Origin: an uncultured Bacilli bacterium | GTDB lineage: Bacteria; Bacillota_I; Bacilli_A; RF39; UBA660 | Assembly (NCBI GenBank): GCA_934085825.1 | Contig: CAKOHR010000001.1 | Coordinates: 64,379-128,378 of the forward strand | Direction: 5' to 3' | Length of the DNA stretch: 64,000 nucleotides | In this document: one piece after another, positions 1-64,000 of the stretch | Position numbering within the stretch: position 1 is the stretch's first letter | How the letters are laid out: the number at the start of each line of letters is the position of its first letter | The notes under the pieces: model-generated | Told to the model about the DNA's origin: nothing | Database searches by the model: none | Seen by the model: the letters and a program-made list of their open reading frames with translations, nothing else | Program-made: the position numbers and the translations under genes

Positions 1-1163
1 CAAAAGTATGGGTTGCATCTGGTCATGTTGCTTCTTTTGCAGATCCATTAATTGATTGTAAGAAGTGTAAGGCAAGACACAGAGCTGATAAACTAATTGA
101 AGACTTTACTCATGGTGAAGTTACTGGTGATGGTTGGGATAATGAAAAATTAGAAAACTTCATTAAAGAAAACAATATTACATGTCCAGTATGTGGTAAA
201 AGCGATTTTACACCGATTAGAAAGTTTAACTTATTATTTGAAACATCTATTGGGGTAACTGATGATACAAAAAATACTGTTTATTTACGAGGAGAAACTG
301 CGCAAGGAATTTTTGTTAATTTTAAAAATATTGAAAGAAGTATGAGACTTAAAGTGCCATTTGGTATTTGTCAAACTGGTAAAGCTTTTAGAAATGAAAT
401 AACTCCGGGCAACTTTATTTTTAGAACTCGTGAATTTGAACAAATGGAACTAGAATTTTTCTGCAAGCCTAATACTGATTTAGAATGGTTTGGTTATTGG
501 AAGAATTATTGTATGGACTTTTTAAAAACTTTAGGTATAGATAGTGATAATCTTAGATTTAGAGATCATGAAAAAGAAGAACTATCTTTTTATAGTAAGG
601 CTACAACTGATATAGAATTTATGTTCCCAATGGGTTGGGGCGAACTTTGGGGTATTGCTGATAGAACTGATTATGATTTAACTGTTCATCAAAATGCGTC
701 AGGTGCAGATTTAAGATATATGGATCCCGAAACAAATGAAAAATATTTGCCATATGTTGTTGAGCCATCCGTTGGTCTTGATAGATTAATTTTGGCAGTC
801 TTAACAAATGGTTATACTAAAGAAATGGTTGAAGGTGAGGAAAGAATAGTTTTAAAAATTCATCCAGCTTTAGCTCCATATAAGGTAACTATTCTACCAC
901 TTATTAAAAAGGTTCATGCTGATAAGGCAAATGATATTTATGCAATGCTATGTAAATATTTTGATTGTCAATATGATGAATCTGGTTCAATTGGTAAAAG
1001 ATATAGAAGAAGTGATGCTATAGGTACGCCTTTTGCTATAACAATTGATAATGAAACAATAGAAAATAATACTGTAACAGTTAGAGATAGAGATACAATG
1101 GAACAAATTACTTTAAAAGTAGACGAATTAGTATCATTTATTAGTAAAAAGATTGAATTATAG
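1..1163 (+). CDS. glyQS: glycyl-tRNA synthetase (class II, GlyQS type), C-terminal portion; 5' end lies outside the window
   Basis: The reading frame is open from the window edge. Translation from nt 3 gives KVWVASGHVASFADPLIDCKKCKARHRADKL, continuous with the tracked ORF 342..1163. It carries class II aaRS / anticodon-binding-like motifs. Confidence 0.8.
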   Translation, partial: KVWVASGHVASFADPLIDCKKCKARHRADKLIEDFTHGEVTGDGWDNEKLENFIKENNITCPVCGKSDFTPIRKFNLLFETSIGVTDDTKNTVYLRGETAQGIFVNFKNIERSMRLKVPFGICQTGKAFRNEITPGNFIFRTREFEQMELEFFCKPNTDLEWFGYWKNYCMDFLKTLGIDSDNLRFRDHEKEELSFYSKATTDIEFMFPMGWGELWGIADRTDYDLTVHQNASGADLRYMDPETNEKYLPYVVEPSVGLDRLILAVLTNGYTKEMVEGEERIVLKIHPALAPYKVTILPLIKKVHADKANDIYAMLCKYFDCQYDESGSIGKRYRRSDAIGTPFAITIDNETIENNTVTVRDRDTMEQITLKVDELVSFISKKIEL

Positions 1164-1305
1164 TTTTAAAGTTAGAGAAAAACTCTAGCTTTAATCTTTT
1201 TATATAGCAATTTTATTAATTAGGAAAAAAAATATTGTGTAAAACTCTTGTAAAAATTTTAAAAGTTTGATAAAATGGGATAGTAGACTAGGGAGGAAAT
1301 CAATT

Positions 1306-1716
1306 ATGGGATTTAGCTTAAAAAATATTTTCAAAGATGATGATGATGCAGAAAATTTAAATGGTACTGAAGATGCGTACTATAATATTTCTGAAGAAGA
1401 TGCTGTTAAAGAAGCTGATAAAACTGGAAATAAAATGATTTTACTTGAACCTCGTGCGTACTCTGAATCACAACAAATTGCTGATCATTTAAAAAATAGA
1501 AACAGTGTTGTAGTTAATTTAAAAAGAGTTACATCTGATCAAGCTAAGAGAATTATTGATTTTTTGAGTGGTGTTATCTATGCAATTGGTGGATCAATGC
1601 AAAAAATAGGTGTTGGTATTTATTTAGTGGCACCGAAAAATGTTAATGTTCAAGGAAAAATTACGGATGATGCAGAAAAGCCAAGTAAAAGTACAGATGA
1701 AGAACTAGACTGGTAA
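1306..1716 (+). CDS. sepF: cell division protein SepF
   Basis: GGGAGG RBS at 1291-1296, then ATG at 1306. About 137 aa, an acidic N-terminal region followed by a conserved SepF-like core (EPRAYSESQQIADHLKNRNSVVVNLKRV...). Directly followed by divIVA, as in Firmicutes. Confidence 0.75.
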   Translation: MGFSLKNIFKDDDDAENLNGTEDAYYNISEEDAVKEADKTGNKMILLEPRAYSESQQIADHLKNRNSVVVNLKRVTSDQAKRIIDFLSGVIYAIGGSMQKIGVGIYLVAPKNVNVQGKITDDAEKPSKSTDEELDW

Positions 1717-1732
1717 TATAGGTGGTGGCCTT

Positions 1733-2161
1733 ATGGTAAATAAATTTAGTACAAGTATTCAAGGCTATAAAAAAGAAGAAGTTAATGATTTTGTTAAGGA
1801 AGTAACTGCAGAATATGAGAACATGTTACAAAAACTTAAAAACAGTTGTGAGATTATTGAGAATTTAAAAGGGGAACTTAAGCATTATAAAGATATTGAA
1901 GCAACTTTAAATCGAGCTATTCTTGTAGCGGAAGAATCAACTAGTAATATAAAAAAAGCAGCTTATGATGAATCTAAGGTGATTTTAGAAGATGCTAAAA
2001 GAAATGCGACAAAAGTTATAAATAATGCCCTTCAGAAAGCTGAAAGAATTGAATCTGAAGCTGAGAGTATGAGAAGAAAAGTTGCAGTTTATAAAAGAAG
2101 ATTTAGAACTTTAGTGGAAGATCAACTCGATGAAATAGAACAGTTTGATGATAGGTTATAA
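1733..2161 (+). CDS. divIVA: DivIVA-domain coiled-coil protein
   Basis: N-terminal DivIVA-like motif (FSTSIQGYKKEEVNDFV), then a coiled-coil. Follows sepF. Confidence 0.7.
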   Translation: MVNKFSTSIQGYKKEEVNDFVKEVTAEYENMLQKLKNSCEIIENLKGELKHYKDIEATLNRAILVAEESTSNIKKAAYDESKVILEDAKRNATKVINNALQKAERIESEAESMRRKVAVYKRRFRTLVEDQLDEIEQFDDRL

Positions 2162-2166
2162 AAAAA

Positions 2167-2195
2167 GCACTACTTTTTCTTAGTAGTGTTTTTTG
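2167..2195 (+). terminator. rho-independent terminator after divIVA
   Basis: Hairpin cactact / agtagtg at 2168-2188 followed by a T-run. Confidence 0.5.
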
Positions 2196-2499
2196 ATGCA
2201 GTTATAAACTCATTTATTTTTCTCATTATAACGTAGCTTCTAGTTATCAAAAATCCAATTCCGAAAATAATTAACATTCCTCCATATGCGTATTGTGCAT
2301 ATGAATTTTTTTTGGTATATGCTTCATATAGCATATAAATGCCAAATAAAATTAAAATAATACTATAAATTAAGATTCTTATAAATCTTTGTTTTAAGTT
2401 TTTTCCTAATTCTGTTTCATATAATTCTTTTTTTGCTTCTTTTTTTTCTTCCTTGGATAGTCTTTGATATTTATATTTTTTCATAATTTTAATCACCAT
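2170..2499 (-). CDS. hypothetical small K-rich membrane protein
   Basis: 109-aa ORF with two hydrophobic helices. Its 3' end overlaps the divIVA terminator hairpin, so it is uncertain. Confidence 0.3.
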   Translation of the reverse strand: MVIKIMKKYKYQRLSKEEKKEAKKELYETELGKNLKQRFIRILIYSIILILFGIYMLYEAYTKKNSYAQYAYGGMLIIFGIGFLITRSYVIMRKINEFITASKNTTKKK

Positions 2500-2574
2500 T
2501 AAAATTATAACATAAAATAAAAGACTAGTAAAATAAAAAGTTTTTTTGTATAATTATAAAGAGGATGTGATAGT

Positions 2575-3210
2575 GTGAAAAAATTAAAAATTATTTTTGG
2601 AATTTTGATAGCAATTGTTGGTGGCTTTTTTGCTGTTAAGTTTGTACTTAGGATTATGGAAGATAATAGGATAAAACAAATTAAAAATGGTTGGCATATT
2701 GAAGTTGTTAACGATTATATTAAAGTGAGAAAAGAACCTGATCGTAATAGTTCTGAACTTGGTGAAGTTGAAAAAGGTGGAGTTTATAAAGTTGATGATT
2801 ATGAAAATTTAAGTGGAAATTTTTGGTATCATGTAGAATATGAAAAAGGAAAATGGGGATGGGTTGCTAATCCAGTTGGAAAAGATTATCTTAATGATAC
2901 TAATAATGATGATGATATTAAGTCCCCAACAATTAAATTTTCTGAACAAGTATATTATGTAGATTCTATAGATGATATTACATATGATCATTTAGAAGTA
3001 ACTGATGATAAACCTGGTGTTACTGTGACTCATAAAGTTTATCATGAACTTGATGAATCTCAAAATAAAGATCAATATTGGATTTTATATATTGCTACAG
3101 ATGCTGTTGGAAAAGTAACTAAAAGAGTTCAAAAAATAGAATTTAATAAAAAGCCTGATGAATCTGAAGTTTTAGATTTTAGTTTATTGGCTGAAGATAG
3201 AAAAAATTAA
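2575..3210 (+). CDS. membrane-anchored protein with a bacterial SH3-like domain
   Basis: N-terminal TM helix. The GWHIEVVNDYIKVRKEPDRNSSELGEVEKGGVYKV...WYHVEYEKGKWGWVA pattern is typical of SH3b domains. Confidence 0.5.
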   Translation: MKKLKIIFGILIAIVGGFFAVKFVLRIMEDNRIKQIKNGWHIEVVNDYIKVRKEPDRNSSELGEVEKGGVYKVDDYENLSGNFWYHVEYEKGKWGWVANPVGKDYLNDTNNDDDIKSPTIKFSEQVYYVDSIDDITYDHLEVTDDKPGVTVTHKVYHELDESQNKDQYWILYIATDAVGKVTKRVQKIEFNKKPDESEVLDFSLLAEDRKN

Positions 3211-3267
3211 TTTATTAATCAATGGAAAACAAAAAAACTCTCAAAGTTGAGAGTATAGTACTAAATT

Positions 3268-3343
3268 TGGTGTCCCCTCAGGGATTCGAACCCTGGACCC
3301 ATTGATTAAGAGTCAATTGCTCTACCAACTGAGCTAAGGAGAC
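3268..3343 (-). tRNA. tRNA-Lys (anticodon CTT)
   Basis: The reverse complement folds as a cloverleaf: GTCTCCT acceptor, GCTCAGTTGGTAGAGC D-arm, anticodon stem ATTGA/TCAAT with loop CTCTTAA, GGTTCGAATCC T-arm, encoded CCA. Confidence 0.85.
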
Positions 3344-3530
3344 ATAAAAATTTTTTAGTACGAGTAAATTATATCAAAAAGTTATTCATAATGCAAGATG
3401 TTTCGAAAATAATTGTTAATTTCTTGTTATCGTTCAGTCAAGAGATAGATAAATTTCTTATATAAATTTTGAAGATAAAATGTTTTTTTTATTAATGATG
3501 TTAATAAAGATAAGAAAACTATTTCATAAA

Positions 3531-3559
3531 TTGCAATGAAGTAGTTTTTTTGTTATAAT
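3531..3559 (+). promoter_or_regulatory. sigma-A-like promoter upstream of ftsY
   Basis: TTGCAA (3531-3536), a 17-nt spacer, then TATAAT (3554-3559). A GGAGGG RBS precedes the ATG at 3580. Confidence 0.4.
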
Positions 3560-3579
3560 TTAAAAGGAGGGTAATTATT

Positions 3580-4566
3580 ATGGGATTTTTTGATAAATTA
3601 AAAAATATTATTAATAAAAAAGAAAAATTTGAAGAAAAAGATGAAAATGTAAAGAAGTATGATGCGGGATTAGAAAAATCTAGAAATGAATTTGTTTCTA
3701 AACTTAGTATGTTGGGGATTAAGTATACAAAGGTTAATGACGAATATTTTGATGAATTAGAAAATATTTTAATTATGGCAGATATTGGGGTTAACACTGT
3801 TATGGACTTTATGGATCGTCTTAGAAAAAGAGTAAAGTCTGAAAATATAACTGATACTAAATATTTAAATGAGGTCATAGTTGATGAACTTTTTATAATT
3901 TACGTTAATAACGAAAATATTACTGATAAAATCAAAATGGCTGATAGTGGACCAACAGTTATACTTATGGTTGGGGTAAATGGTGTTGGAAAAACCACAA
4001 CAATTGCTAAACTTGCTCATAAATATAAAAGTGATGGTAAAAAAGTTATGCTTGTTGCTGGTGATACTTTTAGAGCTGGAGCTGTTGAACAATTAAAAAT
4101 TTGGGCTGATCGAACTGATTCATTGTTTTATGGAAAAGAAAATACTGATCCAGCTGGAGTAATTTATGATGGACTTATTAAGGCAAAAGAAGAAAATGCT
4201 GATATTGTTTTGATTGATACAGCAGGTAGGCTTCATAATAAAGTTAATTTGATGAAAGAACTAGAAAAAATAAATAAGGTAATTGGCAAACTTATACCAA
4301 ACGCACCTCATGAAACACTACTTGTTATTGATGCTACGACTGGACAAAATGGAATAATGCAAGCAAAAGCTTTTAAAGAAATAACTGATATTACAGGTAT
4401 TGTTTTAACTAAACTTGATGGAACTGCTAAAGGTGGAATTGTACTTGCTATTAAGGAAGAAGTAAATATTCCTGTTAGGTTTGTTGGTCTTGGAGAAAAA
4501 ATGACTGATTTAATTCCATTTGATATAGAAAATTATATTTATGGACTTTTTAAGGATTTAATGTGA
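3580..4566 (+). CDS. ftsY: signal recognition particle receptor FtsY
   Basis: SRP GTPase NG domain: GVNGVGKTTT (G1), DTFRAGA, DTAGR, TKLDGTAKGG. Confidence 0.9.
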   Translation: MGFFDKLKNIINKKEKFEEKDENVKKYDAGLEKSRNEFVSKLSMLGIKYTKVNDEYFDELENILIMADIGVNTVMDFMDRLRKRVKSENITDTKYLNEVIVDELFIIYVNNENITDKIKMADSGPTVILMVGVNGVGKTTTIAKLAHKYKSDGKKVMLVAGDTFRAGAVEQLKIWADRTDSLFYGKENTDPAGVIYDGLIKAKEENADIVLIDTAGRLHNKVNLMKELEKINKVIGKLIPNAPHETLLVIDATTGQNGIMQAKAFKEITDITGIVLTKLDGTAKGGIVLAIKEEVNIPVRFVGLGEKMTDLIPFDIENYIYGLFKDLM

Positions 4567-4862
4567 TGGAAGATTTTGTATATTATGATCAATTATTTAA
4601 TATTTATGGTTCACTTTTAAATGAATCTAATAGAAAATATTATAGACTTTATTATGAAGAAAATTTTACTTTACAGGAGATTGCTGATTTAAAAAATGTA
4701 TCTAAAAGTTATGTGGGTAATATTATAAGTAAAACAAGCAAAAAGTTAAAAGAATACGAAAATGAATTGCATATTTTGAGAGATAGAAATGAGCTTATAA
4801 AAATTTTATCAATTAATGATATTCTTGAAATAAAAAGTATGATTAAAAATATGTTAAATTGA
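4563..4862 (+). CDS. ylxM: YlxM/UPF0122 family putative DNA-binding protein
   Basis: 99 aa, start overlaps the ftsY stop. Has the conserved YlxM-like helix-turn-helix (LTLQEIADLKNVSKSYV). Confidence 0.7.
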   Translation: MMEDFVYYDQLFNIYGSLLNESNRKYYRLYYEENFTLQEIADLKNVSKSYVGNIISKTSKKLKEYENELHILRDRNELIKILSINDILEIKSMIKNMLN

Positions 4863-5350
4863 TGGAAATAAAAAAATAAACGTGCTAAAATGAATATTAA
4901 TAGAGGTAGGGATTTATGAGAAGGTATATTTTAGTTAGTTTATTTTTTTTATTGCTTTATTGGTCAAGTTAATGCAAAAAGTTGATGCTGTTCACATCAT
5001 AATGGGGTTGTTGGTTGCAATCAATATGGTAGAACGGTTTGTAATGATGGTACTATAAGCCCTACGTGTATTTGTGAGCCTGAGATAATTGGTACTATAA
5101 AAGGCTGCATGGATATTTCTGCTAAAAATTACGATCAAAATGCAAATGTTTCAGAGGTTTGTTTATATCAATCTGTGAAAGAAAATGCTACTAATTCCCA
5201 GAAAAATGTAAATGAGGATAGTAATGATAATTTTATGTTTGGTTTTTAAACTTTAAGAGCAATTGTTGTAGGCGCAACATTGAAGAAAAAAAGACGTCGT
5301 ATATAGTTCTAATTATAATTATTTATCATAATAATTAATAAGGTGTTTAT

Positions 5351-6508
5351 ATGAAAAAAAATTTATTAATTATTGTGAGTTTTTTATTTTTAGTTGTTGG
5401 AGTTAAAGCAGAGGAAGATTTTGCTCCGAATGCAAAAAGTGCAATATTAATTGATAACTTATCAGGAAAAGTACTTTATGAAAAAAATGCTGATGAAAAA
5501 TTAGCTCCGGCATCAATGACTAAACTTGGAAGCCTGCTTTTAATAATGGAAGCTTTAGATGATGGTAGTTTAAAATTAGATGATAAAGTAACAATAAGTG
5601 AAGAAGCCGCCAATATGGGCGGTAGTCAAGTTTTTTTACAAGCTGGTGAAAGTTATACCGTTCATGATCTACTTAAAGGAATTGCTATTGCTAGTGGAAA
5701 CGATGCTGTTGTGGCTATGTCGGAAAAATTGGCTGGATCTCAATCAGCTTTTGTAGAAAAACTAAATAAAAGGCTTAAAGAAATTGGAGCTGTAAATACT
5801 AATTTTGTTAATGTTCATGGGCTTGATGCTGAAGGACATTATTCTACAGCTAGAGACATGTCTATTATTGCAAGAGAACTTTTAAAATATCCTAAAATTT
5901 TGGAATATACAAGTATCTATGAGGAATATTTGAAAAAAAATGATGGCTCAAGAATTTGGCTTGTTAATACAAATAAACTAGTGAGATTTTATGAAGGAGT
6001 AGATGGCCTTAAAACTGGTTTTACTAAAACTGCTGGATATTGTTTAACTGCTACTGCTAAAAAAGATAATTTTAGATTAGTTTCGGTTGTAATGGGTGAG
6101 GATACAACAGAGAATAGAAGTAGTGATACAGTTAAATTATTAAATTATGCTTTTAATACATATAAAATTAATATTATTAAAACTAAGGGCGAAGTTTTAG
6201 GAAAAGTTAGAGTAGAACGTGGTAAAAAAGATTTTGCTAATATTGTTTTGGCTGAGGATGCAACAGAACTTTTAAAAAACACCGATGTTGAAGTAAATTA
6301 TAAATTTAATCTATTGGTTGATAAAATAAAAGCTCCAGTTAAACCCGGTGATGTAGTTGGTTATGCTGAAATAGTTGATGATTCGGGAAATATTGTTGAT
6401 GAAGTAAATGTTACTGTAGAAAGTGAGATAAAAAAAGCTAATATTTTAGATTATATGTTAAAGAATTTGCAAGTATTGGGGGCAGGTAAAACATTATTAA
6501 AACAATAA
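5351..6508 (+). CDS. D-alanyl-D-alanine carboxypeptidase (serine-type, PBP5/DacA-like)
   Basis: Signal peptide, SMTK (SxxK) active-site motif, SGN motif, and a C-terminal PBP5-type domain. Confidence 0.85.
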   Translation: MKKNLLIIVSFLFLVVGVKAEEDFAPNAKSAILIDNLSGKVLYEKNADEKLAPASMTKLGSLLLIMEALDDGSLKLDDKVTISEEAANMGGSQVFLQAGESYTVHDLLKGIAIASGNDAVVAMSEKLAGSQSAFVEKLNKRLKEIGAVNTNFVNVHGLDAEGHYSTARDMSIIARELLKYPKILEYTSIYEEYLKKNDGSRIWLVNTNKLVRFYEGVDGLKTGFTKTAGYCLTATAKKDNFRLVSVVMGEDTTENRSSDTVKLLNYAFNTYKINIIKTKGEVLGKVRVERGKKDFANIVLAEDATELLKNTDVEVNYKFNLLVDKIKAPVKPGDVVGYAEIVDDSGNIVDEVNVTVESEIKKANILDYMLKNLQVLGAGKTLLKQ

Positions 6509-6533
6509 AAAAAAGCCTTTTGGGCTTTTTATA
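6509..6533. terminator. bidirectional terminator between convergent genes
   Basis: aaagcc tttt ggcttt hairpin flanked by A-run and T-run. Confidence 0.5.
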
Positions 6534-7947
6534 TTGTTTTTGATGTTAATTTTCTAGTTGAATCAATATCTATAAGTACGTTATCAGAATCTTTTTTTTC
6601 ACCTTCAATAATTTTATCTAATTTGGTGTTGCAGAAATATCTTAAACGATAAATTTCTTTTTCTTCATCTGTTTCAAATAATAAATTTAAAAGTAATTCA
6701 AGACGTTTTTCTTCATCTGGTTCGTTTCCTATCTTTTTAGCTAAAATGGTTTTAAAGTTATATTCATCATAAGTGTTTAGATCATGAGATATTTGTACTA
6801 GCTTGGCAAAAAGATTTATATTTGCTAATATTTCTTTAAATGATACTTCACCATTAGCCATTCTAAATTCTATAGTGTTCTTTTCTGGTTTATTAATGTT
6901 TTGAAGATTTAATCCACGATATCTTGATGAACTTATTTTTTTTATAGTTTCAATGTAATTTGAATAGGTACGACATTTTTCTAAATCACCATTTTCGATT
7001 GAATTTATAAGTTCTTTTTTTATTTTGCCAGCAAATTTGGCAAATTTTAATCTTTTTTGAGAATAAGCTTTGTCTGTTATATTATAGATAATATCTTCAC
7101 AATTAGCAAAAAGATATAATAATGTTGCATAATCTTCCTTGGTTTTAAGGTAATCTGCTCCGATATGAACGTGACAACCGCATGATTGATCTGCTGAAAA
7201 ATTCATCTTTTCTAGAGTTGCACATACGGCTTCAAGTGTAGTAAGGTCCTCTTTTGTGTAGTGGAGAATTGGTGATATAACTTCAAATCCTTTTTTTACA
7301 GAATTATCTTTTGTTATTTCAAATGTATCAAATAAACTAGGAATATTTATAAAACGTTTAATATCTGGATTAATGACTTCTAGTTCAATCCCGATAGTTA
7401 TTTCTGGAGATACCGTACTTGTAACCATATCATCGTTTTCATTTGTATAAAGATTTTTGTTGGCTTTATTGTTGGTGTTTAATAAATATTTTACATCTTT
7501 ATCTTGTATTTTGCTAATTAAATATTGCTCAATTTCACTTTCACTTCCGTAGCAATGGTATACATTTTTTATTAATTCCATTCTGTCTTCAAGCGTTTCA
7601 GCTTCTTCAAATGTTTTTAGTATTTGTTCTTTGTCTTGTGCTGCCACTATAAACATACTTTTTAAAGGAAAGTATGTAGGTTTCATTTTATCTAAAAATT
7701 CTAAAGCCACAACACGTAATGCTTCAGGTGTAAATAGTTTTTTTATTGTTTGTAAATCAAAACGATAATACATTAATGTGTATTTATTAAAAATTTTTTC
7801 TCTTAATTCAGAGTCTTTTATTGATAAAACAATTATTAAAAATTGATCTTGCTTAATTGTAGTATTCTTTTTTAAATATTCAATTAATGCTTCATCATCC
7901 TTACTTTCAAAGTATTTTTTTAATTGCATAATTAACATTTCATTCAT
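6529..7947 (-). CDS. hypothetical protein with a C-terminal glutamine-synthetase-like amidoligase-type domain (tentative)
   Basis: 472 aa. The C-terminal half carries IGIELEV, KKGFEVISPIL, GCHVHIG and TIEFRMANG, which I recognise as the strand motifs of the GCS2/Amidoligase_2-type carboxylate-amine ligase fold. The N-terminal ~180 aa are unique. Confidence 0.5.
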   Translation of the reverse strand: MNEMLIMQLKKYFESKDDEALIEYLKKNTTIKQDQFLIIVLSIKDSELREKIFNKYTLMYYRFDLQTIKKLFTPEALRVVALEFLDKMKPTYFPLKSMFIVAAQDKEQILKTFEEAETLEDRMELIKNVYHCYGSESEIEQYLISKIQDKDVKYLLNTNNKANKNLYTNENDDMVTSTVSPEITIGIELEVINPDIKRFINIPSLFDTFEITKDNSVKKGFEVISPILHYTKEDLTTLEAVCATLEKMNFSADQSCGCHVHIGADYLKTKEDYATLLYLFANCEDIIYNITDKAYSQKRLKFAKFAGKIKKELINSIENGDLEKCRTYSNYIETIKKISSSRYRGLNLQNINKPEKNTIEFRMANGEVSFKEILANINLFAKLVQISHDLNTYDEYNFKTILAKKIGNEPDEEKRLELLLNLLFETDEEKEIYRLRYFCNTKLDKIIEGEKKDSDNVLIDIDSTRKLTSKTI

Positions 7948-8029
7948 AACACAACCCCCAATTTAATATAATGTTATCACATTTTGTGGCTTTTGTCAAA
8001 TTGGCTATGCTATGAAAAAAATTGAAGAC

Positions 8030-8548
8030 TTAATATTTAAAGTCTTCAATTTCAGTTTTAGATTTATGTGGTTCATCAAATAACAAACCATCGTAATTTC
8101 TTTGTCTTAAAGCTTCATATAGCATAATTGCTACAGTGTTTGATAAATTAAGTGCTCTAACATTATCTGTCATTGGCATTCTCATGCATTTATCAATGTG
8201 GGGTTTTAATATCCCTTTAGGAATACCTGTTGATTCTTTTCCAAATACAAAAAATATATTTTCTTTAGTATTGCTATAATCAAAACTAGAGTGGGGCTTA
8301 TGACCATATCTTGTCAAAAAATAAAATGTGCCATCTGCGTTTTTGTCTAAAAAATCTTCCCAATTTTCATAAACATACCATTTTAATTTATCTATGTAAT
8401 TGACTCCACTTCTTTTAAGTGATGCATCATCTACTTTAAAACCTAATGGTTTAATTAAATGTAAAGTAGTATTTGTTGCTACACATGTTCTCATTATATT
8501 TCCAGTGTTTTGTGGGATTTCTGGTTCAAATAAAACAACATTTAACAT
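8030..8548 (-). CDS. trmL: tRNA (cytidine/uridine-2'-O)-methyltransferase TrmL (SpoU family)
   Basis: LFEPEIPQNTGNIMRTCVATNTTLHLIKPLGF matches the SPOUT-class TrmL/CspR N-terminus. About 170 aa. Confidence 0.85.
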   Translation of the reverse strand: MLNVVLFEPEIPQNTGNIMRTCVATNTTLHLIKPLGFKVDDASLKRSGVNYIDKLKWYVYENWEDFLDKNADGTFYFLTRYGHKPHSSFDYSNTKENIFFVFGKESTGIPKGILKPHIDKCMRMPMTDNVRALNLSNTVAIMLYEALRQRNYDGLLFDEPHKSKTEIEDFKY

Positions 8549-8560
8549 AATTTCACTTCC

Positions 8561-8584
8561 TTAAAAAAGGCCTTTATTGGCCTT
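8561..8584 (-). terminator. terminator after the 8574..9167 gene
   Basis: aaggcc tttatt ggcctt hairpin with a T-run on the minus strand. Confidence 0.45.
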
Positions 8585-9167
8585 GGTATTCATAAATATC
8601 TAATAGTTTTTGAAAATCACTTGCATTTATAATATTATTGTCGTCTCTATGTACTAAACTTTTAATTTTACCATCTTTGTAATAAAGTATTGTAGGAACT
8701 TTTGTAATTTTGTCTGTTTCAAAAGCATTATTTAGTCTAGTTAAGTAATTATCTTCATTTAAAATATCCTTAATATTTATGTAGTAGAATGAATCATTTA
8801 ATTTATACTTGTCAATAATTGTTTTTAATCCTGTTTCAAGATTATATGTGTCTTTGTTTCCTGTGTAAGTAATTAAAATAAAGTATTCAGTTGGTGATTC
8901 TTTAAGTATTTGACTTACTTCATCTAAATTTTTGATTTCTAGGCTAACAGTTCCTGTACTTACTAGATAGCTTGTATTATATTTTTCAGATGTATTCACT
9001 TTATTAACTCTGTAAATATAAAATATAACAAGTATTAGTAAAAGTAATATTCCAATAATTATTAGAAAATTTTTCGAAGTAAATATATTTTTAGTTTCCT
9101 TTACTTCTTTAATTTCTGTTTCAGTTTTTTTTACATTTTTTGTTTTTGTATTTGCCATATACACCAT
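8574..9167 (-). CDS. hypothetical membrane-anchored protein (single TM; thioredoxin-like C-terminal region possible)
   Basis: 197 aa. One strong TM helix, and codon usage consistent with its neighbours. Confidence 0.5.
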   Translation of the reverse strand: MVYMANTKTKNVKKTETEIKEVKETKNIFTSKNFLIIIGILLLLILVIFYIYRVNKVNTSEKYNTSYLVSTGTVSLEIKNLDEVSQILKESPTEYFILITYTGNKDTYNLETGLKTIIDKYKLNDSFYYINIKDILNEDNYLTRLNNAFETDKITKVPTILYYKDGKIKSLVHRDDNNIINASDFQKLLDIYEYQGQ

Positions 9168-9217
9168 ACCTTTCTTTTATAATATAACATATTATTTAAA
9201 TTTTTTAAATGCTTTTC

Positions 9218-11479
9218 TTATTCTTCGACATTATTTTTTTCTAATTTTACTAAAACTTCACGTGGTTTTGATCCATTTTGTGGTCCAACTATGCCTCTTG
9301 ATTCTAAAAGATCCATCATTCTGGCGGCTCTATTGTAACCAAATCTGAATCTTCTTTGAATTAATGATGCACTAATTTTTCCTGTTTGTATAGCAAATTC
9401 TACGACATCATTGTAAGCATCGTCATCTTCTCCACCAATAGCGGTGTTTCCAGATCCACTTGAAGTATTTTGACTAACATTTTCAAATGTTTGATCATAT
9501 TTTGCTGTTCCTTGATTTTTACAAAAATCAATTAATTTTTTTATTTCGTCATCGTTTATAAAACATCCTTGAATTCTTGTCGGAGCAGATTCTCCCATTG
9601 GAAAATATAACATATCACCTTTACCAAGTAATCTTTCAGCACCTCTTTGGTCAAGAATTGTACGAGAGTCAATTTGTGAAGCAACAGCAAAAGCAATACG
9701 TGATGGAATATTGTTTTTAATTAAACCAGTGATGACATCAGTTGATGGTCTTTGAGTTGCTACTATAAGATGGATACCAGCTGCACGTGCAAGTTGAGTA
9801 ATACGAGTAATTGAATCTTCAACTTCTTTAGATGCAACAAGCATTAAGTCTGCAAGTTCGTCTATAATTACTACAATATATGGCATTTTTGTTTGAGGGT
9901 TTTCTGGATTCTTTTTATTATATTTTTCAATCATTTCGTTATATCCGGTTATATTTTTTACTTCTTTATCACTAAATATTTGAAATCTGTTATCCATTTC
10001 CGTAACAACTCTTTGAAGTGTTAGACTTGCTTTTTTAGGATCACTTACAACAGGACAAAGTAGGTGAGGGATACCATTATAATTTGTAAGTTCGACTTTT
10101 TTAGGGTCAACTAATACTAATTTTACTTCAGTTGGTTTATAACGCATTAATATTGATGCGATAATACTATTAATACAAACAGATTTACCTGAACCAGTAG
10201 AACCTGCAACTAGTAAGTGAGGCATCTTTGTTAAATCAAATATTTTTGGTGTTCCCATAATATCTTTACCTAAAGCAGCACATATTTTAGCATCACTTTT
10301 TAGGTTTTGCGGACTTTCAAGAACTTCTCTTAGAGTAACACTAGAAATTGATGGATTTGGAATTTCTATACCTATTGTACTTTTACCCGGAATAGGGGCT
10401 TGGATAATTACGTCTTTTGCAGCTAGTGCTAAAGCTATTTCTTTGTCTATACTTAGTACTTTATTTACCTTTGTTGCTGGTGGAACAGTAAGTTCATATT
10501 CTGTAACTGCTGGTCCAATGTGTATTTCCACAACTTTGGCAGCAATACCAAAATCTCTTAAAACTCTTTCAAGTATTTCTTTGTTACTTTGGGTAAACGT
10601 TGTGCTATTAACTTTTTTAGATTTTGGTGGATCAAATACTTCACCAAATTTTGGTAATCTATAACTTTCATCACCTTCATTTGTTACTTCTTCTTGTTTA
10701 GGTAAAGATTTTTCAAGAGATTCTTGATGGTTTGGTTTGTTTTTTAATTCTTCCATACTTGTGATTATAATTTTTTCTTTTTCAAGTGGTTTAATTTCAG
10801 GCATTTCTTTTATTTCATTACTATCGCTGATAGGAATTGGTTCTTCATGATTTTTTTCAGGCATTTCTTTTTTCTTTCTTTTAAATAAACTGAATACTTT
10901 AGCAAAAACATTTGATAAATTAAAGTTAAATGTCAGTATCGATGCAAATATACCAAGTATTACTAATATCACTATTGTTCCTGTTTTTCCAAATAAACCA
11001 TATAAAGCAGCACTAAATATAGCTCCGATGAAACCACCACCAATAACTACAGTTGTAACTCCAGAGGTATTTAAAGCATTTGATGCATTTATTGAAGATA
11101 TTCTTTCCATAAAATTATTATATGTTTCTAAAATGATTTCTTTAGGACTTTGTGTTATATTTAAAAATTCAAAATGACTTGCCACTAATAATATAATGAA
11201 AAAAATGTATAGGCCTATTAATTTTTGATCACTAAATTTTGGCATTTTTCTTTTATAAAGCATGTAAATACCTAATGCAATTAAGGATATTAAGATTATT
11301 ATCCACCAAGTTCCTGCTAAAAATATGGAAAACATTTTTATTAAAGAACCGATAAGTCCAAAACCAAAGCCAATTATTCCTAATAAGATAAGGATAAGAC
11401 CTGTAAGTTCTATACTATAATTGCTGTTATTATTTTCTTTTGTTTTTTTCTTCTTTGCCATTTTTATCACCTTAATCAT
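9218..11479 (-). CDS. ftsK: DNA translocase FtsK/SpoIIIE
   Basis: N-terminal polytopic membrane domain, a P/E-rich linker, a motor domain with Walker A GSTGSGKS and Walker B VVIIDELADL, and a C-terminal gamma (winged helix) domain. Confidence 0.9.
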   Translation of the reverse strand: MIKVIKMAKKKKTKENNNSNYSIELTGLILILLGIIGFGFGLIGSLIKMFSIFLAGTWWIIILISLIALGIYMLYKRKMPKFSDQKLIGLYIFFIILLVASHFEFLNITQSPKEIILETYNNFMERISSINASNALNTSGVTTVVIGGGFIGAIFSAALYGLFGKTGTIVILVILGIFASILTFNFNLSNVFAKVFSLFKRKKKEMPEKNHEEPIPISDSNEIKEMPEIKPLEKEKIIITSMEELKNKPNHQESLEKSLPKQEEVTNEGDESYRLPKFGEVFDPPKSKKVNSTTFTQSNKEILERVLRDFGIAAKVVEIHIGPAVTEYELTVPPATKVNKVLSIDKEIALALAAKDVIIQAPIPGKSTIGIEIPNPSISSVTLREVLESPQNLKSDAKICAALGKDIMGTPKIFDLTKMPHLLVAGSTGSGKSVCINSIIASILMRYKPTEVKLVLVDPKKVELTNYNGIPHLLCPVVSDPKKASLTLQRVVTEMDNRFQIFSDKEVKNITGYNEMIEKYNKKNPENPQTKMPYIVVIIDELADLMLVASKEVEDSITRITQLARAAGIHLIVATQRPSTDVITGLIKNNIPSRIAFAVASQIDSRTILDQRGAERLLGKGDMLYFPMGESAPTRIQGCFINDDEIKKLIDFCKNQGTAKYDQTFENVSQNTSSGSGNTAIGGEDDDAYNDVVEFAIQTGKISASLIQRRFRFGYNRAARMMDLLESRGIVGPQNGSKPREVLVKLEKNNVEE

Positions 11480-11533
11480 TATACCCTAATTTACAAAAAT
11501 ATTCAAATTATTTTTTGAAAAATTAGCCATAAT

Positions 11534-11557
11534 AAAAAGCCATGATGGCCTTTAATA
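11534..11557 (-). terminator. weak terminator after cotJC
   Basis: gcca tga tggc hairpin with a flanking T-run on the minus strand. Confidence 0.35.
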
Positions 11558-12118
11558 TTATTTATATCCTTTTTCTTTGTAGTAGTTGTATAGTTCTTCA
11601 AATCGGTTGAAATGAATAATTTCTCTTTGACGTAAAAATAGAAGTGGTTCAATAACTTTGGGGTCTGTTGCTAAATCAATTAAATGTTCATAAGCAACTC
11701 TAGCTTTTTGTTCTGCAGCCATGTCTTCAACTAAATCAGCAAGGGGATTACCAGTTACTGCAAATGTTGATGCATCAAAAGCTACACCATCAGCACTCAT
11801 TGGGAATACACCTTTACCATGTTCAGTGTAGAAACTTTCAAGCCCAGCATCCTTAATTTCTTCAATTGTTGCGTTTTCAATAAGTTGTGAAACAATTGTG
11901 GCAACCATTTCTAAATGTCCAAGTTCTTCTGTGGCTATATCGTTTAAAAGGGCTCTTCCTTTTTCATCTGGCATTGTAAATTTTTGATGAAAATATCTAA
12001 GTGCTGCACCTAGTTCACCAGCATAACCTCCGACTTGGGTTATGATAAGTTTAGCCATTTTTAAATCTTTTTTTGTTACATTAATTGGATAAGATAAATG
12101 TTTTACATATTTAAACAT
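11558..12118 (-). CDS. cotJC: spore coat protein CotJC (manganese catalase family)
   Basis: YPINV..LAKLIITQVGGYAGELGAALRYFHQKFTMP and EELGHLEMV match the CotJC/Mn-catalase ferritin-like motifs. Adjacent to a CotJB homolog. Confidence 0.85.
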   Translation of the reverse strand: MFKYVKHLSYPINVTKKDLKMAKLIITQVGGYAGELGAALRYFHQKFTMPDEKGRALLNDIATEELGHLEMVATIVSQLIENATIEEIKDAGLESFYTEHGKGVFPMSADGVAFDASTFAVTGNPLADLVEDMAAEQKARVAYEHLIDLATDPKVIEPLLFLRQREIIHFNRFEELYNYYKEKGYK

Positions 12119-12545
12119 ATTTTGTACCTCCTACATTTTCCCATGGCCAAGGTTTATTAATCCAATCAAATTTACTTAAAGATTCATTATCCATGACTTC
12201 AAGTGGACCATAACATTTTACGTATTCCATTTCTTTTTCACATGATTTTTCAGTTAATTCTTTAAACCTTTTTAACATTTCGGTATTTTCTGGGTGCAAG
12301 TCTAAGTAAATATTTAAATCATTAATTGCAAATGATAGTGCCATAATTTCTAAAAGTAATTCTTCTTGTTTACTATTAGCTATGAGTTTTGCTGCTTTAT
12401 ATTCTTTATATGGAATATATTCCTCTTGAAACATGTTTCCTTTAGAAAATCCATCAGGCACAGTAGTAAGCATATTTGCTTTATCAAATTTTACTTCTTT
12501 TGGTATTGCAAATCCAAAGAAACCTAAATTATCATCAAATAACAT
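12111..12545 (-). CDS. cotJB: spore coat protein CotJB, with a ~55-aa N-terminal extension (possible CotJA-like fusion)
   Basis: The C-terminal ~90 aa carry CotJB hallmarks (LNIYLDLHPEN, CYGPL, PWPWEN). The start overlaps the cotJC stop. Confidence 0.7.
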   Translation of the reverse strand: MLFDDNLGFFGFAIPKEVKFDKANMLTTVPDGFSKGNMFQEEYIPYKEYKAAKLIANSKQEELLLEIMALSFAINDLNIYLDLHPENTEMLKRFKELTEKSCEKEMEYVKCYGPLEVMDNESLSKFDWINKPWPWENVGGTKYV

Positions 12546-12632
12546 TTTTTTCCTCCCTAATTTATAGTATGTTTTACTTATAATGTGTATTGGGTTAATT
12601 ACTTAGGGTATACTAAATTAAATTATAAGTAA

Positions 12633-12661
12633 TTGACTTTAATAAGTTTTTATTTTAAAAT
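12633..12661 (+). promoter_or_regulatory. strong sigma-A-like promoter of Gly-rich paralog 1
   Basis: TTGACT, a 17-nt spacer, then TAAAAT, ending ~25 nt upstream of the ATG at 12687. Confidence 0.45.
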
Positions 12662-12686
12662 TAGTAATAGGATAGGTTAGAGGTAT

Positions 12687-14648
12687 ATGGACAGAATACG
12701 TGAAAAAATAAAGAAAATCCTTAATAAGGACGTAACAAGTCTTTTAAATAAACATAAAATTCTACTGGTAAGCATAGCTATAGTAGTTATTTTGTCGTGC
12801 GTTGGATTAATAGTTTCGTACGCATTTTATCAAGTTGTAGATACGACCCCAGTGATCTTGAGTACGACACCACAGATAGCAGATTTAGAAGTCAGGATTA
12901 TGGCAGAAGAAAGAGATACTAGTGGTAATGGGCTTAATAGTTATGCTATTTATCCATATATACCAAAAGCTGGATATAAATATGATGCTGGTATGAGTTA
13001 TTGTACAAATGGAAGTACTATTAATTACGATGCAAGTACTTATGATGCCAGTATAAATGCTACCGGGCATGATGTTTGTTATTTATATTTTAAATCAACA
13101 GCAAGCTTAGATATAACTTTAGAAGTTTATGCGGAAAATGTAGATAGTGATGGGGTTGGTAACGGAGAATATACAAAATTAGAAACTACATCTTTGCCAT
13201 CAATTGGATATGAACTTAATAGTAGTAAATCTTATTGTGTGTATGCAAATGATGAAAGTACTCATGTAACTGATACTACAGTTTCTTATAATTCTGATAA
13301 ACAAAAATTTACAGTAAACGCTAGAAAAAAAGGTGCAATTTGTAGGGCTTATATGGATGCAATGGATGTAGATATTGCTCTTAAAATATTTGTTCAAGCT
13401 AAGAAGGGCTCATCAACATATTATGAAGTTGATAAAATACCTGTAACTAGTTTCTATGCACTGAATACTGACAAGTCGGCGTGTACAGGTACATCGACAA
13501 TGTCAATTAAAAATCAAAAAGTTGTGATAGCAGCAACAAATAGAACAAATTGTGTTGCTTATTTAGATGTTTCTTCAGGCCCCTTTATAGAAAGCATGAG
13601 AGTTACAAATTCAGGAACAAGTGCAACAATTACACTTGGAAATAGTAATTTAGGAACAACGCCATCAACATATTATTATTCAAATGATGGTGGAAAAAAC
13701 TATGCAACAAGTACAAGTAACACATATACATTTACAAGTCAAGCAAATCCAAGTTATGCATATAAAGCATATAGTGCAGATGCATCAGGAAATACATCAA
13801 GAGTATTCGAAACATCAACTTATGGATATTATGGATTAGTAGATTATTCAAACCAAATACAGACTAAGACAATTACAGAATCTGGTTATTACAAATTAGA
13901 AACTTGGGGAGCTCAAGGCGGTGGAGATACTAAGTATGTTGGTGGATATGGTGGATATTCGGTTGGATATATTTATTTAAATCCAAATTCAACATTATAT
14001 CTTGCTATAGGTGGAGCTGGTGGTTATTGTACTGGTTCAAGTTGTACTTCAGTAGGAGGGTATAATGGCGGAGGAAACTGTAAAGCATATACAGATTCAA
14101 CATCAACATGTGGAGCTGGTGGTGGAGCTACTCATATAGCGACAATTCCAGGAGTGCTGGCATCATTAGAAAATAATAAAGACAGTATTTTAATAGTTTC
14201 TGGCGCAGGTGGCGGAGGAAATTACTGTAATGACTGGAATTATGCTTCTGGTGGCATGGGCGGCGGATTTACTGGTGGATCTGCAATAGATTTAGGGGCT
14301 CCAGATTTTTCTGCTAATGGTGGTTTAGATACCAAAGGCGGTACACAAGATGGAGGTTGGAAGTTTGGTTTAGGTCGTGGAAGTGAAGGAGCTAACTTTG
14401 TTGGAGGCGGCGGTGGTTATTATGGCGGTAATTCAACATTTATAAATGGCTCTGGTGGTGGTTCTGGTTATATTGGCAATCCATTATTAACAAATAAATC
14501 GATGTATTGTTATAATTGTACAACTAGTAATTTAGAGACAACAAAGACAATTTCTACGACATGCCATAGTTCAAATGCTACTGAAAATTGTGCAAAAGAG
14601 GGTAATGGTTATGCTATTATTACCTATATTGGGAGTGATTTAAGTTAA
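12687..14648 (+). CDS. membrane-anchored glycine-rich surface/secreted protein, tandem paralog 1 of 2
   Basis: 653 aa. A cytoplasmic N-terminus, then a TM anchor ending in an SYAFYQV motif. Next comes a Cys-containing N-domain. The C-terminal half is a Gly-rich region (WGAQGGG, GGYGGY, GGGATHI, IVSGAGGGG, GGGGGYYGG, SGGGSGYIGNPLL), ending in the conserved tail CHSSNATENCAKEGNGYAIITYIG. Confidence 0.8.
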   Translation: MDRIREKIKKILNKDVTSLLNKHKILLVSIAIVVILSCVGLIVSYAFYQVVDTTPVILSTTPQIADLEVRIMAEERDTSGNGLNSYAIYPYIPKAGYKYDAGMSYCTNGSTINYDASTYDASINATGHDVCYLYFKSTASLDITLEVYAENVDSDGVGNGEYTKLETTSLPSIGYELNSSKSYCVYANDESTHVTDTTVSYNSDKQKFTVNARKKGAICRAYMDAMDVDIALKIFVQAKKGSSTYYEVDKIPVTSFYALNTDKSACTGTSTMSIKNQKVVIAATNRTNCVAYLDVSSGPFIESMRVTNSGTSATITLGNSNLGTTPSTYYYSNDGGKNYATSTSNTYTFTSQANPSYAYKAYSADASGNTSRVFETSTYGYYGLVDYSNQIQTKTITESGYYKLETWGAQGGGDTKYVGGYGGYSVGYIYLNPNSTLYLAIGGAGGYCTGSSCTSVGGYNGGGNCKAYTDSTSTCGAGGGATHIATIPGVLASLENNKDSILIVSGAGGGGNYCNDWNYASGGMGGGFTGGSAIDLGAPDFSANGGLDTKGGTQDGGWKFGLGRGSEGANFVGGGGGYYGGNSTFINGSGGGSGYIGNPLLTNKSMYCYNCTTSNLETTKTISTTCHSSNATENCAKEGNGYAIITYIGSDLS

Positions 14649-14649
14649 A

Positions 14650-14679
14650 AAATACATGAAGAAAATCATGTATTTTTTG
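14650..14679 (+). terminator. rho-independent terminator after paralog 1
   Basis: atacatga agaaaa tcatgtat hairpin plus TTTTTT. Confidence 0.5.
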
Positions 14680-14725
14680 GATTTTTCAATTGTGAAAAGT
14701 TATCCTATAAATGGAGTACGTTATA

Positions 14726-14754
14726 TTGACAAATGTAAGTTTTTATTTTAAAAT
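14726..14754 (+). promoter_or_regulatory. sigma-A-like promoter of Gly-rich paralog 2
   Basis: TTGACA, a 17-nt spacer, then TAAAAT. The leader (14733-14779) is identical to the paralog-1 leader. Confidence 0.45.
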
Positions 14755-14779
14755 TAGTAATAGGATAGGTTAGAGGTAT

Positions 14780-16726
14780 ATGGACAGAATACGTGAAAAA
14801 ATAAAGAAAATCCTTAATAAGGACGTAACAAGTCTTTTAAATAAACATAAAATTCTACTGGTAAGCATAGCTATAGTAGTTATTTTGTCGTGCGTTGGAT
14901 TAATAGTTTCGTACGCATTTTATCAAGTTGTAGATACGACCCCAGTGATCTTGAGTACGACACCACAGATAGCAGATTTAGAAGTCAGGATTATGGCAGA
15001 AGAAAGAGATACTAGTGGTAATGGGCTTAATAGTTATGCTATTTATCCATATATACCAAAAGCTGGATATAAATATGATGCTGGTATGAGTTATTGTACA
15101 AATGGAAGTACTATTAATTACGATGCAAGTACTTATGATGCCAGTATAAATGCTACCGGGCATGATGTTTGTTATTTATATTTTAAATCAACAGCAAGCT
15201 TAGATATAACTTTAGAAGTTTATGCGGAAAATGTAGATAGTGATGGGGTTGGTAACGGAGAATATACAAAATTAGAAACTACATCTTTGCCATCAATTGG
15301 ATATGAACTTAATAGTAGTAAATCTTATTGTGTGTATGCAAATGATGAAAGTACTCATGTAACTGATACTACAGTTTCTTATAATTCTGATAAACAAAAA
15401 TTTACAGTAAACGCTAGAAAAAAAGGTGCAATTTGTAGGGCTTATATGGATGCAATGGATGTAGATATTGCTCTTAAAATATTTGTTCAAGCTAAGAAGG
15501 GCTCATCAACATATTATGAAGTTGATAAAATACCTGTAACTAGTTTCTATGCACTGAATACTGACAAGTCGGCGTGTACAGGTACATCGACAATGTCAAT
15601 TAAAAATCAAAAAGTTGTGATAGCAGCAACAAATAGAACAAATTGTGTTGCTTATTTAGATGTTTCTTCAGGCCCCTTTATAGAAAGCATGAGAGTTACA
15701 AATTCAGGAACAAGTTCAACAATAACACTGGGAAATAGTAATTTAGGAACAACACCATCAACATATTATTATTCAAATGATGGTGGAAAAAACTATGTAA
15801 CAAGTACAAGTAACACATATACATTTACAAGTCAAGTAAATCCAAGTTACGCATATAAAGCATATAGCGCAGATGCATCAGGAAATACATCAAGAGTATT
15901 TGAAACATCAACATATGGATACTATGGATTAGTAGATTATTCAAATCAAATACAAACAAAAACAATTACTGAACCTGGATATTATAAATTAGAAACTTGG
16001 GGAGCTCAAGGTGGAGGATATGGTGAGTATATAGGTGGATATGGAGCATATGCAATAGGATATATCAGACTTGATGCTGGTCCAGTGTATATTAATGTTG
16101 GTGGAGCTGGTAAGAGTGGTGTACAAAGTTCAGAAGGAATTGTTACTTCTGGAGGGTACAATGGCGGTGGAGCCAACACATCAAACAGTTATGGTATTGG
16201 AGGTACTGGTGGTGGAGCAACTCATATATCATTACGTTCTGGGTTATTGCAAACATTAAGTGATTATTTAAATGAGTTGTTAATAGTCTCAGCCGGAGGT
16301 GGCGGAGGTTCACAAGAAATAGGCTATATAGGTTATTGTTATGGTGGATCTGGCGGCGGTATAACAGGAACAGTGGGCTCGTTAAATCCTAACAGAGGTG
16401 ATGGTGGTCCCGGACTTGCAAGTGCACCTACACAAAGCAGTGGTTATGCATTTGGAGCTGGTCAACCAGGCGTTGGTTGGCAAGGCGCAGGTGGTGGCGG
16501 TTATTATGGTGGCATAGCAGGATGCGGTGGATCTGGTGGTTCATCCTACATTGGCAATCCTCTTTTAGTTAATAAATCAATGTATTGTTATAATTGTACA
16601 ACCAGTAGTGCTGAAGCCACTAAAACTGTTTCAACAACATGTCATAGCTCAAATGCTACTGAAAATTGTGCAAAAGAAGGTAATGGTTATGCTATTATTA
16701 CCTATATTGGCGAAAGTTTGGATTAG
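14780..16726 (+). CDS. membrane-anchored glycine-rich surface/secreted protein, tandem paralog 2 of 2
   Basis: 648 aa. The first ~310 aa are essentially identical to paralog 1, and divergence grows after that. The Gly-rich half is strongly diverged, but the last ~50 aa are conserved. Confidence 0.8.
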   Translation: MDRIREKIKKILNKDVTSLLNKHKILLVSIAIVVILSCVGLIVSYAFYQVVDTTPVILSTTPQIADLEVRIMAEERDTSGNGLNSYAIYPYIPKAGYKYDAGMSYCTNGSTINYDASTYDASINATGHDVCYLYFKSTASLDITLEVYAENVDSDGVGNGEYTKLETTSLPSIGYELNSSKSYCVYANDESTHVTDTTVSYNSDKQKFTVNARKKGAICRAYMDAMDVDIALKIFVQAKKGSSTYYEVDKIPVTSFYALNTDKSACTGTSTMSIKNQKVVIAATNRTNCVAYLDVSSGPFIESMRVTNSGTSSTITLGNSNLGTTPSTYYYSNDGGKNYVTSTSNTYTFTSQVNPSYAYKAYSADASGNTSRVFETSTYGYYGLVDYSNQIQTKTITEPGYYKLETWGAQGGGYGEYIGGYGAYAIGYIRLDAGPVYINVGGAGKSGVQSSEGIVTSGGYNGGGANTSNSYGIGGTGGGATHISLRSGLLQTLSDYLNELLIVSAGGGGGSQEIGYIGYCYGGSGGGITGTVGSLNPNRGDGGPGLASAPTQSSGYAFGAGQPGVGWQGAGGGGYYGGIAGCGGSGGSSYIGNPLLVNKSMYCYNCTTSSAEATKTVSTTCHSSNATENCAKEGNGYAIITYIGESLD

Positions 16727-16728
16727 TT

Positions 16729-16995
16729 ATGAAATGTAACAGATGTGGTAGTCCGCTTCCAAATGACGGAATTGTTTGCAAATTTTGTGGAGCTTTAATG
16801 GATCAAAAACAAATAGCTTATCAAAATAAAATGAAAGATAAAAATAGTGAAAGAATTGTCCTTTTAAGTGAAAAATATGGACATAAAAACAATATAGAAT
16901 ATCGTGAAGTTAAAGAAAATAAACTTCTGGGATTAATAATTATTTCTATTGTACTTGTATTTTTAATAATTTTGACCATATTAATAAATATATGA
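16729..16995 (+). CDS. zinc-ribbon domain membrane protein
   Basis: CNRCGSPLPNDGIVCKFCG (CxxC-x11-CxxC) followed by a C-terminal TM helix. The start lies 3 nt after the paralog-2 stop. Confidence 0.55.
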   Translation: MKCNRCGSPLPNDGIVCKFCGALMDQKQIAYQNKMKDKNSERIVLLSEKYGHKNNIEYREVKENKLLGLIIISIVLVFLIILTILINI

Positions 16996-17007
16996 GGAAG
17001 TGGAAAT

Positions 17008-17520
17008 ATGTTATTACTTTGCTTAAAGATATTTTTTGCTAGAATTATTGATGTAACTTTAGGTACAGTGAGAACTGTACTAGTTGTAAGAGGCCGAAGA
17101 TTTACTCCGGCCTTTATTGCATTTTTTGAAGTACTTATTTGGTTTGTAATCGCAAGAGAAGCATTGACTACAGATGTAACATCTATTTTAATACCAATTT
17201 GTTATGCTGCTGGTTATGCAACTGGAACTTATATTGGCGGTTTTATTTCTAATAATTTTGTTGATGGATTAATTGGGGTTCAAGTAACTACTAAAACAGG
17301 TAAGTTACAAAAAATGCTTAATGATATTAGAAAAGAAGGATTTGGTGTTTCTGTAATTGAACTTAAAAATCCTCAGGATAATGAAGATAAAAGTATGCTT
17401 TTAATTCAATTAAACAAGTCAAAGTTAAAGGTTTTAACACACATTGTTAGAAGCCATGATCCAGATGCATTCGTGGTTATAAACGAAACTAAATATGCAC
17501 AAAACGGAGTTATTAAGTAA
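17008..17520 (+). CDS. UPF0316/DUF2179 family membrane protein
   Basis: The N-terminus (IIDVTLGTVRTVLVVRGRRFTPAFIAFFEVLIWFV) is typical of UPF0316 proteins of Firmicutes, followed by a C-terminal soluble domain. Confidence 0.7.
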   Translation: MLLLCLKIFFARIIDVTLGTVRTVLVVRGRRFTPAFIAFFEVLIWFVIAREALTTDVTSILIPICYAAGYATGTYIGGFISNNFVDGLIGVQVTTKTGKLQKMLNDIRKEGFGVSVIELKNPQDNEDKSMLLIQLNKSKLKVLTHIVRSHDPDAFVVINETKYAQNGVIK

Positions 17521-17639
17521 ATAAAAAAATGCTCATTTTTTTCTTGTATACTAGGAAAGTCATCCAAAATTTGCAAAATAAAATCTTGATATATGGCCGA
17601 ACATATGATATAATTTAATTGTCCAAGGGGGATTGATTA

Positions 17640-18782
17640 ATGAATACTTATAGAGCATATAAATTAAGAATTTATCCTACTGATTTACAAAGAGAATTAA
17701 TTGAAAAAACTTTTGGGTGTACTAGATATATTTATAATAATTTTCTTGCAGAAAGAAAAAATAAATATGAAGAAAGTAAAATAAAAGTGCATGTTTATGA
17801 ACAGCTAAAAGAACTAACAGATTTAAAAAGGGAAAAAGAATGGTTAAGAGAAATAGATTCATGTGCTTTGCAAGCATCAGTATATAATTTAGATGATGCA
17901 TTTCAAGGATTTTTTCATGGTAAGGGCTATCCAAAATTTATGGCAAAAGGTGTACATGAAAGTTTTAGAACTAATAATACATTAAGTACTTATAAAAATA
18001 AAAAGTATGAAACTATCAGAGTAGATTTTAATAAAAGAATAATAACTTTACCAAAATTAAAAGAAGTAAAGTTTCGAGGATATAGAACAACTAAGGAAAT
18101 CGTAGGAAAAATAAAATCAGCAACAATAAGCAAGGATGCTAACAAATATTTTGTAAGCATCTTAGTTGAAGTGCCATTTTTTAAATATTCAATAAATCCA
18201 ACATCAATCGTGGGATTAGATTTAGGAATTAAAGATTTTATAGTAACATCAAATGGAGAAAAATTAAAAAATGAAGTAAAGATCAATGAGAAGAGATTAA
18301 AAGGATTACAAAGATGGTTAGCTAGATGCAAACCAGGAAGTAAAAATAGATATAAAGTAAAATTAAAAATACAAAGATTATATTTAAAAATTAGGAATGC
18401 CAGAAAATATATGATATATAAACTTGCAAATAATATCTTAAAGGAAAATGACATTGTAGCTGTTGAAACACTAGCTGTTAAAAGCATGTATCAAGTCCAT
18501 AAAATAGCTAAACACTTAAAAAACATACCTATCAGTGAATTTATACGAGTCTTAAAATACAAAGCAGATTGGTTAGGTAAAAAAGTTATTAGTATAAATA
18601 AATATTATCCAAGTAGTCAATGTTGTAATAGATGTGATTATAAAAATGAAGAAGTAAAGGATTTAAGTGTAAGAAAATGGATATGTCCAAGATGTGGATT
18701 TGAACATGACAGAGATATAAATGCAAGTGAAAATATAATGTTTGAAGGATTGAAAATATATATGAAAGAGTGTATAATATAA
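17640..18782 (+). CDS. tnpB: TnpB (OrfB) RNA-guided endonuclease / IS605-family transposase accessory protein
   Basis: 380 aa. N-terminus MNTYRAYKLRIYPT...Q.ELIEKTFGCTRYIYN, a RuvC-like core (GLDLGIKDF), and a C-terminal zinc finger CCNRC...CPRCG. Confidence 0.85.
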   Translation: MNTYRAYKLRIYPTDLQRELIEKTFGCTRYIYNNFLAERKNKYEESKIKVHVYEQLKELTDLKREKEWLREIDSCALQASVYNLDDAFQGFFHGKGYPKFMAKGVHESFRTNNTLSTYKNKKYETIRVDFNKRIITLPKLKEVKFRGYRTTKEIVGKIKSATISKDANKYFVSILVEVPFFKYSINPTSIVGLDLGIKDFIVTSNGEKLKNEVKINEKRLKGLQRWLARCKPGSKNRYKVKLKIQRLYLKIRNARKYMIYKLANNILKENDIVAVETLAVKSMYQVHKIAKHLKNIPISEFIRVLKYKADWLGKKVISINKYYPSSQCCNRCDYKNEEVKDLSVRKWICPRCGFEHDRDINASENIMFEGLKIYMKECII

Positions 18783-18804
18783 ATAAGAACAAAATGAATA
18801 TAAG

Positions 18805-18916
18805 TAGGGTGGCGACCATCCGAAGTTGGTCTGCTTAAGAAACCTAAGGTTTCTGTGAAACAGAAAAGTGTTACCGTGAGGTAACACAGATACTTGAATT
18901 TCGTTAGAAATTTAAG
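18805..18916 (+). ncRNA. omega-RNA (reRNA) scaffold, 3' part, derived from the IS right end (probably begins inside the tnpB 3' end)
   Basis: The block lies immediately after the tnpB stop and ends at the element boundary. It contains the perfect hairpin gtgttacc gtga ggtaacac. A second stem shows compensatory substitutions relative to the copy at 34425-34536. Confidence 0.55.
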
Positions 18917-18970
18917 TTATGTTCTTTATAGTTGGAAGATATAGTATAATTTAAAGTAGAATGAAATGGG

Positions 18971-19909
18971 ATGATTAAATTGGCTAAGAAAAAACAAGTA
19001 GTTATTTCAGAGGAAGAATTAGTTCCTACAACTTTAGCTGTTGTAGAAGATAAAAAAAAGGCAAGTGTTTTTGGTGTAGTTTGGATATTTGTGATATTTA
19101 TTATATTTATTGCAGGTGTTATATTCTTACCAGATATTTCTGCTTTTATAAATAGTTATTTAAATCCTGATATAGTGGAACCAAGTACTTCAAATAACAC
19201 TACAAAAAAGGATGATGATACTAAAAATGAAGATAAAGTTAAGGAATATACTATTTCAGATGATTTAGTGATAAGTGAAGAAAGTTTTAAGATTAGTAAT
19301 TTTAGTATAGATAGTAATGGATTGATTAAATTTAAAATTACTAATTTAACTGCAGAAGTCTTAGAGTTAAAAGATTTACATTATTTTCTTAATCTTTATA
19401 ATGATAATAAGAAATTATTGCAAAGAATATATTTACAAGATATAGTTAATCCAAATTCTTCATTAGATGTAACATATGATCTTACTGATACTAATTCTAC
19501 GATAGTTTCATTGGTTAAAATTTCTGAAGCAGAGTATCCTTCTCATGTGGTAACTGTACCAGAAGAAGGTGTAGCGATGCTTACTTGTACAAAGGGTTAT
19601 GAAAAAATAGATTATGTATTAAATAGTAATAAAGCATATGTTACTAATTTAACTTATGAAGTTAATAGTGCTGATCCAAATTTTAATAGTTTGTATAGTA
19701 ATTATCAATTGTTACAAACAACTTATAACAATATTGAGGGAGTATCTTCTAATATAATACTTGAGAATGGATTATTAAGTTTTAGAACAATAATTAATTT
19801 ATCATCTGTAAAAAGTGAATCATTAAATTTAAAAACTTTATATCCATATGGAACTGATGCTAAAATTATTTATTTTGAAATGACAGCTAGTGGTTATACA
19901 TGTAATTAG
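18971..19909 (+). CDS. hypothetical membrane-anchored protein
   Basis: 312 aa. One N-terminal TM helix, then an extracytoplasmic N/S/T-rich domain. Directly upstream of scpA. Confidence 0.5.
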   Translation: MIKLAKKKQVVISEEELVPTTLAVVEDKKKASVFGVVWIFVIFIIFIAGVIFLPDISAFINSYLNPDIVEPSTSNNTTKKDDDTKNEDKVKEYTISDDLVISEESFKISNFSIDSNGLIKFKITNLTAEVLELKDLHYFLNLYNDNKKLLQRIYLQDIVNPNSSLDVTYDLTDTNSTIVSLVKISEAEYPSHVVTVPEEGVAMLTCTKGYEKIDYVLNSNKAYVTNLTYEVNSADPNFNSLYSNYQLLQTTYNNIEGVSSNIILENGLLSFRTIINLSSVKSESLNLKTLYPYGTDAKIIYFEMTASGYTCN

Positions 19910-19918
19910 GGAGGTTTT

Positions 19919-20641
19919 ATGAAACTTTGTATTAATGACTTTGAAGGCCCACTTGACCTTCTTCTTCATTTAGTTAAAACAGCTAAGATGGATATTTATG
20001 AAATAGATACTAAATATATAATAGATAAATATTTAGAATTTATAAAAAGTATTCCAAGTGATGATTTAGATAATGCTAGTGAATATTTAGTTATGGCTTC
20101 TGAATTAATACATTTAAAAAGTAGATTGTTACTTAATTTAAAAGATGATAATAATAATGATGAAGATGAATATTCAATTAATAGTGAAGAGGATTTAAAA
20201 AATAAATTACTTGAATATGAAAAGTATCAAAATTTGACTAGTGTTTTTAAAGAGTTAGAAGAAAAAAGAAGTGAAATTTATACTAAATTACCAGAAAACT
20301 TAAGTGAATATGTTGATAAAAAAGAAATTCTAGAAGGTAATATGGACGCTGAACTTTTAAAAGATGCATTAGTTGAACTTCAAAAAAGAATGAATTATCA
20401 AAAGCCAGTTAATACTAAGATTACTAGAAAAGAAATAAGTGTTGAAGATAGAAAAGAATATATTAGAAAATATTTAAGTAAAAGAAAAAATGTTAAATTT
20501 ACTGATCTTTTCGAAGAGTATACTAAAGATTTAATTGTGGCAACTTTTTTGTCAATTTTAGATATGTGTAAACAAAAAGAAATAACTTTAAAACAGGATA
20601 GTAATTTTGGAGAAATATATATAGAAAGAGTGAATTTATGA
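19919..20641 (+). CDS. scpA: segregation and condensation protein A
   Basis: N-terminus FEGPLDLLLHLVKTAKMDIYEIDTKYIIDKYLEFI is the kleisin ScpA signature. Confidence 0.85.
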   Translation: MKLCINDFEGPLDLLLHLVKTAKMDIYEIDTKYIIDKYLEFIKSIPSDDLDNASEYLVMASELIHLKSRLLLNLKDDNNNDEDEYSINSEEDLKNKLLEYEKYQNLTSVFKELEEKRSEIYTKLPENLSEYVDKKEILEGNMDAELLKDALVELQKRMNYQKPVNTKITRKEISVEDRKEYIRKYLSKRKNVKFTDLFEEYTKDLIVATFLSILDMCKQKEITLKQDSNFGEIYIERVNL

Positions 20642-21201
20642 ATAAAGAAGCAATTTTAGAAGGTCTTCTTTTTGTAGTTGGGGATGAAGGTATAACTTTA
20701 GATAATATTGCTGAAGTTTTAAATATAAAAAAAAATGAAGCACAAGAATTACTAAAAAAACTGCAAGAAGAATATAGTAAAGAGTCAAGAGGGATTAGAA
20801 TAAGTTATATTGGGGATGCTTTTAAACTAACTACTAAGGGAGAACATAAAGAATATTATCAAAAATTAATTACTACGAAGGGTACAAATACTTTATCAAG
20901 TGCAGCTTTAGAAACTTTAGCTATTATTGCATATAATCAACCTATAACTAGGGCAGAAGTAGATGAACTTAGAGGAATTGCAAGTATTAATATGATAAGA
21001 AAATTAATGGCTAAGGATTTAATTAAAATAAGTGGAAAAAGTAATTTACCTGGTAAACCTAATTTATATCGAACAACAAATGAATTTTTAGATTATTTTG
21101 GTCTAGCAACTATTAGTGATTTACCAGATTTGCCTATTAGTGATTCTAAGGAAGAAACTGAAGAAGAATTGTTTACATCAATTTATAAAGAAGAAAAATA
21201 A
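20638..21201 (+). CDS. scpB: segregation and condensation protein B
   Basis: Overlaps the scpA stop. Has ScpB-like winged-helix repeats (EAILEGLLFVVGDEGITLDNIAEVLNI; AALETLAIIAYNQPITRAEVDELRG). Confidence 0.85.
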   Translation: MNKEAILEGLLFVVGDEGITLDNIAEVLNIKKNEAQELLKKLQEEYSKESRGIRISYIGDAFKLTTKGEHKEYYQKLITTKGTNTLSSAALETLAIIAYNQPITRAEVDELRGIASINMIRKLMAKDLIKISGKSNLPGKPNLYRTTNEFLDYFGLATISDLPDLPISDSKEETEEELFTSIYKEEK

Positions 21202-21237
21202 CATATTTTTATAGATATAGTTCATATTATTAAATAG

Positions 21238-21771
21238 GTGATTTTAATGACTATGAAGAAAATAAAGGTAATAAATGTTATTTTTCTTTTTTTGTTATCT
21301 TTTTTATGGCACTTTATGTATGATTTAATACCTTGTAATTTTATTGCTTTGTTTTTTCCTGTTAATGAAAGTATTTGGGAACATATGAAAATAATTTATT
21401 ATTGTTTGTTACTTTCTTCGGTACTTGAATTTATTTTATGTCATAAATTTAAAATTAAAATATCAAATTTTTATATAAGTACAATGGTTAAATCTTTAAT
21501 GGGGGTAATTTTTTATCTTATAGTTTTTGTACCAATTTATAAATTAATTGGAGAGTCTATGTTTGTATCAATAGGTTTGATGCTTCTTATTTATATTTTA
21601 ATGGAGTTTATTAGTTATAGAATTTTGCAAAGTGAAGAGTTAAATATTAATATATTACCAGTAATAATTATTGGCCTTGGCATAATCTTATTTATTATTC
21701 TTACTTTCTATCCTTTACATAACTTTTTATTTTTTGATAATGTAAAATTTGGTTATGGAATTTTAAAATAA
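21238..21771 (+). CDS. hypothetical polytopic membrane protein
   Basis: 177 aa with about five hydrophobic helices. Confidence 0.45.
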   Translation: MILMTMKKIKVINVIFLFLLSFLWHFMYDLIPCNFIALFFPVNESIWEHMKIIYYCLLLSSVLEFILCHKFKIKISNFYISTMVKSLMGVIFYLIVFVPIYKLIGESMFVSIGLMLLIYILMEFISYRILQSEELNINILPVIIIGLGIILFIILTFYPLHNFLFFDNVKFGYGILK

Positions 21772-21794
21772 CCACATCAATTTAGATGTGGTTA

Positions 21795-22001
21795 TTACTT
21801 TTCAATGGAAACTTTAGAATCATTTTTATCATTTCCTTTTTCTATATTTTCAAGTGCATATTCACATGCTTGAATAACAAATCTAGAAAATGTTATATTA
21901 GTGTTCGATAATTCTTTTTCAATTTTATTAATTAATGGTAGAGGAAATCTTATTGTTTTATTTTCTGTTTCTCTTTTTTCTTCATTTAATCTAAATGCCA
22001 T
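21795..22001 (-). CDS. small hypothetical protein (possible ribbon-helix-helix-type DNA-binding protein)
   Basis: 68 aa from the ATG preceded by a GGAGG RBS. The tracked ORF extends further 5' but lacks an RBS there. Confidence 0.4.
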   Translation of the reverse strand: MAFRLNEEKRETENKTIRFPLPLINKIEKELSNTNITFSRFVIQACEYALENIEKGNDKNDSKVSIEK

Positions 22002-22174
22002 TTTTAGTACCTCCACCAATATCGTAATACAATTTACACTCAAAGTATGCATTGCAAAAAGCCTTGCAAATCATTCCTTTTTGTAGTAAAATTAAAAAAG
22101 TAAGATAGATTATTCGTGGTATGACAAATTTTTTACATGTATTTTGGTAAGATAAATAAAAGGGATGGTAGTGT

Positions 22175-23353
22175 ATGAAAAAACATAAGAAATTATTTGT
22201 AACTTTAGGTGTTATTTTAGCTATAATAATTAGTTTCATATTTGGTTCAAAAAACGATGATGTTTATAAGGAGGATACTAAAACTAAAATTGTAAAAAGA
22301 AAAAATACATTATCAATGATGTTAGAAACTGAAGCTGGTTCAGGAAACTATGAAATGACAACACAAAGTGGGTGGCCAACGGATGGATATACTTTTAATT
22401 CAACATTATCAAAATGTGAAAATGGTGGTGAAGTTTATTGGGACGATTCAAGTAAGAAAGTGTTTATGAGTGCCAATATGTCTGATAAATGCTATGTGTA
22501 TTTTGACAAAACTCCAACTAGTTTAGCAGATTATGTAAAATCATTGTATACAGGAACACAAGGGGAAAATAATATTTATTATCATAATGGTACAATTGTA
22601 AGTAAGAATGAATTTACAGATGATAATAATACAACATATCCTGTTGGTACAATATTGGATGCAAATGATGGAAGTTATAGATATGCTGGAGCAAAGGAGG
22701 CAGTAAATAATTATGTCTGCTTGGACTCAAATGAAAATACATGTTCAAAGGCGAACCTTTTTAGAATAATTGGAGTATTTGATAATAAAGTAAAACTAAT
22801 CAAAGCAAAACCGATAGGTAGTATGGCATGGAACAGCGATGAGCTTAATGGTTGGGAAACGTCAAGCTTATATACATATTTAAATGGTGAATATTTAACA
22901 AGTTTAGGTGATCTAGCGAATAAAATAGATACAGCAACATGGGAAACTATTGGAAATACTGTAGAAAAAATATATGGTGTAGTACCAGCGATAACATATC
23001 AAAATGAAGTAGTAAATTCAGCAATAACAGATTATACATTTAATGCTAAAATTGGTCTAATATATTTATCGGATTTTGGATTTGCGGCAAGTTCAAGTGC
23101 ATGGTCAACAACATTAAATAATTATGAAAATTCGTCAATAACATCAGTAAATTGGATTGGTTCTAAAGAATGGACTATTACCCGTGTAGTAGAGGATGTT
23201 ACTTATGATTCTGCGTTCCTTACAGTTTACGGTGGCTTTGTGGGTGAACCGGTTAATTCTGACAATTATGTAAGTCCTTCTTTCTACCTTTCATCTTCAG
23301 TAACCTATGTATCGGGGAGTGGCAGCGCCAGCGACCCGATGGTAATAAACTGA
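22175..23353 (+). CDS. membrane-anchored secreted protein. Its N-domain is related to the Gly-rich paralogs, and its C-terminal domain is shared with 49832..51778
   Basis: TM anchor. SKCENGG...CYVYFDKTP resembles SYCTNGS...CYLYFKST of 12687/14780. The C-terminal region (NLFRIIGVFDNKVKLIK, KIGLIYLSDFGFAA, EWTITR, SPSFYLSSSVTYVSGSG..DP) is paralogous to the C-terminus of 49832..51778. Confidence 0.7.
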   Translation: MKKHKKLFVTLGVILAIIISFIFGSKNDDVYKEDTKTKIVKRKNTLSMMLETEAGSGNYEMTTQSGWPTDGYTFNSTLSKCENGGEVYWDDSSKKVFMSANMSDKCYVYFDKTPTSLADYVKSLYTGTQGENNIYYHNGTIVSKNEFTDDNNTTYPVGTILDANDGSYRYAGAKEAVNNYVCLDSNENTCSKANLFRIIGVFDNKVKLIKAKPIGSMAWNSDELNGWETSSLYTYLNGEYLTSLGDLANKIDTATWETIGNTVEKIYGVVPAITYQNEVVNSAITDYTFNAKIGLIYLSDFGFAASSSAWSTTLNNYENSSITSVNWIGSKEWTITRVVEDVTYDSAFLTVYGGFVGEPVNSDNYVSPSFYLSSSVTYVSGSGSASDPMVIN

Positions 23354-23535
23354 TCTACGGACAGTTTTAAAAAACATCGGTGAAACCTAACAACAAAGAG
23401 GTAAAAAGTTTGACCAGTACTCGACGATTTACCTTTTTTAAATAATGTTCAGAACAATAAAAAATATGAGTTTGATAATGACTTTTTAATTATTATGTGT
23501 TAAAATAAGTTTAATTTTTAAAGAGGAATTATGAA

Positions 23536-23970
23536 ATGAAAAAATTAATTAAATATTTTGTTTTATTTGTTTTATTATTTATACCTGGTATTGCTTTTGC
23601 TCAAGAATTAGAAATAGTTTCAGTTGATGTATGTAGCAGTGATAGTGGAGTTCTTAAAGTTTTTCAAGTTATTGGATATGTAATTTATATCATTAAAATT
23701 TTAGTGCCAATTATAATTATTTTATTAGGTATGATTGAATTTGGAAAGGCTACGATTACAAAAGATGAAAAAGCAATTTTCTTGGCTGCTAATAGCTTAA
23801 TGAATAAAGTAATTATTGGGGTACTAGTATTTATGGTACCTACATTATTAAATGCTTTACTTAATTTAGTAGATGGAGCACTTGAGACTAAAAATGCGTA
23901 TAAGACATGTACTGTTTGTGCTTTAACACCATTTAGTGATGAATGTAAGCCTAAAGGTTTAATGGATTAA
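23536..23970 (+). CDS. small secreted/membrane protein with a C-terminal Cys cluster
   Basis: Signal peptide (FIPGIAFAQE), two hydrophobic helices, and a CTVCALTPFSDEC tail. Confidence 0.45.
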   Translation: MKKLIKYFVLFVLLFIPGIAFAQELEIVSVDVCSSDSGVLKVFQVIGYVIYIIKILVPIIIILLGMIEFGKATITKDEKAIFLAANSLMNKVIIGVLVFMVPTLLNALLNLVDGALETKNAYKTCTVCALTPFSDECKPKGLMD

Positions 23971-24048
23971 AATGGATTAAATAGTCCATTTTTTCTTTTA
24001 TTATATCTTATTAAATGTTATAATGATTGTATACATGTGGAGGCTTAA

Positions 24049-26132
24049 ATGAATATGTTAGAAGGATTAAATAAAGAACAAAAAGAGGCAGTTTTACATA
24101 CAGACGGGCCTTGCTTGGTGCTTGCTGGTGCAGGTTCAGGAAAAACAAAAGTTTTAACAACTAGAATAGCAAATATGATAAATGATGGTATATATTCAGG
24201 AAATATTTTAGCTATAACATTTACAAATAAAGCTGCTAAAGAAATGCGAGATAGAATAAGTAATATGGTGGAAAATAATTATGCTTTTGTTGGAACATTT
24301 CATTCTTTTGGACTTAGGGTTATTAGAGAAAATACAGAAAAATTAGGCTTAACAAGTAATTTTACTATAATTGATAGTGATGATGTTTCAAGTGTCATAA
24401 AAAAAATAATGAAAGAACTTGATATAAGTACTAAAGAATATAGTGTAAGTTATATAAGAAATAAAATTAGTTTTATTAAAAATGAAATGCTTAGTGATAG
24501 TGAAGTTGATAAATATTTAAATAGTCCACCAGAAAAAGTAGCAATTAGGGTATATCATGAATATGAAAAAGTATTAAAGAGAAATAATGCTGTAGATTTT
24601 GATGATTTATTAAAAAGACCTGTTGAATTATTTATGCAAAATGATGATATATTAGATAAATATCAAGAAAAATATAGATATATTTTAATAGATGAATATC
24701 AAGATACAAATGAGGTACAATATAAGTTAGTTAAGTTACTTGCTAGTAAATATCGTAATTTATTTGTAGTGGGTGATGTTAATCAAAGTATATATGGATT
24801 TAGATGGTCAAATTATAAAAATATACTTAATTTTGAAAAGGATTATCCTGATAGTAAAAGTATTACTTTAAATCAAAATTATCGAAGTACAAATAATATT
24901 TTGAATGCTGCCAATAGTGTTATAAAAAATAATGTTGAAAGAAAAGAAGTAAATTTATATAGTACTTTTGGTGATGGTGTTAAAATTAAATATTTTAGAG
25001 GTAATGATGAGAAAGATGAAGTAAAACTTGTCATTGATGAAATGAAGAAATTACTTAATGAAGGATATGATTATAATGACTTTGCCATACTTTATAGAAC
25101 TAATGCTCAATCAAGAAATGTTGAAGATGCTATATTAAAAGTTAATTGGCCTTATAGAGTTGTTGGTAGTTATTATTTCTACAAAAGAAAAGAAATTAAA
25201 GATTTACTTTGTTATTTAAGACTTATTTCTAATCATCAAGATGATGTTTCTTTAGAAAGAGTTATAAATGTACCTAAAAGAGGCATTGGGGATACATCAA
25301 TTAATAATTTGAGAAGTATAGCACGTGAAAATAATGAATGTATGTTTAAGTGTTTATCTAAGCCTAAGGAAGTTGAATTTAAAAAATTGATTTTAGAGCT
25401 TACCGAAGATGCTAAAGATTTAGATTTAACTGAATTAATTGATGTGGTGCTTGAAAAATCTGGATTAAAAGATGAACTTGAAAAGGAACATACTTTGGAA
25501 GCTGATATTAGACTTGAAAACTTAATGGAATTTAAAAGTATTACAGAAAACTATCAAAAAGAAACTGGTACAGTAAATCTTGAAGACTTTCTTGAAGATA
25601 TTAGTATTGTAGCTGATCAATCAGAACATGAAACTTTAGATAATGCCGTTACACTTATGACAATGCATGCTGCTAAAGGACTTGAATTTAAAGTGGTATT
25701 CTTAATTGGTATGGAAGAAGGTATAATGCCACATTCAATGAGTTTAAATGAAGATGGTGAACTTGAAGAAGAAAGAAGACTTTGTTATGTTGGTATAACT
25801 AGAGCTAAAGAAAGACTTTATATTACCAATGCTAAAAGAAGAATGCTATTTGGTAATACCAATATGAACCCGCCATCAAGATTTATCGCGGAAATAGATA
25901 ATAATTTAATAGAAAAAGAAGAAAGTAAAACAGAAAATAAAGCATTTAATAAAACAAACTTTTATGAGGGAGATAGAATTGATTACAAACATGGAGAAAT
26001 TGTTATGCATGCATCATTTGGCAAAGGTGTTGTTATAGATAATGATGAAAGATTTGTAACAGTTGCCTTTGATAAAAGGTTTGGTATAAAGAAATTTTTA
26101 AATAATTATCAAGGTTTAAGGAGGATTGGAAA

Positions 26133-26136
<4 letters not shown>
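24049..26136 (+). CDS. pcrA: ATP-dependent DNA helicase PcrA (UvrD family)
   Basis: GAGSGKT Walker A, DEYQDTN, TMHAAKGLEF and VGITRAKE helicase motifs. Followed by ligA, as in Firmicutes. Confidence 0.9.
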
Positions 26137-29016
<2,880 letters not shown>

Positions 29017-29053
29017 ATAGATAGTATAATTATATTACTTGAAGAGGTGAAAA

Positions 29054-29542
29054 ATGAAAAAATTGAAAGAATTATGGGGGAAAAATAAAGTACTTATAGT
29101 ACTTGGAATAATATTGGTTATTTGTTTAGTAGCTATTATTATTGTAACTTTTTCTTTCTTTTTAGGAGGAAATAAAGGTGTTTATGGTGATCGTCTTAAA
29201 GACATTGATAAACATCCCGTTACAGAAACTTTAAAAAGTGAATATGTAACAGCTTTGGAAGCTGAAAATAGTGTTACAAGTGTAAGTATGGATATTAAAG
29301 GTAAAATAATTTATATAATTATTAATTTTGCATCTGATACTGCTTTAAATGATGCTGAAGCTTTAGCAGCATTAAGTTTAGATAAACTAGGTGAAGATAT
29401 TTTATCTTTTTATGATATTAATTTTACATTGAAATGTGAAAAAAGTGAAAATAGTGAAGGATTTACAATTCTTGGAGCTAAAAATGTGGCCGGTTCTGGT
29501 TTAGTTTGGAATAATAATACCCCACTAGAAAGTGAAGAATAA
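29054..29542 (+). CDS. hypothetical membrane-anchored protein
   Basis: 162 aa with an N-terminal TM helix. Confidence 0.45.
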   Translation: MKKLKELWGKNKVLIVLGIILVICLVAIIIVTFSFFLGGNKGVYGDRLKDIDKHPVTETLKSEYVTALEAENSVTSVSMDIKGKIIYIIINFASDTALNDAEALAALSLDKLGEDILSFYDINFTLKCEKSENSEGFTILGAKNVAGSGLVWNNNTPLESEE

Positions 29543-31554
29543 TGAAAAAGAAAAGAAGTATAATTATCGTAATTGTTAGTATTTTAGTAGTTGTTGGAGT
29601 AGCAATTCTTTTATACAACTTGTTAAATGATAAAAATAAATTAACTGTTGCAGAACGAAATTGGGTTAATGAAAGTATAGGTACTATTCAAAATATTAAT
29701 ATTGTTAATAATGTTAATGTCTTTGGAAAAGATGGAAGTGGACTATTTTATGATTTTTTGGATGACTTTGAAAAAGAATATGAATTAACTATAAATCCAA
29801 TTACTTTTAATACTGGTAATGTTCCAAGTGGAATTACTTTTAATGAAAAAACAAGTGTGGATGATAATGATATTATTTTTTATAGTGATCATTATGTTTT
29901 AGTGAGTAAAACAGATGATATTATATCAAGTGAAGAAAATTTAAATGGTAAAACAATTGGAATTTTGACTTCCGATCTTAGTTATGTTTCAAAATACATT
30001 AAGAAAGCTACGAATGTAACATTTAAACAATTTGATACTAGAGATGAACTTCTTAAAGATATGGAAGGTTCAGAAAATTATATGCTTGTTTCTTTAATGG
30101 ATTATTTAGATGTAATACTTAGTAAGGATTATAAAGTTGTATACCATTTTAGTGATATAAAGAAATATTTTACATTGAGTACTACAGATGATATCTTATC
30201 AAGTGTATTAATTAAGCATTATAATAAATGGATAAGCAAATTTGATGATATATATAATCAAAATTTATTTAAAACATTTACTCAAAATATGCAAATTAGT
30301 GATACAGAGGTTGATAGCATGCAAAGTGTTATCTATAATTACGGCTTTGTAAATGCATCTCCTTATGAAGTTATTACTGGTGGTAAGTATGGTGGTATAG
30401 TAGCGGTTTATTTAAGTAAATTTAGTAAATTTGCTGATGTTGAATTTAATTTTAATAAATATAAGAATTTTTATAAGTTTGATAAAGCTAAGAAGAATAA
30501 TGAAATAGATTTATATTTTAATTATTATAATTTTGCTGATGATTTTTATCAAACTAGTGGTCTTAATATTGAATATGTAATAGCTTTGCCAAAAAGTGAT
30601 AATACTGTTATTAAATCTATTAATTCCCTGATTGGAAAGACTGTATATGTTCAAGAGAATAGTAAGTTATATGATTATGTAAATGCAATTGAGGGTATTA
30701 ATGTTAAAACATTTAGTACTACTAAAGAATTATTTAAATTAAATAAAAAAGATGTTAATATAATAATTGATAAAAATACTTTTGATTATTATAGTGATAA
30801 TAAATTAAATAATTATAATGTAAGATATACGGATTATATTTTAAATAATTATACATTTAAAGTTAGAACAAATAGTGCATTATATAAATTATTAAATAAA
30901 TATATTAATATATCTGATGATAATGAAATGGTTATTGAAGGACTTTTAAATCATCAAGAAACGGTTAAAAGCGGTGGTATGATAACCAAAATTGCGGAAT
31001 ATATTCTTTATGTTGTTATAATAGTTACAATTATTATTCTTGTAGTGTTTAAGAAAAGTAAAAAAATAACTATTGCTAGAAAAATTAAAAAAGATGATAA
31101 AATGAAATTTATTGATCAATTAACTAGTTTAAAAAATAGAAATTTCTTAAATGAAAATATTGAAACTTGGAATAATAATACTATATATCCTCAGACAATT
31201 ATGGTAGTGGATTTAAATAAGATACAAGAAATAAATGATTTGTATGGCTATAATGAAGGCGATAGACAAATTAAATCTTTAGCTAATGTTTTAATTAAAA
31301 CTCAACTTGACAATAGTGAAGTTATGCGTACTGATGGCAATGAATTTGTTATTTATTTTGTTGGATATAGTCAAAAACAAATTAGTAATTATATATTTAA
31401 ATTAAATAGAGAAATAAAAAAACTACCTTATGATTTTGGAGCAGAAATTGGTTATAGTATGATTCTTGATGATATTAAAACTATTGAAGATGCCTTAAAT
31501 GAAGCTGTAGAAGATATGAAAAAAAATAAGGATAGTAACAATGAAGAAGCTTAA
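29542..31554 (+). CDS. membrane protein with extracytoplasmic sensor region and a degenerate C-terminal GGDEF domain
   Basis: N-terminal TM, a ~450-aa periplasmic-like region, a second TM, then a GGDEF-fold region (LTSLKNRNF, VVDLNKIQEINDLYGYNEGD) in which the signature reads RTDGNEF instead of RxGGDEF. Confidence 0.6.
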   Translation: MKKKRSIIIVIVSILVVVGVAILLYNLLNDKNKLTVAERNWVNESIGTIQNINIVNNVNVFGKDGSGLFYDFLDDFEKEYELTINPITFNTGNVPSGITFNEKTSVDDNDIIFYSDHYVLVSKTDDIISSEENLNGKTIGILTSDLSYVSKYIKKATNVTFKQFDTRDELLKDMEGSENYMLVSLMDYLDVILSKDYKVVYHFSDIKKYFTLSTTDDILSSVLIKHYNKWISKFDDIYNQNLFKTFTQNMQISDTEVDSMQSVIYNYGFVNASPYEVITGGKYGGIVAVYLSKFSKFADVEFNFNKYKNFYKFDKAKKNNEIDLYFNYYNFADDFYQTSGLNIEYVIALPKSDNTVIKSINSLIGKTVYVQENSKLYDYVNAIEGINVKTFSTTKELFKLNKKDVNIIIDKNTFDYYSDNKLNNYNVRYTDYILNNYTFKVRTNSALYKLLNKYINISDDNEMVIEGLLNHQETVKSGGMITKIAEYILYVVIIVTIIILVVFKKSKKITIARKIKKDDKMKFIDQLTSLKNRNFLNENIETWNNNTIYPQTIMVVDLNKIQEINDLYGYNEGDRQIKSLANVLIKTQLDNSEVMRTDGNEFVIYFVGYSQKQISNYIFKLNREIKKLPYDFGAEIGYSMILDDIKTIEDALNEAVEDMKKNKDSNNEEA

Positions 31555-32395
31555 ATGTGAACTGGCGGAGTTTTTTCAAAACTTCAAAAAAGTTTTATTT
31601 AAACCAGAGATGGCAATTTTGCCAGGTCAACTTGCTTACTTCTTTGTTCTAGCAATTGTACCCACAATAACTTTGATAAGCTATGAAGCAACACTTCTTA
31701 ATTTATCAACTGATGTGATATATGATTTTATTGGTTCAGCTTTTTCTGAAGATATTGCTAGTATGCTTTTAGCATCTCCAAATCAATCTGAAAAAGGTAT
31801 AGGATTTTTTCTAGTTGTAATTGTTGGGTATTTCATTGCGTCAAATGGACCTGCTTCAATAATTATTACTTCAAATACGATTTATGGAGAAAAACAGGAC
31901 GGATTTTTTAGAAGAAGATTAAAAGCTTTAATTATGACCTTTGTCTTAGTTTTACTTTTCATATTTATGTTAATAGTACCAGTTTTTGGTACTAAAATAA
32001 TTGAATTGTTTAAATTTGTGGATTTAAAAAGTGGAGTAGCAGAAAATATATCTATGATCATAAGTATTATGCAGGGACCAGTTACATGGCTCATAATGTA
32101 TTTCTTTATTAAGATTCTTTATACTATGGCTCCGAATAAAAAAGTTAGAAGTAAAAATGTTGGTTATGGGGCTTTATTTACAACATTTTCATGGGTAATT
32201 ATCACATATATTTATTCATATTATATAAATAATTTAGCTCACTATTCTACATTTTATGGAGGACTAGCTAATATTGTAATTTTAATGTTTTGGTTCTATC
32301 TTCTTGCATATGCCTTTACAATAGGAATGGCTCTTAATTATCGTAAAGAAGAGATAGAATTAGAAAAAACTGGAACTATAAATTCCATTAAATAG
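31541..32395 (+). CDS. YihY/BrkB family membrane protein
   Basis: QLAYFFVLAIVPTITLI, typical of the YihY/RNase BN-like family, with six TM helices. Confidence 0.7.
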   Translation: MKKLKCELAEFFQNFKKVLFKPEMAILPGQLAYFFVLAIVPTITLISYEATLLNLSTDVIYDFIGSAFSEDIASMLLASPNQSEKGIGFFLVVIVGYFIASNGPASIIITSNTIYGEKQDGFFRRRLKALIMTFVLVLLFIFMLIVPVFGTKIIELFKFVDLKSGVAENISMIISIMQGPVTWLIMYFFIKILYTMAPNKKVRSKNVGYGALFTTFSWVIITYIYSYYINNLAHYSTFYGGLANIVILMFWFYLLAYAFTIGMALNYRKEEIELEKTGTINSIK

Positions 32396-32654
32396 AGAAT
32401 AATAAAGTTATGTACTACGGGTATTACTTATGTACATGATTCCTTTCTTCGATATAACTCTAGTATTAATTTACCTAAAATATATTGAAGAGTAATATTC
32501 AAATAAGACTTGCTTAGTGTGAGTCTTGTTTTTAGTTAAATATTAAAAATAGTGTTATAACAATTGTTCTTTTAACAAAATAATTGTAAAATTTTTTAAA
32601 ATATATTTACATTTTAGTAATATTTTGATAATATTTAATATATAGAATAAAGAG

Positions 32655-33494
32655 GTGCAATTAATTATGAAAGATTTCATTTATGAATTATATCAAAATG
32701 ATAATTTTACTTTGTGGTTAACGATAGCTTTAGTAGTATTAATTATTCTTTTTGTGATAGTATATTTCTTTGGTAAAAAGGATGAAAAGTTAGAAGAAAC
32801 GAGAAGACTTCAAAAAATAGAATTGGATGCTTTTAAAAAAGAAGAGGAAAACTCTAAAAAAATTGAAGTTAAAGAAGAACCTAAGATTGAAGAAAAAGAA
32901 GAAATACGACCTATTGAAGTGGTAAATGAAGAAGTAAATGTTACAGAATTTAAACCAAGTATTGAAGATACTGAAGAAGAAATTGAACTTCCTAAAGTAA
33001 ATGTTGAGTCTAGAGCTAGTAAACCTTTATTTAGTGATCATGAGGAAGAAGAAAGTCCAATTAGTATTAATGAATTACCTGAAATAAAAATCGATGAAAA
33101 AGATGAACAAATTGAGAGTGGTTTATCTAATTTAGAAGCAATTAAAAACGAATTTAATAATATTGATATTCCTGAAATTAAGGAAGAAATTGTACCAGAA
33201 CAAAAACCAGTATTTAAATCTAGTCCTCAAATATTTAGTTCAGTTTTTGTTAATAAAAAGGATGAAAATATAAGTAATAATAATACAGAAGAAGTTGTTA
33301 CAAAGATAGAAGAAAAAGAAGAAAAATCTGAACCTCTTATTAAAACTTTTATAATTGAAGATGATGATGATGAAATGGATTTACCAACATTAAAAAAAGA
33401 TGAAGAATCTGTTAAACCATTAGTATCTGATGAAAATGATAAAAAATCAAGTCTTTTGGATGATGTGAATGGGGAAATATATGAATTAAAATAG
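32655..33494 (+). CDS. hypothetical membrane-anchored, highly acidic E/K-rich protein
   Basis: N-terminal TM helix, then a low-complexity E/K/D-rich region. Confidence 0.45.
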   Translation: MQLIMKDFIYELYQNDNFTLWLTIALVVLIILFVIVYFFGKKDEKLEETRRLQKIELDAFKKEEENSKKIEVKEEPKIEEKEEIRPIEVVNEEVNVTEFKPSIEDTEEEIELPKVNVESRASKPLFSDHEEEESPISINELPEIKIDEKDEQIESGLSNLEAIKNEFNNIDIPEIKEEIVPEQKPVFKSSPQIFSSVFVNKKDENISNNNTEEVVTKIEEKEEKSEPLIKTFIIEDDDDEMDLPTLKKDEESVKPLVSDENDKKSSLLDDVNGEIYELK

Positions 33495-33516
33495 AGCTTA
33501 GCTCTATTTTTCCTTT
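33491..33516 (+). terminator. rho-independent terminator
   Basis: atagagc tta gctctat hairpin plus a T-run. Confidence 0.5.
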
Positions 33517-33611
33517 TTTATATACTAAGATAGTTATCCTAATTCTACAAAAACAAATCTTGATATATGGCCGAACATATGGTATAATTCGATTATCATG
33601 GAGGCATTATA

Positions 33612-34449
33612 ATGACTATATATAAAGCATATAAATTTAGAATTTATCCAAATAGAGAGTAAAAGGTAATGATAGATAAAACTTTGGATGTACGAGGTTT
33701 GTTTTCAATAAATTCTTAGTAGAAAGAAAAAAATATGAAGAAAACAAAATTAAATTAAGTGCTTATGATGAGTTAAAAGAACTAATTGATTTTAAAAAAA
33801 GTGGCTTAAAGAAGTAGATTCATGTGATCTTCAAAAATGTGTATTTAACTTAGATGATGCATTTAAGAATTTTTTTTCGTGAAAATTGATATCCAAAATA
33901 TAGAAGCAAAGGAGAACATGAAAGTTATACAACAAATAACACATTAAATGAATATAAAAATGTTAAATATGAAAGTATAAGAATAGATTTAAAAAAATAA
34001 AGTAATAACATTACCAAGACTAAAAAAAGTAAAGTTTCGAGATATAGAAAACCAAAGTAGTAATAGGAAAAATAAAGTCAGCAACAATTAGTAAAGATGC
34101 TAGCAAGTATTTTGTAAGCATCCTTGTTGAAGAGCCGTTTACTAAACCAACTATAAATCCAACATCAATCTTGGGATTAGATTTAGGCATCAAAGATTTT
34201 ATAATTACTTCATATGGAGAAAAACTAAAAAATGAGGTAAAAGTAAATGAATATTATCCAAGTAGCGAGGTTTGCAATAGATGTGAATATAAAAATGAAG
34301 AAGTAAATGATTTAAGTGTAAGAAAATGGATATGTCCAAGATGTGGAATGGATCATGATAGAGATATAAATGTAAGTGAAAATATAATGTATAATATAAA
34401 TAGGAACGAAATAGCTAAAAATATTAGGGTGGCGACTATCCGAAGTTGA
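33612..34449 (+). pseudogene. tnpB pseudogene (multiple frameshifts, internal deletion)
   Basis: Segments homologous to TnpB lie in three frames. The zinc-finger fragment CNRCEY...CPRCG is retained in ORF 34171..34449. Confidence 0.6.
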
Positions 34450-34536
34450 TCTGCTTGAGAAACTTTGGTTTTCAGCGAAACAGAAAAGTGTTACCGTGAG
34501 GTAACACTGCTACTTGAATTTTGTTAGAAATTTAAG
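34425..34536 (+). ncRNA. omega-RNA-like right-end scaffold of the decayed element
   Basis: About 85% identical to 18805-18916. The gtgttaccgtgaggtaacac hairpin is retained, and there are compensatory changes in the gaaacc/ggtttc stem. Confidence 0.45.
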
Positions 34537-34596
34537 CTTTGTTGTGGTTGCTTTCAAAATAAAATTAGTTTAAAATAAATATTGTGAGAGGTAATT

Positions 34597-34812
34597 ATGA
34601 ATGAAGATATAAAAAAATATGGTATTATGTTGATAATAAATGTAATTTTGTTAATAGTGGAATTGATTTTTAAAATTAAGGGTGTGTTTGGACTTGTACT
34701 TTGTATATTAAGTATTTATTTTATTATTGCTTTATCGATTAGAATACTAAGGTTAACAAATTTATTTAATGAAGAAATAATGGAGAAAATAGATATATTA
34801 TTCTTTCTATGA
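34597..34812 (+). CDS. small hydrophobic membrane protein, first gene of the radical-SAM operon
   Basis: 71 aa with two TM helices. Its stop overlaps the start of the radical-SAM gene (ATGA). Confidence 0.45.
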   Translation: MNEDIKKYGIMLIINVILLIVELIFKIKGVFGLVLCILSIYFIIALSIRILRLTNLFNEEIMEKIDILFFL

Positions 34813-35606
34813 AGTATAAAAAAGTATATATAGAAATAACTAATAATTGTAACCTTAATTGTAGCTTTTGTATTCATAATAAACGTAAAGGTAAATTTAT
34901 GACAATGAATGAATTTAAAATAATTTTGAATAAAATGAAAGGCTATACTAAATATTTATATTTTCATGTTTTAGGAGAACCTCTATTGCATCCTTGTATA
35001 AATGAACTTATTGATGAAGCAAGTAAAGATTTTTATGTGAATATTACAACTAATGGGTATTTAATAAAAAATATAAAAAATAATAAAAATATAAGACAAA
35101 TAAATATATCTCTTCATAGTAGTCTAAATAATAAGGAAAAGTATTTAGAAAGTATTTTTGAAGTAGTTGATAATTTAAAAAAATATACTTATATAAATTA
35201 TAGACTTTGGACTAATAAAAGTGATGAAATAATTAATATTTTAGAAAAAAAGTATAATGTAAAAATTAAAGATTCTAGAAAATTAGAAGAAAATGTTTTT
35301 ATAGATTTTGATAAAGAATTTATTTGGCCTGATTTAAATAACAATATTTGTAAAACATATGGTAGGTGTTATGCTTTGAGGGATCATATAGGAATTTTAG
35401 TTGATGGTACTGTTATTCCTTGTTGTTTGGATGGAAATGGAAAAATTAATTTAGGGAATATATTTGAGGATGATTTAGAAAAAATAATAAATAGTGATAG
35501 ATGTAAATGTATGATAAATGGATTTAAAGAAAGAAAACTTGTAGAACCATTATGTAAACATTGTGGTTTTATAGATAAATTAAGTAAAGATGGAGGTAAA
35601 ATATGA
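34809..35606 (+). CDS. radical SAM protein with C-terminal SPASM/twitch-like Cys-rich domain
   Basis: ITNNCNLNCSFC (Cx3Cx2C) at residues 14-21. The C-terminus has 8 Cys (CKTYGRC, PCC, CKC, CKHCG). Confidence 0.8.
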   Translation: MKYKKVYIEITNNCNLNCSFCIHNKRKGKFMTMNEFKIILNKMKGYTKYLYFHVLGEPLLHPCINELIDEASKDFYVNITTNGYLIKNIKNNKNIRQINISLHSSLNNKEKYLESIFEVVDNLKKYTYINYRLWTNKSDEIINILEKKYNVKIKDSRKLEENVFIDFDKEFIWPDLNNNICKTYGRCYALRDHIGILVDGTVIPCCLDGNGKINLGNIFEDDLEKIINSDRCKCMINGFKERKLVEPLCKHCGFIDKLSKDGGKI

Positions 35607-36712
35607 AAAAATTTGCATGTAAAAACGAAAATGCTATATATTTTGAGACAATTGAAAGTGATTTTAGAACACCTTTTTTTAGAGACATTGATAAGATACT
35701 ATATTCTTTAGCTTTTCAAAGATATATGGATAAAACTCAAGTATTTTCTTTTAAAGAAAATGACCATTTAACAAAAAGAATGATACATGTTTTGTATGTT
35801 AGTAAAATTGCTAGAACAATAGGTAGGAGCTTAGGCTTAAACGAAGATTTAATTGAAGCTGGGGCACTTGGACATGATCTTGGACATACACCATTTGGAC
35901 ATGTTGGAGAAGCAATTTTAAATGAAATAAGTTTAAATGCTGGATGTGGATATTTTAATCATAATGTTCATAGTGTAAGACTTTTAATGAATATTGAAAA
36001 TTATGGAAATGGTAAAAATATAACATTACAGACGCTTGATGCAATCCTTTGTCATAATGGTGAAATAGTAGAAGGTATTTATAAGCCGTGTTCAAAGACT
36101 AAAGATAAGTTTTTAGAAGAATATAAAAATACTTATACAGATAAGGATGCATGTAAAAAGCTTTCTCCGATGACTTTGGAAGGGTGTGTTGTTAGAATTA
36201 GTGATTTAATTGCTTATCTTGGTAGAGATATAGATGATGCAATAAGAATGAATCTTTTAAAATGGGATGATATACCTGAAAATATTACAAAAGTTTTAGG
36301 GAAAAATAATAGTGAAATAGTAAATACAATTATAAATGATATTATAAAAAATAGTGAAGGTAAAAATTACATTAAGTTAAGTGAGGATGTTTATAAAGCT
36401 ATATGTGATTTAAAAGATTTTAATTATAAAAATATTTATTATAAAGCATATACTGATGAAGAGAGAAAGCTTTTGAAGAAGATGATTTTTACTTTATATA
36501 ATACTTATTTGGAGGATTTGGAAAACAATAATTATGAAAGTAATATTATTAAGTCATATTTAAGTAATATGAGTGATGAATATAAAAAAAATAGTAATGC
36601 AAGAATTGCTATTGATTATATTGCTGGAATGACTGATGATTATACTTTAAAAGAATATAATAAAATTTTAAAAATTAAACATAATAGTATTGAGGTGCAA
36701 AATGAAATATAA
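35603..36712 (+). CDS. HD-domain phosphohydrolase (dGTP triphosphohydrolase-like)
   Basis: HVLYVSKIARTIGRSLGL...GALGHDLGHTPFGH (H..HD motif). Overlapping start/stop with its neighbours. Confidence 0.75.
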   Translation: MKKFACKNENAIYFETIESDFRTPFFRDIDKILYSLAFQRYMDKTQVFSFKENDHLTKRMIHVLYVSKIARTIGRSLGLNEDLIEAGALGHDLGHTPFGHVGEAILNEISLNAGCGYFNHNVHSVRLLMNIENYGNGKNITLQTLDAILCHNGEIVEGIYKPCSKTKDKFLEEYKNTYTDKDACKKLSPMTLEGCVVRISDLIAYLGRDIDDAIRMNLLKWDDIPENITKVLGKNNSEIVNTIINDIIKNSEGKNYIKLSEDVYKAICDLKDFNYKNIYYKAYTDEERKLLKKMIFTLYNTYLEDLENNNYESNIIKSYLSNMSDEYKKNSNARIAIDYIAGMTDDYTLKEYNKILKIKHNSIEVQNEI

Positions 36713-37967
36713 AACTTATAATTGTAATTCATTTAATGTTTATACAATTAAAACGGATAAATTTAAAACTAGTCATGTGGAAGTGATTTTTAGAAATATT
36801 GCAAATAAGGAAGATATAGGAGATTATTCTTTTTTAGCAGATATGTTGAGTGAATCAAGTAAAAAATATCCACGTAAAAAAGATTTAATTACAAAGTTTG
36901 AAGAACTTTATAAAATAGTTGTTTTTGCAACAACAGTTAGAGTTGGAAATACTTTAGATTTTCATGTGTCTTTGGATTTTATTAATCCTGAATATATAAA
37001 TGATAAAAATTATATAGAAGAAGTAATTAAAACATTATTTGATATCATAGAAAATCCGAATGTAACTAATGATGAATTTGATTTGAAAACATTTAATATT
37101 GTTAAAGAGAGAATAAAAAGAGAAATAAATAGTTTAAAAGAAAACCCTATGAAACAAAGTATTAAAGAGGCTTTTAAAACTATGAATACTGATACTGCTA
37201 CATCATATGAACTTTTGGGAACACTAGAAAGCTTAGAGAAAATAACTCCTTCTAGTTTATATAAAACTTATAAAAGCTTGAGAAAAAACTTTAAAGTAGA
37301 TATATTTTTAATTGGTAATTTAGAGATGGATGATACTGTTTCATTAATAAAGAAAAATTTTAAAAATAGATATATTGTTGAAGATAAATTTGATTTAATG
37401 GTTGATAATAAAGATGTTAAAAAACCTATTGTAAGAAGTATGCCATCTGATAATGTTCAAGCTAATTTAGTTATGATTTTTAATTTGAAAAATTTTACAG
37501 ATCTTGAAAAAAATATAACTTTTAATATTTTTAATTATTTGTATGGTAGTGGTGGTCTTACATCAAAGTTATATCAAAGTATTAGAGAAAAAAATAGTTT
37601 ATGTTATGCTATAAGTAGTATGTATTTAAAATATGATAAATTATTACTTGTTCATATTTCTTTGGAACAAGCTAATGTTAAAAAAGCTGTTAATTTAGTA
37701 AAAAAAGAATTAAAAAATATGCAAAATGGAGATTTTTCTTTAGAAGAATTAAATGATGCTATTAATAATATGGTAATTTCTTTAGATATGGCTGGAGATA
37801 ATACTGTATCTATTATTAATAATTATGTATTTCATATTTTTGATAATTTACCTATGCCTGATGAAAGAATTGAAATGTTTAAAAATGTAAAAAAAGAAGA
37901 TGTTATAAACGTTGCTAAGAAAGTAAAACTAAATACAATATTTACCCTAGAAGGGAGAAGTAATTAA
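36702..37967 (+). CDS. M16-family peptidase-like protein (non-catalytic subunit, no HxxEH)
   Basis: GAGGTG RBS then ATG at 36702. M16 fold-like length and position, lacking the zinc motif. Paired with the active M16 downstream (YmfF/YmfH-like or PqqF/AlbE-F-like pair). Confidence 0.7.
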   Translation: MKYKTYNCNSFNVYTIKTDKFKTSHVEVIFRNIANKEDIGDYSFLADMLSESSKKYPRKKDLITKFEELYKIVVFATTVRVGNTLDFHVSLDFINPEYINDKNYIEEVIKTLFDIIENPNVTNDEFDLKTFNIVKERIKREINSLKENPMKQSIKEAFKTMNTDTATSYELLGTLESLEKITPSSLYKTYKSLRKNFKVDIFLIGNLEMDDTVSLIKKNFKNRYIVEDKFDLMVDNKDVKKPIVRSMPSDNVQANLVMIFNLKNFTDLEKNITFNIFNYLYGSGGLTSKLYQSIREKNSLCYAISSMYLKYDKLLLVHISLEQANVKKAVNLVKKELKNMQNGDFSLEELNDAINNMVISLDMAGDNTVSIINNYVFHIFDNLPMPDERIEMFKNVKKEDVINVAKKVKLNTIFTLEGRSN

Positions 37968-39253
37968 TGGAAGAATTAAAGTTAAAGGGCTTAAATGAAG
38001 TTATATATGTTTATGAAACTAAATGTGGGCTTAAAATATATATGTGGGTTAATGAAAAAATAAGTAGTATGTATGCTTCTTTATCCGTTAGATATGGTTC
38101 AGTTCATACAAAGTTTAAAATAGGAAAGAAAACATATGAAGTACCAAATGGACTTGCTCATTTTCTTGAACATGTTAAATTTAATGTTGATGAAGAAACT
38201 ACAGCACATGATAAATTTTATAAAATAGGGGGAGATTCAAATGCTTTTACAACATTTGATTATACATCATATTTAGTCTTTGCTACTAAAAATAAGAAAG
38301 AAAATTTAGAAGAATTACTTGATTTTGTATATAATCCTTATTTTACTAAGAAAAATATTGCTAAAGAAAAAGGAATTATAGTGGAAGAAGCTAATATGGG
38401 TATTGATGATCCTTATAGTATTATATTTTTTCATACATTAAAAAATACTTTACAAAAATCTAAATTTAGGAATACAATTACTGGTACACCAGAAGATGTA
38501 GAAAGTATAACACTTGAAGATGTTAAACTTGCTTATGATGCATTTTATCATCCTAAAAATATGTTTTTGACTATTACAGGTAATTTTAATCCATATGAAA
38601 TGGCTAGTATTGTAGAAGAAAATTTAGCTAAAAAAGACTTTAAAGAGTATTTAAATCCTGTAGTAATTAAAGAAAACGAACCAAGGAAAGTTACTAAGAA
38701 GTATACTGAAGAAAAACTTAATTTAACTTATCCTCAAGTAAAATTTACTTTAAAAATGGATATGAATAATTTTAAAAATTATAGTAGATTGGAACTTAAA
38801 ATGTTAACTAATTTATTATTTAATATTAACTTTGGTGTTACTTCTGATTTTAAGGATGAATTAATGCAAAAAGGTATTATTCAAAGTCTGTTTGTTACAA
38901 ATGATATTTATGATGATAATTTTGTTATAACTATTACATCTACAACTAATTTTAAAGAAGAATTAATAAAGAGAGTAAAGGATAAATTAAATAATTTAAG
39001 TGTTAATGAAATAGATTTTAAAAGAAAAAAGAATGCTGCCATAGCAACACTTATCCTTGACTTTGAAGATTTAGAAAATGTAAGTTTTAGATTACAAGAC
39101 GATGTTTTAAATAATGGGGGAATTATTACTAATTTAAAAGAAATTCTTGAAGAAAAAGATGTTTCAGATTTAGAAAATTTAATTAAATTGATTGATACTG
39201 AAAATATGTCAATTAATGTATTTTTACCAAAAGAAAACCAAAAGGAAAAATAA
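37967..39253 (+). CDS. M16-family zinc peptidase (HxxEH)
   Basis: GLAHFLEHVKFN carries the inverted zinc-binding HxxEH motif of pitrilysin-family peptidases. Confidence 0.8.
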   Translation: MEELKLKGLNEVIYVYETKCGLKIYMWVNEKISSMYASLSVRYGSVHTKFKIGKKTYEVPNGLAHFLEHVKFNVDEETTAHDKFYKIGGDSNAFTTFDYTSYLVFATKNKKENLEELLDFVYNPYFTKKNIAKEKGIIVEEANMGIDDPYSIIFFHTLKNTLQKSKFRNTITGTPEDVESITLEDVKLAYDAFYHPKNMFLTITGNFNPYEMASIVEENLAKKDFKEYLNPVVIKENEPRKVTKKYTEEKLNLTYPQVKFTLKMDMNNFKNYSRLELKMLTNLLFNINFGVTSDFKDELMQKGIIQSLFVTNDIYDDNFVITITSTTNFKEELIKRVKDKLNNLSVNEIDFKRKKNAAIATLILDFEDLENVSFRLQDDVLNNGGIITNLKEILEEKDVSDLENLIKLIDTENMSINVFLPKENQKEK

Positions 39254-39272
39254 CCTTTTGGTTTTTAACATA

Positions 39273-39875
39273 CTATCTGTTGTAGAATTCAACGATAAGT
39301 TGTTCATTAATTTCTGGATTAAGTTCGCTTCTTTCAGGAAGTCTAACAAATTTACCAGTTAATTTCTTTTCATCCATTTCTAGAAAAGCTGGAACAGTTC
39401 TCTTTTGTTCAATTGCATCAAGGATAGCTGGATGATTCATAGAGTTTTCTTTAACAGAAATTATATCACCAACTTTAGTAGTGTATGAAGGAATATCAAC
39501 CTTTTTACCATTTACTAAAATATGTCCATGATTAACAATTTGACGAGCACTTCTTCTAGTTCTAGCCATACCTAGACGATAAACCATGTTATCAAGTCTA
39601 GATTCAAGAAGGATTAGTAAGTTTTCCCCAGCAATACCATGCATCTTTGAAGCTTTGTCAAATACTTTGTGGAATTGTTTTTCATTAAGTCCATAAAGAA
39701 TTCTAACTTTTTGTTTTTCTTGCATTTGGATACCATATTCACTTAACTTACGACGACGATCTTGTCCATGTTGTCCTGGTGCATAAGGTCTTTTAGCTAA
39801 ATCTTTGCCATTTTCTAATGTAGAAAAACCAAGTCTTCTAGATTTTTTATAAGCTGGTCCCGTATATCTTGCCAT
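39273..39875 (-). CDS. rpsD: 30S ribosomal protein S4
   Basis: [18 protein letters not shown]...GQHGQ is the canonical S4 N-terminus. The start was chosen at MARYTGP (the tracked ORF extends 5 codons further). Confidence 0.9.
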
Positions 39876-40440
39876 AAAATCTCCTTTCATTTTATTTGCA
39901 AAATATTTATTCTGTTATATCCATTAAATAGGGAGTTTGAATAATTTCTTCAAGGCAGTAAAGAATACTTTATTCCATTAAGGTTCAAACACATTATTTA
40001 TAGGTACAACTCTGCCTAAATAACTTGCAAGTGTATTATATAATAATTCTATGTGTATGTCAAACTATTTTTGAGATTAAATTATGTAATTTATTGACAA
40101 TTTAAAAAAATAACTTACAACTAATGTGTAATTATATTTTGAAAACCTGGCCCATTCCGTAATTTTTGGATAGGGTACGGACTTTCATTTTCTTTTAAAA
40201 ACTTTTATAAGTTTATATTTTTTTATTATCATTATTTTATTTAACCATTTTCTATGAAGGTCAGAATAAACTTTAATAACTTGATTAATAATATTTTTGG
40301 TATTTAATTTGTTTTTTCGTAATATCAAGTATAATAAAAAATTAACTTATTAAATAAGGCATTTTTACCAGTTTTTCCTTGACATTTGCTCCATTTTGTA
40401 TTATTATCTATTGGTATTTACAGAAAAAGGGTGAAGTTTT

Positions 40441-42243
40441 ATGGATAAAATAATTAATATTGCTGTAGTAGCACACGTAGATGCTGGTAAATCAACTTTA
40501 GTAGATGGATTACTTAGACAAAGTGGTGTTTTTAGAGCAAATGAAGAATTAGTAGATTGTGTAATGGATAGCGGAGATATTGAAAAAGAAAGAGGTATTA
40601 CAATTACTGCCAAAAACTGTGCTATCAAATATAAAGATTATAAGATTAACATCGTGGATACTCCAGGTCATGCTGATTTTTCGAGTGAAATTGAAAGAGT
40701 TATTAAAACTGTTGATACAGTTATTTTACTTGTGGATTCTGCGGAAGGACCCATGCCTCAAACAAGATTTGTTTTAAAGGAAGCATTACAAAACAATTTA
40801 AAACCAATTCTATTTATTAATAAAATAGATAAAAAAGATCAAAGAGCTGAAGAAGTTGTTGATATGACATTTAATTTATTCATGGAACTTGGTGCAACAG
40901 ATGAACAACTTGATTTTCCAATTCTTTATGGTAGTGCTAGAAGTGGTTATGCAATTTATAATATGGGGGATGAAGGTAAAGATTTAACTCCATTATTTGA
41001 AACAATAGTAAATAATACTAAACCATTTGAGGGAAATGAAAATGATTCTCTTCAATTGCAAGTGTGTCAACTTGATTATGATGATTATATCGGTAGACTT
41101 GGTATTGGTAGAATTAATAAGGGAAAAATAAAATCAGGTGAAACTGTATCACTTGCAACAAATGAAGGAAAAGTTGAATCATTCAGAGTTACTAAATTGT
41201 TTGTAAATGAAGGAATTAAAAGAGTAGAAGTGCCTGTTGCATATTACGGTGATATAGTAACAGTTGCTGGTTGTGCTGATGTATCAATTGGTGATACAAT
41301 TTGTCAAAAAGATGTAATTAATCCACTTCCTAAAATTGTTATTGAAGAACCAACATTGTCTATGAATTTTTTAGTTAATAATTCTCCATTTGCTGGTCAA
41401 AGTGGTAAATTTTTAACAAGTAGACATTTAAAAGATAGACTTGAAAAAGAATTAGAAACTAATGTAGGTTTAAAAGTTGAACAACTTGAGGGTGCTGATG
41501 GTTTTAAAGTTAGTGGTCGTGGTGAACTTCATTTATCAATTTTACTTGAAAATATGAGAAGAGAAGGTTATGAATTATCTGTTTCTAAACCTGAAGTTAT
41601 TTTTAAAGAAATAGATGGCAAAAAGTGCGAACCATATGAAAAAGTTATAGTAAATGTACCAAATGAATATTCAGGAACTGTAATTAATTCATTGAATGAA
41701 AGAAAAGGTATTATGCAAAGCGTTACTCCAGGTGAAGTTGGATATACAAAAGTTGAATATTTAGTGCCTACCAGAGGATTAATTGGTTATCGTGGTTCAT
41801 TTATTACTGAAACAAAAGGTGAAGGTATCATGGTTCGTTCATTTGATTCATATGGACCTTATGCTGGACCTATTTCAGGACGTAAAAATGGTGTTCTTGT
41901 GTCTATGGTTAATGGTACAACATTTGGTTATTCTCTTTATAACTTAAGCAGTAGAGGAACAATGATTGTAGATCCATCTACTGATGTATATATTGGTATG
42001 ATTATTGGACTTGCTAATAAAGAAGGGGATTTAGATGTAAATCCATGTAAAAATAAGGAACTTACAAATACTAGAAGTGCTCATGCTGATGATGCTATAG
42101 TGTTAAATAAGGCTAAGAAATTTACATTGGAAGAAGCTTTAGAGTTTATTGAAGATGATGAGTATATTGAAGTTACACCAACAGAAATAAGGCTTAGAAA
42201 AAAATATTTAGATTCAAAAGAAAGATATAGAAGATCAAGATAA
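40441..42243 (+). CDS. typA: translational GTPase TypA/BipA
   Basis: AHVDAGKST, DTPGHADF and NKIDK G-motifs. About 600 aa, EF-G-like domain order. Confidence 0.9.
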   Translation: MDKIINIAVVAHVDAGKSTLVDGLLRQSGVFRANEELVDCVMDSGDIEKERGITITAKNCAIKYKDYKINIVDTPGHADFSSEIERVIKTVDTVILLVDSAEGPMPQTRFVLKEALQNNLKPILFINKIDKKDQRAEEVVDMTFNLFMELGATDEQLDFPILYGSARSGYAIYNMGDEGKDLTPLFETIVNNTKPFEGNENDSLQLQVCQLDYDDYIGRLGIGRINKGKIKSGETVSLATNEGKVESFRVTKLFVNEGIKRVEVPVAYYGDIVTVAGCADVSIGDTICQKDVINPLPKIVIEEPTLSMNFLVNNSPFAGQSGKFLTSRHLKDRLEKELETNVGLKVEQLEGADGFKVSGRGELHLSILLENMRREGYELSVSKPEVIFKEIDGKKCEPYEKVIVNVPNEYSGTVINSLNERKGIMQSVTPGEVGYTKVEYLVPTRGLIGYRGSFITETKGEGIMVRSFDSYGPYAGPISGRKNGVLVSMVNGTTFGYSLYNLSSRGTMIVDPSTDVYIGMIIGLANKEGDLDVNPCKNKELTNTRSAHADDAIVLNKAKKFTLEEALEFIEDDEYIEVTPTEIRLRKKYLDSKERYRRSR

Positions 42244-42269
42244 GACTTTAAAAGGTCTTATTTTTTTTG
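42241..42269 (+). terminator. rho-independent terminator after typA
   Basis: taagac tttaaaag gtctta hairpin plus T8. Confidence 0.5.
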
Positions 42270-42352
42270 AAAAAAATGGGGCGTTAGTAATTTGTTAAAT
42301 TTGGACTAGCTCATAAGATATAGTAAGAAGTAACCTTAAAGGAGGTGATATC

Positions 42353-42622
42353 TTGACTATATCATTATCAGTGGTCATAATGCTTGTAGCATATATTTTC
42401 GGAGCCATTACTAAAATATTTATAGAAAAACTACCTAATAATTTTATACCTATTCAAAATGTTGTAATAGGAGTAATTAGTGGTGTTATCTGTTACTTTT
42501 TAAAACTTGATGATAATTTACTTAACTCCATTTTAGTAGGACTTATGTCTACGATGAGTGCAGGCGGAATAGCAGATCTCATAGAAGTGAAAAAAACACA
42601 AGATAATGAAACTAAAGGTTAA
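42353..42622 (+). CDS. small hypothetical membrane protein
   Basis: 89 aa with two hydrophobic helices. Confidence 0.4.
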   Translation: MTISLSVVIMLVAYIFGAITKIFIEKLPNNFIPIQNVVIGVISGVICYFLKLDDNLLNSILVGLMSTMSAGGIADLIEVKKTQDNETKG

Positions 42623-42743
42623 ATGATTTTTCTATAAGCAAATGACAATTGTATGACTAATGTTTTTAATATCAATTTGTAGTTTGAAATTATTATAATT
42701 TTATGATAATATAAGTCTATATGAATGAAAAATTCATATAATA

Positions 42744-42861
42744 AAAAAAGAAACATTTGATTTTCATAGGTCAATGCTTACTTTTTTATGTAGATGATGT
42801 TTACTTGAACATTTATAATGACAAGTAAACATTTTTTTAATGAAGCAAAAATCAAATGTTT
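42744..42861. repeat. nested-palindrome repeat element, copy 1 (outer 15-20 bp inverted arms enclosing a terminator-like hairpin)
   Basis: The outer arm aaaaaagaaacatttgatttt (42744-42764) is the reverse complement of aaaatcaaatgtttc (42847-42861). The inner hairpin is gtttacttg (42799-42807) / caagtaaac (42822-42830), followed by TTTTTTT. The same architecture recurs at 51984-52172. Confidence 0.5.
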
Positions 42862-42942
42862 CAATATTTTTTGTAACAAAAATGTGACTATAAGTAAAAG
42901 AAAATATACTTTTATAAAATATAACTTTTTTATGCAAATGAT

Positions 42943-42980
42943 GTTTACTTGAACGTTTAAAGTTTAGGTAAACTTTTTTT
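42943..42980 (+). terminator. second gtttac...gtaaac hairpin plus T-run in the ATPase leader (attenuator-like)
   Basis: gtttac (42943-42948) ... gtaaac (42968-42973) followed by TTTTTTT, about 50 nt upstream of the ATPase start codon. Confidence 0.4.
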
Positions 42981-43030
42981 GTTCTACTTACGATAGCTTG
43001 TACATATTATTATTCTGGGAGGAAAGGCAC

Positions 43031-45613
43031 ATGGGATTAAATGAAAAAGAAGTAATTGAATCTAGAAAAAAATATGGTACAAATGAAATAACAAAACAAA
43101 AACAAAATACTTTTCTGCATTTATTACTAGAGTCACTCGGAGACCCAATTATTAAAATATTACTAATAGCTTTAGCAATTAAAGTTGTGGTATTATTCCG
43201 TGACTTTGATTGGTATGAAACAATAGGTATTTTGATAGCAATATTTTTAGCATCATTTATCTCAAGTATAAGTGAATATGGTTCTGAAAAAGCATTTTCT
43301 AGGCTTCAAGAAGAACAGTTGAAAACTACTGCCAAAGTAAAAAGAAATGGTAAAATATTAGAAATACCATCAGCTGAAATTGTAGTTGGGGATGTTGTTA
43401 TACTAAATAGTGGTGATAAAATACCTGCAGATGGTTATTTGATTAGGGGGACTTTAAGTGTTGATGAGTCAGCTTTAAATGGGGAAACTAAAGAAGCTAA
43501 AAAGGTCAGTAAAAACGGAGATGTTGTAGCAGATAATAATAGAGTTTTTCGTGGTTCAGTAGTTTATAATGGTGAAGCAGAAATGCAAGTTAGATTTATA
43601 GGTGATAAAACAATTTTAGGTAAGATTTCTCAAGAACTTCAAGAAGTTGTGCCTGAAAGTCCTCTCAAAATAAAGCTTAGAGGTTTAGCAAAAACAATTA
43701 GTAGAATTGGTTATATAGGTGCTATTTTAGCCTCGGTTTCCTATCTGTTCTCTAGTATCGTTCTTGAAAATAATTTTGACTTAGATTTGATTATTGCCAC
43801 AATTACTAATTTTCCAGTTATGTTTAATCATTTACTTTATGCTTTAACTTTATCAGTTACTATTATTGTAGTTGCAGTTCCTGAAGGTCTTCCCATGATG
43901 ATTACTTTGGTTTTATCAAGTAATATGAAAAAAATGCTTAAAGATAATGTGCTTGTTAGAAAATTGGTAGGAATAGAAACTTCCGGAAGTTTGAATGTTT
44001 TACTTACTGATAAAACTGGAACTTTAACTAAGGGAATTTTAAAAGTAACAGAATTTGTAACTCCAGATTTAAAGATATATAAATCTAATATGGAAATAAA
44101 AAAAAGTGTTAATTATGAAATATTATATTCTTCATTTTTTTATAATAATGCTAGTATGATTAGTGAAAATGGTGTAATTGGTGGTAATTCAACGGATAGG
44201 GCATTACTTAATTTTGTGGGTAAAAATAGTGAAATTAGTAAAAAAATAATAAGTAAAGTTCCTTTTGATAGTGCTATTAAATATAGTAGTGTAACTTTAA
44301 GTGATGGAACAATTCTTGTAAAAGGTGCTAAAGAAGTACTACTTTCTAAATGTAAAACTTATTTAAATAGTTTTGGCAAAGAAGTGATGCTTTTAAATAA
44401 AAAAAAGTTAGAGAATAAAATAGATAGTTATACAAAAACATCGGGAAGAGTTTTGATATTTGCCTATGGTAAATCTATGGATAATTTATGTTTACTTGGT
44501 TTTGTTAATATTAAAGATGAGTTACGGGATGAAGCTAAAGAAGGAATTAGACTTATTAAAAGTGCAGGTATAAAACCTATTATGATTACGGGGGATGCAG
44601 TAGATACAGCAGAATCTATTGCACGTGAGGTTGGTCTTATTGATATAAAAAGTAATCTTGTATTATCAAGTAGTGATTTAGAAAAATTAAGTGATGATGA
44701 AATAAAGAGTAAATTATCTAGTATAGCTGTTATAGCTAGAGCTCTTCCTCAAGATAAGAGTCGAATGGTTAGTATTATAGAAAGTATGGATTTAGTGGTT
44801 GGTATGACTGGTGATGGTGTAAATGATGCTCCAGCTTTAAAGAAAGCAAATGTTGGCTTTGCTATGGGAAGTGGAACTGAAGTAGCTAAAGAAGCTGCAG
44901 ATATTGTTATACTAGATAATAATATTCTATCAATTAGCAAGGCAATCTTGTATGGAAGAACTATCTTTAAAAGTATTAGAAAGTTTATAATTTATCAATT
45001 AACAGTTAATATGTGTGCACTCGTTTTATCAATAATTGGTTCTTTTATTGGGGTATCAACTCCGATTACAATTGTGCAAATGCTATGGCTTAATATGATT
45101 ATGGATACTTTTGCAGGGGTTGCATTTTCATTTGAAGCACCACTTGTTGAATATATGGAGGAACCCCCTAAGAAAAAAGATACACCAATTATGAATAAAT
45201 ACATGTATAGTGAAATAATATGGACAGGTATATACTCAGCATTTTTATGTATATTATTTTTAAAACTACCAATCTTTAAAACATTAATTAGAACTGGAGA
45301 AAATTCAAAATATTTAATGACAGCATATTTTGCAATGTTTATATTCATGGGAATATTTAATGCCTTTAATGCTCGAACAGTTAGAATAAATACTTTTGCT
45401 AATTTATCTAAAAATAAAGTTTTTATTGGCATATTTGGTTTTATATTTATAGCCCAGGTTTGGATTATTTATAATGGTGGAGATATTTTTAGAACTTATG
45501 GACTTAGGATAAATGAACTTATTTTAGTACTTTTACTTGCTTTAACAGTATTTCCAGTTGATTGGCTTCGTAAATATATTTTGAAAAAACGTGGTATTGC
45601 CATTAAAATTTAA
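43031..45613 (+). CDS. cation-transporting P-type ATPase (Ca2+-ATPase-like, P2 type)
   Basis: GGAGG RBS then ATG at 43031. DKTGTLT phosphorylation motif, TGDAVDTA, GDGVNDAPALKKA, and 10 TM helices. Confidence 0.85.
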   Translation: MGLNEKEVIESRKKYGTNEITKQKQNTFLHLLLESLGDPIIKILLIALAIKVVVLFRDFDWYETIGILIAIFLASFISSISEYGSEKAFSRLQEEQLKTTAKVKRNGKILEIPSAEIVVGDVVILNSGDKIPADGYLIRGTLSVDESALNGETKEAKKVSKNGDVVADNNRVFRGSVVYNGEAEMQVRFIGDKTILGKISQELQEVVPESPLKIKLRGLAKTISRIGYIGAILASVSYLFSSIVLENNFDLDLIIATITNFPVMFNHLLYALTLSVTIIVVAVPEGLPMMITLVLSSNMKKMLKDNVLVRKLVGIETSGSLNVLLTDKTGTLTKGILKVTEFVTPDLKIYKSNMEIKKSVNYEILYSSFFYNNASMISENGVIGGNSTDRALLNFVGKNSEISKKIISKVPFDSAIKYSSVTLSDGTILVKGAKEVLLSKCKTYLNSFGKEVMLLNKKKLENKIDSYTKTSGRVLIFAYGKSMDNLCLLGFVNIKDELRDEAKEGIRLIKSAGIKPIMITGDAVDTAESIAREVGLIDIKSNLVLSSSDLEKLSDDEIKSKLSSIAVIARALPQDKSRMVSIIESMDLVVGMTGDGVNDAPALKKANVGFAMGSGTEVAKEAADIVILDNNILSISKAILYGRTIFKSIRKFIIYQLTVNMCALVLSIIGSFIGVSTPITIVQMLWLNMIMDTFAGVAFSFEAPLVEYMEEPPKKKDTPIMNKYMYSEIIWTGIYSAFLCILFLKLPIFKTLIRTGENSKYLMTAYFAMFIFMGIFNAFNARTVRINTFANLSKNKVFIGIFGFIFIAQVWIIYNGGDIFRTYGLRINELILVLLLALTVFPVDWLRKYILKKRGIAIKI

Positions 45614-45662
45614 TTGCAAGTGTTATTACAGTTTGATATAATGAATGTAAGGAAGTGATCGT

Positions 45663-46112
45663 ATGGCAAAGTATTGTGAAAAATGTGGAAACAAAATAAA
45701 TGAAGAAGCTAAATATTGTGATGGATGTGGGGCTCAAGTAAGTTTTAATGATGAATATCCAAGTCATCCTAGATTTATTAAAAGAGATATTGTAATCGCT
45801 GTTATTTTATCTTTTTTGACTTGTGGTATTTATGGGGTTTATTGGTTTATAACCATGACAGATGATTCAAATACTTTAGCAGATAATAAGTCTGCTAGTG
45901 GGGGAATAGCATTTCTTTACTGTTTAGTTACATGTGGAATATATTTCTTTTATTGGAGTTATATGATGGGTAAAAAAATGTATGAAGCTGGAAGAAAATA
46001 TGGTAAATCCATTGATGATAATAGTATTTTATATTTGTTATTATCAGTATTTGGTTTAAGTTTAGTTAATTATTGTTTAATTCAAAATGATTTAAATAAA
46101 TTTGCGGATTAA
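45663..46112 (+). CDS. zinc-ribbon plus DUF4870-like membrane protein
   Basis: N-terminal CEKCG...CDGCG zinc ribbon, then two TM helices. Confidence 0.5.
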   Translation: MAKYCEKCGNKINEEAKYCDGCGAQVSFNDEYPSHPRFIKRDIVIAVILSFLTCGIYGVYWFITMTDDSNTLADNKSASGGIAFLYCLVTCGIYFFYWSYMMGKKMYEAGRKYGKSIDDNSILYLLLSVFGLSLVNYCLIQNDLNKFAD

Positions 46113-46474
46113 TGAAAAAGATAGTAGTATCAATATTAATATTAGTATTATTTATTTGTTATTTTTACATTTCTAAATATACGGGATTTGCTATTCCGTG
46201 TATTTTTCATGAGTTAACAGGATTTTATTGCCCAGGATGTGGGATAACAAGAATGTTTTTTTCAATATTAAAATGTGATTTTTATCAGGCTTTTAGGTAT
46301 AATCCTTTAGTATTTCTTTTATTAATATGTTTTATTGTTTATAAATTAATTAATTTAAAATTTAAAATAAAATTACCAAAATATACATCATATGTTTTAC
46401 TTGTAATTGTAATACTTTATGGTATATTAAGAAATATAGATGCTTTTGGATTTCTAAAACCTACGGTTGTATAA
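46112..46474 (+). CDS. DUF2752-like membrane protein
   Basis: CPGCGITR motif between TM helices. The start overlaps the upstream stop. Confidence 0.5.
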   Translation: MKKIVVSILILVLFICYFYISKYTGFAIPCIFHELTGFYCPGCGITRMFFSILKCDFYQAFRYNPLVFLLLICFIVYKLINLKFKIKLPKYTSYVLLVIVILYGILRNIDAFGFLKPTVV

Positions 46475-46538
46475 CAATATACAACTTGTTAGTAAATATT
46501 TGCTCAATTAGTTTTATAAAATATGGAGGTAAACAAAA

Positions 46539-47771
46539 ATGAAAAAGAAAAAAATATTAACTATAACTACTATAATTGTTATAGTATTACTTGGTATAAC
46601 ATTATTTATATTTTTAGAAAAAAAGGATATTAAAGAAAAAGAATCTAGCAATATTCAAACTAAAGAAGAAAAAATAAACATTAAAGAAAATGTTGAAGTA
46701 GAAATTAATAGTGAAGTTTTAAATATTAAAGATTTTTTTAAAAACAGTAATTTTTCCGATGAAGAAATAAATTATTTTGAAAATGATAAGAAAATTAAAT
46801 TTGATACCAAATATAATAAAATAGGAAGTTTTAAAGTAGTAATAAAAATAAATGATAAAAATTATGAAACAACTTTAAACGTAGTAGATAAATTAGCACC
46901 AACATTAAAATTAAAAGAATTAACAATTACACTAGGTGATAAATTTGAAATAAATTCTTTTGTAGAATCTTGCACTGATAATAGCGAAGAAGATTGCATT
47001 TTATCATATAAAGAAAATAAAAAATACACAAAAGTGGGAACTTATGACGTAACTATCATTGCTAAAGATAAGAGTGACAATGTAGTAGAAGAGACAACAA
47101 AATTAATTGTCAAAAATAAAAAAACTACAAATGAAACTCAAACAAATAATAATAATAATAATAATAATAATAAAGTGAAGTTTGTCAAAGAAGAAACTGA
47201 ATCAGTAAAAGAAACAAAAGAATTAAAATATGGTACAATATTAAATTCATGGCACGTTAAAACATACAAGTTGTATAGCGATGGATCTAAAAAGACAGTT
47301 AATGAATATACACATTATGAAGTTGATGGTACTAATTTTAATGCCAAAACAAGTGATATGTTACCTGAAGCGATAGAAAACATGAATATTTATAAAAATA
47401 TTGTTAATGATATTGTAAAATATACTAATGAGTTTAGAACTGAAGCTGGTAAAGAGCCATTAACACTTGATGAAACATTAACAAAAGCAGCTATGGTAAG
47501 AGCAATAGAAATGGCTTACTCAGATAAATTTTCTCACGAAAGACCTGATGGAAATATGTGCTATTATATAATGCGTGATTTTGGCCAAGATATTTATGGT
47601 GTAGGTGAAAATATAGCAAGTAGACAACGTAGTGCCAAAGAAGTTTCATATGCATGGAAAGGTTCTCAAGGCCATTATGAAAATATGATTTCTTCTTCAT
47701 TTACCAGAATAGGTGTTGGTGTAATTAATTTTTATGGTACATATTATTGGGTTCAATTATTTCAGTATTAG
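46539..47771 (+). CDS. secreted CAP (SCP/PR-1-like, YkwD-type) domain protein with poly-Asn tract
   Basis: Signal anchor. C-terminal CAP signature (FSHERPDG, HYENMISSSFTRIGVGV, YYWVQLF). N9 run encoded by (AAT)9. Confidence 0.7.
   Translation: MKKKKILTITTIIVIVLLGITLFIFLEKKDIKEKESSNIQTKEEKINIKENVEVEINSEVLNIKDFFKNSNFSDEEINYFENDKKIKFDTKYNKIGSFKVVIKINDKNYETTLNVVDKLAPTLKLKELTITLGDKFEINSFVESCTDNSEEDCILSYKENKKYTKVGTYDVTIIAKDKSDNVVEETTKLIVKNKKTTNETQTNNNNNNNNNKVKFVKEETESVKETKELKYGTILNSWHVKTYKLYSDGSKKTVNEYTHYEVDGTNFNAKTSDMLPEAIENMNIYKNIVNDIVKYTNEFRTEAGKEPLTLDETLTKAAMVRAIEMAYSDKFSHERPDGNMCYYIMRDFGQDIYGVGENIASRQRSAKEVSYAWKGSQGHYENMISSSFTRIGVGVINFYGTYYWVQLFQY
47145..47171. repeat. (AAT)9 trinucleotide microsatellite inside the CAP-domain gene
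   Basis: Nine perfect AAT units encoding Asn9. Confidence 0.9.
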
Positions 47772-47779
47772 GAGGTAAC

Positions 47780-48385
47780 ATGCAAAAAATAGATGTAGAA
47801 AATTTAAATAGAAAAAAGACTTATGAATGGTTTAAAACTTTTAGAAATTCAACCTACGGAATTAATTTAAATATAGATGTAACTAATTTAGTTAAGCTTT
47901 CGAAAGAAACTCATACTTTATTTTTCATTAATTTTTTGTTTATTTTAGTAAAATCTCTGAATAGTGTTGATGAAATGAAAATGAGATTTTTAAATAATGA
48001 AGCAGTTATATATGATGTTTGTAATCCTGGTATAACAGTTTTAACTAAAAATAATACTTTTGAAAATGTTAGATTTGACTATACTGATAATTATAAAGAG
48101 TTTTATAAAATTGCTAGAGAGAAAATTGATAAAGCTAAAAATGAAGATGCTTTAACAAATGATTCATATAATTTAACTGATAAATGGAATGAATATTATA
48201 TTACTAGTTTACCTTGGATTAGCTTTACTGGAGTAACACATCCTATTCCAGATGATATACATTCTCAAGTAGTACCAAGAATATGTTTTGGAAAGTATTT
48301 TTTAGATAGTGATAAGTATTTGGTACCATTTAATATAACAGTAAGTCATATATTTGTGGTGGATATCATATTTCAAAACTTTTAA
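47780..48385 (+). CDS. chloramphenicol-acetyltransferase (CAT)-family protein
   Basis: AGGAGG RBS then ATG at 47780. CAT-like N-terminus (KIDVENLNRKKTYEWFKTF) and a C-terminal SH..VVD region at the position of the catalytic His. Confidence 0.55.
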   Translation: MQKIDVENLNRKKTYEWFKTFRNSTYGINLNIDVTNLVKLSKETHTLFFINFLFILVKSLNSVDEMKMRFLNNEAVIYDVCNPGITVLTKNNTFENVRFDYTDNYKEFYKIAREKIDKAKNEDALTNDSYNLTDKWNEYYITSLPWISFTGVTHPIPDDIHSQVVPRICFGKYFLDSDKYLVPFNITVSHIFVVDIIFQNF

Positions 48386-48439
48386 ATGAAATGAATATCA
48401 ATTTAGAAAATGCCAAAGAATTATTAAAGGAGAATATAA

Positions 48440-49075
48440 ATGAAGAAAAATAGAATTTTAATAATAGTTTTGTTAGTAATCTTAGTAATATCCCTAGTAG
48501 GTATATTTTTATATAAAAAGTATAAAAGCGAAAATATAAAAGATATGTCTAAACTATGGTACATATATGAATTAAATGTTGATGAAATTAAAAATAATAT
48601 TGCAAAAACAATTGATTACAAAGAAAATACTGTATGTGGTAATATTAAAGACATTAAAATAAAGGATGAAAGTTATGAACTAGCATTAAATGAGTTAGCA
48701 TGTTATATAAATTTATATTATTATAATTTAACTGAGTATAATGAAAATTATCACAATTATATAATTAGTTATAAGGATAAAACTAAAATTAGTAAGAAAG
48801 ATATTTTAATTCTAAAAGATAATTTAAAAAAAGATACTTCCTTTTATAATAATTTAAAAAATATATTATTATATAAATTTGAAGAAAATGATAAAAAAGA
48901 TATGTTATTTAAAGAAATAAATAAATATTTGAGTGATTTTAATCCAGAGTATTATGATAATAAAAACTTAACTTATAAAGAAATATTTAACTTTAAATTA
49001 AGCGAAATATCATATGTTGCTCATTTATCAAATCTGGTAAATGAAGAAGTTCTAAACATAAAACTAGGCAAATAA
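48440..49075 (+). CDS. hypothetical membrane-anchored protein
   Basis: 211 aa with an N-terminal TM helix. Confidence 0.4.
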   Translation: MKKNRILIIVLLVILVISLVGIFLYKKYKSENIKDMSKLWYIYELNVDEIKNNIAKTIDYKENTVCGNIKDIKIKDESYELALNELACYINLYYYNLTEYNENYHNYIISYKDKTKISKKDILILKDNLKKDTSFYNNLKNILLYKFEENDKKDMLFKEINKYLSDFNPEYYDNKNLTYKEIFNFKLSEISYVAHLSNLVNEEVLNIKLGK

Positions 49076-49146
49076 AATACTAAAAGTTCTTGTCAAGGTA
49101 ATTTTAAATTGGTATTATATTATTATTGTTTTAAGGATGTTTTATT

Positions 49147-49467
49147 ATGGAATTATTTTGTATTAAACCATATGAATTAAGTTATTGTAATGGTTTTTCT
49201 TATTATACTGATGGAAGATATATTAATGTTAGTCCACATGTAAATAAAAAAGAAAAAGATTTTCTATTTTTTAAAAAAGAAGAAAAGTTACTTCATTGGT
49301 TTTATTTAAATGATGGTATACCAATTCCTAAAGTATATCGTGTAAAATATTGGGAGTCTTTCAAAGGTTTAAATGATGCAATTGAAATAACTATATTACA
49401 AACACAACACATGAAATTTATACTTTATGGAATAAAGCGTACAATCTTGAGTATGATTTTGATTTGA
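49147..49467 (+). CDS. hypothetical protein
   Basis: 106-aa ORF with no recognisable motifs. Confidence 0.3.
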   Translation: MELFCIKPYELSYCNGFSYYTDGRYINVSPHVNKKEKDFLFFKKEEKLLHWFYLNDGIPIPKVYRVKYWESFKGLNDAIEITILQTQHMKFILYGIKRTILSMILI

Positions 49468-49742
49468 GTGAAAAATATCAAAAAGATATTTAGAAAGAAA
49501 GTCCGATTAGTTTTTTAAATCTTTTACCATATTTTAAAGAATTTAAAAGAAGGGGTATCATATTTAAAAATGATGCATTAAATAATGAAATTACTTTGGA
49601 AAGTAATGAGGATATTTTTGATGCAGTTTGTGATATTGAATTTGAATCACAAATGATAAGAGATAAGGAAGTAATATTAAATAGAATAAATCCAAAGTAT
49701 AAAATAATTAGTTGGTTCTAAAATAATTGCGTTAAGCAGTCG

Positions 49743-49760
49743 TTTTTTTTTTTTTTTTTT
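49743..49760. repeat. T18 homopolymer tract about 70 nt upstream of the 49832 start
   Basis: 18 consecutive T on the plus strand. Confidence 0.9.
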
Positions 49761-49831
49761 GATGTAAACTTAGTATATAATATGATAAAACACGTGTGTG
49801 ATGTTGTCATGATAAGGAGAATAGGGATATT

Positions 49832-51778
49832 ATGAATAGTAGTAACAGAAAAAATATGATATTAAGTGGAGTAGCAATTACTCTTTTAGTTGCCTTAATT
49901 ATTGGAGCAACTTATGCCTATTTTGCAGCACAAACAGGTAACCCAGCATCAGCAGACATCAGAATAAATGCAAATACGGTTGATACATTAACATTTGCAA
50001 GTGGTGATCCAATATCCTTTAGTATTAATCAAGAAAATTTTGCTGAGGGTACTGGTAATCAAACAGGAAGTACATATGCAAGTGCAATACTTACGGCAAA
50101 TAATAAAACAAACACTGCGACAGAACATTATTATTTATATTTAAATATAGAAAATAATACATTTAATTATTCAATTAATAGTGACACTCCCGAAATAATA
50201 ATGACAATAACGGATAATGTTGGAAATGAAGTAACAGACTTAGTTGGGCTTACATATGTAACAGCAACTGGTGCTGATGGAAACCAAGTAAAAGGATATG
50301 ATATAACAAATAAAAATGGTTTATTTATATTATTTAGAGATAGAGAAATTACAACGACATCAACTAAAGAAGAAAGATGGAATGTAAAAGTAACATTTAT
50401 AAATTATAATGAGAATCAAGCAGCAAATGCTGGAAAAAGTATGAGTGCAAAATTAATAATTAGAAAAAATGAATTTAATTATAATATTTCTAAGGCGTGT
50501 AGTAATGGCGAAAAATTATCTGATTGCATAATTTCACTTAGTGAAAAAGATATAGCAGGTGCTACAAAAGTATATCACCATGATGCAAATCTTGCATATG
50601 GAGCCGGAGATAATTCATATAGGTTTGCTGGAGGAGGACATTCAGATTATTATGTATGTAAATATGATGGTAATGATGTGATGAATACAAATGGGGAAAA
50701 AACTCTACCTGAAGTAGATTGTTCAAATATTTACAAGGTGACATATGGAGCTGAGATTCAGTATGCAGATAATTCATATAGTACAGTTTTTATAAATAAG
50801 AAAACAGTAAATTGGGATAGTACAAATAGTAAATGTGTTACTTCATCAGGTGATGATGTTAAATCATATGAAAGTGGTACAGTAACACAAGATGCGTGTA
50901 CCGGAACAGCCTATTATGTGACAATTTACGGTGGATACTGGTTAGGAATAGAAGAGGTAGGCGCTGGAGAAGAAGTATTAGTCGGATATGCCGAAAGTGA
51001 AGTTAATAATTTTGTGTGTTTTGGTTCTAATGAAGCATTATGTCCAACAGATAACTTATACAGAATAATTGGAGTAATAGATGGCAAAGTAAAATTAATA
51101 AAATATGATTATGCAACTAGTAGCTTACTTGGAACAGATGGAGAATATGCCAAATATGGAGGAGAATATAGCAAATATTATAAAGGAAATTTAACAACAA
51201 TGGATTGGTATTACTGGAATAATGATAGTAACACTTGGAGTACTAGTTTACTAAATAAGACAAATTTAAACACAAATTTTATTAATAATATGGAAAATGA
51301 ATGGATAAAAAAAATCGCTACAACAATATGGAAGGTTGGTGGAAATTCATATCAAAAAATAAAATTAGCAATTCCAACAATAGCATATCAAAATGAAATT
51401 GTAAGCCCAGATCCAACAAGTACATCAACAACAGGAGAAACAGTATACACAGCCAAAATAGGATTGATGTACGCATCAGATTATGGATTTGCAGCAGGTC
51501 CGAGTGCATGGACAACAACTTTATGGGATTATGGTGAAAATGATGAATCTGGAAAATTGATAAGATATGAAAATTGGATGTTTATGGGATATAGAGAATG
51601 GACCATAACTCGTCGAAATGATAAGTATAGTGTGGCTTTGGTGGAACGTGATGGTAAATTTAATGACACGGGGTATGGAAATAGCTGTGCGGTTCGTCCT
51701 GTTTTCTTTTTAGAAAGTTCGGTTGCATACGCTAGTGGTGATGGAACTTTAGAAAATCCAATTCGCCTCGGGGATTAA
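49832..51778 (+). CDS. secreted protein with a TasA/camelysin-type (SipW-cognate) signal peptide; its C-terminal domain is shared with 22175..23353
   Basis: N-terminus MILSGVAITLLVALIIGATYAYFAAQTG matches the GxTxAYF class of SipW-processed signal peptides. C-terminal motifs (NLYRIIGVIDGKVKLIK, KIGLMYASDYGFAA, EWTITR, AVRPVFFLESSVAYASGDG..NP) are paralogous to 22175..23353. Confidence 0.75.
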   Translation: MNSSNRKNMILSGVAITLLVALIIGATYAYFAAQTGNPASADIRINANTVDTLTFASGDPISFSINQENFAEGTGNQTGSTYASAILTANNKTNTATEHYYLYLNIENNTFNYSINSDTPEIIMTITDNVGNEVTDLVGLTYVTATGADGNQVKGYDITNKNGLFILFRDREITTTSTKEERWNVKVTFINYNENQAANAGKSMSAKLIIRKNEFNYNISKACSNGEKLSDCIISLSEKDIAGATKVYHHDANLAYGAGDNSYRFAGGGHSDYYVCKYDGNDVMNTNGEKTLPEVDCSNIYKVTYGAEIQYADNSYSTVFINKKTVNWDSTNSKCVTSSGDDVKSYESGTVTQDACTGTAYYVTIYGGYWLGIEEVGAGEEVLVGYAESEVNNFVCFGSNEALCPTDNLYRIIGVIDGKVKLIKYDYATSSLLGTDGEYAKYGGEYSKYYKGNLTTMDWYYWNNDSNTWSTSLLNKTNLNTNFINNMENEWIKKIATTIWKVGGNSYQKIKLAIPTIAYQNEIVSPDPTSTSTTGETVYTAKIGLMYASDYGFAAGPSAWTTTLWDYGENDESGKLIRYENWMFMGYREWTITRRNDKYSVALVERDGKFNDTGYGNSCAVRPVFFLESSVAYASGDGTLENPIRLGD

Positions 51779-51837
51779 TGAAAAAATTAGATAAATAATT
51801 GCAAAAGATATTAAAAATGTAGGAAAATAACAAAAAA

Positions 51838-51861
51838 CACTTGTCAAAAGTGCTTTTTTTT
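51838..51861 (+). terminator. rho-independent terminator after 49832..51778
   Basis: cactt gtcaa aagtg hairpin plus T8. Confidence 0.5.
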
Positions 51862-51880
51862 GGTATTATTTAGTAGTCAT

Positions 51881-51957
51881 GGCGAGATAGCTCAGCTGGC
51901 TAGAGCATCCGGTTCATACCCGGCAGGTCGAGAGTTCGAATCTCCCTCTCGCTACCA
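51881..51957 (+). tRNA. tRNA-Met (anticodon CAT; could alternatively be the lysidine-modified tRNA-Ile2)
   Basis: GGCGAGATAGCTCAGCTGGCTAGAGC ... anticodon loop TTCATAC ... GGTCGAGAGTTCGAATCTCCC, with encoded CCA. Confidence 0.85.
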
Positions 51958-51983
51958 ATTTGAAATAAATATTTTTTTATATA

Positions 51984-52172
51984 AAAAAGAAACATTTGAT
52001 TTGGTCGTCCGATGTCATCTTTTACTGCTAATGATGTTTACTTGAATATTTATTATAACAAGTAAACATTTTTTTAATATTCCAAAAATTTTACTTATTA
52101 GACTCACCTCCATAAATAATTATTTAATGGGAAGTAATATAATTACTATTGGTAATAAAAATCAAATGTTTC
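51984..52172. repeat. nested-palindrome repeat element, copy 2 (expanded spacer)
   Basis: 5' arm aaaaaagaaacatttgattt (51984-52003). Inner hairpin gtttacttg (52036-52044) / caagtaaac (52059-52067) plus a T-run. 3' arm aaaatcaaatgtttc (52157-52172). Confidence 0.45.
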
Positions 52173-52235
52173 GAAAAATATTTTAACAAATAAATTGTAT
52201 TTAGTAAAGAAAAATTTACTATGTGGTAAATAAAA

Positions 52236-53853
52236 TTGTAAGTTCCCGTTTAAGTTAAAATGGGAATTAAGTCTTTAACAAAAGAAAATGAACATGATAT
52301 AATATGACTATTACCTTGGGGATAAGGCAACGCTGAGGAGCGACCTGAGCACTTGGTAATGCTATGCAAAAAGAAGCAAATCTTATATTCAAATGAGATG
52401 CTTCTCTTTTTTTGTTTCTTTTTTGCTAGCAATAATGCGTTAAACCTCGGGGTTTGGGGCAGAGCCCCATTTGCAATTTCATCTTATTTTTTGTAAAATA
52501 TACACTTGTGGTTTGTTTGTCAATCAGGGAGGAAAAAATATAATGACAACAAATTATGTTCATTTAAATAAAGAACAAAGAAGCACTATTGAATATTTAA
52601 TTAGTCAAGGTCATAATTTTACATACATAGCAAATGCAATTAAAGTGGATAGAACCACAATATCTAAAGAGATTAAAAGAAACAGATATGTTAAAAATAG
52701 TCCGTTTTCTGAATATAGTAAAACAGGCATTGAAAGAGCATCTAAATCTTGTGCAATTTTATCTAAACCACCATATTGTTGTAACAATTGTAAAAATAAA
52801 AGTTTTTGCACTAAAGCACATTTATATTATAATGCATCCAAGGCACAAAAACACTATGAACAACAGTTAGTTGAAACAAGACAAGGGTTAGATATTACTA
52901 AAGAGGAAATAGATGAAATAAATGAAATAAATAGAATAATTATTCCTTTAGTAAAGAATAAAAAGCAAAGTATTAATCAAGTATTTGCTAATCATTCTGA
53001 TATTTTAAATATGTCAAAGCCAACATTTTATAAAAACGTTGATTTACAAGTAATTATGCTTACTAATCTGGATTTGCCAAAGAAAGTAAAGTATAAAAAA
53101 AGAAAAGAAAACAATAACAAACAATAAAAAAAGCACTTGCTTTATCAATTGGAAGAACGTTTGAAGATTATGTTATAAAAATTGAAAAAGAAAAAAATTT
53201 AAATATATGGCAACTAGACACAGTTATTGAAAAAAATTCTGATAGCAAAGTATTAATGACTTTCTTATTTGTTAAAACCAACTATATGGTTATTAGATTA
53301 CTAGATAAAAAATGCATTGAATGTGTAGATAAGGAGTTTGACAAAATTAGAAACTCTTTTGGAAGCGATGGATACAAAAAATATGTTGAAGCAATTTTAA
53401 CTGATAATGGTACAGAGTTTTTTGATCCGATTCATTTAGAAAATGATTTAGACACTGGGGAAAAATTAACTTCACTTTATTATTGTCACCCGAATTCGCC
53501 GGAAGAAAAATCTGAAATAGAATGTAATCATAAATATATAAGATATTTTCTACCAAAATCATCTAGTTTTGAAACATTAACAAAAGAACAGGTCAAAGAA
53601 ATCGAAGACAACATCAACAATGTACCTAGAGAAATATTAGGAGATAAGTCTCCATATGAACTTACAAAGAAAATGTATCCAGAGTTAACTGAAATATTAG
53701 ATGCAAATTATATTGAGCCTGATGAAGTCACTTTAAATCCAGATGATATTTTCAAAAAAGATATCAAAACAAAAGAAGAAGATTAATTTCTCCTTCTTAG
53801 TTGGCAAACAAGCCACATTCAACAAAACATATAACATGTACGGGAACTTAGTT
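52236..53853 (+). mobile_element. IS30-family insertion sequence (boundaries approximate) inserted next to tRNA-Met
   Basis: Terminal inverted repeat core TAAGTTCCCGT at 52239-52249, with its reverse complement ACGGGAACTTA at 53840-53850. Encodes an IS30-type transposase. Confidence 0.55.
52543..53786 (+). pseudogene. IS30-family transposase interrupted by a frameshift in an A7 run (parts 52543..53127 and ~53118..53786)
   Basis: The N-terminal part MTTNYVHLNKEQRSTIEYLISQGHNFTYIANAIKVDRTTISKEIKRN is the IS30 HTH. After a frame change at 53126-53132, the DDE region (IWQLDTV ... LTDNGTEF) continues in another frame. Confidence 0.6.
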
Positions 53854-54105
53854 GTGAAAAGACAAAATTACGTACACTTTTTCACGTGTCATAAATTCCT
53901 TTACAGGTATTATTTTAACATATTTTTTTAAAATTGCTAGTATTTTTTATCAAAAAATGCTGATATTTTCTGAATTTTTATGGTTCTTTATAAAAAGTGG
54001 GAACTTTCAACTTAATTTTTCCAAAATTTACTATGCGCAACTAAAAGTTGATAGAGATTAGTTATTATATATTATAAAATTAGCTAAAGAAAAGGAGGTC
54101 TTCAT

Positions 54106-55020
54106 ATGAATTTCGGAGACAATTTAAAAAAATTAAGAACAAGTATAGGGATGTCACAAGAAAAACTAGCGGAAAAAGTTAATGTTTCAAGACAATCCGT
54201 AAGTAAATGGGAAACTGGTGATGCATATCCAGAAATGAATAATTTATTAGAACTATGTAAAATATTTCATTGTAAAATTAATGATTTAGTTAATGATAGT
54301 ATACTTGATGTAAATAATTTAGATGATGAAGTAAAAAGTAAGGTAATAAGTTTAAAAAAAGAAGAAAGTAAGAAAATGAAAATATTAAGTAAAATAATAT
54401 CTACATTTTCTAAAATAGGAAGAATTTTATGTTATGTTTCTATACCATTTGTTATACTTGCTATAATTATTATCCCATTTTTAGTAAGTGAATTAGAAGT
54501 TAAAAATAATGAAATTAGTATAAGCTCATCTGATAGTAAAATATCTATTTTGGATAAAGGTGATAAACTAGTGCTTAAAGCTGGTAATATAACTCTTGGT
54601 GAAACATCTAAAGATGTAGCTCAAACTAAAATAATTGATGTTTTAGAAAATAATAGTAAAGTTCTAGTTATAACTTATGTAGAAATAGGTTTTATTGTTT
54701 TAATTGTAACACTAGTTTTAATATCAATTATTCTAAAATGTTTAGAAACAATATTTAGAAATATAAATAAAGGTGATAATCCATTTACTTTAGAAAGTGT
54801 TCATCTTATTAAGAAAATGGCATACATGATGATTACAATAATTGTTATATCTAATCTCGGAGGTATGATATTTGAGATTTTACTTAACTCTGATTTAGAC
54901 ATGGAAATTGAAATTTTTGATTTAGTACAAATTTTATTCTTATTTAGTTTATCTTATATTTTTGAATATGGAAGGTTGTTAAGCATAGATAGAAATGCTA
55001 AGATATATGGAGATTTATAA
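54106..55020 (+). CDS. XRE-family helix-turn-helix regulator fused to a membrane domain
   Basis: LKKLRTSIGMSQEKLAEKVNVSRQSVSKWETG is an HTH_XRE. The C-terminal half has four TM helices. Confidence 0.65.
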   Translation: MNFGDNLKKLRTSIGMSQEKLAEKVNVSRQSVSKWETGDAYPEMNNLLELCKIFHCKINDLVNDSILDVNNLDDEVKSKVISLKKEESKKMKILSKIISTFSKIGRILCYVSIPFVILAIIIIPFLVSELEVKNNEISISSSDSKISILDKGDKLVLKAGNITLGETSKDVAQTKIIDVLENNSKVLVITYVEIGFIVLIVTLVLISIILKCLETIFRNINKGDNPFTLESVHLIKKMAYMMITIIVISNLGGMIFEILLNSDLDMEIEIFDLVQILFLFSLSYIFEYGRLLSIDRNAKIYGDL

Positions 55021-55271
55021 TGAATAAAGAAAAATTTATTGAAGAGTTATCTAATAAAACAAAACTTACAAAAGAAGAATCTTTAAAGGTGAATAATATA
55101 CTTGAAAATAATTTCTTTATAAGTAAAAAATATAAAGATAAAATAATAAGTGAAATAGTTATAAATTTAAATGTTAGTATTGATGAAGCCACTAGAATAT
55201 ATAATGAAGCAAAAGATATAATTGGAAGTGAAATAAAAAATAAATTAAAACATCCATTTAAAAAGAGATAG
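55020..55271 (+). CDS. small hypothetical protein co-transcribed with the XRE regulator
   Basis: 83 aa. Its start overlaps the upstream stop. Confidence 0.4.
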   Translation: MNKEKFIEELSNKTKLTKEESLKVNNILENNFFISKKYKDKIISEIVINLNVSIDEATRIYNEAKDIIGSEIKNKLKHPFKKR

Positions 55272-55293
55272 ATTTAAAAACTATCTCAATTTT

Positions 55294-57093
55294 TTATTCA
55301 ACAGTAACAGATTTAGCTAGGTTTCTAGGTTTATCTATATCACAACCATTACTTTTGGCAACTTCATATGCTAATAATTGAAGTGGAATTATGGTAAGAA
55401 TAGATTCTAAAATTGGATGAAGTTTTTTAATAACAATTATTTCATCATAAAAGTTTTCTTTTGGAATGTTATTTGTAACAAGTATTACATATGCTCCTCG
55501 TGCTTTAACTTCTTTAATGTTACTGATAGTTTTTTCGTTTAATTCTTCATCTGTTGAAATTGCAATTACTGGAGTATCTTTTTCTATCAATGAAATAGTT
55601 CCATGTTTTAATTCACCAGCTTGATAAGCTACACTATTAATATAAGATATTTCTTTTAATTTTAAAGAGGCTTCCATACAAAGCGCATAATCAATACCTC
55701 TACCTATGAAAAATATTTCTTTTTTATTAAATATTTGTTTTGCCACTTGTATGTACATTTCATTTTTAATTGTGTCTTTAATATATGTAGGCATTTTTGT
55801 AATTTCATCTTTTATTTTTACAAATTCCTTTTCGTTTATTAATTTATTATTATATCCTAGATAAATTGTTAGTAAACTAAATATGGCTAGTTGAGCTAAA
55901 TATGCTTTTGTTGTTGCTACCGCTATTTCAAATCCTGCTTTTATATAAATAGTATGATCGGCTTCGCGGGCAATGGATGAACCAATTACATTTACAATTG
56001 CCATAGTCGTAATACCATCTTCTTTAGCTTTTCTAAGAGCTGCAAGAGTATCTGCAGTTTCACCAGATTGGGAAACTAGTATGACTAGTGTGTCCTTGTC
56101 ATAAAAGCATTTTTTATATCGGTATTCGCTTGCTACTTCAACATTTACAGGAATATTTGCATAATTTTCAATTAGATATTTACCAACAACACCCGTATGA
56201 TATGCAGATCCACAAGCTACAATATCTATTTTTTTGAAATTTTTTATAAAACCAAAGTTTTTTTCTAAAGAGTTTATTGTACCATCAAAGTAATAATTAA
56301 TTGTATCATTAAATACTTTATCTTGTTCATTTATTTCTTTTAACATAAAATGTTCGAATCCAGCTTTTGTGGCAGCATCCATTGTGCCTTCAAAAGCTTT
56401 AATTTCTTTTTTTGCTTCATTTAAATCTTTGTCATATACTGTAATTTTGTTTTTATCAAGTTTTACTATGTCATATTCATCAAGTAGCATATATTTATTT
56501 GTAAAAGCAAGTATTGCTGGAACATCAGATGCTACATAGTATCCATCTTCACCTATGGCAGCGATCAATGGACTAGCACATCTTGTTGCATATAATTTGT
56601 CATCACCATCTACTAAAACTGCAAAAGCGTATGAGCCTCTAATTAATTTACTAGCTTCATGTAAAGTTTCTATCATATTTTGTTTTTCTTTGTATAAACT
56701 ATCGAGTAGGGCAGCTGCTACTTCGGTGTCTGTTTCACTTTTAAATTCGTAGCCTTTTTTTATTAGTTTGTCTTTTATTTCTATATAATTTTCAATAATT
56801 CCATTGTGTACTAAAGTAATGACTCCTGATTTATGAGGATGAGCATTAATTTTATTTGCTTCTCCATGGGTTGCCCATCTTGTATGACCAATTCCTAAAT
56901 TGGAATTGGCGTCCATATTAACAACGTCTTTTAAATTTTTTATTTTCCCTTTTTCTTTTATAATTTGTACTGTATTATTTTCTACGTAAGCAATACCAGC
57001 AGAATCGTACCCCCTGTATTCTAGAGCTTCTAAAGCTCCAATAAGTCTTGGAACACATTTTTTAGTTCCGTTATATCCAATAATTCCACACAT
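55294..57093 (-). CDS. glmS: glutamine--fructose-6-phosphate aminotransferase GlmS
   Basis: N-terminal MCGIIGY (Ntn Cys) and two SIS domains. 599 aa. Confidence 0.9.
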   Translation of the reverse strand: MCGIIGYNGTKKCVPRLIGALEALEYRGYDSAGIAYVENNTVQIIKEKGKIKNLKDVVNMDANSNLGIGHTRWATHGEANKINAHPHKSGVITLVHNGIIENYIEIKDKLIKKGYEFKSETDTEVAAALLDSLYKEKQNMIETLHEASKLIRGSYAFAVLVDGDDKLYATRCASPLIAAIGEDGYYVASDVPAILAFTNKYMLLDEYDIVKLDKNKITVYDKDLNEAKKEIKAFEGTMDAATKAGFEHFMLKEINEQDKVFNDTINYYFDGTINSLEKNFGFIKNFKKIDIVACGSAYHTGVVGKYLIENYANIPVNVEVASEYRYKKCFYDKDTLVILVSQSGETADTLAALRKAKEDGITTMAIVNVIGSSIAREADHTIYIKAGFEIAVATTKAYLAQLAIFSLLTIYLGYNNKLINEKEFVKIKDEITKMPTYIKDTIKNEMYIQVAKQIFNKKEIFFIGRGIDYALCMEASLKLKEISYINSVAYQAGELKHGTISLIEKDTPVIAISTDEELNEKTISNIKEVKARGAYVILVTNNIPKENFYDEIIVIKKLHPILESILTIIPLQLLAYEVAKSNGCDIDKPRNLAKSVTVE

Positions 57094-57099
57094 TTAAAA

Positions 57100-57248
57100 A
57101 ATCCTTTCTTTAATGTATGTGATATATTTTTTATTACAATGTTGATTTTGCTTTTTGTAATATATCTGACGATTATACAAACCGTGATGCATCCGCCGAA
57201 TGTTCGATAAACATCATCCTCGTTAACCTCAGGGGTCTGGCGCTAACA
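57100..57248 (-). ncRNA. glmS ribozyme (GlcN6P-dependent self-cleaving riboswitch) in the glmS leader
   Basis: The reverse complement reads ...TAGCGCCAGACCCCTGAGG...ACGAGGATGATGTTTATCGAACATTCGGCGGATGC..., matching the conserved glmS ribozyme core (AGCGCCAGA at the cleavage site; ACGAGGA..CGAA..TTCGGCGGATGC). Confidence 0.75.
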
Positions 57249-57441
57249 AATAATTTTACCTCCATCAATTATTTTGTTTTCATTTTCATTATAATATATG
57301 CAAAATAAAAAGTCAAAAAGTTTTATATTAATGTTTACAGCTAATTATAGATGGTAATTAATTAAAAAGAAATATTTTGAAGTTTTAGCAGGCTCTAGAC
57401 ACGTAACTTCATTTATTGTATAATTGATGTGGTGACGCAAA

Positions 57442-57993
57442 ATGGTTAAAGTTGAAGGTACTTTAGAAAAGAAAAATTCAAATAAGAAAAATACAAATTA
57501 TAGTAAGGAAGAATTAACAAGGACCTTAATTATGGGACTCGTTGGTTTAATTTTGGTTCTTATGCCAGAAGAGTTAAATAAAATTTTAGGTATTTTAGTC
57601 GGTGTGGTGTTATTGGTTATGGGACTTATTAATATTTATAATTATATTCAAAGCAAAGTTGGCTTTACGTCAAGTTTAGTAAGTGGAATTCTTTACACTC
57701 TTCTTGGTATTATTATTTTAATTTCTCCGGGATCTGTTGTAAGAAGTATTGCGATAGGTATTGGGATAGTTCTTGCAATAACTGGTTTATCTAAAGTAAA
57801 GATGTCTTTTACATTGAAAAGTATTAATACAAATTGGATAGGGACTTTAATAATTGGAATTATAATAACAATTTTAGGAATGATTTTAATATTTAATCCA
57901 TTTTCTGGCGACGCTATAACTAAATTTGCTGGTGCTTTTCTAGTAGTGGTTGCTATATTTGATTTAATTGATAATTATATTTTGCAAAAATAA
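57442..57993 (+). CDS. DUF308/HdeD-like membrane protein
   Basis: 183 aa with six TM helices and a repeated G(I/L)xxIxxG pattern. Confidence 0.5.
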   Translation: MVKVEGTLEKKNSNKKNTNYSKEELTRTLIMGLVGLILVLMPEELNKILGILVGVVLLVMGLINIYNYIQSKVGFTSSLVSGILYTLLGIIILISPGSVVRSIAIGIGIVLAITGLSKVKMSFTLKSINTNWIGTLIIGIIITILGMILIFNPFSGDAITKFAGAFLVVVAIFDLIDNYILQK

Positions 57994-58063
57994 CTGAAAA
58001 GTTATTTTTTTAAACTTTAAAAAATTAGTAATGTGTGATAAACTTATTATAGTGGTGAAGCGT

Positions 58064-59782
58064 ATGGATAGAATAACCTTTATATTAATAGCAGGTTTAG
58101 TATGGATAGTAACTATTATTTTGGTAATAGTTGTTTTGACGTTGATAAATAATAAAGAAAAGAAAAAATTGAAATTAGAAATAGAAAAGTTAGAAAAAGA
58201 AAAAAATATGGTTATTTCTGCTAGTATGTTATCAGAACTTAATAAAGTTGAAGCTCTAGTAAATAACGATGAAATGAGAGAAAAACTTGATGATTGGAAA
58301 AAGAGATTTAACGATATTAAAGATAAAGAAATGCCTAAGATTACTGAAACAATAAATGATATAGAAGAGTTATTTGAAGAAAAGAATTTTAAAGAGTTAA
58401 AGGGTTTAGTTTTAAAAGCAGATTTTGATTTAAATACTCTTAAAACTAAAGCATCTTTTTTACTTGATGAAATAAAAGATGTTACTTTAAGTGAAGAGAG
58501 AAATAGAGAAACAATTACTAAGTTAAAAGCTGAATATCGGGAAGTTCTTGGGACTTATAAAGAATTTGAGGATGAGTATGAAATTGTTAAGGTACCGTTA
58601 GAACTTCAATTTGAAAATGTTGATAAACTTTTTGCAGCTTTTGAAAGTTCAATGGAAGCAAATGCATATACGGAAGTTGGTAAAATTGTTAAAGCTATCG
58701 CGGATGTTATAAGTAATTTGAAAGTAATTATTGATGAAGCAAGACCTATCGTTATGCTTGGTAAAAATTTGATACCTAAAAAAGAGGATGATATTAAAAA
58801 TACTTTTGATAAAATGACTAGAGAAGGGTATAACCTTGAATATCTAAATATTGATGCTAATATTGAAGAAGCTAATAAAAAAATACAAGATATATTTCAA
58901 AGACTTAATGTGTTAAATGTTGAAGATTCACTTTTTGAACTTAAAACCATGCATGATTATTTTGACTCATTATATAGTGATTTTGATAAGGAAAGATATA
59001 GTAAGAAGATTTATGAGGATTATAGTAGAAGCATACTACTTAAAGCTACGAAATTAGAAAAAGTAAATAATGAAATTTATAAAAAAATTAGTGACATAAA
59101 GTATAGCTATGATTTATCTGATGATGAGGTAGCTGTTATTGCTGAAATAAAACAAGAAATTATGGAAATTAGAGCTAGTTATGATAAAGTTGTTGATACT
59201 GCAAGAAGTAGAATTTTAGCATATTCTAAGCTTGCAAGAGAAATGGAAATTATAAATTCTAAATTAATAAAGACTGAGGAAAAACTAAATGGAGCTTTAA
59301 AAACATTAGGTAGCTTAAAAGAAGATGAATTAAGGGCTCGTGAACAACTTGATGAAATAAAGAAAATTTTGTTTCAAACTAAGGAAAGAATTCGTTCGTA
59401 TAAACTGCCATGTGTTCCTAAAAATTATTATGTAGAACTGGCTGAAGCTATGGAAGCAATTAACGTACTTGTTCGTGAACTTGATAAAAGACCAATTTCT
59501 ATTAAAGTTCTTAACCTTCGTGTTGATACTGCGAGAGATTTGGTACTTAAAGTATACAATACTGTTAATGAAACTGTAAAAACTGCTAAGATGGCAGAAA
59601 CTGCAATTGTATATGGAAATAGATATCGTGTGGTAAATAAAGAAGTAGACTTTGGACTTGCAAAGGCAGAAGCTGCATTTGTTAAAGGTAATTTTAAAAA
59701 TAGTTTGGAAAATGCCATTAATGCCATAAATATTGTGGAACCTGGTATTCATAAAAAACTACTTGAAGAATCACAAAGTTAA
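58064..59782 (+). CDS. ezrA: septation ring formation regulator EzrA
   Basis: Single N-terminal TM helix followed by a ~540-aa coiled-coil. Lies upstream of the cysteine desulfurase and thiI, the conserved ezrA context. The start was chosen at MDRITF. Confidence 0.75.
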   Translation: MDRITFILIAGLVWIVTIILVIVVLTLINNKEKKKLKLEIEKLEKEKNMVISASMLSELNKVEALVNNDEMREKLDDWKKRFNDIKDKEMPKITETINDIEELFEEKNFKELKGLVLKADFDLNTLKTKASFLLDEIKDVTLSEERNRETITKLKAEYREVLGTYKEFEDEYEIVKVPLELQFENVDKLFAAFESSMEANAYTEVGKIVKAIADVISNLKVIIDEARPIVMLGKNLIPKKEDDIKNTFDKMTREGYNLEYLNIDANIEEANKKIQDIFQRLNVLNVEDSLFELKTMHDYFDSLYSDFDKERYSKKIYEDYSRSILLKATKLEKVNNEIYKKISDIKYSYDLSDDEVAVIAEIKQEIMEIRASYDKVVDTARSRILAYSKLAREMEIINSKLIKTEEKLNGALKTLGSLKEDELRAREQLDEIKKILFQTKERIRSYKLPCVPKNYYVELAEAMEAINVLVRELDKRPISIKVLNLRVDTARDLVLKVYNTVNETVKTAKMAETAIVYGNRYRVVNKEVDFGLAKAEAAFVKGNFKNSLENAINAINIVEPGIHKKLLEESQS

Positions 59783-59793
59783 GGAGGAAAATA

Positions 59794-60921
59794 ATGATAT
59801 ATTTAGATTATAGTGCTACAACACCTGTTGATATTAGTGTTTTTGATACCCTTTCAAATGTTACTAAAAATTTTGCTGGAAATGCTAATTCTATTCATAG
59901 TTTAGGACAAAAATCTAGTGCGTTACTAGAAAGTGCTACGAAACAAATTGCTGATATATTTGGAGTAAATGCTAGTGAAATAGTTTATACAAGTGGAGCA
60001 ACAGAAGCAAATAATATGGCTTTAATTGGAGCAGCCCTTGCTAATCATAAAAAAGGGAAACATATTATTGTTTCAAAACTAGAACATCCATCGATATATG
60101 CTATATGTGATTATTTGAAAACAATGGGATTTGAAATAAGTTACGTTAATAATGATAAAGAAGGTTTAATTGATTTTGATGATTTAAAAGAAAAGGTTAG
60201 AGAAGATACAATTTTGGTTAGTATTTGTGCTGTTAATTCTGAAATTGGAGTAAGACAACCATTAAAGATGATTAGACAAATAATAAAGAAAGAAAACATG
60301 GGAACAATTTTTCATTCTGATATGACACAAGCTATTGGTAAAGTTAGTGTTAATATGCATGATGTTGACCTTGCTAGCATGTCTGGACATAAAATATTTG
60401 GGCCTAAAGGAATTGGTTTTCTATATAAAAGTAGTATGGTTAAAATAACACCACTTATATATGGAAGTGGTAAAAGTAATGATTTAAAACCAGGAACACC
60501 ACCACTTCCTTTAATTGCAGCTTTATCAAAAGCTATTAGACTTGCAAATGATGGTTTAGAGAAAAAAGAAAGATTTGTAAGTTTACTTAATGATAAAATA
60601 ACTTCTAGTTTAAGTAAATATCCAAATATTATTATAAATAAAACTAAATATAGTATTCCTCAGATATTAAATATTAGCCTTATGGATGTTATGCCGGAAG
60701 TTATGGTGCATGCTTTAGATAAACATGAAATATATGTAAGTACTAATACAGCTTGTTCCAGCGGAGATATATCTAATAGTGTTATAGCTATTTATAATGA
60801 TGTAAATAGAGCAAAACATACTTTAAGAATTAGTTTATCTTATGTAACAACAACTGAGGAAGTAAATAGATTTTTGGAAATATTTAAAGAAGAATACGAA
60901 AACTTAAGTAATTTAAAATGA
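59794..60921 (+). CDS. cysteine desulfurase (class V aminotransferase, NifS/IscS/NifZ-like)
   Basis: PLP-lysine region SMSGHKIFGPKGIGFLY and a catalytic-Cys loop (TNTACSSG). Confidence 0.85.
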   Translation: MIYLDYSATTPVDISVFDTLSNVTKNFAGNANSIHSLGQKSSALLESATKQIADIFGVNASEIVYTSGATEANNMALIGAALANHKKGKHIIVSKLEHPSIYAICDYLKTMGFEISYVNNDKEGLIDFDDLKEKVREDTILVSICAVNSEIGVRQPLKMIRQIIKKENMGTIFHSDMTQAIGKVSVNMHDVDLASMSGHKIFGPKGIGFLYKSSMVKITPLIYGSGKSNDLKPGTPPLPLIAALSKAIRLANDGLEKKERFVSLLNDKITSSLSKYPNIIINKTKYSIPQILNISLMDVMPEVMVHALDKHEIYVSTNTACSSGDISNSVIAIYNDVNRAKHTLRISLSYVTTTEEVNRFLEIFKEEYENLSNLK

Positions 60922-60922
60922 G

Positions 60923-60949
60923 CTATTCAAAAAAGAATAGTCTTTTTTA
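60923..60949 (+). terminator. rho-independent terminator
   Basis: ctattc aaaaaa gaatag hairpin plus a T-run. Confidence 0.5.
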
Positions 60950-60987
60950 ATGTTTTGTGTTAAAATACGTAAGGAAAGAGGTGTGCT

Positions 60988-62172
60988 ATGAAAAAACTAA
61001 TTATTATAAAGTATGGTGAACTAAGCACTAAAAAAGATAATAAAAACTTTTTTATAAGTAAACTAAAAAATAATATTGAAGTTACTTTAAAAGATATTAA
61101 CCATAATACTTATTATGATTTTGGTAGAATGTTTATTGAAACTGATGATTTTGATGAAGTAATAAAACATTTAGAAAATGTCTTTGGAATACAAGAGCTT
61201 TTAGTGGGTTATACATCAAATAATTTAGAAATAGATGATATTAAAAATGATGTTTTAAATTTAGTAAGTAGTAAAAAATTTAAAACGTTTAAGGTTGTGA
61301 CTAAAAGAAGTAATAAAAGTTATCCCATAAATTCAATGGAAATAAGCAAAATAGTAGGTGGACATTTACTAAAAAATATTAGTGATATAAAAGTTGATGT
61401 TCATAATCCTGAGCTTACAGTAAATATTGAAATAAGAAATGAAGAAGTACTTTTTTATTTTGAAGGTATTAAAGGATTAGGTGGCTATCCAGTTGGAACA
61501 CTTGGTAAAGGATTACTTATGCTAAGTGGTGGAATAGATTCACCAGTTGCGGGTTTCCTTGCTATCAAACGTGGTGTTAAACTCGAAGCAATTTATTTTG
61601 AAAGTCCACCTCATACCAGTGATGCTGCGAAAGATAAAGTTTTAAAGCTTGCTAGAGTTTTAGCTAAATATAATACGGAAGTAAAGGTACATGTAATTAA
61701 CTTTACAGAAATACAAGAAACTATACTTAAGAATATACCTCATGAATATTTAATTACTATAATGAGAAGAATGATGTATAGAATAAGTGCTATTATTGCA
61801 AATGAAAATAAATGTAATATTTTGGTAAATGGTGAATCAATTGGTCAAGTTGCAAGTCAAACTTTAACTAGCATGAGAGCTATAAATGAAGTAGTTAAGA
61901 TGCCAGTTATAAGACCAGTTGCATGTTTTGATAAACTAGAAATAATTGATATTTCAAAGAAAATTGGTACATATGATATATCAACACTTCCTTTTGAAGA
62001 TTGTTGTACAGTATTTGTACCTAAACATCCAGTTATAAATCCGAGTCCAGCACTATGTGAAGAGTATGAAGCATTGATACCATATAAAGAATTAATTTAT
62101 AAAGCAATAAAAGGACATACTACGATAAAAGTTGGTATAAAAGAAGAAAATAAATTTAGCGATTTGTTATAA
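60988..62172 (+). CDS. thiI: tRNA 4-thiouridine synthase ThiI
   Basis: THUMP region, then a PP-loop SGGIDSP. Confidence 0.85.
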   Translation: MKKLIIIKYGELSTKKDNKNFFISKLKNNIEVTLKDINHNTYYDFGRMFIETDDFDEVIKHLENVFGIQELLVGYTSNNLEIDDIKNDVLNLVSSKKFKTFKVVTKRSNKSYPINSMEISKIVGGHLLKNISDIKVDVHNPELTVNIEIRNEEVLFYFEGIKGLGGYPVGTLGKGLLMLSGGIDSPVAGFLAIKRGVKLEAIYFESPPHTSDAAKDKVLKLARVLAKYNTEVKVHVINFTEIQETILKNIPHEYLITIMRRMMYRISAIIANENKCNILVNGESIGQVASQTLTSMRAINEVVKMPVIRPVACFDKLEIIDISKKIGTYDISTLPFEDCCTVFVPKHPVINPSPALCEEYEALIPYKELIYKAIKGHTTIKVGIKEENKFSDLL

Positions 62173-62202
62173 TTTTAAAAAAAATAAACATAATATTATT
62201 AG

Positions 62203-62412
62203 GTGATATTTATGTTTAAGATGAGTGATTACTACTATAAAGGTTATGATATTGAAAGTAAAAGTAGATTAGAAAAAATTAGAATGGAATATTCTAATCC
62301 TTATGGATATAATTTAGAAAGTAATCAAAGAAGAGTAGTGGATATAGATTCAAATGTAACTCATACTAATCAGAATATGGTTAAAAATAGGGAATATAAA
62401 GCAGAAAAATAG
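62203..62412 (+). CDS. small hypothetical protein
   Basis: 69-aa ORF followed by a plausible terminator. No recognisable motif. Confidence 0.3.
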   Translation: MIFMFKMSDYYYKGYDIESKSRLEKIRMEYSNPYGYNLESNQRRVVDIDSNVTHTNQNMVKNREYKAEK

Positions 62413-62794
62413 GCAAAGATATTGAAAGATATTTTTGCTTTTTTAGTGGATTTTAAAATTGTACTATATATATGAAGCAAAGTATTAATTTGTGGCTAAA
62501 TGTATGTTAAAATTTAACTATAAAAAAACAAGGAAAGAATTATTTTATAACTTAATAAAAGAAGATATGTAGTTGTGGAAAAGAAATTAAAATTTTCTAA
62601 AAATTTTTTCACTAAGGTTAGACCACATGCAATAAAAGAAGATAAGATAGATAATATTTCTTTTAAATGGCCTAAAAGTGTTATGGCTGGCAATGAAAAA
62701 GCAATATTATATTCAGTTAAATATAAAAATAAAGGAAAAATGTTGGATAATATATATAATTAATTTTGTAATATTTTTTTATATTTTTAACATT

Positions 62795-62875
62795 ATTCCT
62801 TTGAAAAAAACTCTCACTATAGTGAATATTCCTTTGAAAAAATCCTTTGATACAGAAAATATTCCTTTGAAAAAA
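62795..62875. repeat. three direct repeats (atattcctttgaaaaaa, 33-bp period) with an embedded 12-bp palindrome, upstream of the AAA ATPase gene
   Basis: The repeats start at 62795, 62828 and 62861. The palindrome TCACTATAGTGA lies between repeats 1 and 2. Confidence 0.6.
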
Positions 62876-62948
62876 TCTTTTTTGACAAAAAAAACGTGGA
62901 CATTTTACCTGAAAAATGCTATTATATTGTTGAGGATGGTGATTGTCT

Positions 62949-64000
62949 GTGTTAAAAAGAAAAGTTGTTAGTGAACTTATAGATTGGAAAAATAATCATA
63001 AAAATAAGTGTTTATTAGTAATTGGTGCTAGGCAAATAGGAAAAACTTTTATAATTAGGGAATTCGCAAAAGAAAATTATGATTCTTTTTACGAAATAAA
63101 TTTTCTTGAAAATGAAAAACAAAAAGAAATATTTAAAGATGATTTAAGTGTGGATAACATTATAAAAGAAATTTCATTAAGAATACCAACCTTTAAAGTT
63201 GCTGATGGAAAAACATTGCTGTTTTTAGACGAAATTCAAGAGTGTCCTCAGGCAATTACAGCCTTAAAATTTTTAGCTCAAGATAAAAGATTTGACTGTA
63301 TTGCTTCAGGTTCTATGTTAGGTATGGCTTATAAGAGAACATCTTCTTTCCCAGTGGGATACATAGATAGAATATATATGAACTCGCTTGATTTTGAAGA
63401 ATTTTTATGGGCAAAAGGTGTAACTGATGAAACAATTAATTATATTAAAGAATTTTATGATAATAAAAAACAAGTTAATATGTTTGCTCATAATGGAATG
63501 CACGAATTATTTAGAGAGTATATCGTACTCGGAGGCATGCCTGAAGTTATAAATGAATTTTTATCATCTAATAATTTTAACGTAGCTTTAAACATTCAAA
63601 AAGAAATATTGGATGGATATAGGGATGATATTATAAAATATGCCCCAGCAGATGAAAAAGTAAAAATAAGGGCTTGTTTTGATAGCATACCAGTTCAACT
63701 TGCTAAAGATAATAAAAAGTTTAAATATAATTTGGTACAAAAAAAGGCGGATAAAAGCAAATTATTTAATTCTTTAGAGTGGCTATATGATGCAGGGATA
63801 ATTAATTTCTGTTATAATTTAAGAAATCCTGAAGCTCCGTTGGAAGGAAATAAAATAATTGATTCTTTTAAAGTATATATGAAAGATACTGGACTTTTAA
63901 TGGCTATGATGGATGAAGGTTCGCAACTAGAAATTATAAATGGAAATTTGGGTATATACAAGGGAGCAATTTACGAAAATATTATTGCAGATGTTTTTAC
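62949..64000 (+). CDS. AAA+ ATPase of the DUF4143 (AAA_14) family, 3' end outside the window
   Basis: GTG start. LVIGARQIGKTF Walker A, LFLDEIQ Walker B. The frame stays open to the window end. Not in the supplied ORF track. Confidence 0.65.
   Translation, partial: MLKRKVVSELIDWKNNHKNKCLLVIGARQIGKTFIIREFAKENYDSFYEINFLENEKQKEIFKDDLSVDNIIKEISLRIPTFKVADGKTLLFLDEIQECPQAITALKFLAQDKRFDCIASGSMLGMAYKRTSSFPVGYIDRIYMNSLDFEEFLWAKGVTDETINYIKEFYDNKKQVNMFAHNGMHELFREYIVLGGMPEVINEFLSSNNFNVALNIQKEILDGYRDDIIKYAPADEKVKIRACFDSIPVQLAKDNKKFKYNLVQKKADKSKLFNSLEWLYDAGIINFCYNLRNPEAPLEGNKIIDSFKVYMKDTGLLMAMMDEGSQLEIINGNLGIYKGAIYENIIADVF

Follow-up and report, generated by a model that had tools for sequence, protein, structure and literature searches.

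Gene content and boundaries of the locus

In the window (the whole stretch of 64,000 nt from an uncultured Bacilli bacterium that was analysed), the region 34597-39253 contains five co-directional ORFs on the plus strand. Reading the junctions directly in the sequence shows an overlap at each of them, in agreement with the ORF listing and with the initial annotation, which had described a five-gene string with overlapping stops and starts. The first gene encodes a 71-aa protein with two predicted transmembrane segments (TM71, 34597-34812), and its stop overlaps the start of the gene for a 265-aa radical SAM enzyme (rSAM, 34809-35606) by 4 nt (ATGA). This junction has no Shine-Dalgarno sequence, and translation of rSAM would thus depend on coupling. 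An identical 4-nt overlap (ATGA), with GGAGGT 5' of it, joins rSAM to the gene for a 369-aa HD-domain protein of the Dgt family of dNTP triphosphohydrolases (35603-36712). The last two genes encode the M16 family proteins M16A (36702-37967, 421 aa) and M16B (37967-39253, 428 aa); the HD and M16A genes overlap by 11-23 nt, and the M16A and M16B genes by 1 nt (TAATG). The ORF listing gives an alternative M16A start, TTG at 36690 (425 aa), but the ATG at 36702 is the more likely one, since GAGGTG lies 5 nt upstream of it.

A terminator scan detected no plus-strand terminators inside the string. The same scan and reading of the sequence place a hairpin with a 12-bp stem (39234-39265) between M16B and the convergent rpsD gene (ribosomal protein S4; 39273-39890, minus strand), and this hairpin is likely a bidirectional terminator that closes the operon. 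The rpsD gene, whose product matches Pfam Ribosomal_S4 in relatives, serves as a convergent syntenic anchor of the M16 pair. Rfam searches gave no match in positions 28000-43000 of the window (E up to 0.1); in 10 orthologous loci they returned two T-boxes, both distant, and nothing else. They thus offer no riboswitch or leader clue to the role of rSAM.

Upstream of the string lies a decayed TnpB-only element of the IS200/605 type (33514-34543, plus strand), including a 3' RNA-like tail with a hairpin at 34487-34508. It is 77-80% identical at the nucleotide level to an intact element at 17540-18923 (blastn), from which it differs by an internal deletion of about 305 bp. A tblastn search with an intact TnpB shows the ORF to be broken across three frames, with aa 218-313 missing, and a 92-aa remnant is matched by Pfam Cas12f1-like_TNB and NCBIfam IS200_TnpB; the string was thus correctly described as lying just downstream of a decayed TnpB. 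The insert is lacking in 85%-identical relatives, and comparison with these placed the insertion junctions within the intergenic region that originally preceded the operon. A promoter-like TTGCTT-17-TAAAAT at 34548-34576 (plus strand) is followed by a ribosome-binding site (GAGAGGTAA, 34585-34593). It scores below the threshold of a consensus promoter scan, and its sequence is conserved in loci L001 and L002, where the intergenic region has no insertion. From this conservation we infer that it is the native operon promoter, retained directly 3' of the IS insertion; in this genome only, the TnpB element would have inserted just 5' of the site and decayed afterwards.

The HD protein and the M16 pair

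The HD protein matches Pfam HD and HD_assoc, with the HD dyad at residue 91, and scores 184.8 bits against TIGR01353 (dGTPase subfamily), above the cut-off of 152.35, in line with its earlier description as a dGTPase-like HD hydrolase. Among PDB entries, the putative dGTPase 2dqb is the closest to it (E 2e-37). These features are shared with Dgt / TT1383-type dNTP triphosphohydrolases, from which the protein differs in scoring under every equivalog cut-off (e.g. NF002327, 296.9 bits vs 393). The PADLOC dGTPase model gives 210.6 bits; this model lacks a cut-off and picks up housekeeping Dgt proteins as well. Assignment as an anti-phage dGTPase was rejected (NF041026, 133.9 bits vs 400). By its family, the HD protein would convert dNTPs to deoxynucleoside and triphosphate.

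M16A has a Peptidase_M16_C domain only and lacks HxxEH, whereas M16B matches both Pfam Peptidase_M16 and M16_C and carries HFLEH at residue 65, as expected from the earlier description of a pseudo-peptidase followed by an active M16 peptidase. M16B scores 269.3 bits against NCBIfam YfmH_fam (residues 7-420), above the cut-off of 250, compared with 18.5 bits against the PqqF model (cut-off 320), 53.8 bits against an AlbF homolog and 164 bits against an unnamed M16 protein (4xea). M16A aligns with YfmF_fam over its full length (14-422 vs model 2-411/412; 255.3 bits, E 1e-75), but stays under the curated cut-off of 285, an observation that runs counter to a housekeeping view of the string. The two genes lie side by side in every locus that holds both. 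M16A and M16B can be regarded as the YmfF-like non-catalytic and YmfH-like catalytic subunits, respectively: YmfH would bring the HFLEH zinc site and YmfF would be the inactive partner in a heteromeric M16 peptidase that may degrade or process short peptides.

YmfF/YmfH is a widely distributed heteromeric protease with a presumed general function, and both heteromer formation and peptidase activity have been shown for the B. subtilis pair and for PttP1/P2 (PMC8960859). YmfF/YmfH homologs have a weak RiPP leader-peptidase activity and can cleave lanthipeptide leaders, and PttP1/P2 are dedicated paralogs within lanthipeptide clusters (PMC8960859); these data, too, run counter to a strictly housekeeping view. 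The two NCBIfam models (NF047422 / NF047421) represent the B. subtilis YmfF/YmfH pair and are named 'EF-P 5-aminopentanol modification-associated'. The product of yfkA is a radical SAM enzyme. In B. subtilis, yfkA influences EF-P aminopentanolylation (PMC5885033); the yfkA family differs from that of the rSAM described here, and no EF-P link is therefore claimed.

The radical SAM enzyme, TM71 and their neighborhoods

The rSAM protein matches Pfam Radical_SAM and SPASM. Its CX3CX2C motif (CNLNCSFC, residues 14-21) is kept in 98% of 54 orthologs. The initial annotation had noted this motif together with eight C-terminal cysteines in a SPASM/twitch-like C-terminus; the motif and the eight cysteines are present, but only five of the eight (C187, C205, C206, C249 and C252) are conserved across the 54 orthologs, and C181, C232 and C234 are lineage-specific. 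A full SPASM domain of RiPP maturases has about seven conserved cysteines and two auxiliary clusters. The five conserved residues indicate a single auxiliary cluster, and the C-terminal domain has the properties of a twitch domain: the SPASM is truncated, its auxiliary [4Fe-4S] site is a single one, and the fold matches, being BtrN-like.

The best two structural matches of rSAM are BtrN and BlsE, both small-molecule enzymes; other structural neighbors include viperins and some RiPP maturases (e.g. SuiB and SkfB). No equivalog cut-off of NCBIfam is reached, and the best match, a tungsten-oxidoreductase rSAM maturase, scores 70.8 bits (cut-off 380) over residues 2-152. Classification as an anaerobic RNR activase, which had been named as an outcome that would weaken a RiPP interpretation, did not follow (NrdG2, TIGR02495, 23.8 bits vs cut-off 131.15). 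A prokaryotic viperin was likewise rejected (NF038283, 32.3 bits vs 180; PADLOC pVip matches limited to residues 6-115). The enzyme would cleave SAM reductively at the CX3CX2C cluster, take a hydrogen atom from its substrate and hand an electron to the single auxiliary [4Fe-4S] cluster. This would amount to a BtrN-type two-electron oxidation, with a substrate that is most likely a small molecule or a target encoded elsewhere.

TM71 was correctly predicted as a two-TM protein and is a real, clade-restricted gene product, with 49-87% identity and an invariant C-terminal DILFF; within its clade it is without exception directly upstream of rSAM. The protein is hydrophobic, contains one cysteine, and has no match in Pfam, NCBIfam or PADLOC. 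Its relatives in a database of 5.8 billion proteins form 74 clusters, every one of at least 65% identity, and an HMM built from nine TM71 sequences found nothing below E 0.025 in six-frame translations of the 54 rSAM loci. TM71 was therefore rejected as a conserved partner or substrate of rSAM.

Orthologs of rSAM with 52-64% identity occur across many lineages of gut Bacilli, without TM71, M16 or a conserved small ORF nearby, and others are found in Clostridia and Victivallales. Among 53 species genomes, HD/M16 genes are adjacent to rSAM in nine, all within two subgroups close to each other (13 and 14), and in three loci (L009, L056 and L088) a 574-aa fn3 gene lies between rSAM and HD, so that the rSAM-HD link is loose. 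The uvrA gene is downstream of rSAM in 19/53 genomes, spread over many subgroups, and recA lies about 4 kb upstream in group 14. Further neighbors include PFOR, an FAD oxidoreductase and a 217-aa TM protein (TM217). NCBIfam was uninformative for the SDR, XRE regulator, 183-aa protein and 217-aa TM protein beside rSAM orthologs; judged by the NCBIfam cut-off, this SDR does not resemble YmfI. The neighborhoods of the distant orthologs (Clostridium, Eubacteriales, Victivallales) have no gene in common.

The M16-centered comparison took in 44 loci in which the upstream sequence extends for 4.5 kb or more, split at 55% M16B identity. At or above this value HD is present in 27/27 loci, rSAM in 26/27 and TM71 in 25/27; below it, HD lies upstream of the pair in 12/17 and rSAM in 0/17. 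In most loci the M16 pair is followed by rpsD, to about 39-40% M16B identity. The question of whether rSAM and HD always accompany the M16 pair is thus answered in the negative, with rSAM missing from all 17 distant M16 loci and located elsewhere in 44 of the 53 rSAM genomes. These distributions show separate evolutionary histories for rSAM and the M16 pair, with HD as an old neighbor of the pair and TM71-rSAM as a later arrival. The alternative raised initially, a housekeeping YmfF/YmfH pair with an rSAM-HD pair inserted upstream, stands in that genes were added upstream of the M16 pair; the added genes are TM71-rSAM rather than rSAM-HD. Tight overlaps at 4/4 junctions and the presence of the block in 25/27 close loci run counter to a housekeeping view, and a function acquired in the clade is possible.

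Interpretation and comparison with known systems

The string very probably consists of unrelated housekeeping genes that are co-directional and probably co-transcribed, without forming one pathway. The HD-YmfF-YmfH block, convergent with rpsD, is of long standing in these low-GC gut Bacilli. In one subclade, the clade-specific TM71 gene and the widely conserved stand-alone rSAM gene came to lie directly upstream of this block, with the stop/start overlaps arising after their arrival. Overlapping stops and starts are usual in compact AT-rich genomes of this kind.

A RiPP-like maturation system, modeled on PqqE with PqqF/G or AlbA with AlbE/F, had been proposed in the initial annotation. In its genuine form, with rSAM modifying TM71 or a peptide encoded elsewhere and the M16 heterodimer removing the leader, we consider it highly improbable, as it fails on synteny and precursor, the grounds that this annotation had itself named for refutation, and also on RRE and the twitch domain. 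It could draw on the small ORF coupled directly 5' of a SPASM-type enzyme, the inactive and active M16 proteins, the invariant aromatic C-terminus of TM71, the maturases SuiB and SkfB among the structural neighbors and the ability of YmfF/YmfH-type pairs to cleave lanthipeptide leaders (PMC8960859). However, the M16 pair is an ancestral YmfF/YmfH found without rSAM in every distant locus, rSAM orthologs lack TM71, M16 and a conserved small ORF, and the hydrophobic TM71, with its two TM segments, has only one cysteine. PqqD/RRE Pfam domains are absent from all five proteins, and rSAM has no room for an N-terminal RRE as its cluster motif begins at residue 14; its cysteines are conserved for one auxiliary cluster only. 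Scores against RiPP models are far from their cut-offs (PqqE 33 bits vs 381, StsB 24 vs 625, mycofactocin 27 vs 265, CbpB 36 vs 375; for M16B, PqqF as given above), and transporter and immunity genes are absent. The earlier remark that no obvious precursor gene is present was confirmed by listing all 12-75-aa ORFs on both strands of 33500-34830 and by clustering 762 small ORFs flanking rSAM in 54 loci, where the recurring ones are alternative-frame shadows and TM71, none of them Cys/Gly-rich.

That rSAM and the HD dNTPase form a nucleotide-centered pair, in a viperin-like or dNTP-depleting defense or in nucleotide or DNA-lesion processing, is very unlikely. The overlap of the rSAM stop with the HD start, the PADLOC dGTPase score, the matches of pVip models to the rSAM N-terminus (E 2e-11), the viperins among its structural neighbors and the proximity of uvrA and recA are consistent with such a pair, but rSAM and HD are neighbors only in two related subgroups, with the 574-aa gene intervening in some members, and HD accompanies M16 without rSAM in 12 distant loci. 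The pVip matches cover the generic core alone (residues 6-111), the viperin and anti-phage dGTPase models reach 32 of 180 and 134 of 400 bits, and features of a defense island are absent; PADLOC yields only these pVip matches and the generic dGTPase match, and a defense system was rejected. As uvrB-uvrA-lgt-trxB is a conserved housekeeping block, the rSAM-uvrA adjacency may be inherited synteny, and we found nothing relevant in the literature on an rSAM-dGTPase association. The recurrence of uvrA and, in two subgroups, of the dNTPase could also point to rSAM, a member of a large, well-conserved and uncharacterized family, as a novel radical enzyme with nucleotides or damaged DNA as its substrate and, in its clade, with TM71 as a possible dedicated partner; this we regard as quite unlikely. 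It is also unlikely that rSAM matures a protein encoded elsewhere (as an anaerobic sulfatase-maturating-like enzyme, or as a cofactor or enzyme maturase) beside otherwise unrelated housekeeping genes. The variable rSAM neighborhood fits a target encoded in trans and the best NCBIfam match is a maturase, but that match is far under its cut-off, the two best structural matches are small-molecule enzymes, and no sulfatase or tungstoenzyme was seen nearby. Moreover, a length of 265 aa and one auxiliary cluster are much closer to BtrN than to anSME, which has 370 aa and a full SPASM.

Under the preferred reading of unrelated housekeeping genes, the locus calls for caution, as an rSAM with a Pfam SPASM match beside an M16 pair mimics a RiPP cluster. 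Here the likeness would have arisen as housekeeping genes came to lie side by side in the compact genomes of one lineage, and the string would be a false positive for genome-mining pipelines that score rSAM/M16 co-occurrence. Modestly useful is the description of a widespread, highly conserved minimal twitch rSAM family in uncultured gut Bacilli for which no operon partner offers a functional clue. That a Dgt-type dNTPase has long stood beside YmfF/YmfH and rpsD in these lineages is a lesser point of synteny.

Superficially, the string resembles the subtilosin (sbo-alb) and PQQ (pqq) clusters in combining, on one strand, an rSAM with a SPASM-type match and an inactive/active M16 pair. In contrast to these clusters it has no precursor and no RRE/PqqD, carries a twitch instead of a full SPASM domain, stays under the PqqE and PqqF cut-offs and is less similar to the AlbF homolog than to a generic M16 protein. 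The prototype twitch-domain radical SAM enzyme is BtrN (2-deoxy-scyllo-inosamine dehydrogenase, PDB 4M7T/4M7S), to which rSAM is about 18-22% identical. BtrN acts in the biosynthesis of butirosin, an aminoglycoside, whereas aminoglycoside genes occur in 0/53 rSAM contexts; rSAM was thus rejected as a BtrN ortholog (DOIA dehydrogenase), and, unlike that of BtrN, its gene stands alone and is conserved in the manner of a housekeeping gene in gut Bacilli, Clostridia and Victivallales. As in YmfF/YmfH, M16A and M16B are encoded by two adjacent genes for proteins of ~420-430 aa, the first inactive and the second with HFLEH. In B. subtilis, a ymfI-type SDR lies 3' of the pair; here this position is taken by the convergent rpsD, and, unlike in B. 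subtilis, an HD dNTPase lies 5' of the M16 pair in this lineage.

Organization of the gene string and its upstream region

The five genes that the initial annotation had described as translationally coupled do form a continuous string, all on the + strand and with overlapping junctions that can be read from the sequence, and they are probably an operon. The gene for a 71-aa two-TM protein (TM71, 34597-34812) meets that for a 265-aa radical SAM enzyme (rSAM, 34809-35606) at an ATGA, as does rSAM the gene for a 369-aa Dgt-family HD protein (35603-36712), where GGAGGT lies ahead of the overlap. For the YmfF-like subunit M16A (ending at 37967), an ATG at 36702 (421 aa) is a likelier start than the listed TTG at 36690 (425 aa), since GAGGTG lies 5 nt upstream of the ATG; the overlap with HD is then 11 nt. 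The YmfH-like subunit M16B (37967-39253, 428 aa) follows at a TAATG. In this AT-rich window (GC 23-34% in 2-kb windows), the terminator scan gave no + strand terminator-like site within the string and a 12-bp hairpin (39234-39265) between M16B and the convergent rpsD.

The decayed TnpB element reported just upstream is likewise real: 33514-34543 aligns to an intact element (17540-18923) with 77-80% identity and a deletion of ~305 bp, and its reading frame is divided among three frames, with residues 218-313 missing. The insertion, which 85% identical relatives do not carry upstream of the string, divided a native intergenic region of ~85 nt just upstream of a conserved promoter-like site (TTGCTT-17-TAAAAT, 34548-34576). 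A 9-bp GC-containing hairpin in the 3' tail of the remnant (34487-34508, AGTGTTACC...GGTAACACT) was scored on the minus strand by the terminator scan; it is probably a piece of the guide-RNA scaffold of the element, not a terminator. The intact copy is a TnpB-only element of the same family (380 aa, ORF 17640-18782, + strand). In the locus of a sister species, a TnpB (L060, 10397-11539) lies between M16B and rpsD; as it is 85.5% identical to the intact protein of the window, the family seems to have been active in this clade, with at least two insertions beside the operon.

Directly 5' of TM71 across the clade is a gene for a membrane-anchored, highly acidic, E/K-rich protein of 279 aa (32655-33494; 47-79% identity), without a family match in Pfam or NCBIfam, so that the syntenic block begins one gene before the string. 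It is preceded by genes for a 670-aa membrane protein (29542-31554; GGDEF domain at the C terminus, N-terminal region weakly periplasmic-binding-protein-like), and for a YihY/BrkB family membrane protein (31541-32395) overlapping the end of the former by 14 nt, both kept upstream in the closest relatives.

Assignment of the M16 pair and the HD protein

In Pfam, M16A matches M16_C alone and M16B matches M16 and M16_C. NCBIfam places them in the YfmF/YfmH families ('EF-P 5-aminopentanol modification-associated'), M16B with 269.3 bits against a YfmH cut-off of 250 and M16A, in a full-length match (E 1e-75), just under the YfmF cut-off (255.3 vs 285 bits). The PqqF model gives 18.5 bits (cut-off 320), and in the PDB sequence set M16B scores 164 bits with 4xea, an unnamed M16 protein, vs 53.8 bits with an AlbF homologue. 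The pair is most likely a putative YmfF/YmfH heteromeric M16 peptidase. YmfF/YmfH of B. subtilis has been demonstrated to be a heteromeric protease, of a widely distributed family that has a presumed general function and acts weakly on precursors of class III lanthipeptides (PMC8960859), and has also been detected in the proteome of the spore inner membrane (PMC13393411).

The HD protein (HD and HD_assoc in Pfam) lies above the cut-off of the dGTPase subfamily model TIGR01353 (184.8 vs 152.35) and under every equivalog cut-off in NCBIfam; with the model for anti-phage dGTPases it also stays below the cut-off (133.9 vs 400). Its nearest solved relative is a putative dGTPase (PDB 2dqb), and by sequence it is most likely a Dgt-type dNTPase. 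No rSAM-dGTPase association was found in the literature, and PADLOC gave generic matches only. The yfkA product of B. subtilis is, we assume, a radical SAM enzyme of a family different from that of rSAM, and we therefore draw no link between the two; the gene affects EF-P aminopentanolylation (PMC5885033).

Conservation of the neighborhood and precursor search

Scanning metagenomes with an alignment of M16B yielded 80 loci, at identities from 89% to 39%, of which 44 had at least 4.5 kb of upstream sequence for gene counts. Where M16B is at least 55% identical (n = 27), HD is found in 27/27, rSAM in 26/27 and TM71 in 25/27; below 55% (n = 17), HD is found in 12/17, adjacent or 1.1-1.9 kb off, and rSAM in 0/17. 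In most loci rpsD is convergent downstream of the pair. In the three distant loci with such a gap that were inspected (L112, 3906-5672; L125, 4161-5681; L129, 4002-5552), the protein encoded between HD and the M16 pair has 500-590 aa, is anchored in the membrane at its N terminus and carries repetitive Y/D/K-rich segments of beta-propeller-like appearance; similar HD-M16A gaps occur in further distant loci.

Seen from rSAM, with one genome per species (55 loci, 53 usable; mostly MAGs of uncultured gut Bacilli, 'Tenericutes' and Erysipelotrichaceae, but also a Clostridium, Eubacteriales and a Victivallales), HD/M16/M16 lie within 5 kb in only 9/53 loci, all in two adjacent sequence subgroups. 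In 19 loci from many subgroups uvrA comes just after rSAM, as part of a housekeeping region (uvrB...uvrA-lgt-trxB), and in one other subgroup rSAM is flanked by PFOR, an FAD oxidoreductase and a 217-aa membrane protein; distant orthologues (39-47% identity) have no neighbors in common. Even the rSAM-HD junction is not fixed, since in one subgroup (L009, L056, L088; e.g., L056 8086-9810) a gene of 574 aa, which matches fn3 weakly, intervenes. Outside the clade of the window, the tightest recurrent neighbor is a 183-aa protein without an NCBIfam match (L027 7801-8352 and 10 other loci), between rSAM and uvrA, directly 3' of rSAM and translationally coupled to it (offset -7 to +21, 11 loci). A 95-aa ORF with 16 Cys and several CxxC, ~190 bp 3' of a distant orthologue, occurs in one locus only (L045, 8043-8330, + strand; a Bacillota MAG) and may encode a zinc-ribbon protein or have arisen by chance.

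The precursor peptide that a RiPP-like system would call for did not emerge: 33500-34830 holds no Cys/Gly-rich small ORF, and clustering of 762 small ORFs from the flanks of 54 loci returned, apart from TM71, nothing but shadows of conserved genes in other frames. Neither in the window nor at 10 orthologous loci did Rfam show anything close to rSAM. TM71 itself is a genuine gene: its length, two hydrophobic segments, invariant C-terminal DILFF and 4-nt rSAM overlap are all kept at 49-87% identity across the clade. It is clade-restricted (only 74 clusters in a large database, all at least 65% identical), and its HMM found no match beside rSAM orthologues elsewhere. As orthologues at 52-64% identity manage without it, TM71 is unlikely to be a conserved rSAM substrate and is most likely a clade-specific small membrane protein.

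The initial annotation had proposed a RiPP-like maturation system, a reading that would weaken if the M16 pair were conserved apart from rSAM/HD with no small precursor nearby. The separation is seen in both directions, as rSAM is missing beside the distant M16 pairs and HD/M16 beside most rSAM orthologues. The best explanation of the string is that housekeeping functions have come to lie side by side, with an old HD-YmfF-YmfH-rpsD arrangement that the TM71-rSAM pair joined later in one subclade. We infer the enzymatic steps of its proteins from family membership and predicted fold.

The radical SAM enzyme and known systems

Pfam assigns Radical_SAM and SPASM to rSAM, and no NCBIfam model comes near its cut-off: the top match is a tungsten-oxidoreductase maturase (70.8 vs 380), with lower scores for PqqE (33/381), viperin (32/180), StsB (24/625) and NrdG2 (24/131). 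It belongs to a large, well-conserved family: every one of the best 120 database matches is full-length and 59-98% identical. The residual novelty of the string is limited to the function of this family. Two alignments, with 41 and 54 orthologues, show conservation only of Cys 14, 18, 21, 187, 205, 206, 249 and 252. Five of the eight C-terminal Cys noted initially are thus retained, while 181, 232 and 234 are lineage-specific; as the conserved set suffices for one auxiliary cluster, the domain would be a twitch, not a SPASM (defined in PMC9012708). The CX3CX2C begins at residue 14, so an N-terminal RiPP recognition element is absent, and Pfam finds no PqqD-like protein among the five. The RiPP analogy is a Pfam-level resemblance that fails at the family, architectural and comparative levels. 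The closest likeness is instead to BtrN, the best structural match of the AlphaFold2 model (mean pLDDT 92.7; Foldseek E 9e-12) and the top match by sequence too; rSAM is most likely a BtrN-like twitch oxidoreductase, with a small molecule or a trans-encoded target as its predicted substrate.

Follow-up and report, generated by a model that had tools for sequence, protein, structure and literature searches.

The analysis of a 64-kb stretch of DNA (hereafter, the window) revealed a gene for a predicted exported, lectin-like protein of the SipW class, located behind a poly-T tract that probably varies in length by slippage and may thereby alter the expression of the gene. The product of this open reading frame, which starts at position 49832, would reside at the surface or outside the cell in an uncultured, low-G+C Bacilli lineage of the human gut, and the tract marks a conserved, cassette-like promoter in these prevalent bacteria. 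The features of the locus are collected in Table 1.

Table 1. Features of the poly-T cassette and of the gene that follows it, in window coordinates
Feature	Position	Strand	Basis
T18 homopolymer, variable element of a conserved promoter cassette	49743..49760	+	sequence; T14-T20 in the equivalent place upstream of related genes
Box a, -10-like hexamer TAAACT, 4 nt past the tract	49765..49770	+	alignment A6
Box b, TATAAT, 15 nt past the tract	49776..49781	+	sequence
Box d, conserved block GTGTGTGATGTTGT	49794..49807	+	alignment A6
Shine-Dalgarno AAGGAG, 12 nt before the ATG	49814..49819	+	sequence
CDS, 648 aa, ATG start, multidomain protein predicted to be exported, member of a large unnamed family	49832..51778	+	ORF list, homologue search
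Predicted SipW-class signal peptide, residues 1-29	49832..49918	+	motif conservation, TIGR04088, TasA alignment
N-terminal beta-sandwich domain, ~residues 50-215	49979..50476	+	
Variable Cys-rich all-beta insert, ~residues 270-388	50639..50995	+	AF2, length classes
C-terminal DUF6273 / C-type-lectin-like domain, ~residues 392-648	51005..51775	+	
Likely weak intrinsic terminator, CACTT/AAGTG stem then T8	51838..51861	+	reading of sequence; T8 at 51854-51861

The tract, an uninterrupted run of 18 thymines, ends 71 nt 5' of the ATG, in agreement with the initial annotation, which had placed it at these positions approximately 70 nt before the ORF. It was the sole homopolymer of at least 10 nt in the window and stood far above the background of the 64 kb, where the remaining A and T runs reached a maximum of 9 nt. 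Under a first-order Markov model, approximately 1e-3 T runs of 18 nt or longer were expected in the window. A search of the metagenome_contigs collection with an exact DNA pattern across the tract gave no match.

When related loci were considered, the same element was found before other members of the family. The closest homologue (P0002, with a protein 60–61% identical) carries a T20 located 68 nt before its ATG and followed by the same leader, while its genomic context differs from that of the target, being situated after rpoA-rplQ. In the 822 kb of related loci that were fetched, 13 of the 14 homopolymers of at least 10 nt corresponded to tracts of T14–T20 at the same cassette position, and their modal lengths clustered at 17–19. 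The tract was present in only some members of the family, and its carriers were dispersed rather than clustered. The flanks upstream of the tract differed among loci, and a common hairpin abutting it was absent.

Regarding variation between strains, tract lengths differed in three lineages: T18 in the window and T19 in a near-identical strain (L002), T19 in L106 and T16 in L116, and T17 in L059 and T15 in L063, which belong to the same lineage, all of these being consensus lengths of short-read assemblies, in which 1-base differences at an 18-nt homopolymer can be errors. The window and L002 were separated by only 3 SNPs in 7.9 kb, with all three indels located at repeats, and L106 and L116 by 9 substitutions in 1294 nt. 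In L129, the contig breaks within the tract. Three distinct strains of the window lineage, 99.6–100% identical, all carried T18, indicating that the consensus length is fairly stable. The proposal made in the initial annotation, namely that the tract is a candidate for phase variation whose length should be compared across isolates, is strengthened by this comparison of assemblies, given the different lengths in three lineages and the position kept in diverged members.

Downstream of the tract, three -10-like boxes were conserved, at 4, 15, and 33 nt past its end. Box a, which appears as TAAAAT or TATAAT in relatives, may act as a -10 element, and its columns T, A,., A,., T were invariant in the 11 loci of alignment A6. 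Box b would be the best -10 candidate within the window judging by its sequence; its counterpart is TATAGT in 6 of the 10 other cassette loci of this alignment and TATAAA or TGTAAA in L072, L083, L106, and L116. The third box, box d, has the consensus GTGTGTGATATTGT, with eight invariant and three nearly invariant columns; it reads TRTG-n-TATTGT and could function as an extended -10-like element. Likewise, a Shine-Dalgarno sequence of the (A)GGAG type was kept in most of the aligned cassette loci. A promoter scan performed no better than chance in this A+T-rich DNA, with 22 promoter-like matches against 21.9 expected in shuffles. An RNA element in the leader was rejected, as Rfam gave no match and conserved pairs or structure were absent. 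In one locus (L107), the tract was eroded and box a was lost, while boxes b and d were retained and the ORF was intact; the tract is therefore dispensable for keeping the gene, and a core promoter located further downstream is indicated.

In the mechanism that we propose, transcription would proceed from the conserved cassette, with the poly-T as its upstream edge, and slipped-strand mispairing would change the length of the tract, as suggested by the different lengths in near-identical strains. Such a change may alter the use of the promoter by RNA polymerase in a heritable and reversible manner. The most likely mode would be graded, like that of the T-tract next to the -35 element of Helicobacter pylori sabA, and an on/off mode acting via -35/-10 spacing is less likely. 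A population would then hold cells with differing levels of the 648-aa protein. If the core promoter is box b or box d, which are the likelier choices, the tract would not set the -35/-10 spacing, and an effect on expression is thus not guaranteed.

The N-terminus of the protein opens with a basic n-region (R6, K7), continues with a hydrophobic segment (residues 9–24), and then reads GATYAYF at residues 25–31, within GATYAYFAAQ (residues 25–34). Across all six reading frames, the window contained a single loose match to the motif, T27, A29, and F31 were invariant in 64 homologues, and hhalign aligned GATYAYF with GGTWAAF of TasA. By analogy with TasA, whose signal peptide bears Phe at P2' (PMC10269814), cleavage by an archaeal/ER-type signal peptidase I is predicted between A29 and Y30, leaving F31 at P2'. 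The model TIGR04088 matched the target N-terminus (14.6 bits, E 0.027, model positions 3–22 of 34) below its cut-off of 19 bits, the TasA control reaching 41.1 bits; 20 of the 27 N-terminal fragments scanned (25 family members and two other motif-bearing proteins) matched at E<=1, with a best value of 7e-4. The SipW-type signal peptide claimed in the initial annotation is supported by its invariant motif and by the alignment with TasA, while the HMM search recommended there does find the N-terminus but with a score short of the cut-off. As far as it could be tested, the SipW-class reading is largely supported.

The cognate peptidase was not encoded in the window, as had been stated earlier: tblastn with the SipW-type peptidase of a relative gave no match in the 64 kb, and the SGSMxP motif was absent, this pattern being strict and missing the TESMVP form of relatives. 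The genes for the homologues P0012 (57% identical) and P0004 (59%) come one to two genes after that for an archaeal-type signal peptidase I of 190 aa, which scored 75.8 bits with TIGR02228 (cut-off 51.85) and 65.9 bits with the SipW model NF046067. Their conserved cluster also holds small proteins with the motifs SSTFAWF, ETYAKYS, and SSTYAWF. SipW variants (P0154, P0132, P0195, and P0139) had no samples or contigs in common with a strain-specific window protein, which weighs neither for nor against a SipW gene in this genome. A SipW gene lay within 2.5 kb in none of 80 metagenome loci of the closer subfamily. Because SipW is absent from the window and from these 2.5-kb neighbourhoods, the cognate peptidase is assumed to be encoded elsewhere in the genome.

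The exact 648-aa protein was found on 12 public contigs, and more than 7,250 homologues were identified at E<=1e-3. Samples with this strain include ERZ27287164, ERZ15609945, ERZ4560067, and ERZ28613985. The mature protein would consist of a beta-sandwich, a variable Cys-rich insert, and a C-terminal DUF6273 / C-type-lectin-like domain, according to an AF2 model that is moderately confident overall (mean pLDDT 67), with values of ~85–93 in the insert. This insert was missing in family members of ~525 aa, and members of ~770 aa were longer in the same central region. The C-terminal domain matched the fold of a solved DUF6273 domain. The Pfam model DUF6273 (PF19789) was matched by 12 of the 64 homologues (best E 1.4e-4); the target gave no match to it at E<=1, nor was one obtained in the alignment scan. 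Additionally, searches of the full 648-aa protein against Pfam and NCBIfam, and of the family profile against PDB sequences, returned no match. A paralogue at 22175 in the window has the same C-terminal domain and lacks a GATYAYF-type motif. The protein probably binds sugars or proteins at the surface, and its domains are arranged as in a ligand-binding adhesin and not as in a TasA-type fibre subunit, the initial annotation having pointed to a fibre or matrix component. More speculatively, the protein may ride on fibres assembled from small TasA-like proteins, whose genes neighbour that for SipW in relatives. The likely terminator after the gene was not called by the terminator scan because its stem has fewer than three G-C pairs, and a tRNA-Met gene (51881–51957) is located just past it.

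Other readings of the tract have to be weighed against the proposed switch. A static role without switching is rather unlikely; the tract would then be an A+T-rich promoter feature such as an UP-element-like sequence, a rigid poly(dA:dT) stretch, or a boundary insulating the cassette from upstream transcription, and its length differences would stem from neutral drift and assembly error. The T18 shared by three strains, the clustered modal lengths, the T8 tracts upstream of canonical promoters in other family members (e.g., L077), the intact L107 gene without a tract, and the unreliability of short-read assemblers at long homopolymers are all consistent with such a feature. However, uninterrupted runs of 14–20 nt decay fast unless selected, the position of the tract persists across proteins as diverged as P0002 and the target (~60% identical), no other comparable run occurred in the 822 kb, differences of 2–3 nt between near-identical strains exceed typical consensus error, and the indels between the window and L002 fall solely at repeats. 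A classical on/off spacer switch appears quite unlikely; here, box a would be the -10 element, a -35-like TTGC(TT) or TTGATG would lie at the upstream edge, and the tract would be the spacer. In its favour, the positions that never vary in box a (T1, A2, A4, and T6) coincide with the most important ones of a -10 hexamer, and L051, L063, L070, and L086 have TTGC immediately before the tract; in L063, TTGCTT as the -35 element together with T15 would give a 17-nt spacer. Nevertheless, only one length (approximately T13–T15) would be ON and the common T17–T20 states OFF, so that nearly all sampled lengths would be silent, the upstream edge in the window (CAGTCG) shows no -35-like sequence, and L107 keeps boxes b and d and its ORF without box a or the tract. 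We rejected as very improbable a terminator reading, in which the T run would provide the U-tract that ends transcription of a degenerate upstream gene. A weak hairpin (AUUGC/GCAGU) does directly precede the tract, and other terminators here also look weak and A+T-rich, such as the one after the 648-aa gene, but the hairpin fold was indistinguishable from that of shuffles (z = 0.06), the tract was not called by the terminator scan, the upstream flanks share no abutting hairpin, and in L051, rplQ appears to own a hairpin and T-run terminator ~60 nt upstream of the T20. An origin of the run as a retro-element poly-A tail or insertion scar was dropped, since, on the minus strand, the A-run would come after the antisense of the gene.

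The signal peptide has a competing reading of its own, in which an uncleaved transmembrane helix would tether the protein as a signal-anchor and YAYF would be an interface motif instead of a SipW site. The protein has no C-terminal anchor such as LPXTG, and cleavage would hence release it, which favours tethering, as do the other exported ORFs of the window (46539, 48440, and 22175), whose plain N-terminal anchors lack an AXA site, the TIGR04088 score below cut-off, and the window's lack of a SipW gene. Against this, the 64 homologues share invariant T, A, and F residues, equally spaced past the helix, which exceeds what an interface needs, the same motif is borne by the small proteins beside the SipW-type peptidase in relatives, and the paralogue at 22175 does without the motif despite its shared C-terminal domain. 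We therefore regard an uncleaved anchor as unlikely and retain the predicted SipW-class cleavage.

Phase variation in gut commensals has been catalogued mostly via invertible promoters (invertons), and repeat-based contingency loci are known mainly from pathogens. Whether homopolymer slippage tunes a large family of lectin-like surface proteins in these commensals is a question that can be addressed with existing metagenomic reads. A very large unannotated family also gains a predicted export route through a SipW-type peptidase, as well as a likely binding module, DUF6273, which is also present on a gut IgA protease. A far-reaching extension, which we hold only tentatively and with considerable doubt, is that portable poly-T cassettes serve as dials on individual members of a repertoire of more than 7,000 SipW-processed lectin-like proteins, displayed on TasA-like fibres or co-released with them, thereby providing combinatorial adhesin variation. 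Uncultured human-gut Bacilli would in that case have a Gram-positive, commensal equivalent of the contingency loci known in Helicobacter, Neisseria, and Mycoplasma, in a niche where phase variation has been attributed mainly to invertons.

Among known systems, the sabA gene of Helicobacter pylori has a promoter T-tract of 13–28 nt that acts as a dial, or "rheostat", next to the -35 element, each tract length giving a different promoter output as upstream A/T elements are realigned with the core promoter (PMC4081817). The locus described here resembles it in the long poly-T (14–20 nt), which adjoins or overlaps the putative -35 region of a gene for a predicted lectin-like adhesin, and in the length variation between strains, attributable to slipped-strand mispairing. 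In contrast, sabA encodes an outer-membrane adhesin of a Gram-negative pathogen and has a CT repeat in its coding region, while our tract belongs to a cassette common to many paralogues. The vlp genes of Mycoplasma hyorhinis, in the accounts of Yogev (1991) and of Citti and Wise (1995), reportedly have a poly(A) tract between -35 and -10 in each promoter, with a defined ON length, and are said to encode lipoproteins with repetitive coding regions. Both cases concern surface-protein gene families of low-G+C Bacilli relatives in which a homopolymer of ~17–20 nt lies just upstream of a -10 or -10-like box of the individual gene, an arrangement that allows independent switching and combinatorial surface variation; unlike vlp, only some members carry the tract here, and they are dispersed rather than clustered.

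Regarding export, the protein shares with the Bacillus subtilis tapA-sipW-tasA system the pattern G-x-T-[WYF]-A-[AYF]-F past the hydrophobic core, in which P2' is aromatic (TIGR04088; PMC10269814; PMC9674648), and in relatives the genes for family members neighbour those for an archaeal-type signal peptidase and for small proteins that also bear this signal. Its mature part shows no sequence similarity to TasA or camelysin and only a generic fold resemblance: the TasA/camelysin models (NF046066, Peptidase_M73) left the mature domain unmatched in the Pfam/NCBIfam search of the full protein, the hhalign comparison of the family N-domain profile with TasA aligned the signal peptide alone (probability 4%), and the one with the 206-aa cluster protein was not significant. 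The protein is also 2.5 times larger than TasA, ends in a lectin-like domain, and is encoded by a gene that stands alone in the window. In the IgA protease of Thomasclavelia ramosa, DUF6273 is N-terminal to the M64 metallopeptidase and dispensable for catalysis (9qa6; PMC12237041, PMC12402451), whereas it is C-terminal here and occurs without a protease domain.

An uninterrupted run of 18 thymines (T18) was confirmed at the distance from the ORF that the initial annotation had estimated as ~70 nt, with an AAGGAG Shine-Dalgarno sequence ahead of the target ATG (see table). The window has a G+C content of 27%, its remaining A or T runs are all 9 nt or shorter, and about 1e-3 T runs of at least 18 nt are expected under a first-order Markov model of the window. 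The tract begins ~20 nt past the stop, at ~49720, of an upstream 106-aa ORF (region 49147-49722) that seems to be continued in another frame to that stop, had no family match, and is probably a frameshifted, decaying gene.

Features of the target locus and of the modelled target protein
Feature	Position	Position after tract	Strand	Description
T tract	49743-49760			T18
Box a	49765-49770	+5 to +10		TAAAAT-like; TAAACT in window; T, A,., A,., T invariant
Box b	49776-49781	+16 to +21		TATA(A/G)T; perfect TATAAT in window; not kept in four loci
Box d	49794-49807	+34 to +47		GTG(T/C)GTGATATTGT
Shine-Dalgarno		after box d		AAGGAG
Target ORF	49832-51778	ATG starts 71 nt past tract end	+	648 aa
N-terminal helix	residues 5-35			AlphaFold2 model
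Beta-sandwich	residues ~50-215			AlphaFold2 model
Cys-rich all-beta insert	residues ~270-388			AlphaFold2 model; confident
C-terminal domain	residues ~392-648			AlphaFold2 model; fold counted as shown

Long uninterrupted homopolymer runs are mutationally unstable. When five assemblies encoding a protein identical to the target were compared over the 373-nt upstream region, they were the same save for tract length, with T18 in four and T19 in one; they represent at least four strains (100%, 99.92%, 99.63%, and 99.61% identity to the window over 7.5-7.9 kb). The T19 strain (locus L002) differs from the window by just 3 substitutions, and its three indels all lie at repeats: one at an AAT repeat, one at the T tract, and the third an insertion of 18 nt at 52912 whose sequence looks like a tandem ATGAAATAA repeat. 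Two further near-identical pairs of loci carry T19 and T16 (L106 and L116; 9 substitutions in 1294 nt) and T17 and T15 (L059 and L063). Apparently inactivated tract-bearing family genes were seen in single assemblies, with a 1-nt frameshift (L106, 3109), ACG in place of ATG (L116, 2441), and an in-frame stop (L059, 3127), reflecting either pseudogenisation or assembly errors. The AAT repeat at 47144, which encodes poly-Asn in a CAP-domain protein (46539-47771), is 9 nt longer in L002 and represents a second repeat-length polymorphism between near-clonal strains, while the 52912 insertion falls in the region 51881-53786, where an IS30-like gene (HTH_38 match), split in two ORFs (52471-53127 and 53256-53786), comes after tRNA-Met. 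Substitutions relative to the window in two other strains (6/6 in L003 and 28/28 in L004) all fall within 54146-54604 (~460 nt), inside a membrane-bound Xre-type regulator (HTH_3/DUF2975 protein, 54106-55020), which suggests that the stretch was exchanged by recombination or is under diversifying selection.

The closest homologue, P0002 (60-61% identical to the target), lies in a different gene context, directly after rpoA-rplQ, and its gene bears T20 68 nt before the ATG, followed by a leader clearly homologous to that of the target. Among 80 more family loci added by a metagenome scan, same-position tracts of T14, T15, T16, T17, T18 (three loci), and T19 were identified, along with T8 in L086 and an eroded, G-interrupted tract in L107; the L129 contig starts inside the tract. 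These T tracts account for 13 of the 14 homopolymers of at least 10 nt across the 822 kb fetched, the exception being one A10. A tract kept at one putative promoter position in genes whose products share ~60% identity (measured for P0002 against the target), together with length differences within lineages, is, at the level of sequence comparison, the signature of a contingency locus. The phase-variation candidacy put forward in the initial annotation survives, as assembled tract lengths differ in three near-identical pairs (T18/T19, T19/T16, T17/T15) and the tract keeps its place in the putative promoter.

The target N-terminus is MNSSNRKNMILSGVAITLLVALIIGATYAYFAAQ, in which the previously noted GxTxAYF motif is indeed present; translating the window in all six frames gave a loose form of it at this single place. 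T27, A29, and F31 were invariant in an alignment of 64 homologues, where all motif variants but one follow [GTA]-A-T-[YF]-A-[YF]-F. The SipW-dependent signal-peptide model TIGR04088 aligned with residues 15-34 at 14.6 bits, under its 19-bit cut-off (positive control TasA, 41.1 bits), and matched 20 of 27 N-terminal fragments (25 family members and two other motif-bearing proteins) at E<=1, the best at 7e-4. Alignment of the family N-domain profile to TasA was limited to the signal peptide (iigATYAYF against vgGGTWAAF). In TasA, Phe occupies P2' of the cleavage site, and cutting there depends on the archaeal-like peptidase SipW (PMC10269814); by analogy, the target is predicted to be cut between A29 and Y30-F31, and may be a SipW substrate in this organism.

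Homologue P0012 (57% identical to the target) belongs to a cluster that is conserved in loci from several samples and strains (L012-L019), composed in order of a 181-aa degenerate SipW-like gene, genes for 308-, 302-, and 506-aa proteins, a 366-aa DUF2357 protein, a 190-aa peptidase, a 206-aa protein, the 643-aa family member, a 195-aa protein (opposite strand), and 233-, 329-, and 2469-aa proteins. The 190-aa protein exceeded the cut-off of TIGR02228 (archaeal-type signal peptidase I; 75.8 bits, cut-off 51.85) and scored 65.9 bits against the SipW model NF046067, under its strict cut-off of 190, while the 506-aa protein had no family match and appears AAA-ATPase/McrB-like by eye. In the 206-, 195-, and 329-aa neighbours, the hydrophobic stretch is followed by SSTFAWF, ETYAKYS, and SSTYAWF, respectively. 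Homologue P0004 (59% identical) and a 529-aa family member lie in tandem in this cluster, and other species have the cluster without a family member, so family genes enter and leave it. In related gut Bacilli (L012 3669-21812; also L018-L029, L032-L050, L052, L133-L142), a 505/506-aa protein and the DUF2357 protein (366 aa) invariably stand directly ahead of the pair made up of the SipW-type peptidase and a motif-bearing protein of ~205 aa; 195-, 233-, 329-, and ~2470-aa proteins come after this pair in several species. The earlier statement that the window contains no sipW holds, since no homologue of the peptidase or of any other cluster gene was found in the 64 kb. The closer subfamily also had none within 2.5 kb at any of its 80 metagenome loci. 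Among the lines of evidence for the signal class, the genomic association of homologues with the peptidase is the strongest, and given the conservation of the cluster throughout the clade, SipW is likely encoded elsewhere in this genome. The initially proposed SipW class is favoured by the invariant residues and the peptidase beside homologues, with the sub-threshold TIGR04088 score counting against it. Copies of the window's IS605-family OrfB/TnpB element (17540-18926, 380 aa) occur at 87-88% identity in loci of related MAGs (L011-L016), where they adjoin the SipW cluster or other family genes.

The exact target protein was found on 12 public human-gut metagenome contigs, Hadza samples included, and relatives sit on uncultured Bacilli bacterium MAGs encoding sporulation and peptidoglycan genes. 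The family comprises >7,250 matches to the target at E<=1e-3, in length classes of ~525, ~640, and ~770 aa that differ by a central insert; a source name was absent from all 120 family matches listed, and one member of a neighbouring peptidase family is named from Clostridium sp. CAG:609. Pfam and NCBIfam did not recognise the full-length target, and its AlphaFold2 model is of moderate confidence (mean pLDDT 67). The initial suggestion of a fibre or matrix component is corrected here, in that the mature protein resembles an adhesin of lectin type and not a TasA-like fibre subunit, and would presumably bind a ligand. A 392-aa paralogue (22175-23353) is 38% identical to the target over 263 aa, the two having in common a C-terminal DUF6273-like domain; its N-terminal anchor is plain, with no YAYF motif, and it lacks an upstream T tract. 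Two tandem paralogues (12687-14648, 653 aa; 14780-16726, 648 aa) hardly differ in their first ~400 residues, after which their C-terminal ALK/LTK-type glycine-rich domains (PF12810, E 3e-33) diverge; in each, the N-terminal helix gives way to SYAFYQ, which resembles YAYF more loosely, and neither matched TIGR04088. No description of the target family or the poly-T cassette was found in the searchable literature.

Downstream of the tract, a ~50-nt block is conserved in the alignment of 11 cassette loci. The upstream flanks are of two types and the window fits neither, so in the window lineage homology starts at the tract. The leader has no conserved RNA structure and no match in an Rfam scan, and a role of the tract as terminator is unlikely. 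The invariant positions of box a coincide with the most important ones of a -10 hexamer; if box a were the real -10, the tract would be a spacer and the locus a classical on/off switch, a less likely arrangement, under which most sampled tract lengths would be OFF. Box d reads as an extended -10 by sequence (TRTG-n-TATTGT), a form that also precedes the cluster-embedded homologue. A promoter scan (22 matches against 21.9 expected) did not discriminate between box a and boxes b/d. The tract and box a are gone from L107, where boxes b and d are kept and the ORF is intact; this suggests box b or box d as the core promoter, with the tract and box a as an upstream modulator.

With box b or box d as the -10, the tract would cover roughly -29 to -46 or -54 to -71, respectively, placing it in the -35 and UP-element zone. 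Its initial assignment to the promoter/leader agrees with the conserved cassette and is corrected in one respect, in that the tract is likelier to act as a modulator at the upstream edge of the promoter than to set a spacer; tract length may in this way influence expression. The best analogue of a tract upstream of box b or d is that of Helicobacter pylori sabA, where the T-tract adjoins the -35 and each length shifts the alignment of upstream A/T elements with the core promoter, giving graded output (PMC4081817).

Follow-up and report, generated by a model that had tools for sequence, protein, structure and literature searches.

The 64,000-nt stretch of DNA from an uncultured Bacilli bacterium analyzed here (the window) contains, between a tRNA-Met gene and an IS30-like element, one palindrome nested within another. 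The same arrangement is found upstream of a P-type cation ATPase gene in the same stretch. A sequence-only reading of the window took the pair to be a small dispersed repeat family of the REP/BOX/MITE kind. The question raised by this locus is whether the element is such a repeat or the visible part of a gene.

Two related elements in the window

The element next to the tRNA gene (copy B, 51984–52172) has a 5′ arm, GAAACATTTGATTT, at 51989–52002, immediately preceded by AAAAAA, and a 3′ arm, AAATCAAATGTTTC, at 52159–52172. An inverted-repeat search gave 14 nt for each arm, 100% complementarity, and 156 nt between them. The inner hairpin (ATGTTTACTTG/CAAGTAAACAT, 11 bp, 52034–52044/52059–52069) is followed by seven T residues at 52070–52076. 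The element ahead of the ATPase gene (copy A, 42745–42865) has the same arms (42750–42763 and 42849–42862) and the same hairpin (42797–42832), also followed by T7; the arms in these repeats measure 14–20 nt. Direct reading and the inverted repeats thus confirmed that the outer arms, the inner hairpin and the T-run recur at both loci. The two copies were 83% identical over a 70-nt core and had a 20-mer in common (AAAAAAGAAACATTTGATTT). The stem 9-mer GTTTACTTG was present seven times in the window against 0.74 expected, a count reached in none of 100 shuffles. A covariance model (R1, built from 29 distinct copies) matched copy A with 124 bits (E = 2e-20) and copy B with 93 bits (E = 1e-14). Given this count and these scores, the likeness between A and B is not due to chance. 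Compared with shuffled controls, their folds had z-scores of −5.6 (A) and −4.7 (B). The model also matched a third, degenerate copy at 42875–42984 (27 bits), and nothing else in the window.

From arm to arm, copy B spans 184 nt and copy A 113 nt. Copy B does therefore hold more sequence than copy A, as the sequence-only reading had it, although the difference is 71 nt and not the ∼90 nt it had reported. The extra sequence had been seen as an addition displacing the 3′ arm; comparison with relatives indicates that it is no insertion but what is left of an opposite-strand gene, lost from copy A by a 114-nt deletion (see below). The IS30-like element, which had been described as abutting copy B, is indeed close, but starts ∼64 nt past the 3′ arm (inverted repeat at 52239–52257). 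The similarity between A and B also continues for ∼60 nt past the 3′ arm (42847–42910 versus 52157–52220, 72%), which indicates that the arms are not the ends of the repeated unit. Further, among related uncultured gut Bacilli, model R1 picked out 99 copies distributed over 74 loci, all of them extending from the promoter to the terminator. With the two to three copies in the window, these matches substantiate the existence of a repeat family at unrelated intergenic sites. The family is not confined to two copies, nor is the resemblance limited to short palindromes: the window has a third copy, the similarity runs past the arms, and 99 family copies were found.

The repeated unit includes a predicted small-RNA gene

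The family copies outline a small-RNA gene of ∼125 nt, made up of a sigma-70-type promoter, a 5′ hairpin, a conserved single-stranded segment (AAAAAAGGAAACAUUUGAUUUU) and an intrinsic terminator. In almost all copies the promoter consists of TTGAAA, TTGCAA or TTGATA, a 17 nt spacer and an extended −10 (TG-n-TAATAT). The 5′ hairpin (TATATGAA...TTCATATA) is followed by the invariant AAAAAAGGAAACATTTGATTTT, then by ∼30 nt that are lineage-specific, and then by the terminator hairpin with its T6–7; the invariant single-stranded stretch is 22 nt long. The structure was preserved in 95.5% of the cells of the family alignment. Compensatory changes were present in the terminator (C-G to U-A, nine sequences) and in the 5′ hairpin (A-U to G-C or U-A, seven sequences). 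A solitary copy, placed between an unrelated gene and the promoter/T-box of pheST, suggests that the unit is a small-RNA gene in itself and not merely a leader. The ‘inner palindrome’ of the sequence-only reading is, by these features, the predicted terminator of the small RNA, mirrored by a complementary hairpin within the open reading frame (ORF) described below. A plus-strand ORF in the variable segment was considered and discarded, as it had no conserved start codon. In Rfam, whether at gathering thresholds or with permissive E-values, the window copies returned only noise, and a complete module nothing at E ≤ 1.

Conservation did not stop at the arms. On the left, a further ∼40 nt beyond the 5′ arm were conserved, a segment containing the 5′ hairpin and the promoter, and on the right ∼40–60 nt beyond the 3′ arm, where a promoter is present on the opposite strand. 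The proposal that the arms might be termini, with a target-site duplication to be defined next to them, is not upheld: the unit continues to a promoter on each side, and there is no duplication to define.

Complete modules have a putative mini-gene on the opposite strand

Complete units measured 227–231 nt from arm to arm, and the whole two-promoter module ∼330 bp. The ∼130 nt that lead from the terminator on to the 3′ arm were present in ∼40% of the copies, while ∼60% had no ORF, so that the small RNA may also act by itself. In 22 distinct complete modules, a TATAAT (often TGnTATAAT) lies 9–11 nt before the arm on the opposite strand, a spacing that makes the arm the likely 5′ end of an opposite-strand RNA. 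The 5′-UTR of this RNA contains a C/U-rich tract and a conserved GGGGUUUUGG, and the Shine-Dalgarno (SD) sequence is GAAAGGGGUGG, GAAGGGAGGGA or AAAGGAG. The ORF that follows comprises 33–42 codons and would encode a lysine-rich peptide (for example, MLLKRFKRFLMKLLASLKKCLLVIINVQVNIITYKK). It extends across the terminator hairpin, and its stop codon lies immediately ahead of a segment made up of the reverse-complemented 5′ arm and a U-run. From promoter to U-run, the mRNA predicted from the sequence is ∼235 nt long; its antisense overlap with the small RNA is ∼95 nt and takes in the C-terminal 18 codons. The ‘outer arms’ are thus the two ends of this putative ∼235-nt mRNA from the opposite strand.

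The 18 distinct ORFs keep one frame and one length, with no indels. In the ORF frame, dN/dS came to 0.58 over the N-terminal stretch not covered by the small RNA and to 0.31 over the C-terminal one; values of 1.2–1.3 were obtained in the two alternative frames. Two loci (L067 and L068a) have five substitutions that disrupt the local RNA hairpin and yet leave the ORF open. These data suggest that the opposite-strand ORF is coding, although the signal is modest, since the antisense small RNA imposes a constraint of its own on the C-terminal half and the sequences represent ∼4 independent lineages. In one lineage the ORF could begin at ATT/ATC, at GTG/GTA or at an ATG further upstream, which makes its start codon ambiguous. 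The predicted peptides have a charge of +7 to +9, a best 19-residue hydropathy window of 1.4–2.1 and an amphipathic N-terminal half; they are strongly cationic and borderline hydrophobic, and do not correspond to a classic transmembrane toxin. Searches of the peptides against Pfam, NCBIfam and PADLOC gave nothing at E ≤ 10, and in a collection of 5.8 billion proteins no predicted protein shared words with the 42-aa version of the ORF.

The two ends of the mRNA are predicted to pair

The first ∼30 nt and the last ∼40 nt of the predicted mRNA can pair into a helix of ∼27 bp, with energies of −25 to −34 kcal/mol. At least three variants of its inner half are present (GUUGAGUGUUACCG, GUGCUUACUU and GCCUACU). 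Each variant reaches −18 to −23 kcal/mol with its cognate partner, while pairing with foreign partners yields only −4.5 to −13 kcal/mol. Covariation of the helix was judged from these duplex energies for cognate versus non-cognate partners; the columns of the MAFFT alignment are structurally inconsistent at lineage-specific 1-nt differences. Folds of the whole mRNA closed into a panhandle (z = −6.9 and −8.9). [quoted passage not shown] The C/U-rich tract paired either with the SD sequence or with a conserved GGGGG tract in the computed folds, and the SD sequence was alternatively masked by the C/U-rich tract, masked by the 3′ end, or free.

Distribution of the family

When one genome per species was scanned for the hairpin, the family was detected only in gut MAGs of uncultured ‘Bacilli’/‘Tenericutes’, plus two chance matches; positive genomes had one or two exact hairpins each. 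Scanning metagenome contigs for the conserved 5′ motif added 67 further loci. Sites contain one to three copies, often in tandem, and there is about one site per 80–500 kb of contig. The counts of one to five copies per contig of 160–530 kb are lower bounds, since the scan needed the exact pattern. Family RNAs were located upstream of ATPase and spoIIR genes, ahead of the promoter of pheST, behind sigE, and head-on to a convergent gene.

The sites are orthologous across species (window versus loci L024 and L012). Both window loci were identical base for base in four to six assemblies (the window plus three or five contigs). The ATPase protein was found on 10 gut-metagenome contigs, and the 648-aa protein encoded beside copy B on 12. 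A blastn search of plasmid and phage records gave no match for a complete module, a pattern scan of viral contigs gave none either, and no recombinase gene was found next to the modules.

Copy A and the leader of the ATPase gene

Copy A has an intact small-RNA gene on the + strand (42684–42841; promoter scan, R1 match at 42710–42841, fold z = −5.6). It includes a promoter (TTGAAA-17-TAATAT, 42684–42712), the 5′ hairpin (42718–42740), the arm (42750–42763) and the terminator (42797–42832) with its T7. On the − strand, alignment with L024 and L012 recognized the 3′ arm (42849–42862) and a decayed opposite-strand promoter (together at 42849–42905), the −10 region of which has become TACAAA. Relative to the orthologous L024 and L012, the window has deletions of 114, ∼20 and ∼102 nt. 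The deletion of 114 nt, at 42844/42845, eliminated from copy A the ORF start, the SD sequence, the 5′-UTR and the inner strand of the helix. A minus-strand ORF of 57 aa that spans copy A (42764–42937) was rejected as a gene; it is a product of the deletions and is absent in the relatives.

In the relatives, a second small-RNA copy directly precedes the ATPase gene. The window retains a remnant of it on the + strand (42875–42984; 27 bits with R1, terminator scan, alignment with L024 and L012), from which the ∼102-nt deletion removed the promoter, the 5′ hairpin and the arm. Only the terminator is left (42943–42973, T-run to 42980), just before the start codon of the ATPase gene (43031–45613, + strand, identified by its Pfam domains). 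The promoter scan detected no promoter-like site on the + strand between 42713 and 43031. With no such site downstream of 42712, the arrangement implies that the ATPase gene must be transcribed through two family terminators. Copy A would then survive as an orphan small-RNA gene, and its leaky terminator, together with the remnant of the second copy, would make up the leader of the ATPase gene. Eight related loci show the same organization, with the ATPase start codon ∼55 nt past a family terminator and no promoter-like site in between. The terminator-before-gene arrangement, again with no promoter-like site between the two, is also found at a spoIIR homologue in locus L010. The ATPase of the L009 lineage has no family element in front of it. 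The suggestion that the core of the repeat has been co-opted at the ATPase locus holds in that the terminators lie within the transcription path of the ATPase, here and in the eight related loci; where it precedes the ATPase or spoIIR, the element likely also serves as an attenuator, in a secondary, co-opted role.

Copy B as a probable trailer of tRNA-Met

The tRNA-Met gene (CAT anticodon, 51881–51957, + strand; ARAGORN and Rfam tRNA model) is preceded by a promoter-like site, TTGTCA-17-TATTAT (51841–51869, + strand, promoter scan). Copy B starts 27 nt 3′ of this gene. Its small-RNA body (51984–52078, + strand; R1 match at 51953–52078 with 93 bits, family alignment and inverted repeats) consists, in this order, of the A-run and 5′ arm, the variable segment, the terminator hairpin (52034–52069) and T7. 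The family promoter and the 5′ hairpin are missing, and the junction with the tRNA takes their place. The tRNA-Met transcript most likely runs into copy B, as this layout suggests. Copy B would then form the 3′ trailer of the tRNA-Met transcript and would provide this tRNA with its terminator; in relatives, the tRNA-Met gene has an ordinary terminator at its 3′ side instead of a family element. The 3′ETS-leuZ RNA of E. coli is likewise the 3′ external transcribed spacer of a tRNA, with the difference that the trailer here would be a captured member of an sRNA family. A homologue search with the 82 nt specific to copy B across all the related loci collected gave noise only, and no fuller version of copy B was found among them.

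On the − strand, the opposite-strand RNA is predicted to have the 3′ arm of copy B (52159–52172; GAAACAUUUGAUUU) as its 5′ end. This arm is found 7 nt downstream of the −10 region of a promoter, TTTACT-17-TAAAAT with a TG (52180–52208, − strand, promoter scan). The arm and promoter of complete modules have the same layout, and the conserved TATAAT of the 22 complete modules sits where copy B has its minus-strand −10. Comparison with complete modules also identified a remnant ORF (52015–52113, − strand; MEVSLISKIFGILKKCLLVIINIQVNIISSKR followed by a stop codon). A GGAGG is present at 52111–52107, inside a predicted sequestering hairpin. The distance from the SD sequence to the Cys codon is 44 nt, versus 70–71 nt in complete modules, copy B being short of ∼26 nt that include the ancestral start codon. 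The inner helix has been lost, and no properly spaced start codon is left. Because these ∼26 nt and the start codon are gone, the ORF of copy B is probably a pseudogene. Neither of the window copies, A or B, has a translatable ORF. If this reading holds, loci of this kind may decay into orphan sRNA genes that are reused as the leader of a gene or the terminator of a tRNA.

Relation to type I toxin-antitoxin systems

Type I toxin-antitoxin systems have mRNAs of 150–400 nt and peptides of 20–60 aa; in the Gram-positive families, the overlap with the antisense RNA is on the 3′ side and includes the ORF, and SD/anti-SD motifs and 5′–3′ interactions are found (PMC8594479). The complete modules, unlike copies A and B, agree with these sizes. 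Their antisense gene has its own promoter and terminator, as deduced from the sequence only and conserved in 99 copies. The Rfam, Pfam, NCBIfam and PADLOC searches gave no likeness to the described type I families (RatA, SR4-type, SprF, RNAII, Fst, TxpA and others). We consider it probable, if far from certain, that copies A and B both derive by decay from a family of two-promoter modules working as type I toxin-antitoxin pairs with the Gram-positive 3′ overlap. In such a pair, the full-length mRNA would be closed by the ∼27-bp helix between its 5′ and 3′ ends. The small RNA, perfectly complementary to the last ∼95 nt of the mRNA, would pair with it. Pairing would probably begin by loop-loop contact at the complementary hairpins, and would block translation and/or trigger cleavage of the duplex.

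The closest parallels in layout are bsrG/SR4 and txpA/RatA of Bacillus subtilis. As predicted for the present family, the mRNA and the antisense RNA are convergent, are transcribed from their own promoters and overlap on the 3′ side of the ORF; the terminator hairpin of the antisense RNA faces a complementary hairpin in the mRNA, the SD sequence lies, or here may lie, within a structure, and the sizes fit. No similarity to these systems was found in sequence or with models. Their peptide is a hydrophobic transmembrane helix, whereas that of the family described here is cationic and amphipathic; a hydrophobic, membrane-targeting peptide is typical of the type I class but not universal in it. 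The pairing of the mRNA ends over ∼27 bp, the multicopy or tandem loci and the many orphan antisense genes also set the family apart from both. In bsrG/SR4, the antisense RNA first touches the mRNA with its terminator loop, and the antitoxin destabilizes the mRNA and tightens the sequestration of the SD sequence (PMC3834814).

[quoted passage not shown] These systems are Gram-negative, and in the family described here it is the 3′ end of the mRNA that the antisense RNA covers. In aapA/IsoA and hok, the 5′–3′ interaction holds the full-length mRNA inert; in the model for aapA/IsoA, the long-distance interaction sequesters the SD sequence through an anti-SD near the 3′ end of the mRNA (PMC6733600). 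[quoted passage not shown]

With no match in Rfam, Pfam, NCBIfam, PADLOC or the protein collection, the modules are a candidate new family within a well-known class. If the proposal is correct, this would be a type I toxin-antitoxin or small-RNA family not described before, so far seen only in uncultured human-gut Bacilli, a group with almost no known RNA regulators. It would combine the 3′-overlap layout of Gram-positive systems with a 5′–3′ closing helix of the hok/aapA type. The family escapes gene callers as well as Rfam, Pfam and NCBIfam, and ‘palindromic repeats’ of this sort might be better annotated as sRNA or small-ORF genes than as REP/MITE elements.

Alternative explanations

The main rival to the type I reading is a pure family of multicopy trans-acting sRNAs, a less likely but serious alternative. 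The RNA from the opposite strand would then be a non-toxic antisense or sponge, or would yield a harmless small protein, with no toxin-antitoxin function. The absence of the ORF from ∼60% of the 99 copies agrees with this view, as do the stand-alone copies with their own promoter and terminator, the tandem arrays of two to three copies, the resemblance of the invariant 22-nt single-stranded stretch to a seed region, and a peptide that is not classically hydrophobic. LhrC1-5 of Listeria is organized in a similar way, as arrays of sRNA genes of ∼100–130 nt, each with its own promoter and terminator, and dispersed extra copies. However, the LhrC1-5 seed is C/U-rich while the stretch conserved here is purine-rich, and families of that type are not known to have an overlapping opposite-strand ORF. 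The frame, length, SD sequence and stop codon of the ORF are kept across lineages, with a dN/dS below 1 in that frame only; the mRNA has a dedicated, conserved promoter and its closing helix co-varies; these points speak against a pure sRNA family. In addition, deletions often hit precisely the start of the ORF, a form of inactivation typical of toxin genes. Were the unit instead a cis-acting attenuator, or a riboswitch-like leader, controlling the P-type ATPase and other downstream genes by means of its terminator, the position of the ATPase start codon ∼55 nt past a terminator, with no promoter-like site between, would be accounted for in the window and the eight related loci, as would that of the spoIIR homologue in L010. 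Such a function for the family is nonetheless distinctly improbable. Unrelated genes follow the RNA, one of them with its own promoter and T-box, and some genes are convergent; no alternative antiterminator pairing was evident, Rfam gave no match, and the ATPase of the L009 lineage does without the element. Since the contexts are unrelated, attenuation does not appear to be the defining function of the family, and a riboswitch specific for the ATPase was rejected, the downstream genes being unrelated.

The idea that the elements are mobile or recombinogenic repeats of the REP/BOX/MITE type, with the arms as terminal inverted repeats, was that of the sequence-only reading. The family does share with such repeats its short, AT-rich, palindromic, intergenic sequence, repeated at unrelated sites, and one copy adjoins a tRNA gene and an IS element. 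Nevertheless, this idea is now very improbable. Homology passes both arms, which are internal, and reaches conserved promoters, so that the module comprises two promoters, a terminator and a conserved opposite-strand ORF. Copy number is low (one to three copies per site, about one site per 80–500 kb), sites are orthologous across species and identical among the four to six assemblies available per locus, and the phage, plasmid and viral collections contained no match. An invertible DNA switch, in which a recombinase would flip the segment between the arms and so turn a terminator on or off before the ATPase gene, is scarcely credible, although inverted repeats of 14–28 nt do flank a unidirectional terminator in the leader of a gene. 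None of the 99 copies had its interior flipped relative to the 5′ hairpin, the 11 exceptions in this survey being 3′ arms, deletion variants or contig ends. The four to six strain assemblies per locus were identical, these being consensus assemblies from which a minor subpopulation could escape; the spacing in copy A is just 85 nt, and no recombinase gene lies beside the modules.

A broader version of the type I reading would give the small RNA a dual use, as the antitoxin of an undescribed type I family with a cationic peptide and as an attenuator leader shared by the ATPase gene, spoIIR and a tRNA transcript. One common control at the RNA level would be exerted over these housekeeping genes and the tRNA transcript via the leaky terminator and the conserved 22-nt single-stranded stretch. 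This version is quite unlikely; if true, the orphan copies would be kept for regulation and would not be mere debris. Further decayed forms of the module were also present in relatives.

An internally deleted middle unit in triple module arrays

Where the module (a small-RNA gene of ~125 nt with an overlapping mini-ORF on the opposite strand) is present as a triple array, the middle unit carries an internal deletion. This was seen in L009 (6564-6760), a related locus from an uncultured gut Bacilli bacterium, and also in the related loci L025, L029, L035, L061 and L074. Through this deletion, the small-RNA body lacks its terminator's 3′ half and is fused to sequence antisense to the 5′-UTR of the putative toxin. 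The deleted variant was kept in seven loci.

Orientation of the ATPase gene

L009 3591-7270 was compared with window 42353-45613. In the lineage of L009 and L004 (another such locus), the ATPase gene is found upstream of the module array and is transcribed in its direction, whereas in the lineage of the window it lies downstream. The ATPase segment thus has the opposite orientation with respect to the modules and to the gene coding for an 89-aa membrane protein, a constant neighbour of the array (window 42353-42622, + strand). This protein showed a sub-threshold match to the phage holin family PF16079 (22.8 bits; cut-off 29.2).

The tRNA-Met 3′ flank and the IS30-like element

The sequence 3′ of tRNA-Met (window 51958 onward) varies among relatives (L004, L009, L061, L075 and L077). 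Their tRNA-Met is followed by an ordinary terminator, and then by TTGGCCATAAAAGTTGGCC-type repeats and differing cargo. From these sequence comparisons, the flank resembles a hot spot for integration or rearrangement.

In the window, an IS30-like element (52230-53850, possibly extending to 54018) lies close to copy B, the decayed module next to tRNA-Met. Its inverted repeats, TAAGTTCCCG and CGGGAACTTA, lie at 52239-52257 and 53832-53850; an alternative candidate right end was found at 53999-54018. Two ORFs make up a split IS30-like transposase: the first (52543-53127) contains HTH_38, while the second (53256-53786) had no Pfam match. Gene calls split the transposase into the same ORFs at each of the five locations shown for this species.

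Within the 5′ end of the element, the region 52275-52425 (+ strand) combines a strong promoter-like site (TTAACA-17-TATAAT plus a TG) with a 118-nt stretch downstream of it. This stretch folds as two hairpins, of which the second resembles a terminator and has a U-run. The stretch had a fold z-score of only -2.2 and no match in Rfam.

Other repeats and RNA features in the window

Two diverged copies of a ~1.4 kb element (~17540-18923 and ~33514-34543) are 76-90% identical, and their translated repeat segments resemble a TnpB-like (IS200/IS605-type) ORF of the related locus L010 (4261-5457). A direct repeat (12632-12931 and 14725-15024) is 98% identical at a spacing of 2093 bp. Neighbouring repeat pairs have this same spacing, a pattern suggestive of a gene segment that was recently duplicated in tandem.

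A glmS ribozyme (57111-57255, - strand; 78 bits) precedes glmS (55294-57093, - strand) in an ordinary arrangement. Rfam also identified RF03531 ‘n00280’, a Clostridioides difficile sRNA, above the gathering threshold (25738-25836, + strand; 73.8 bits); this match lies within a helicase gene.
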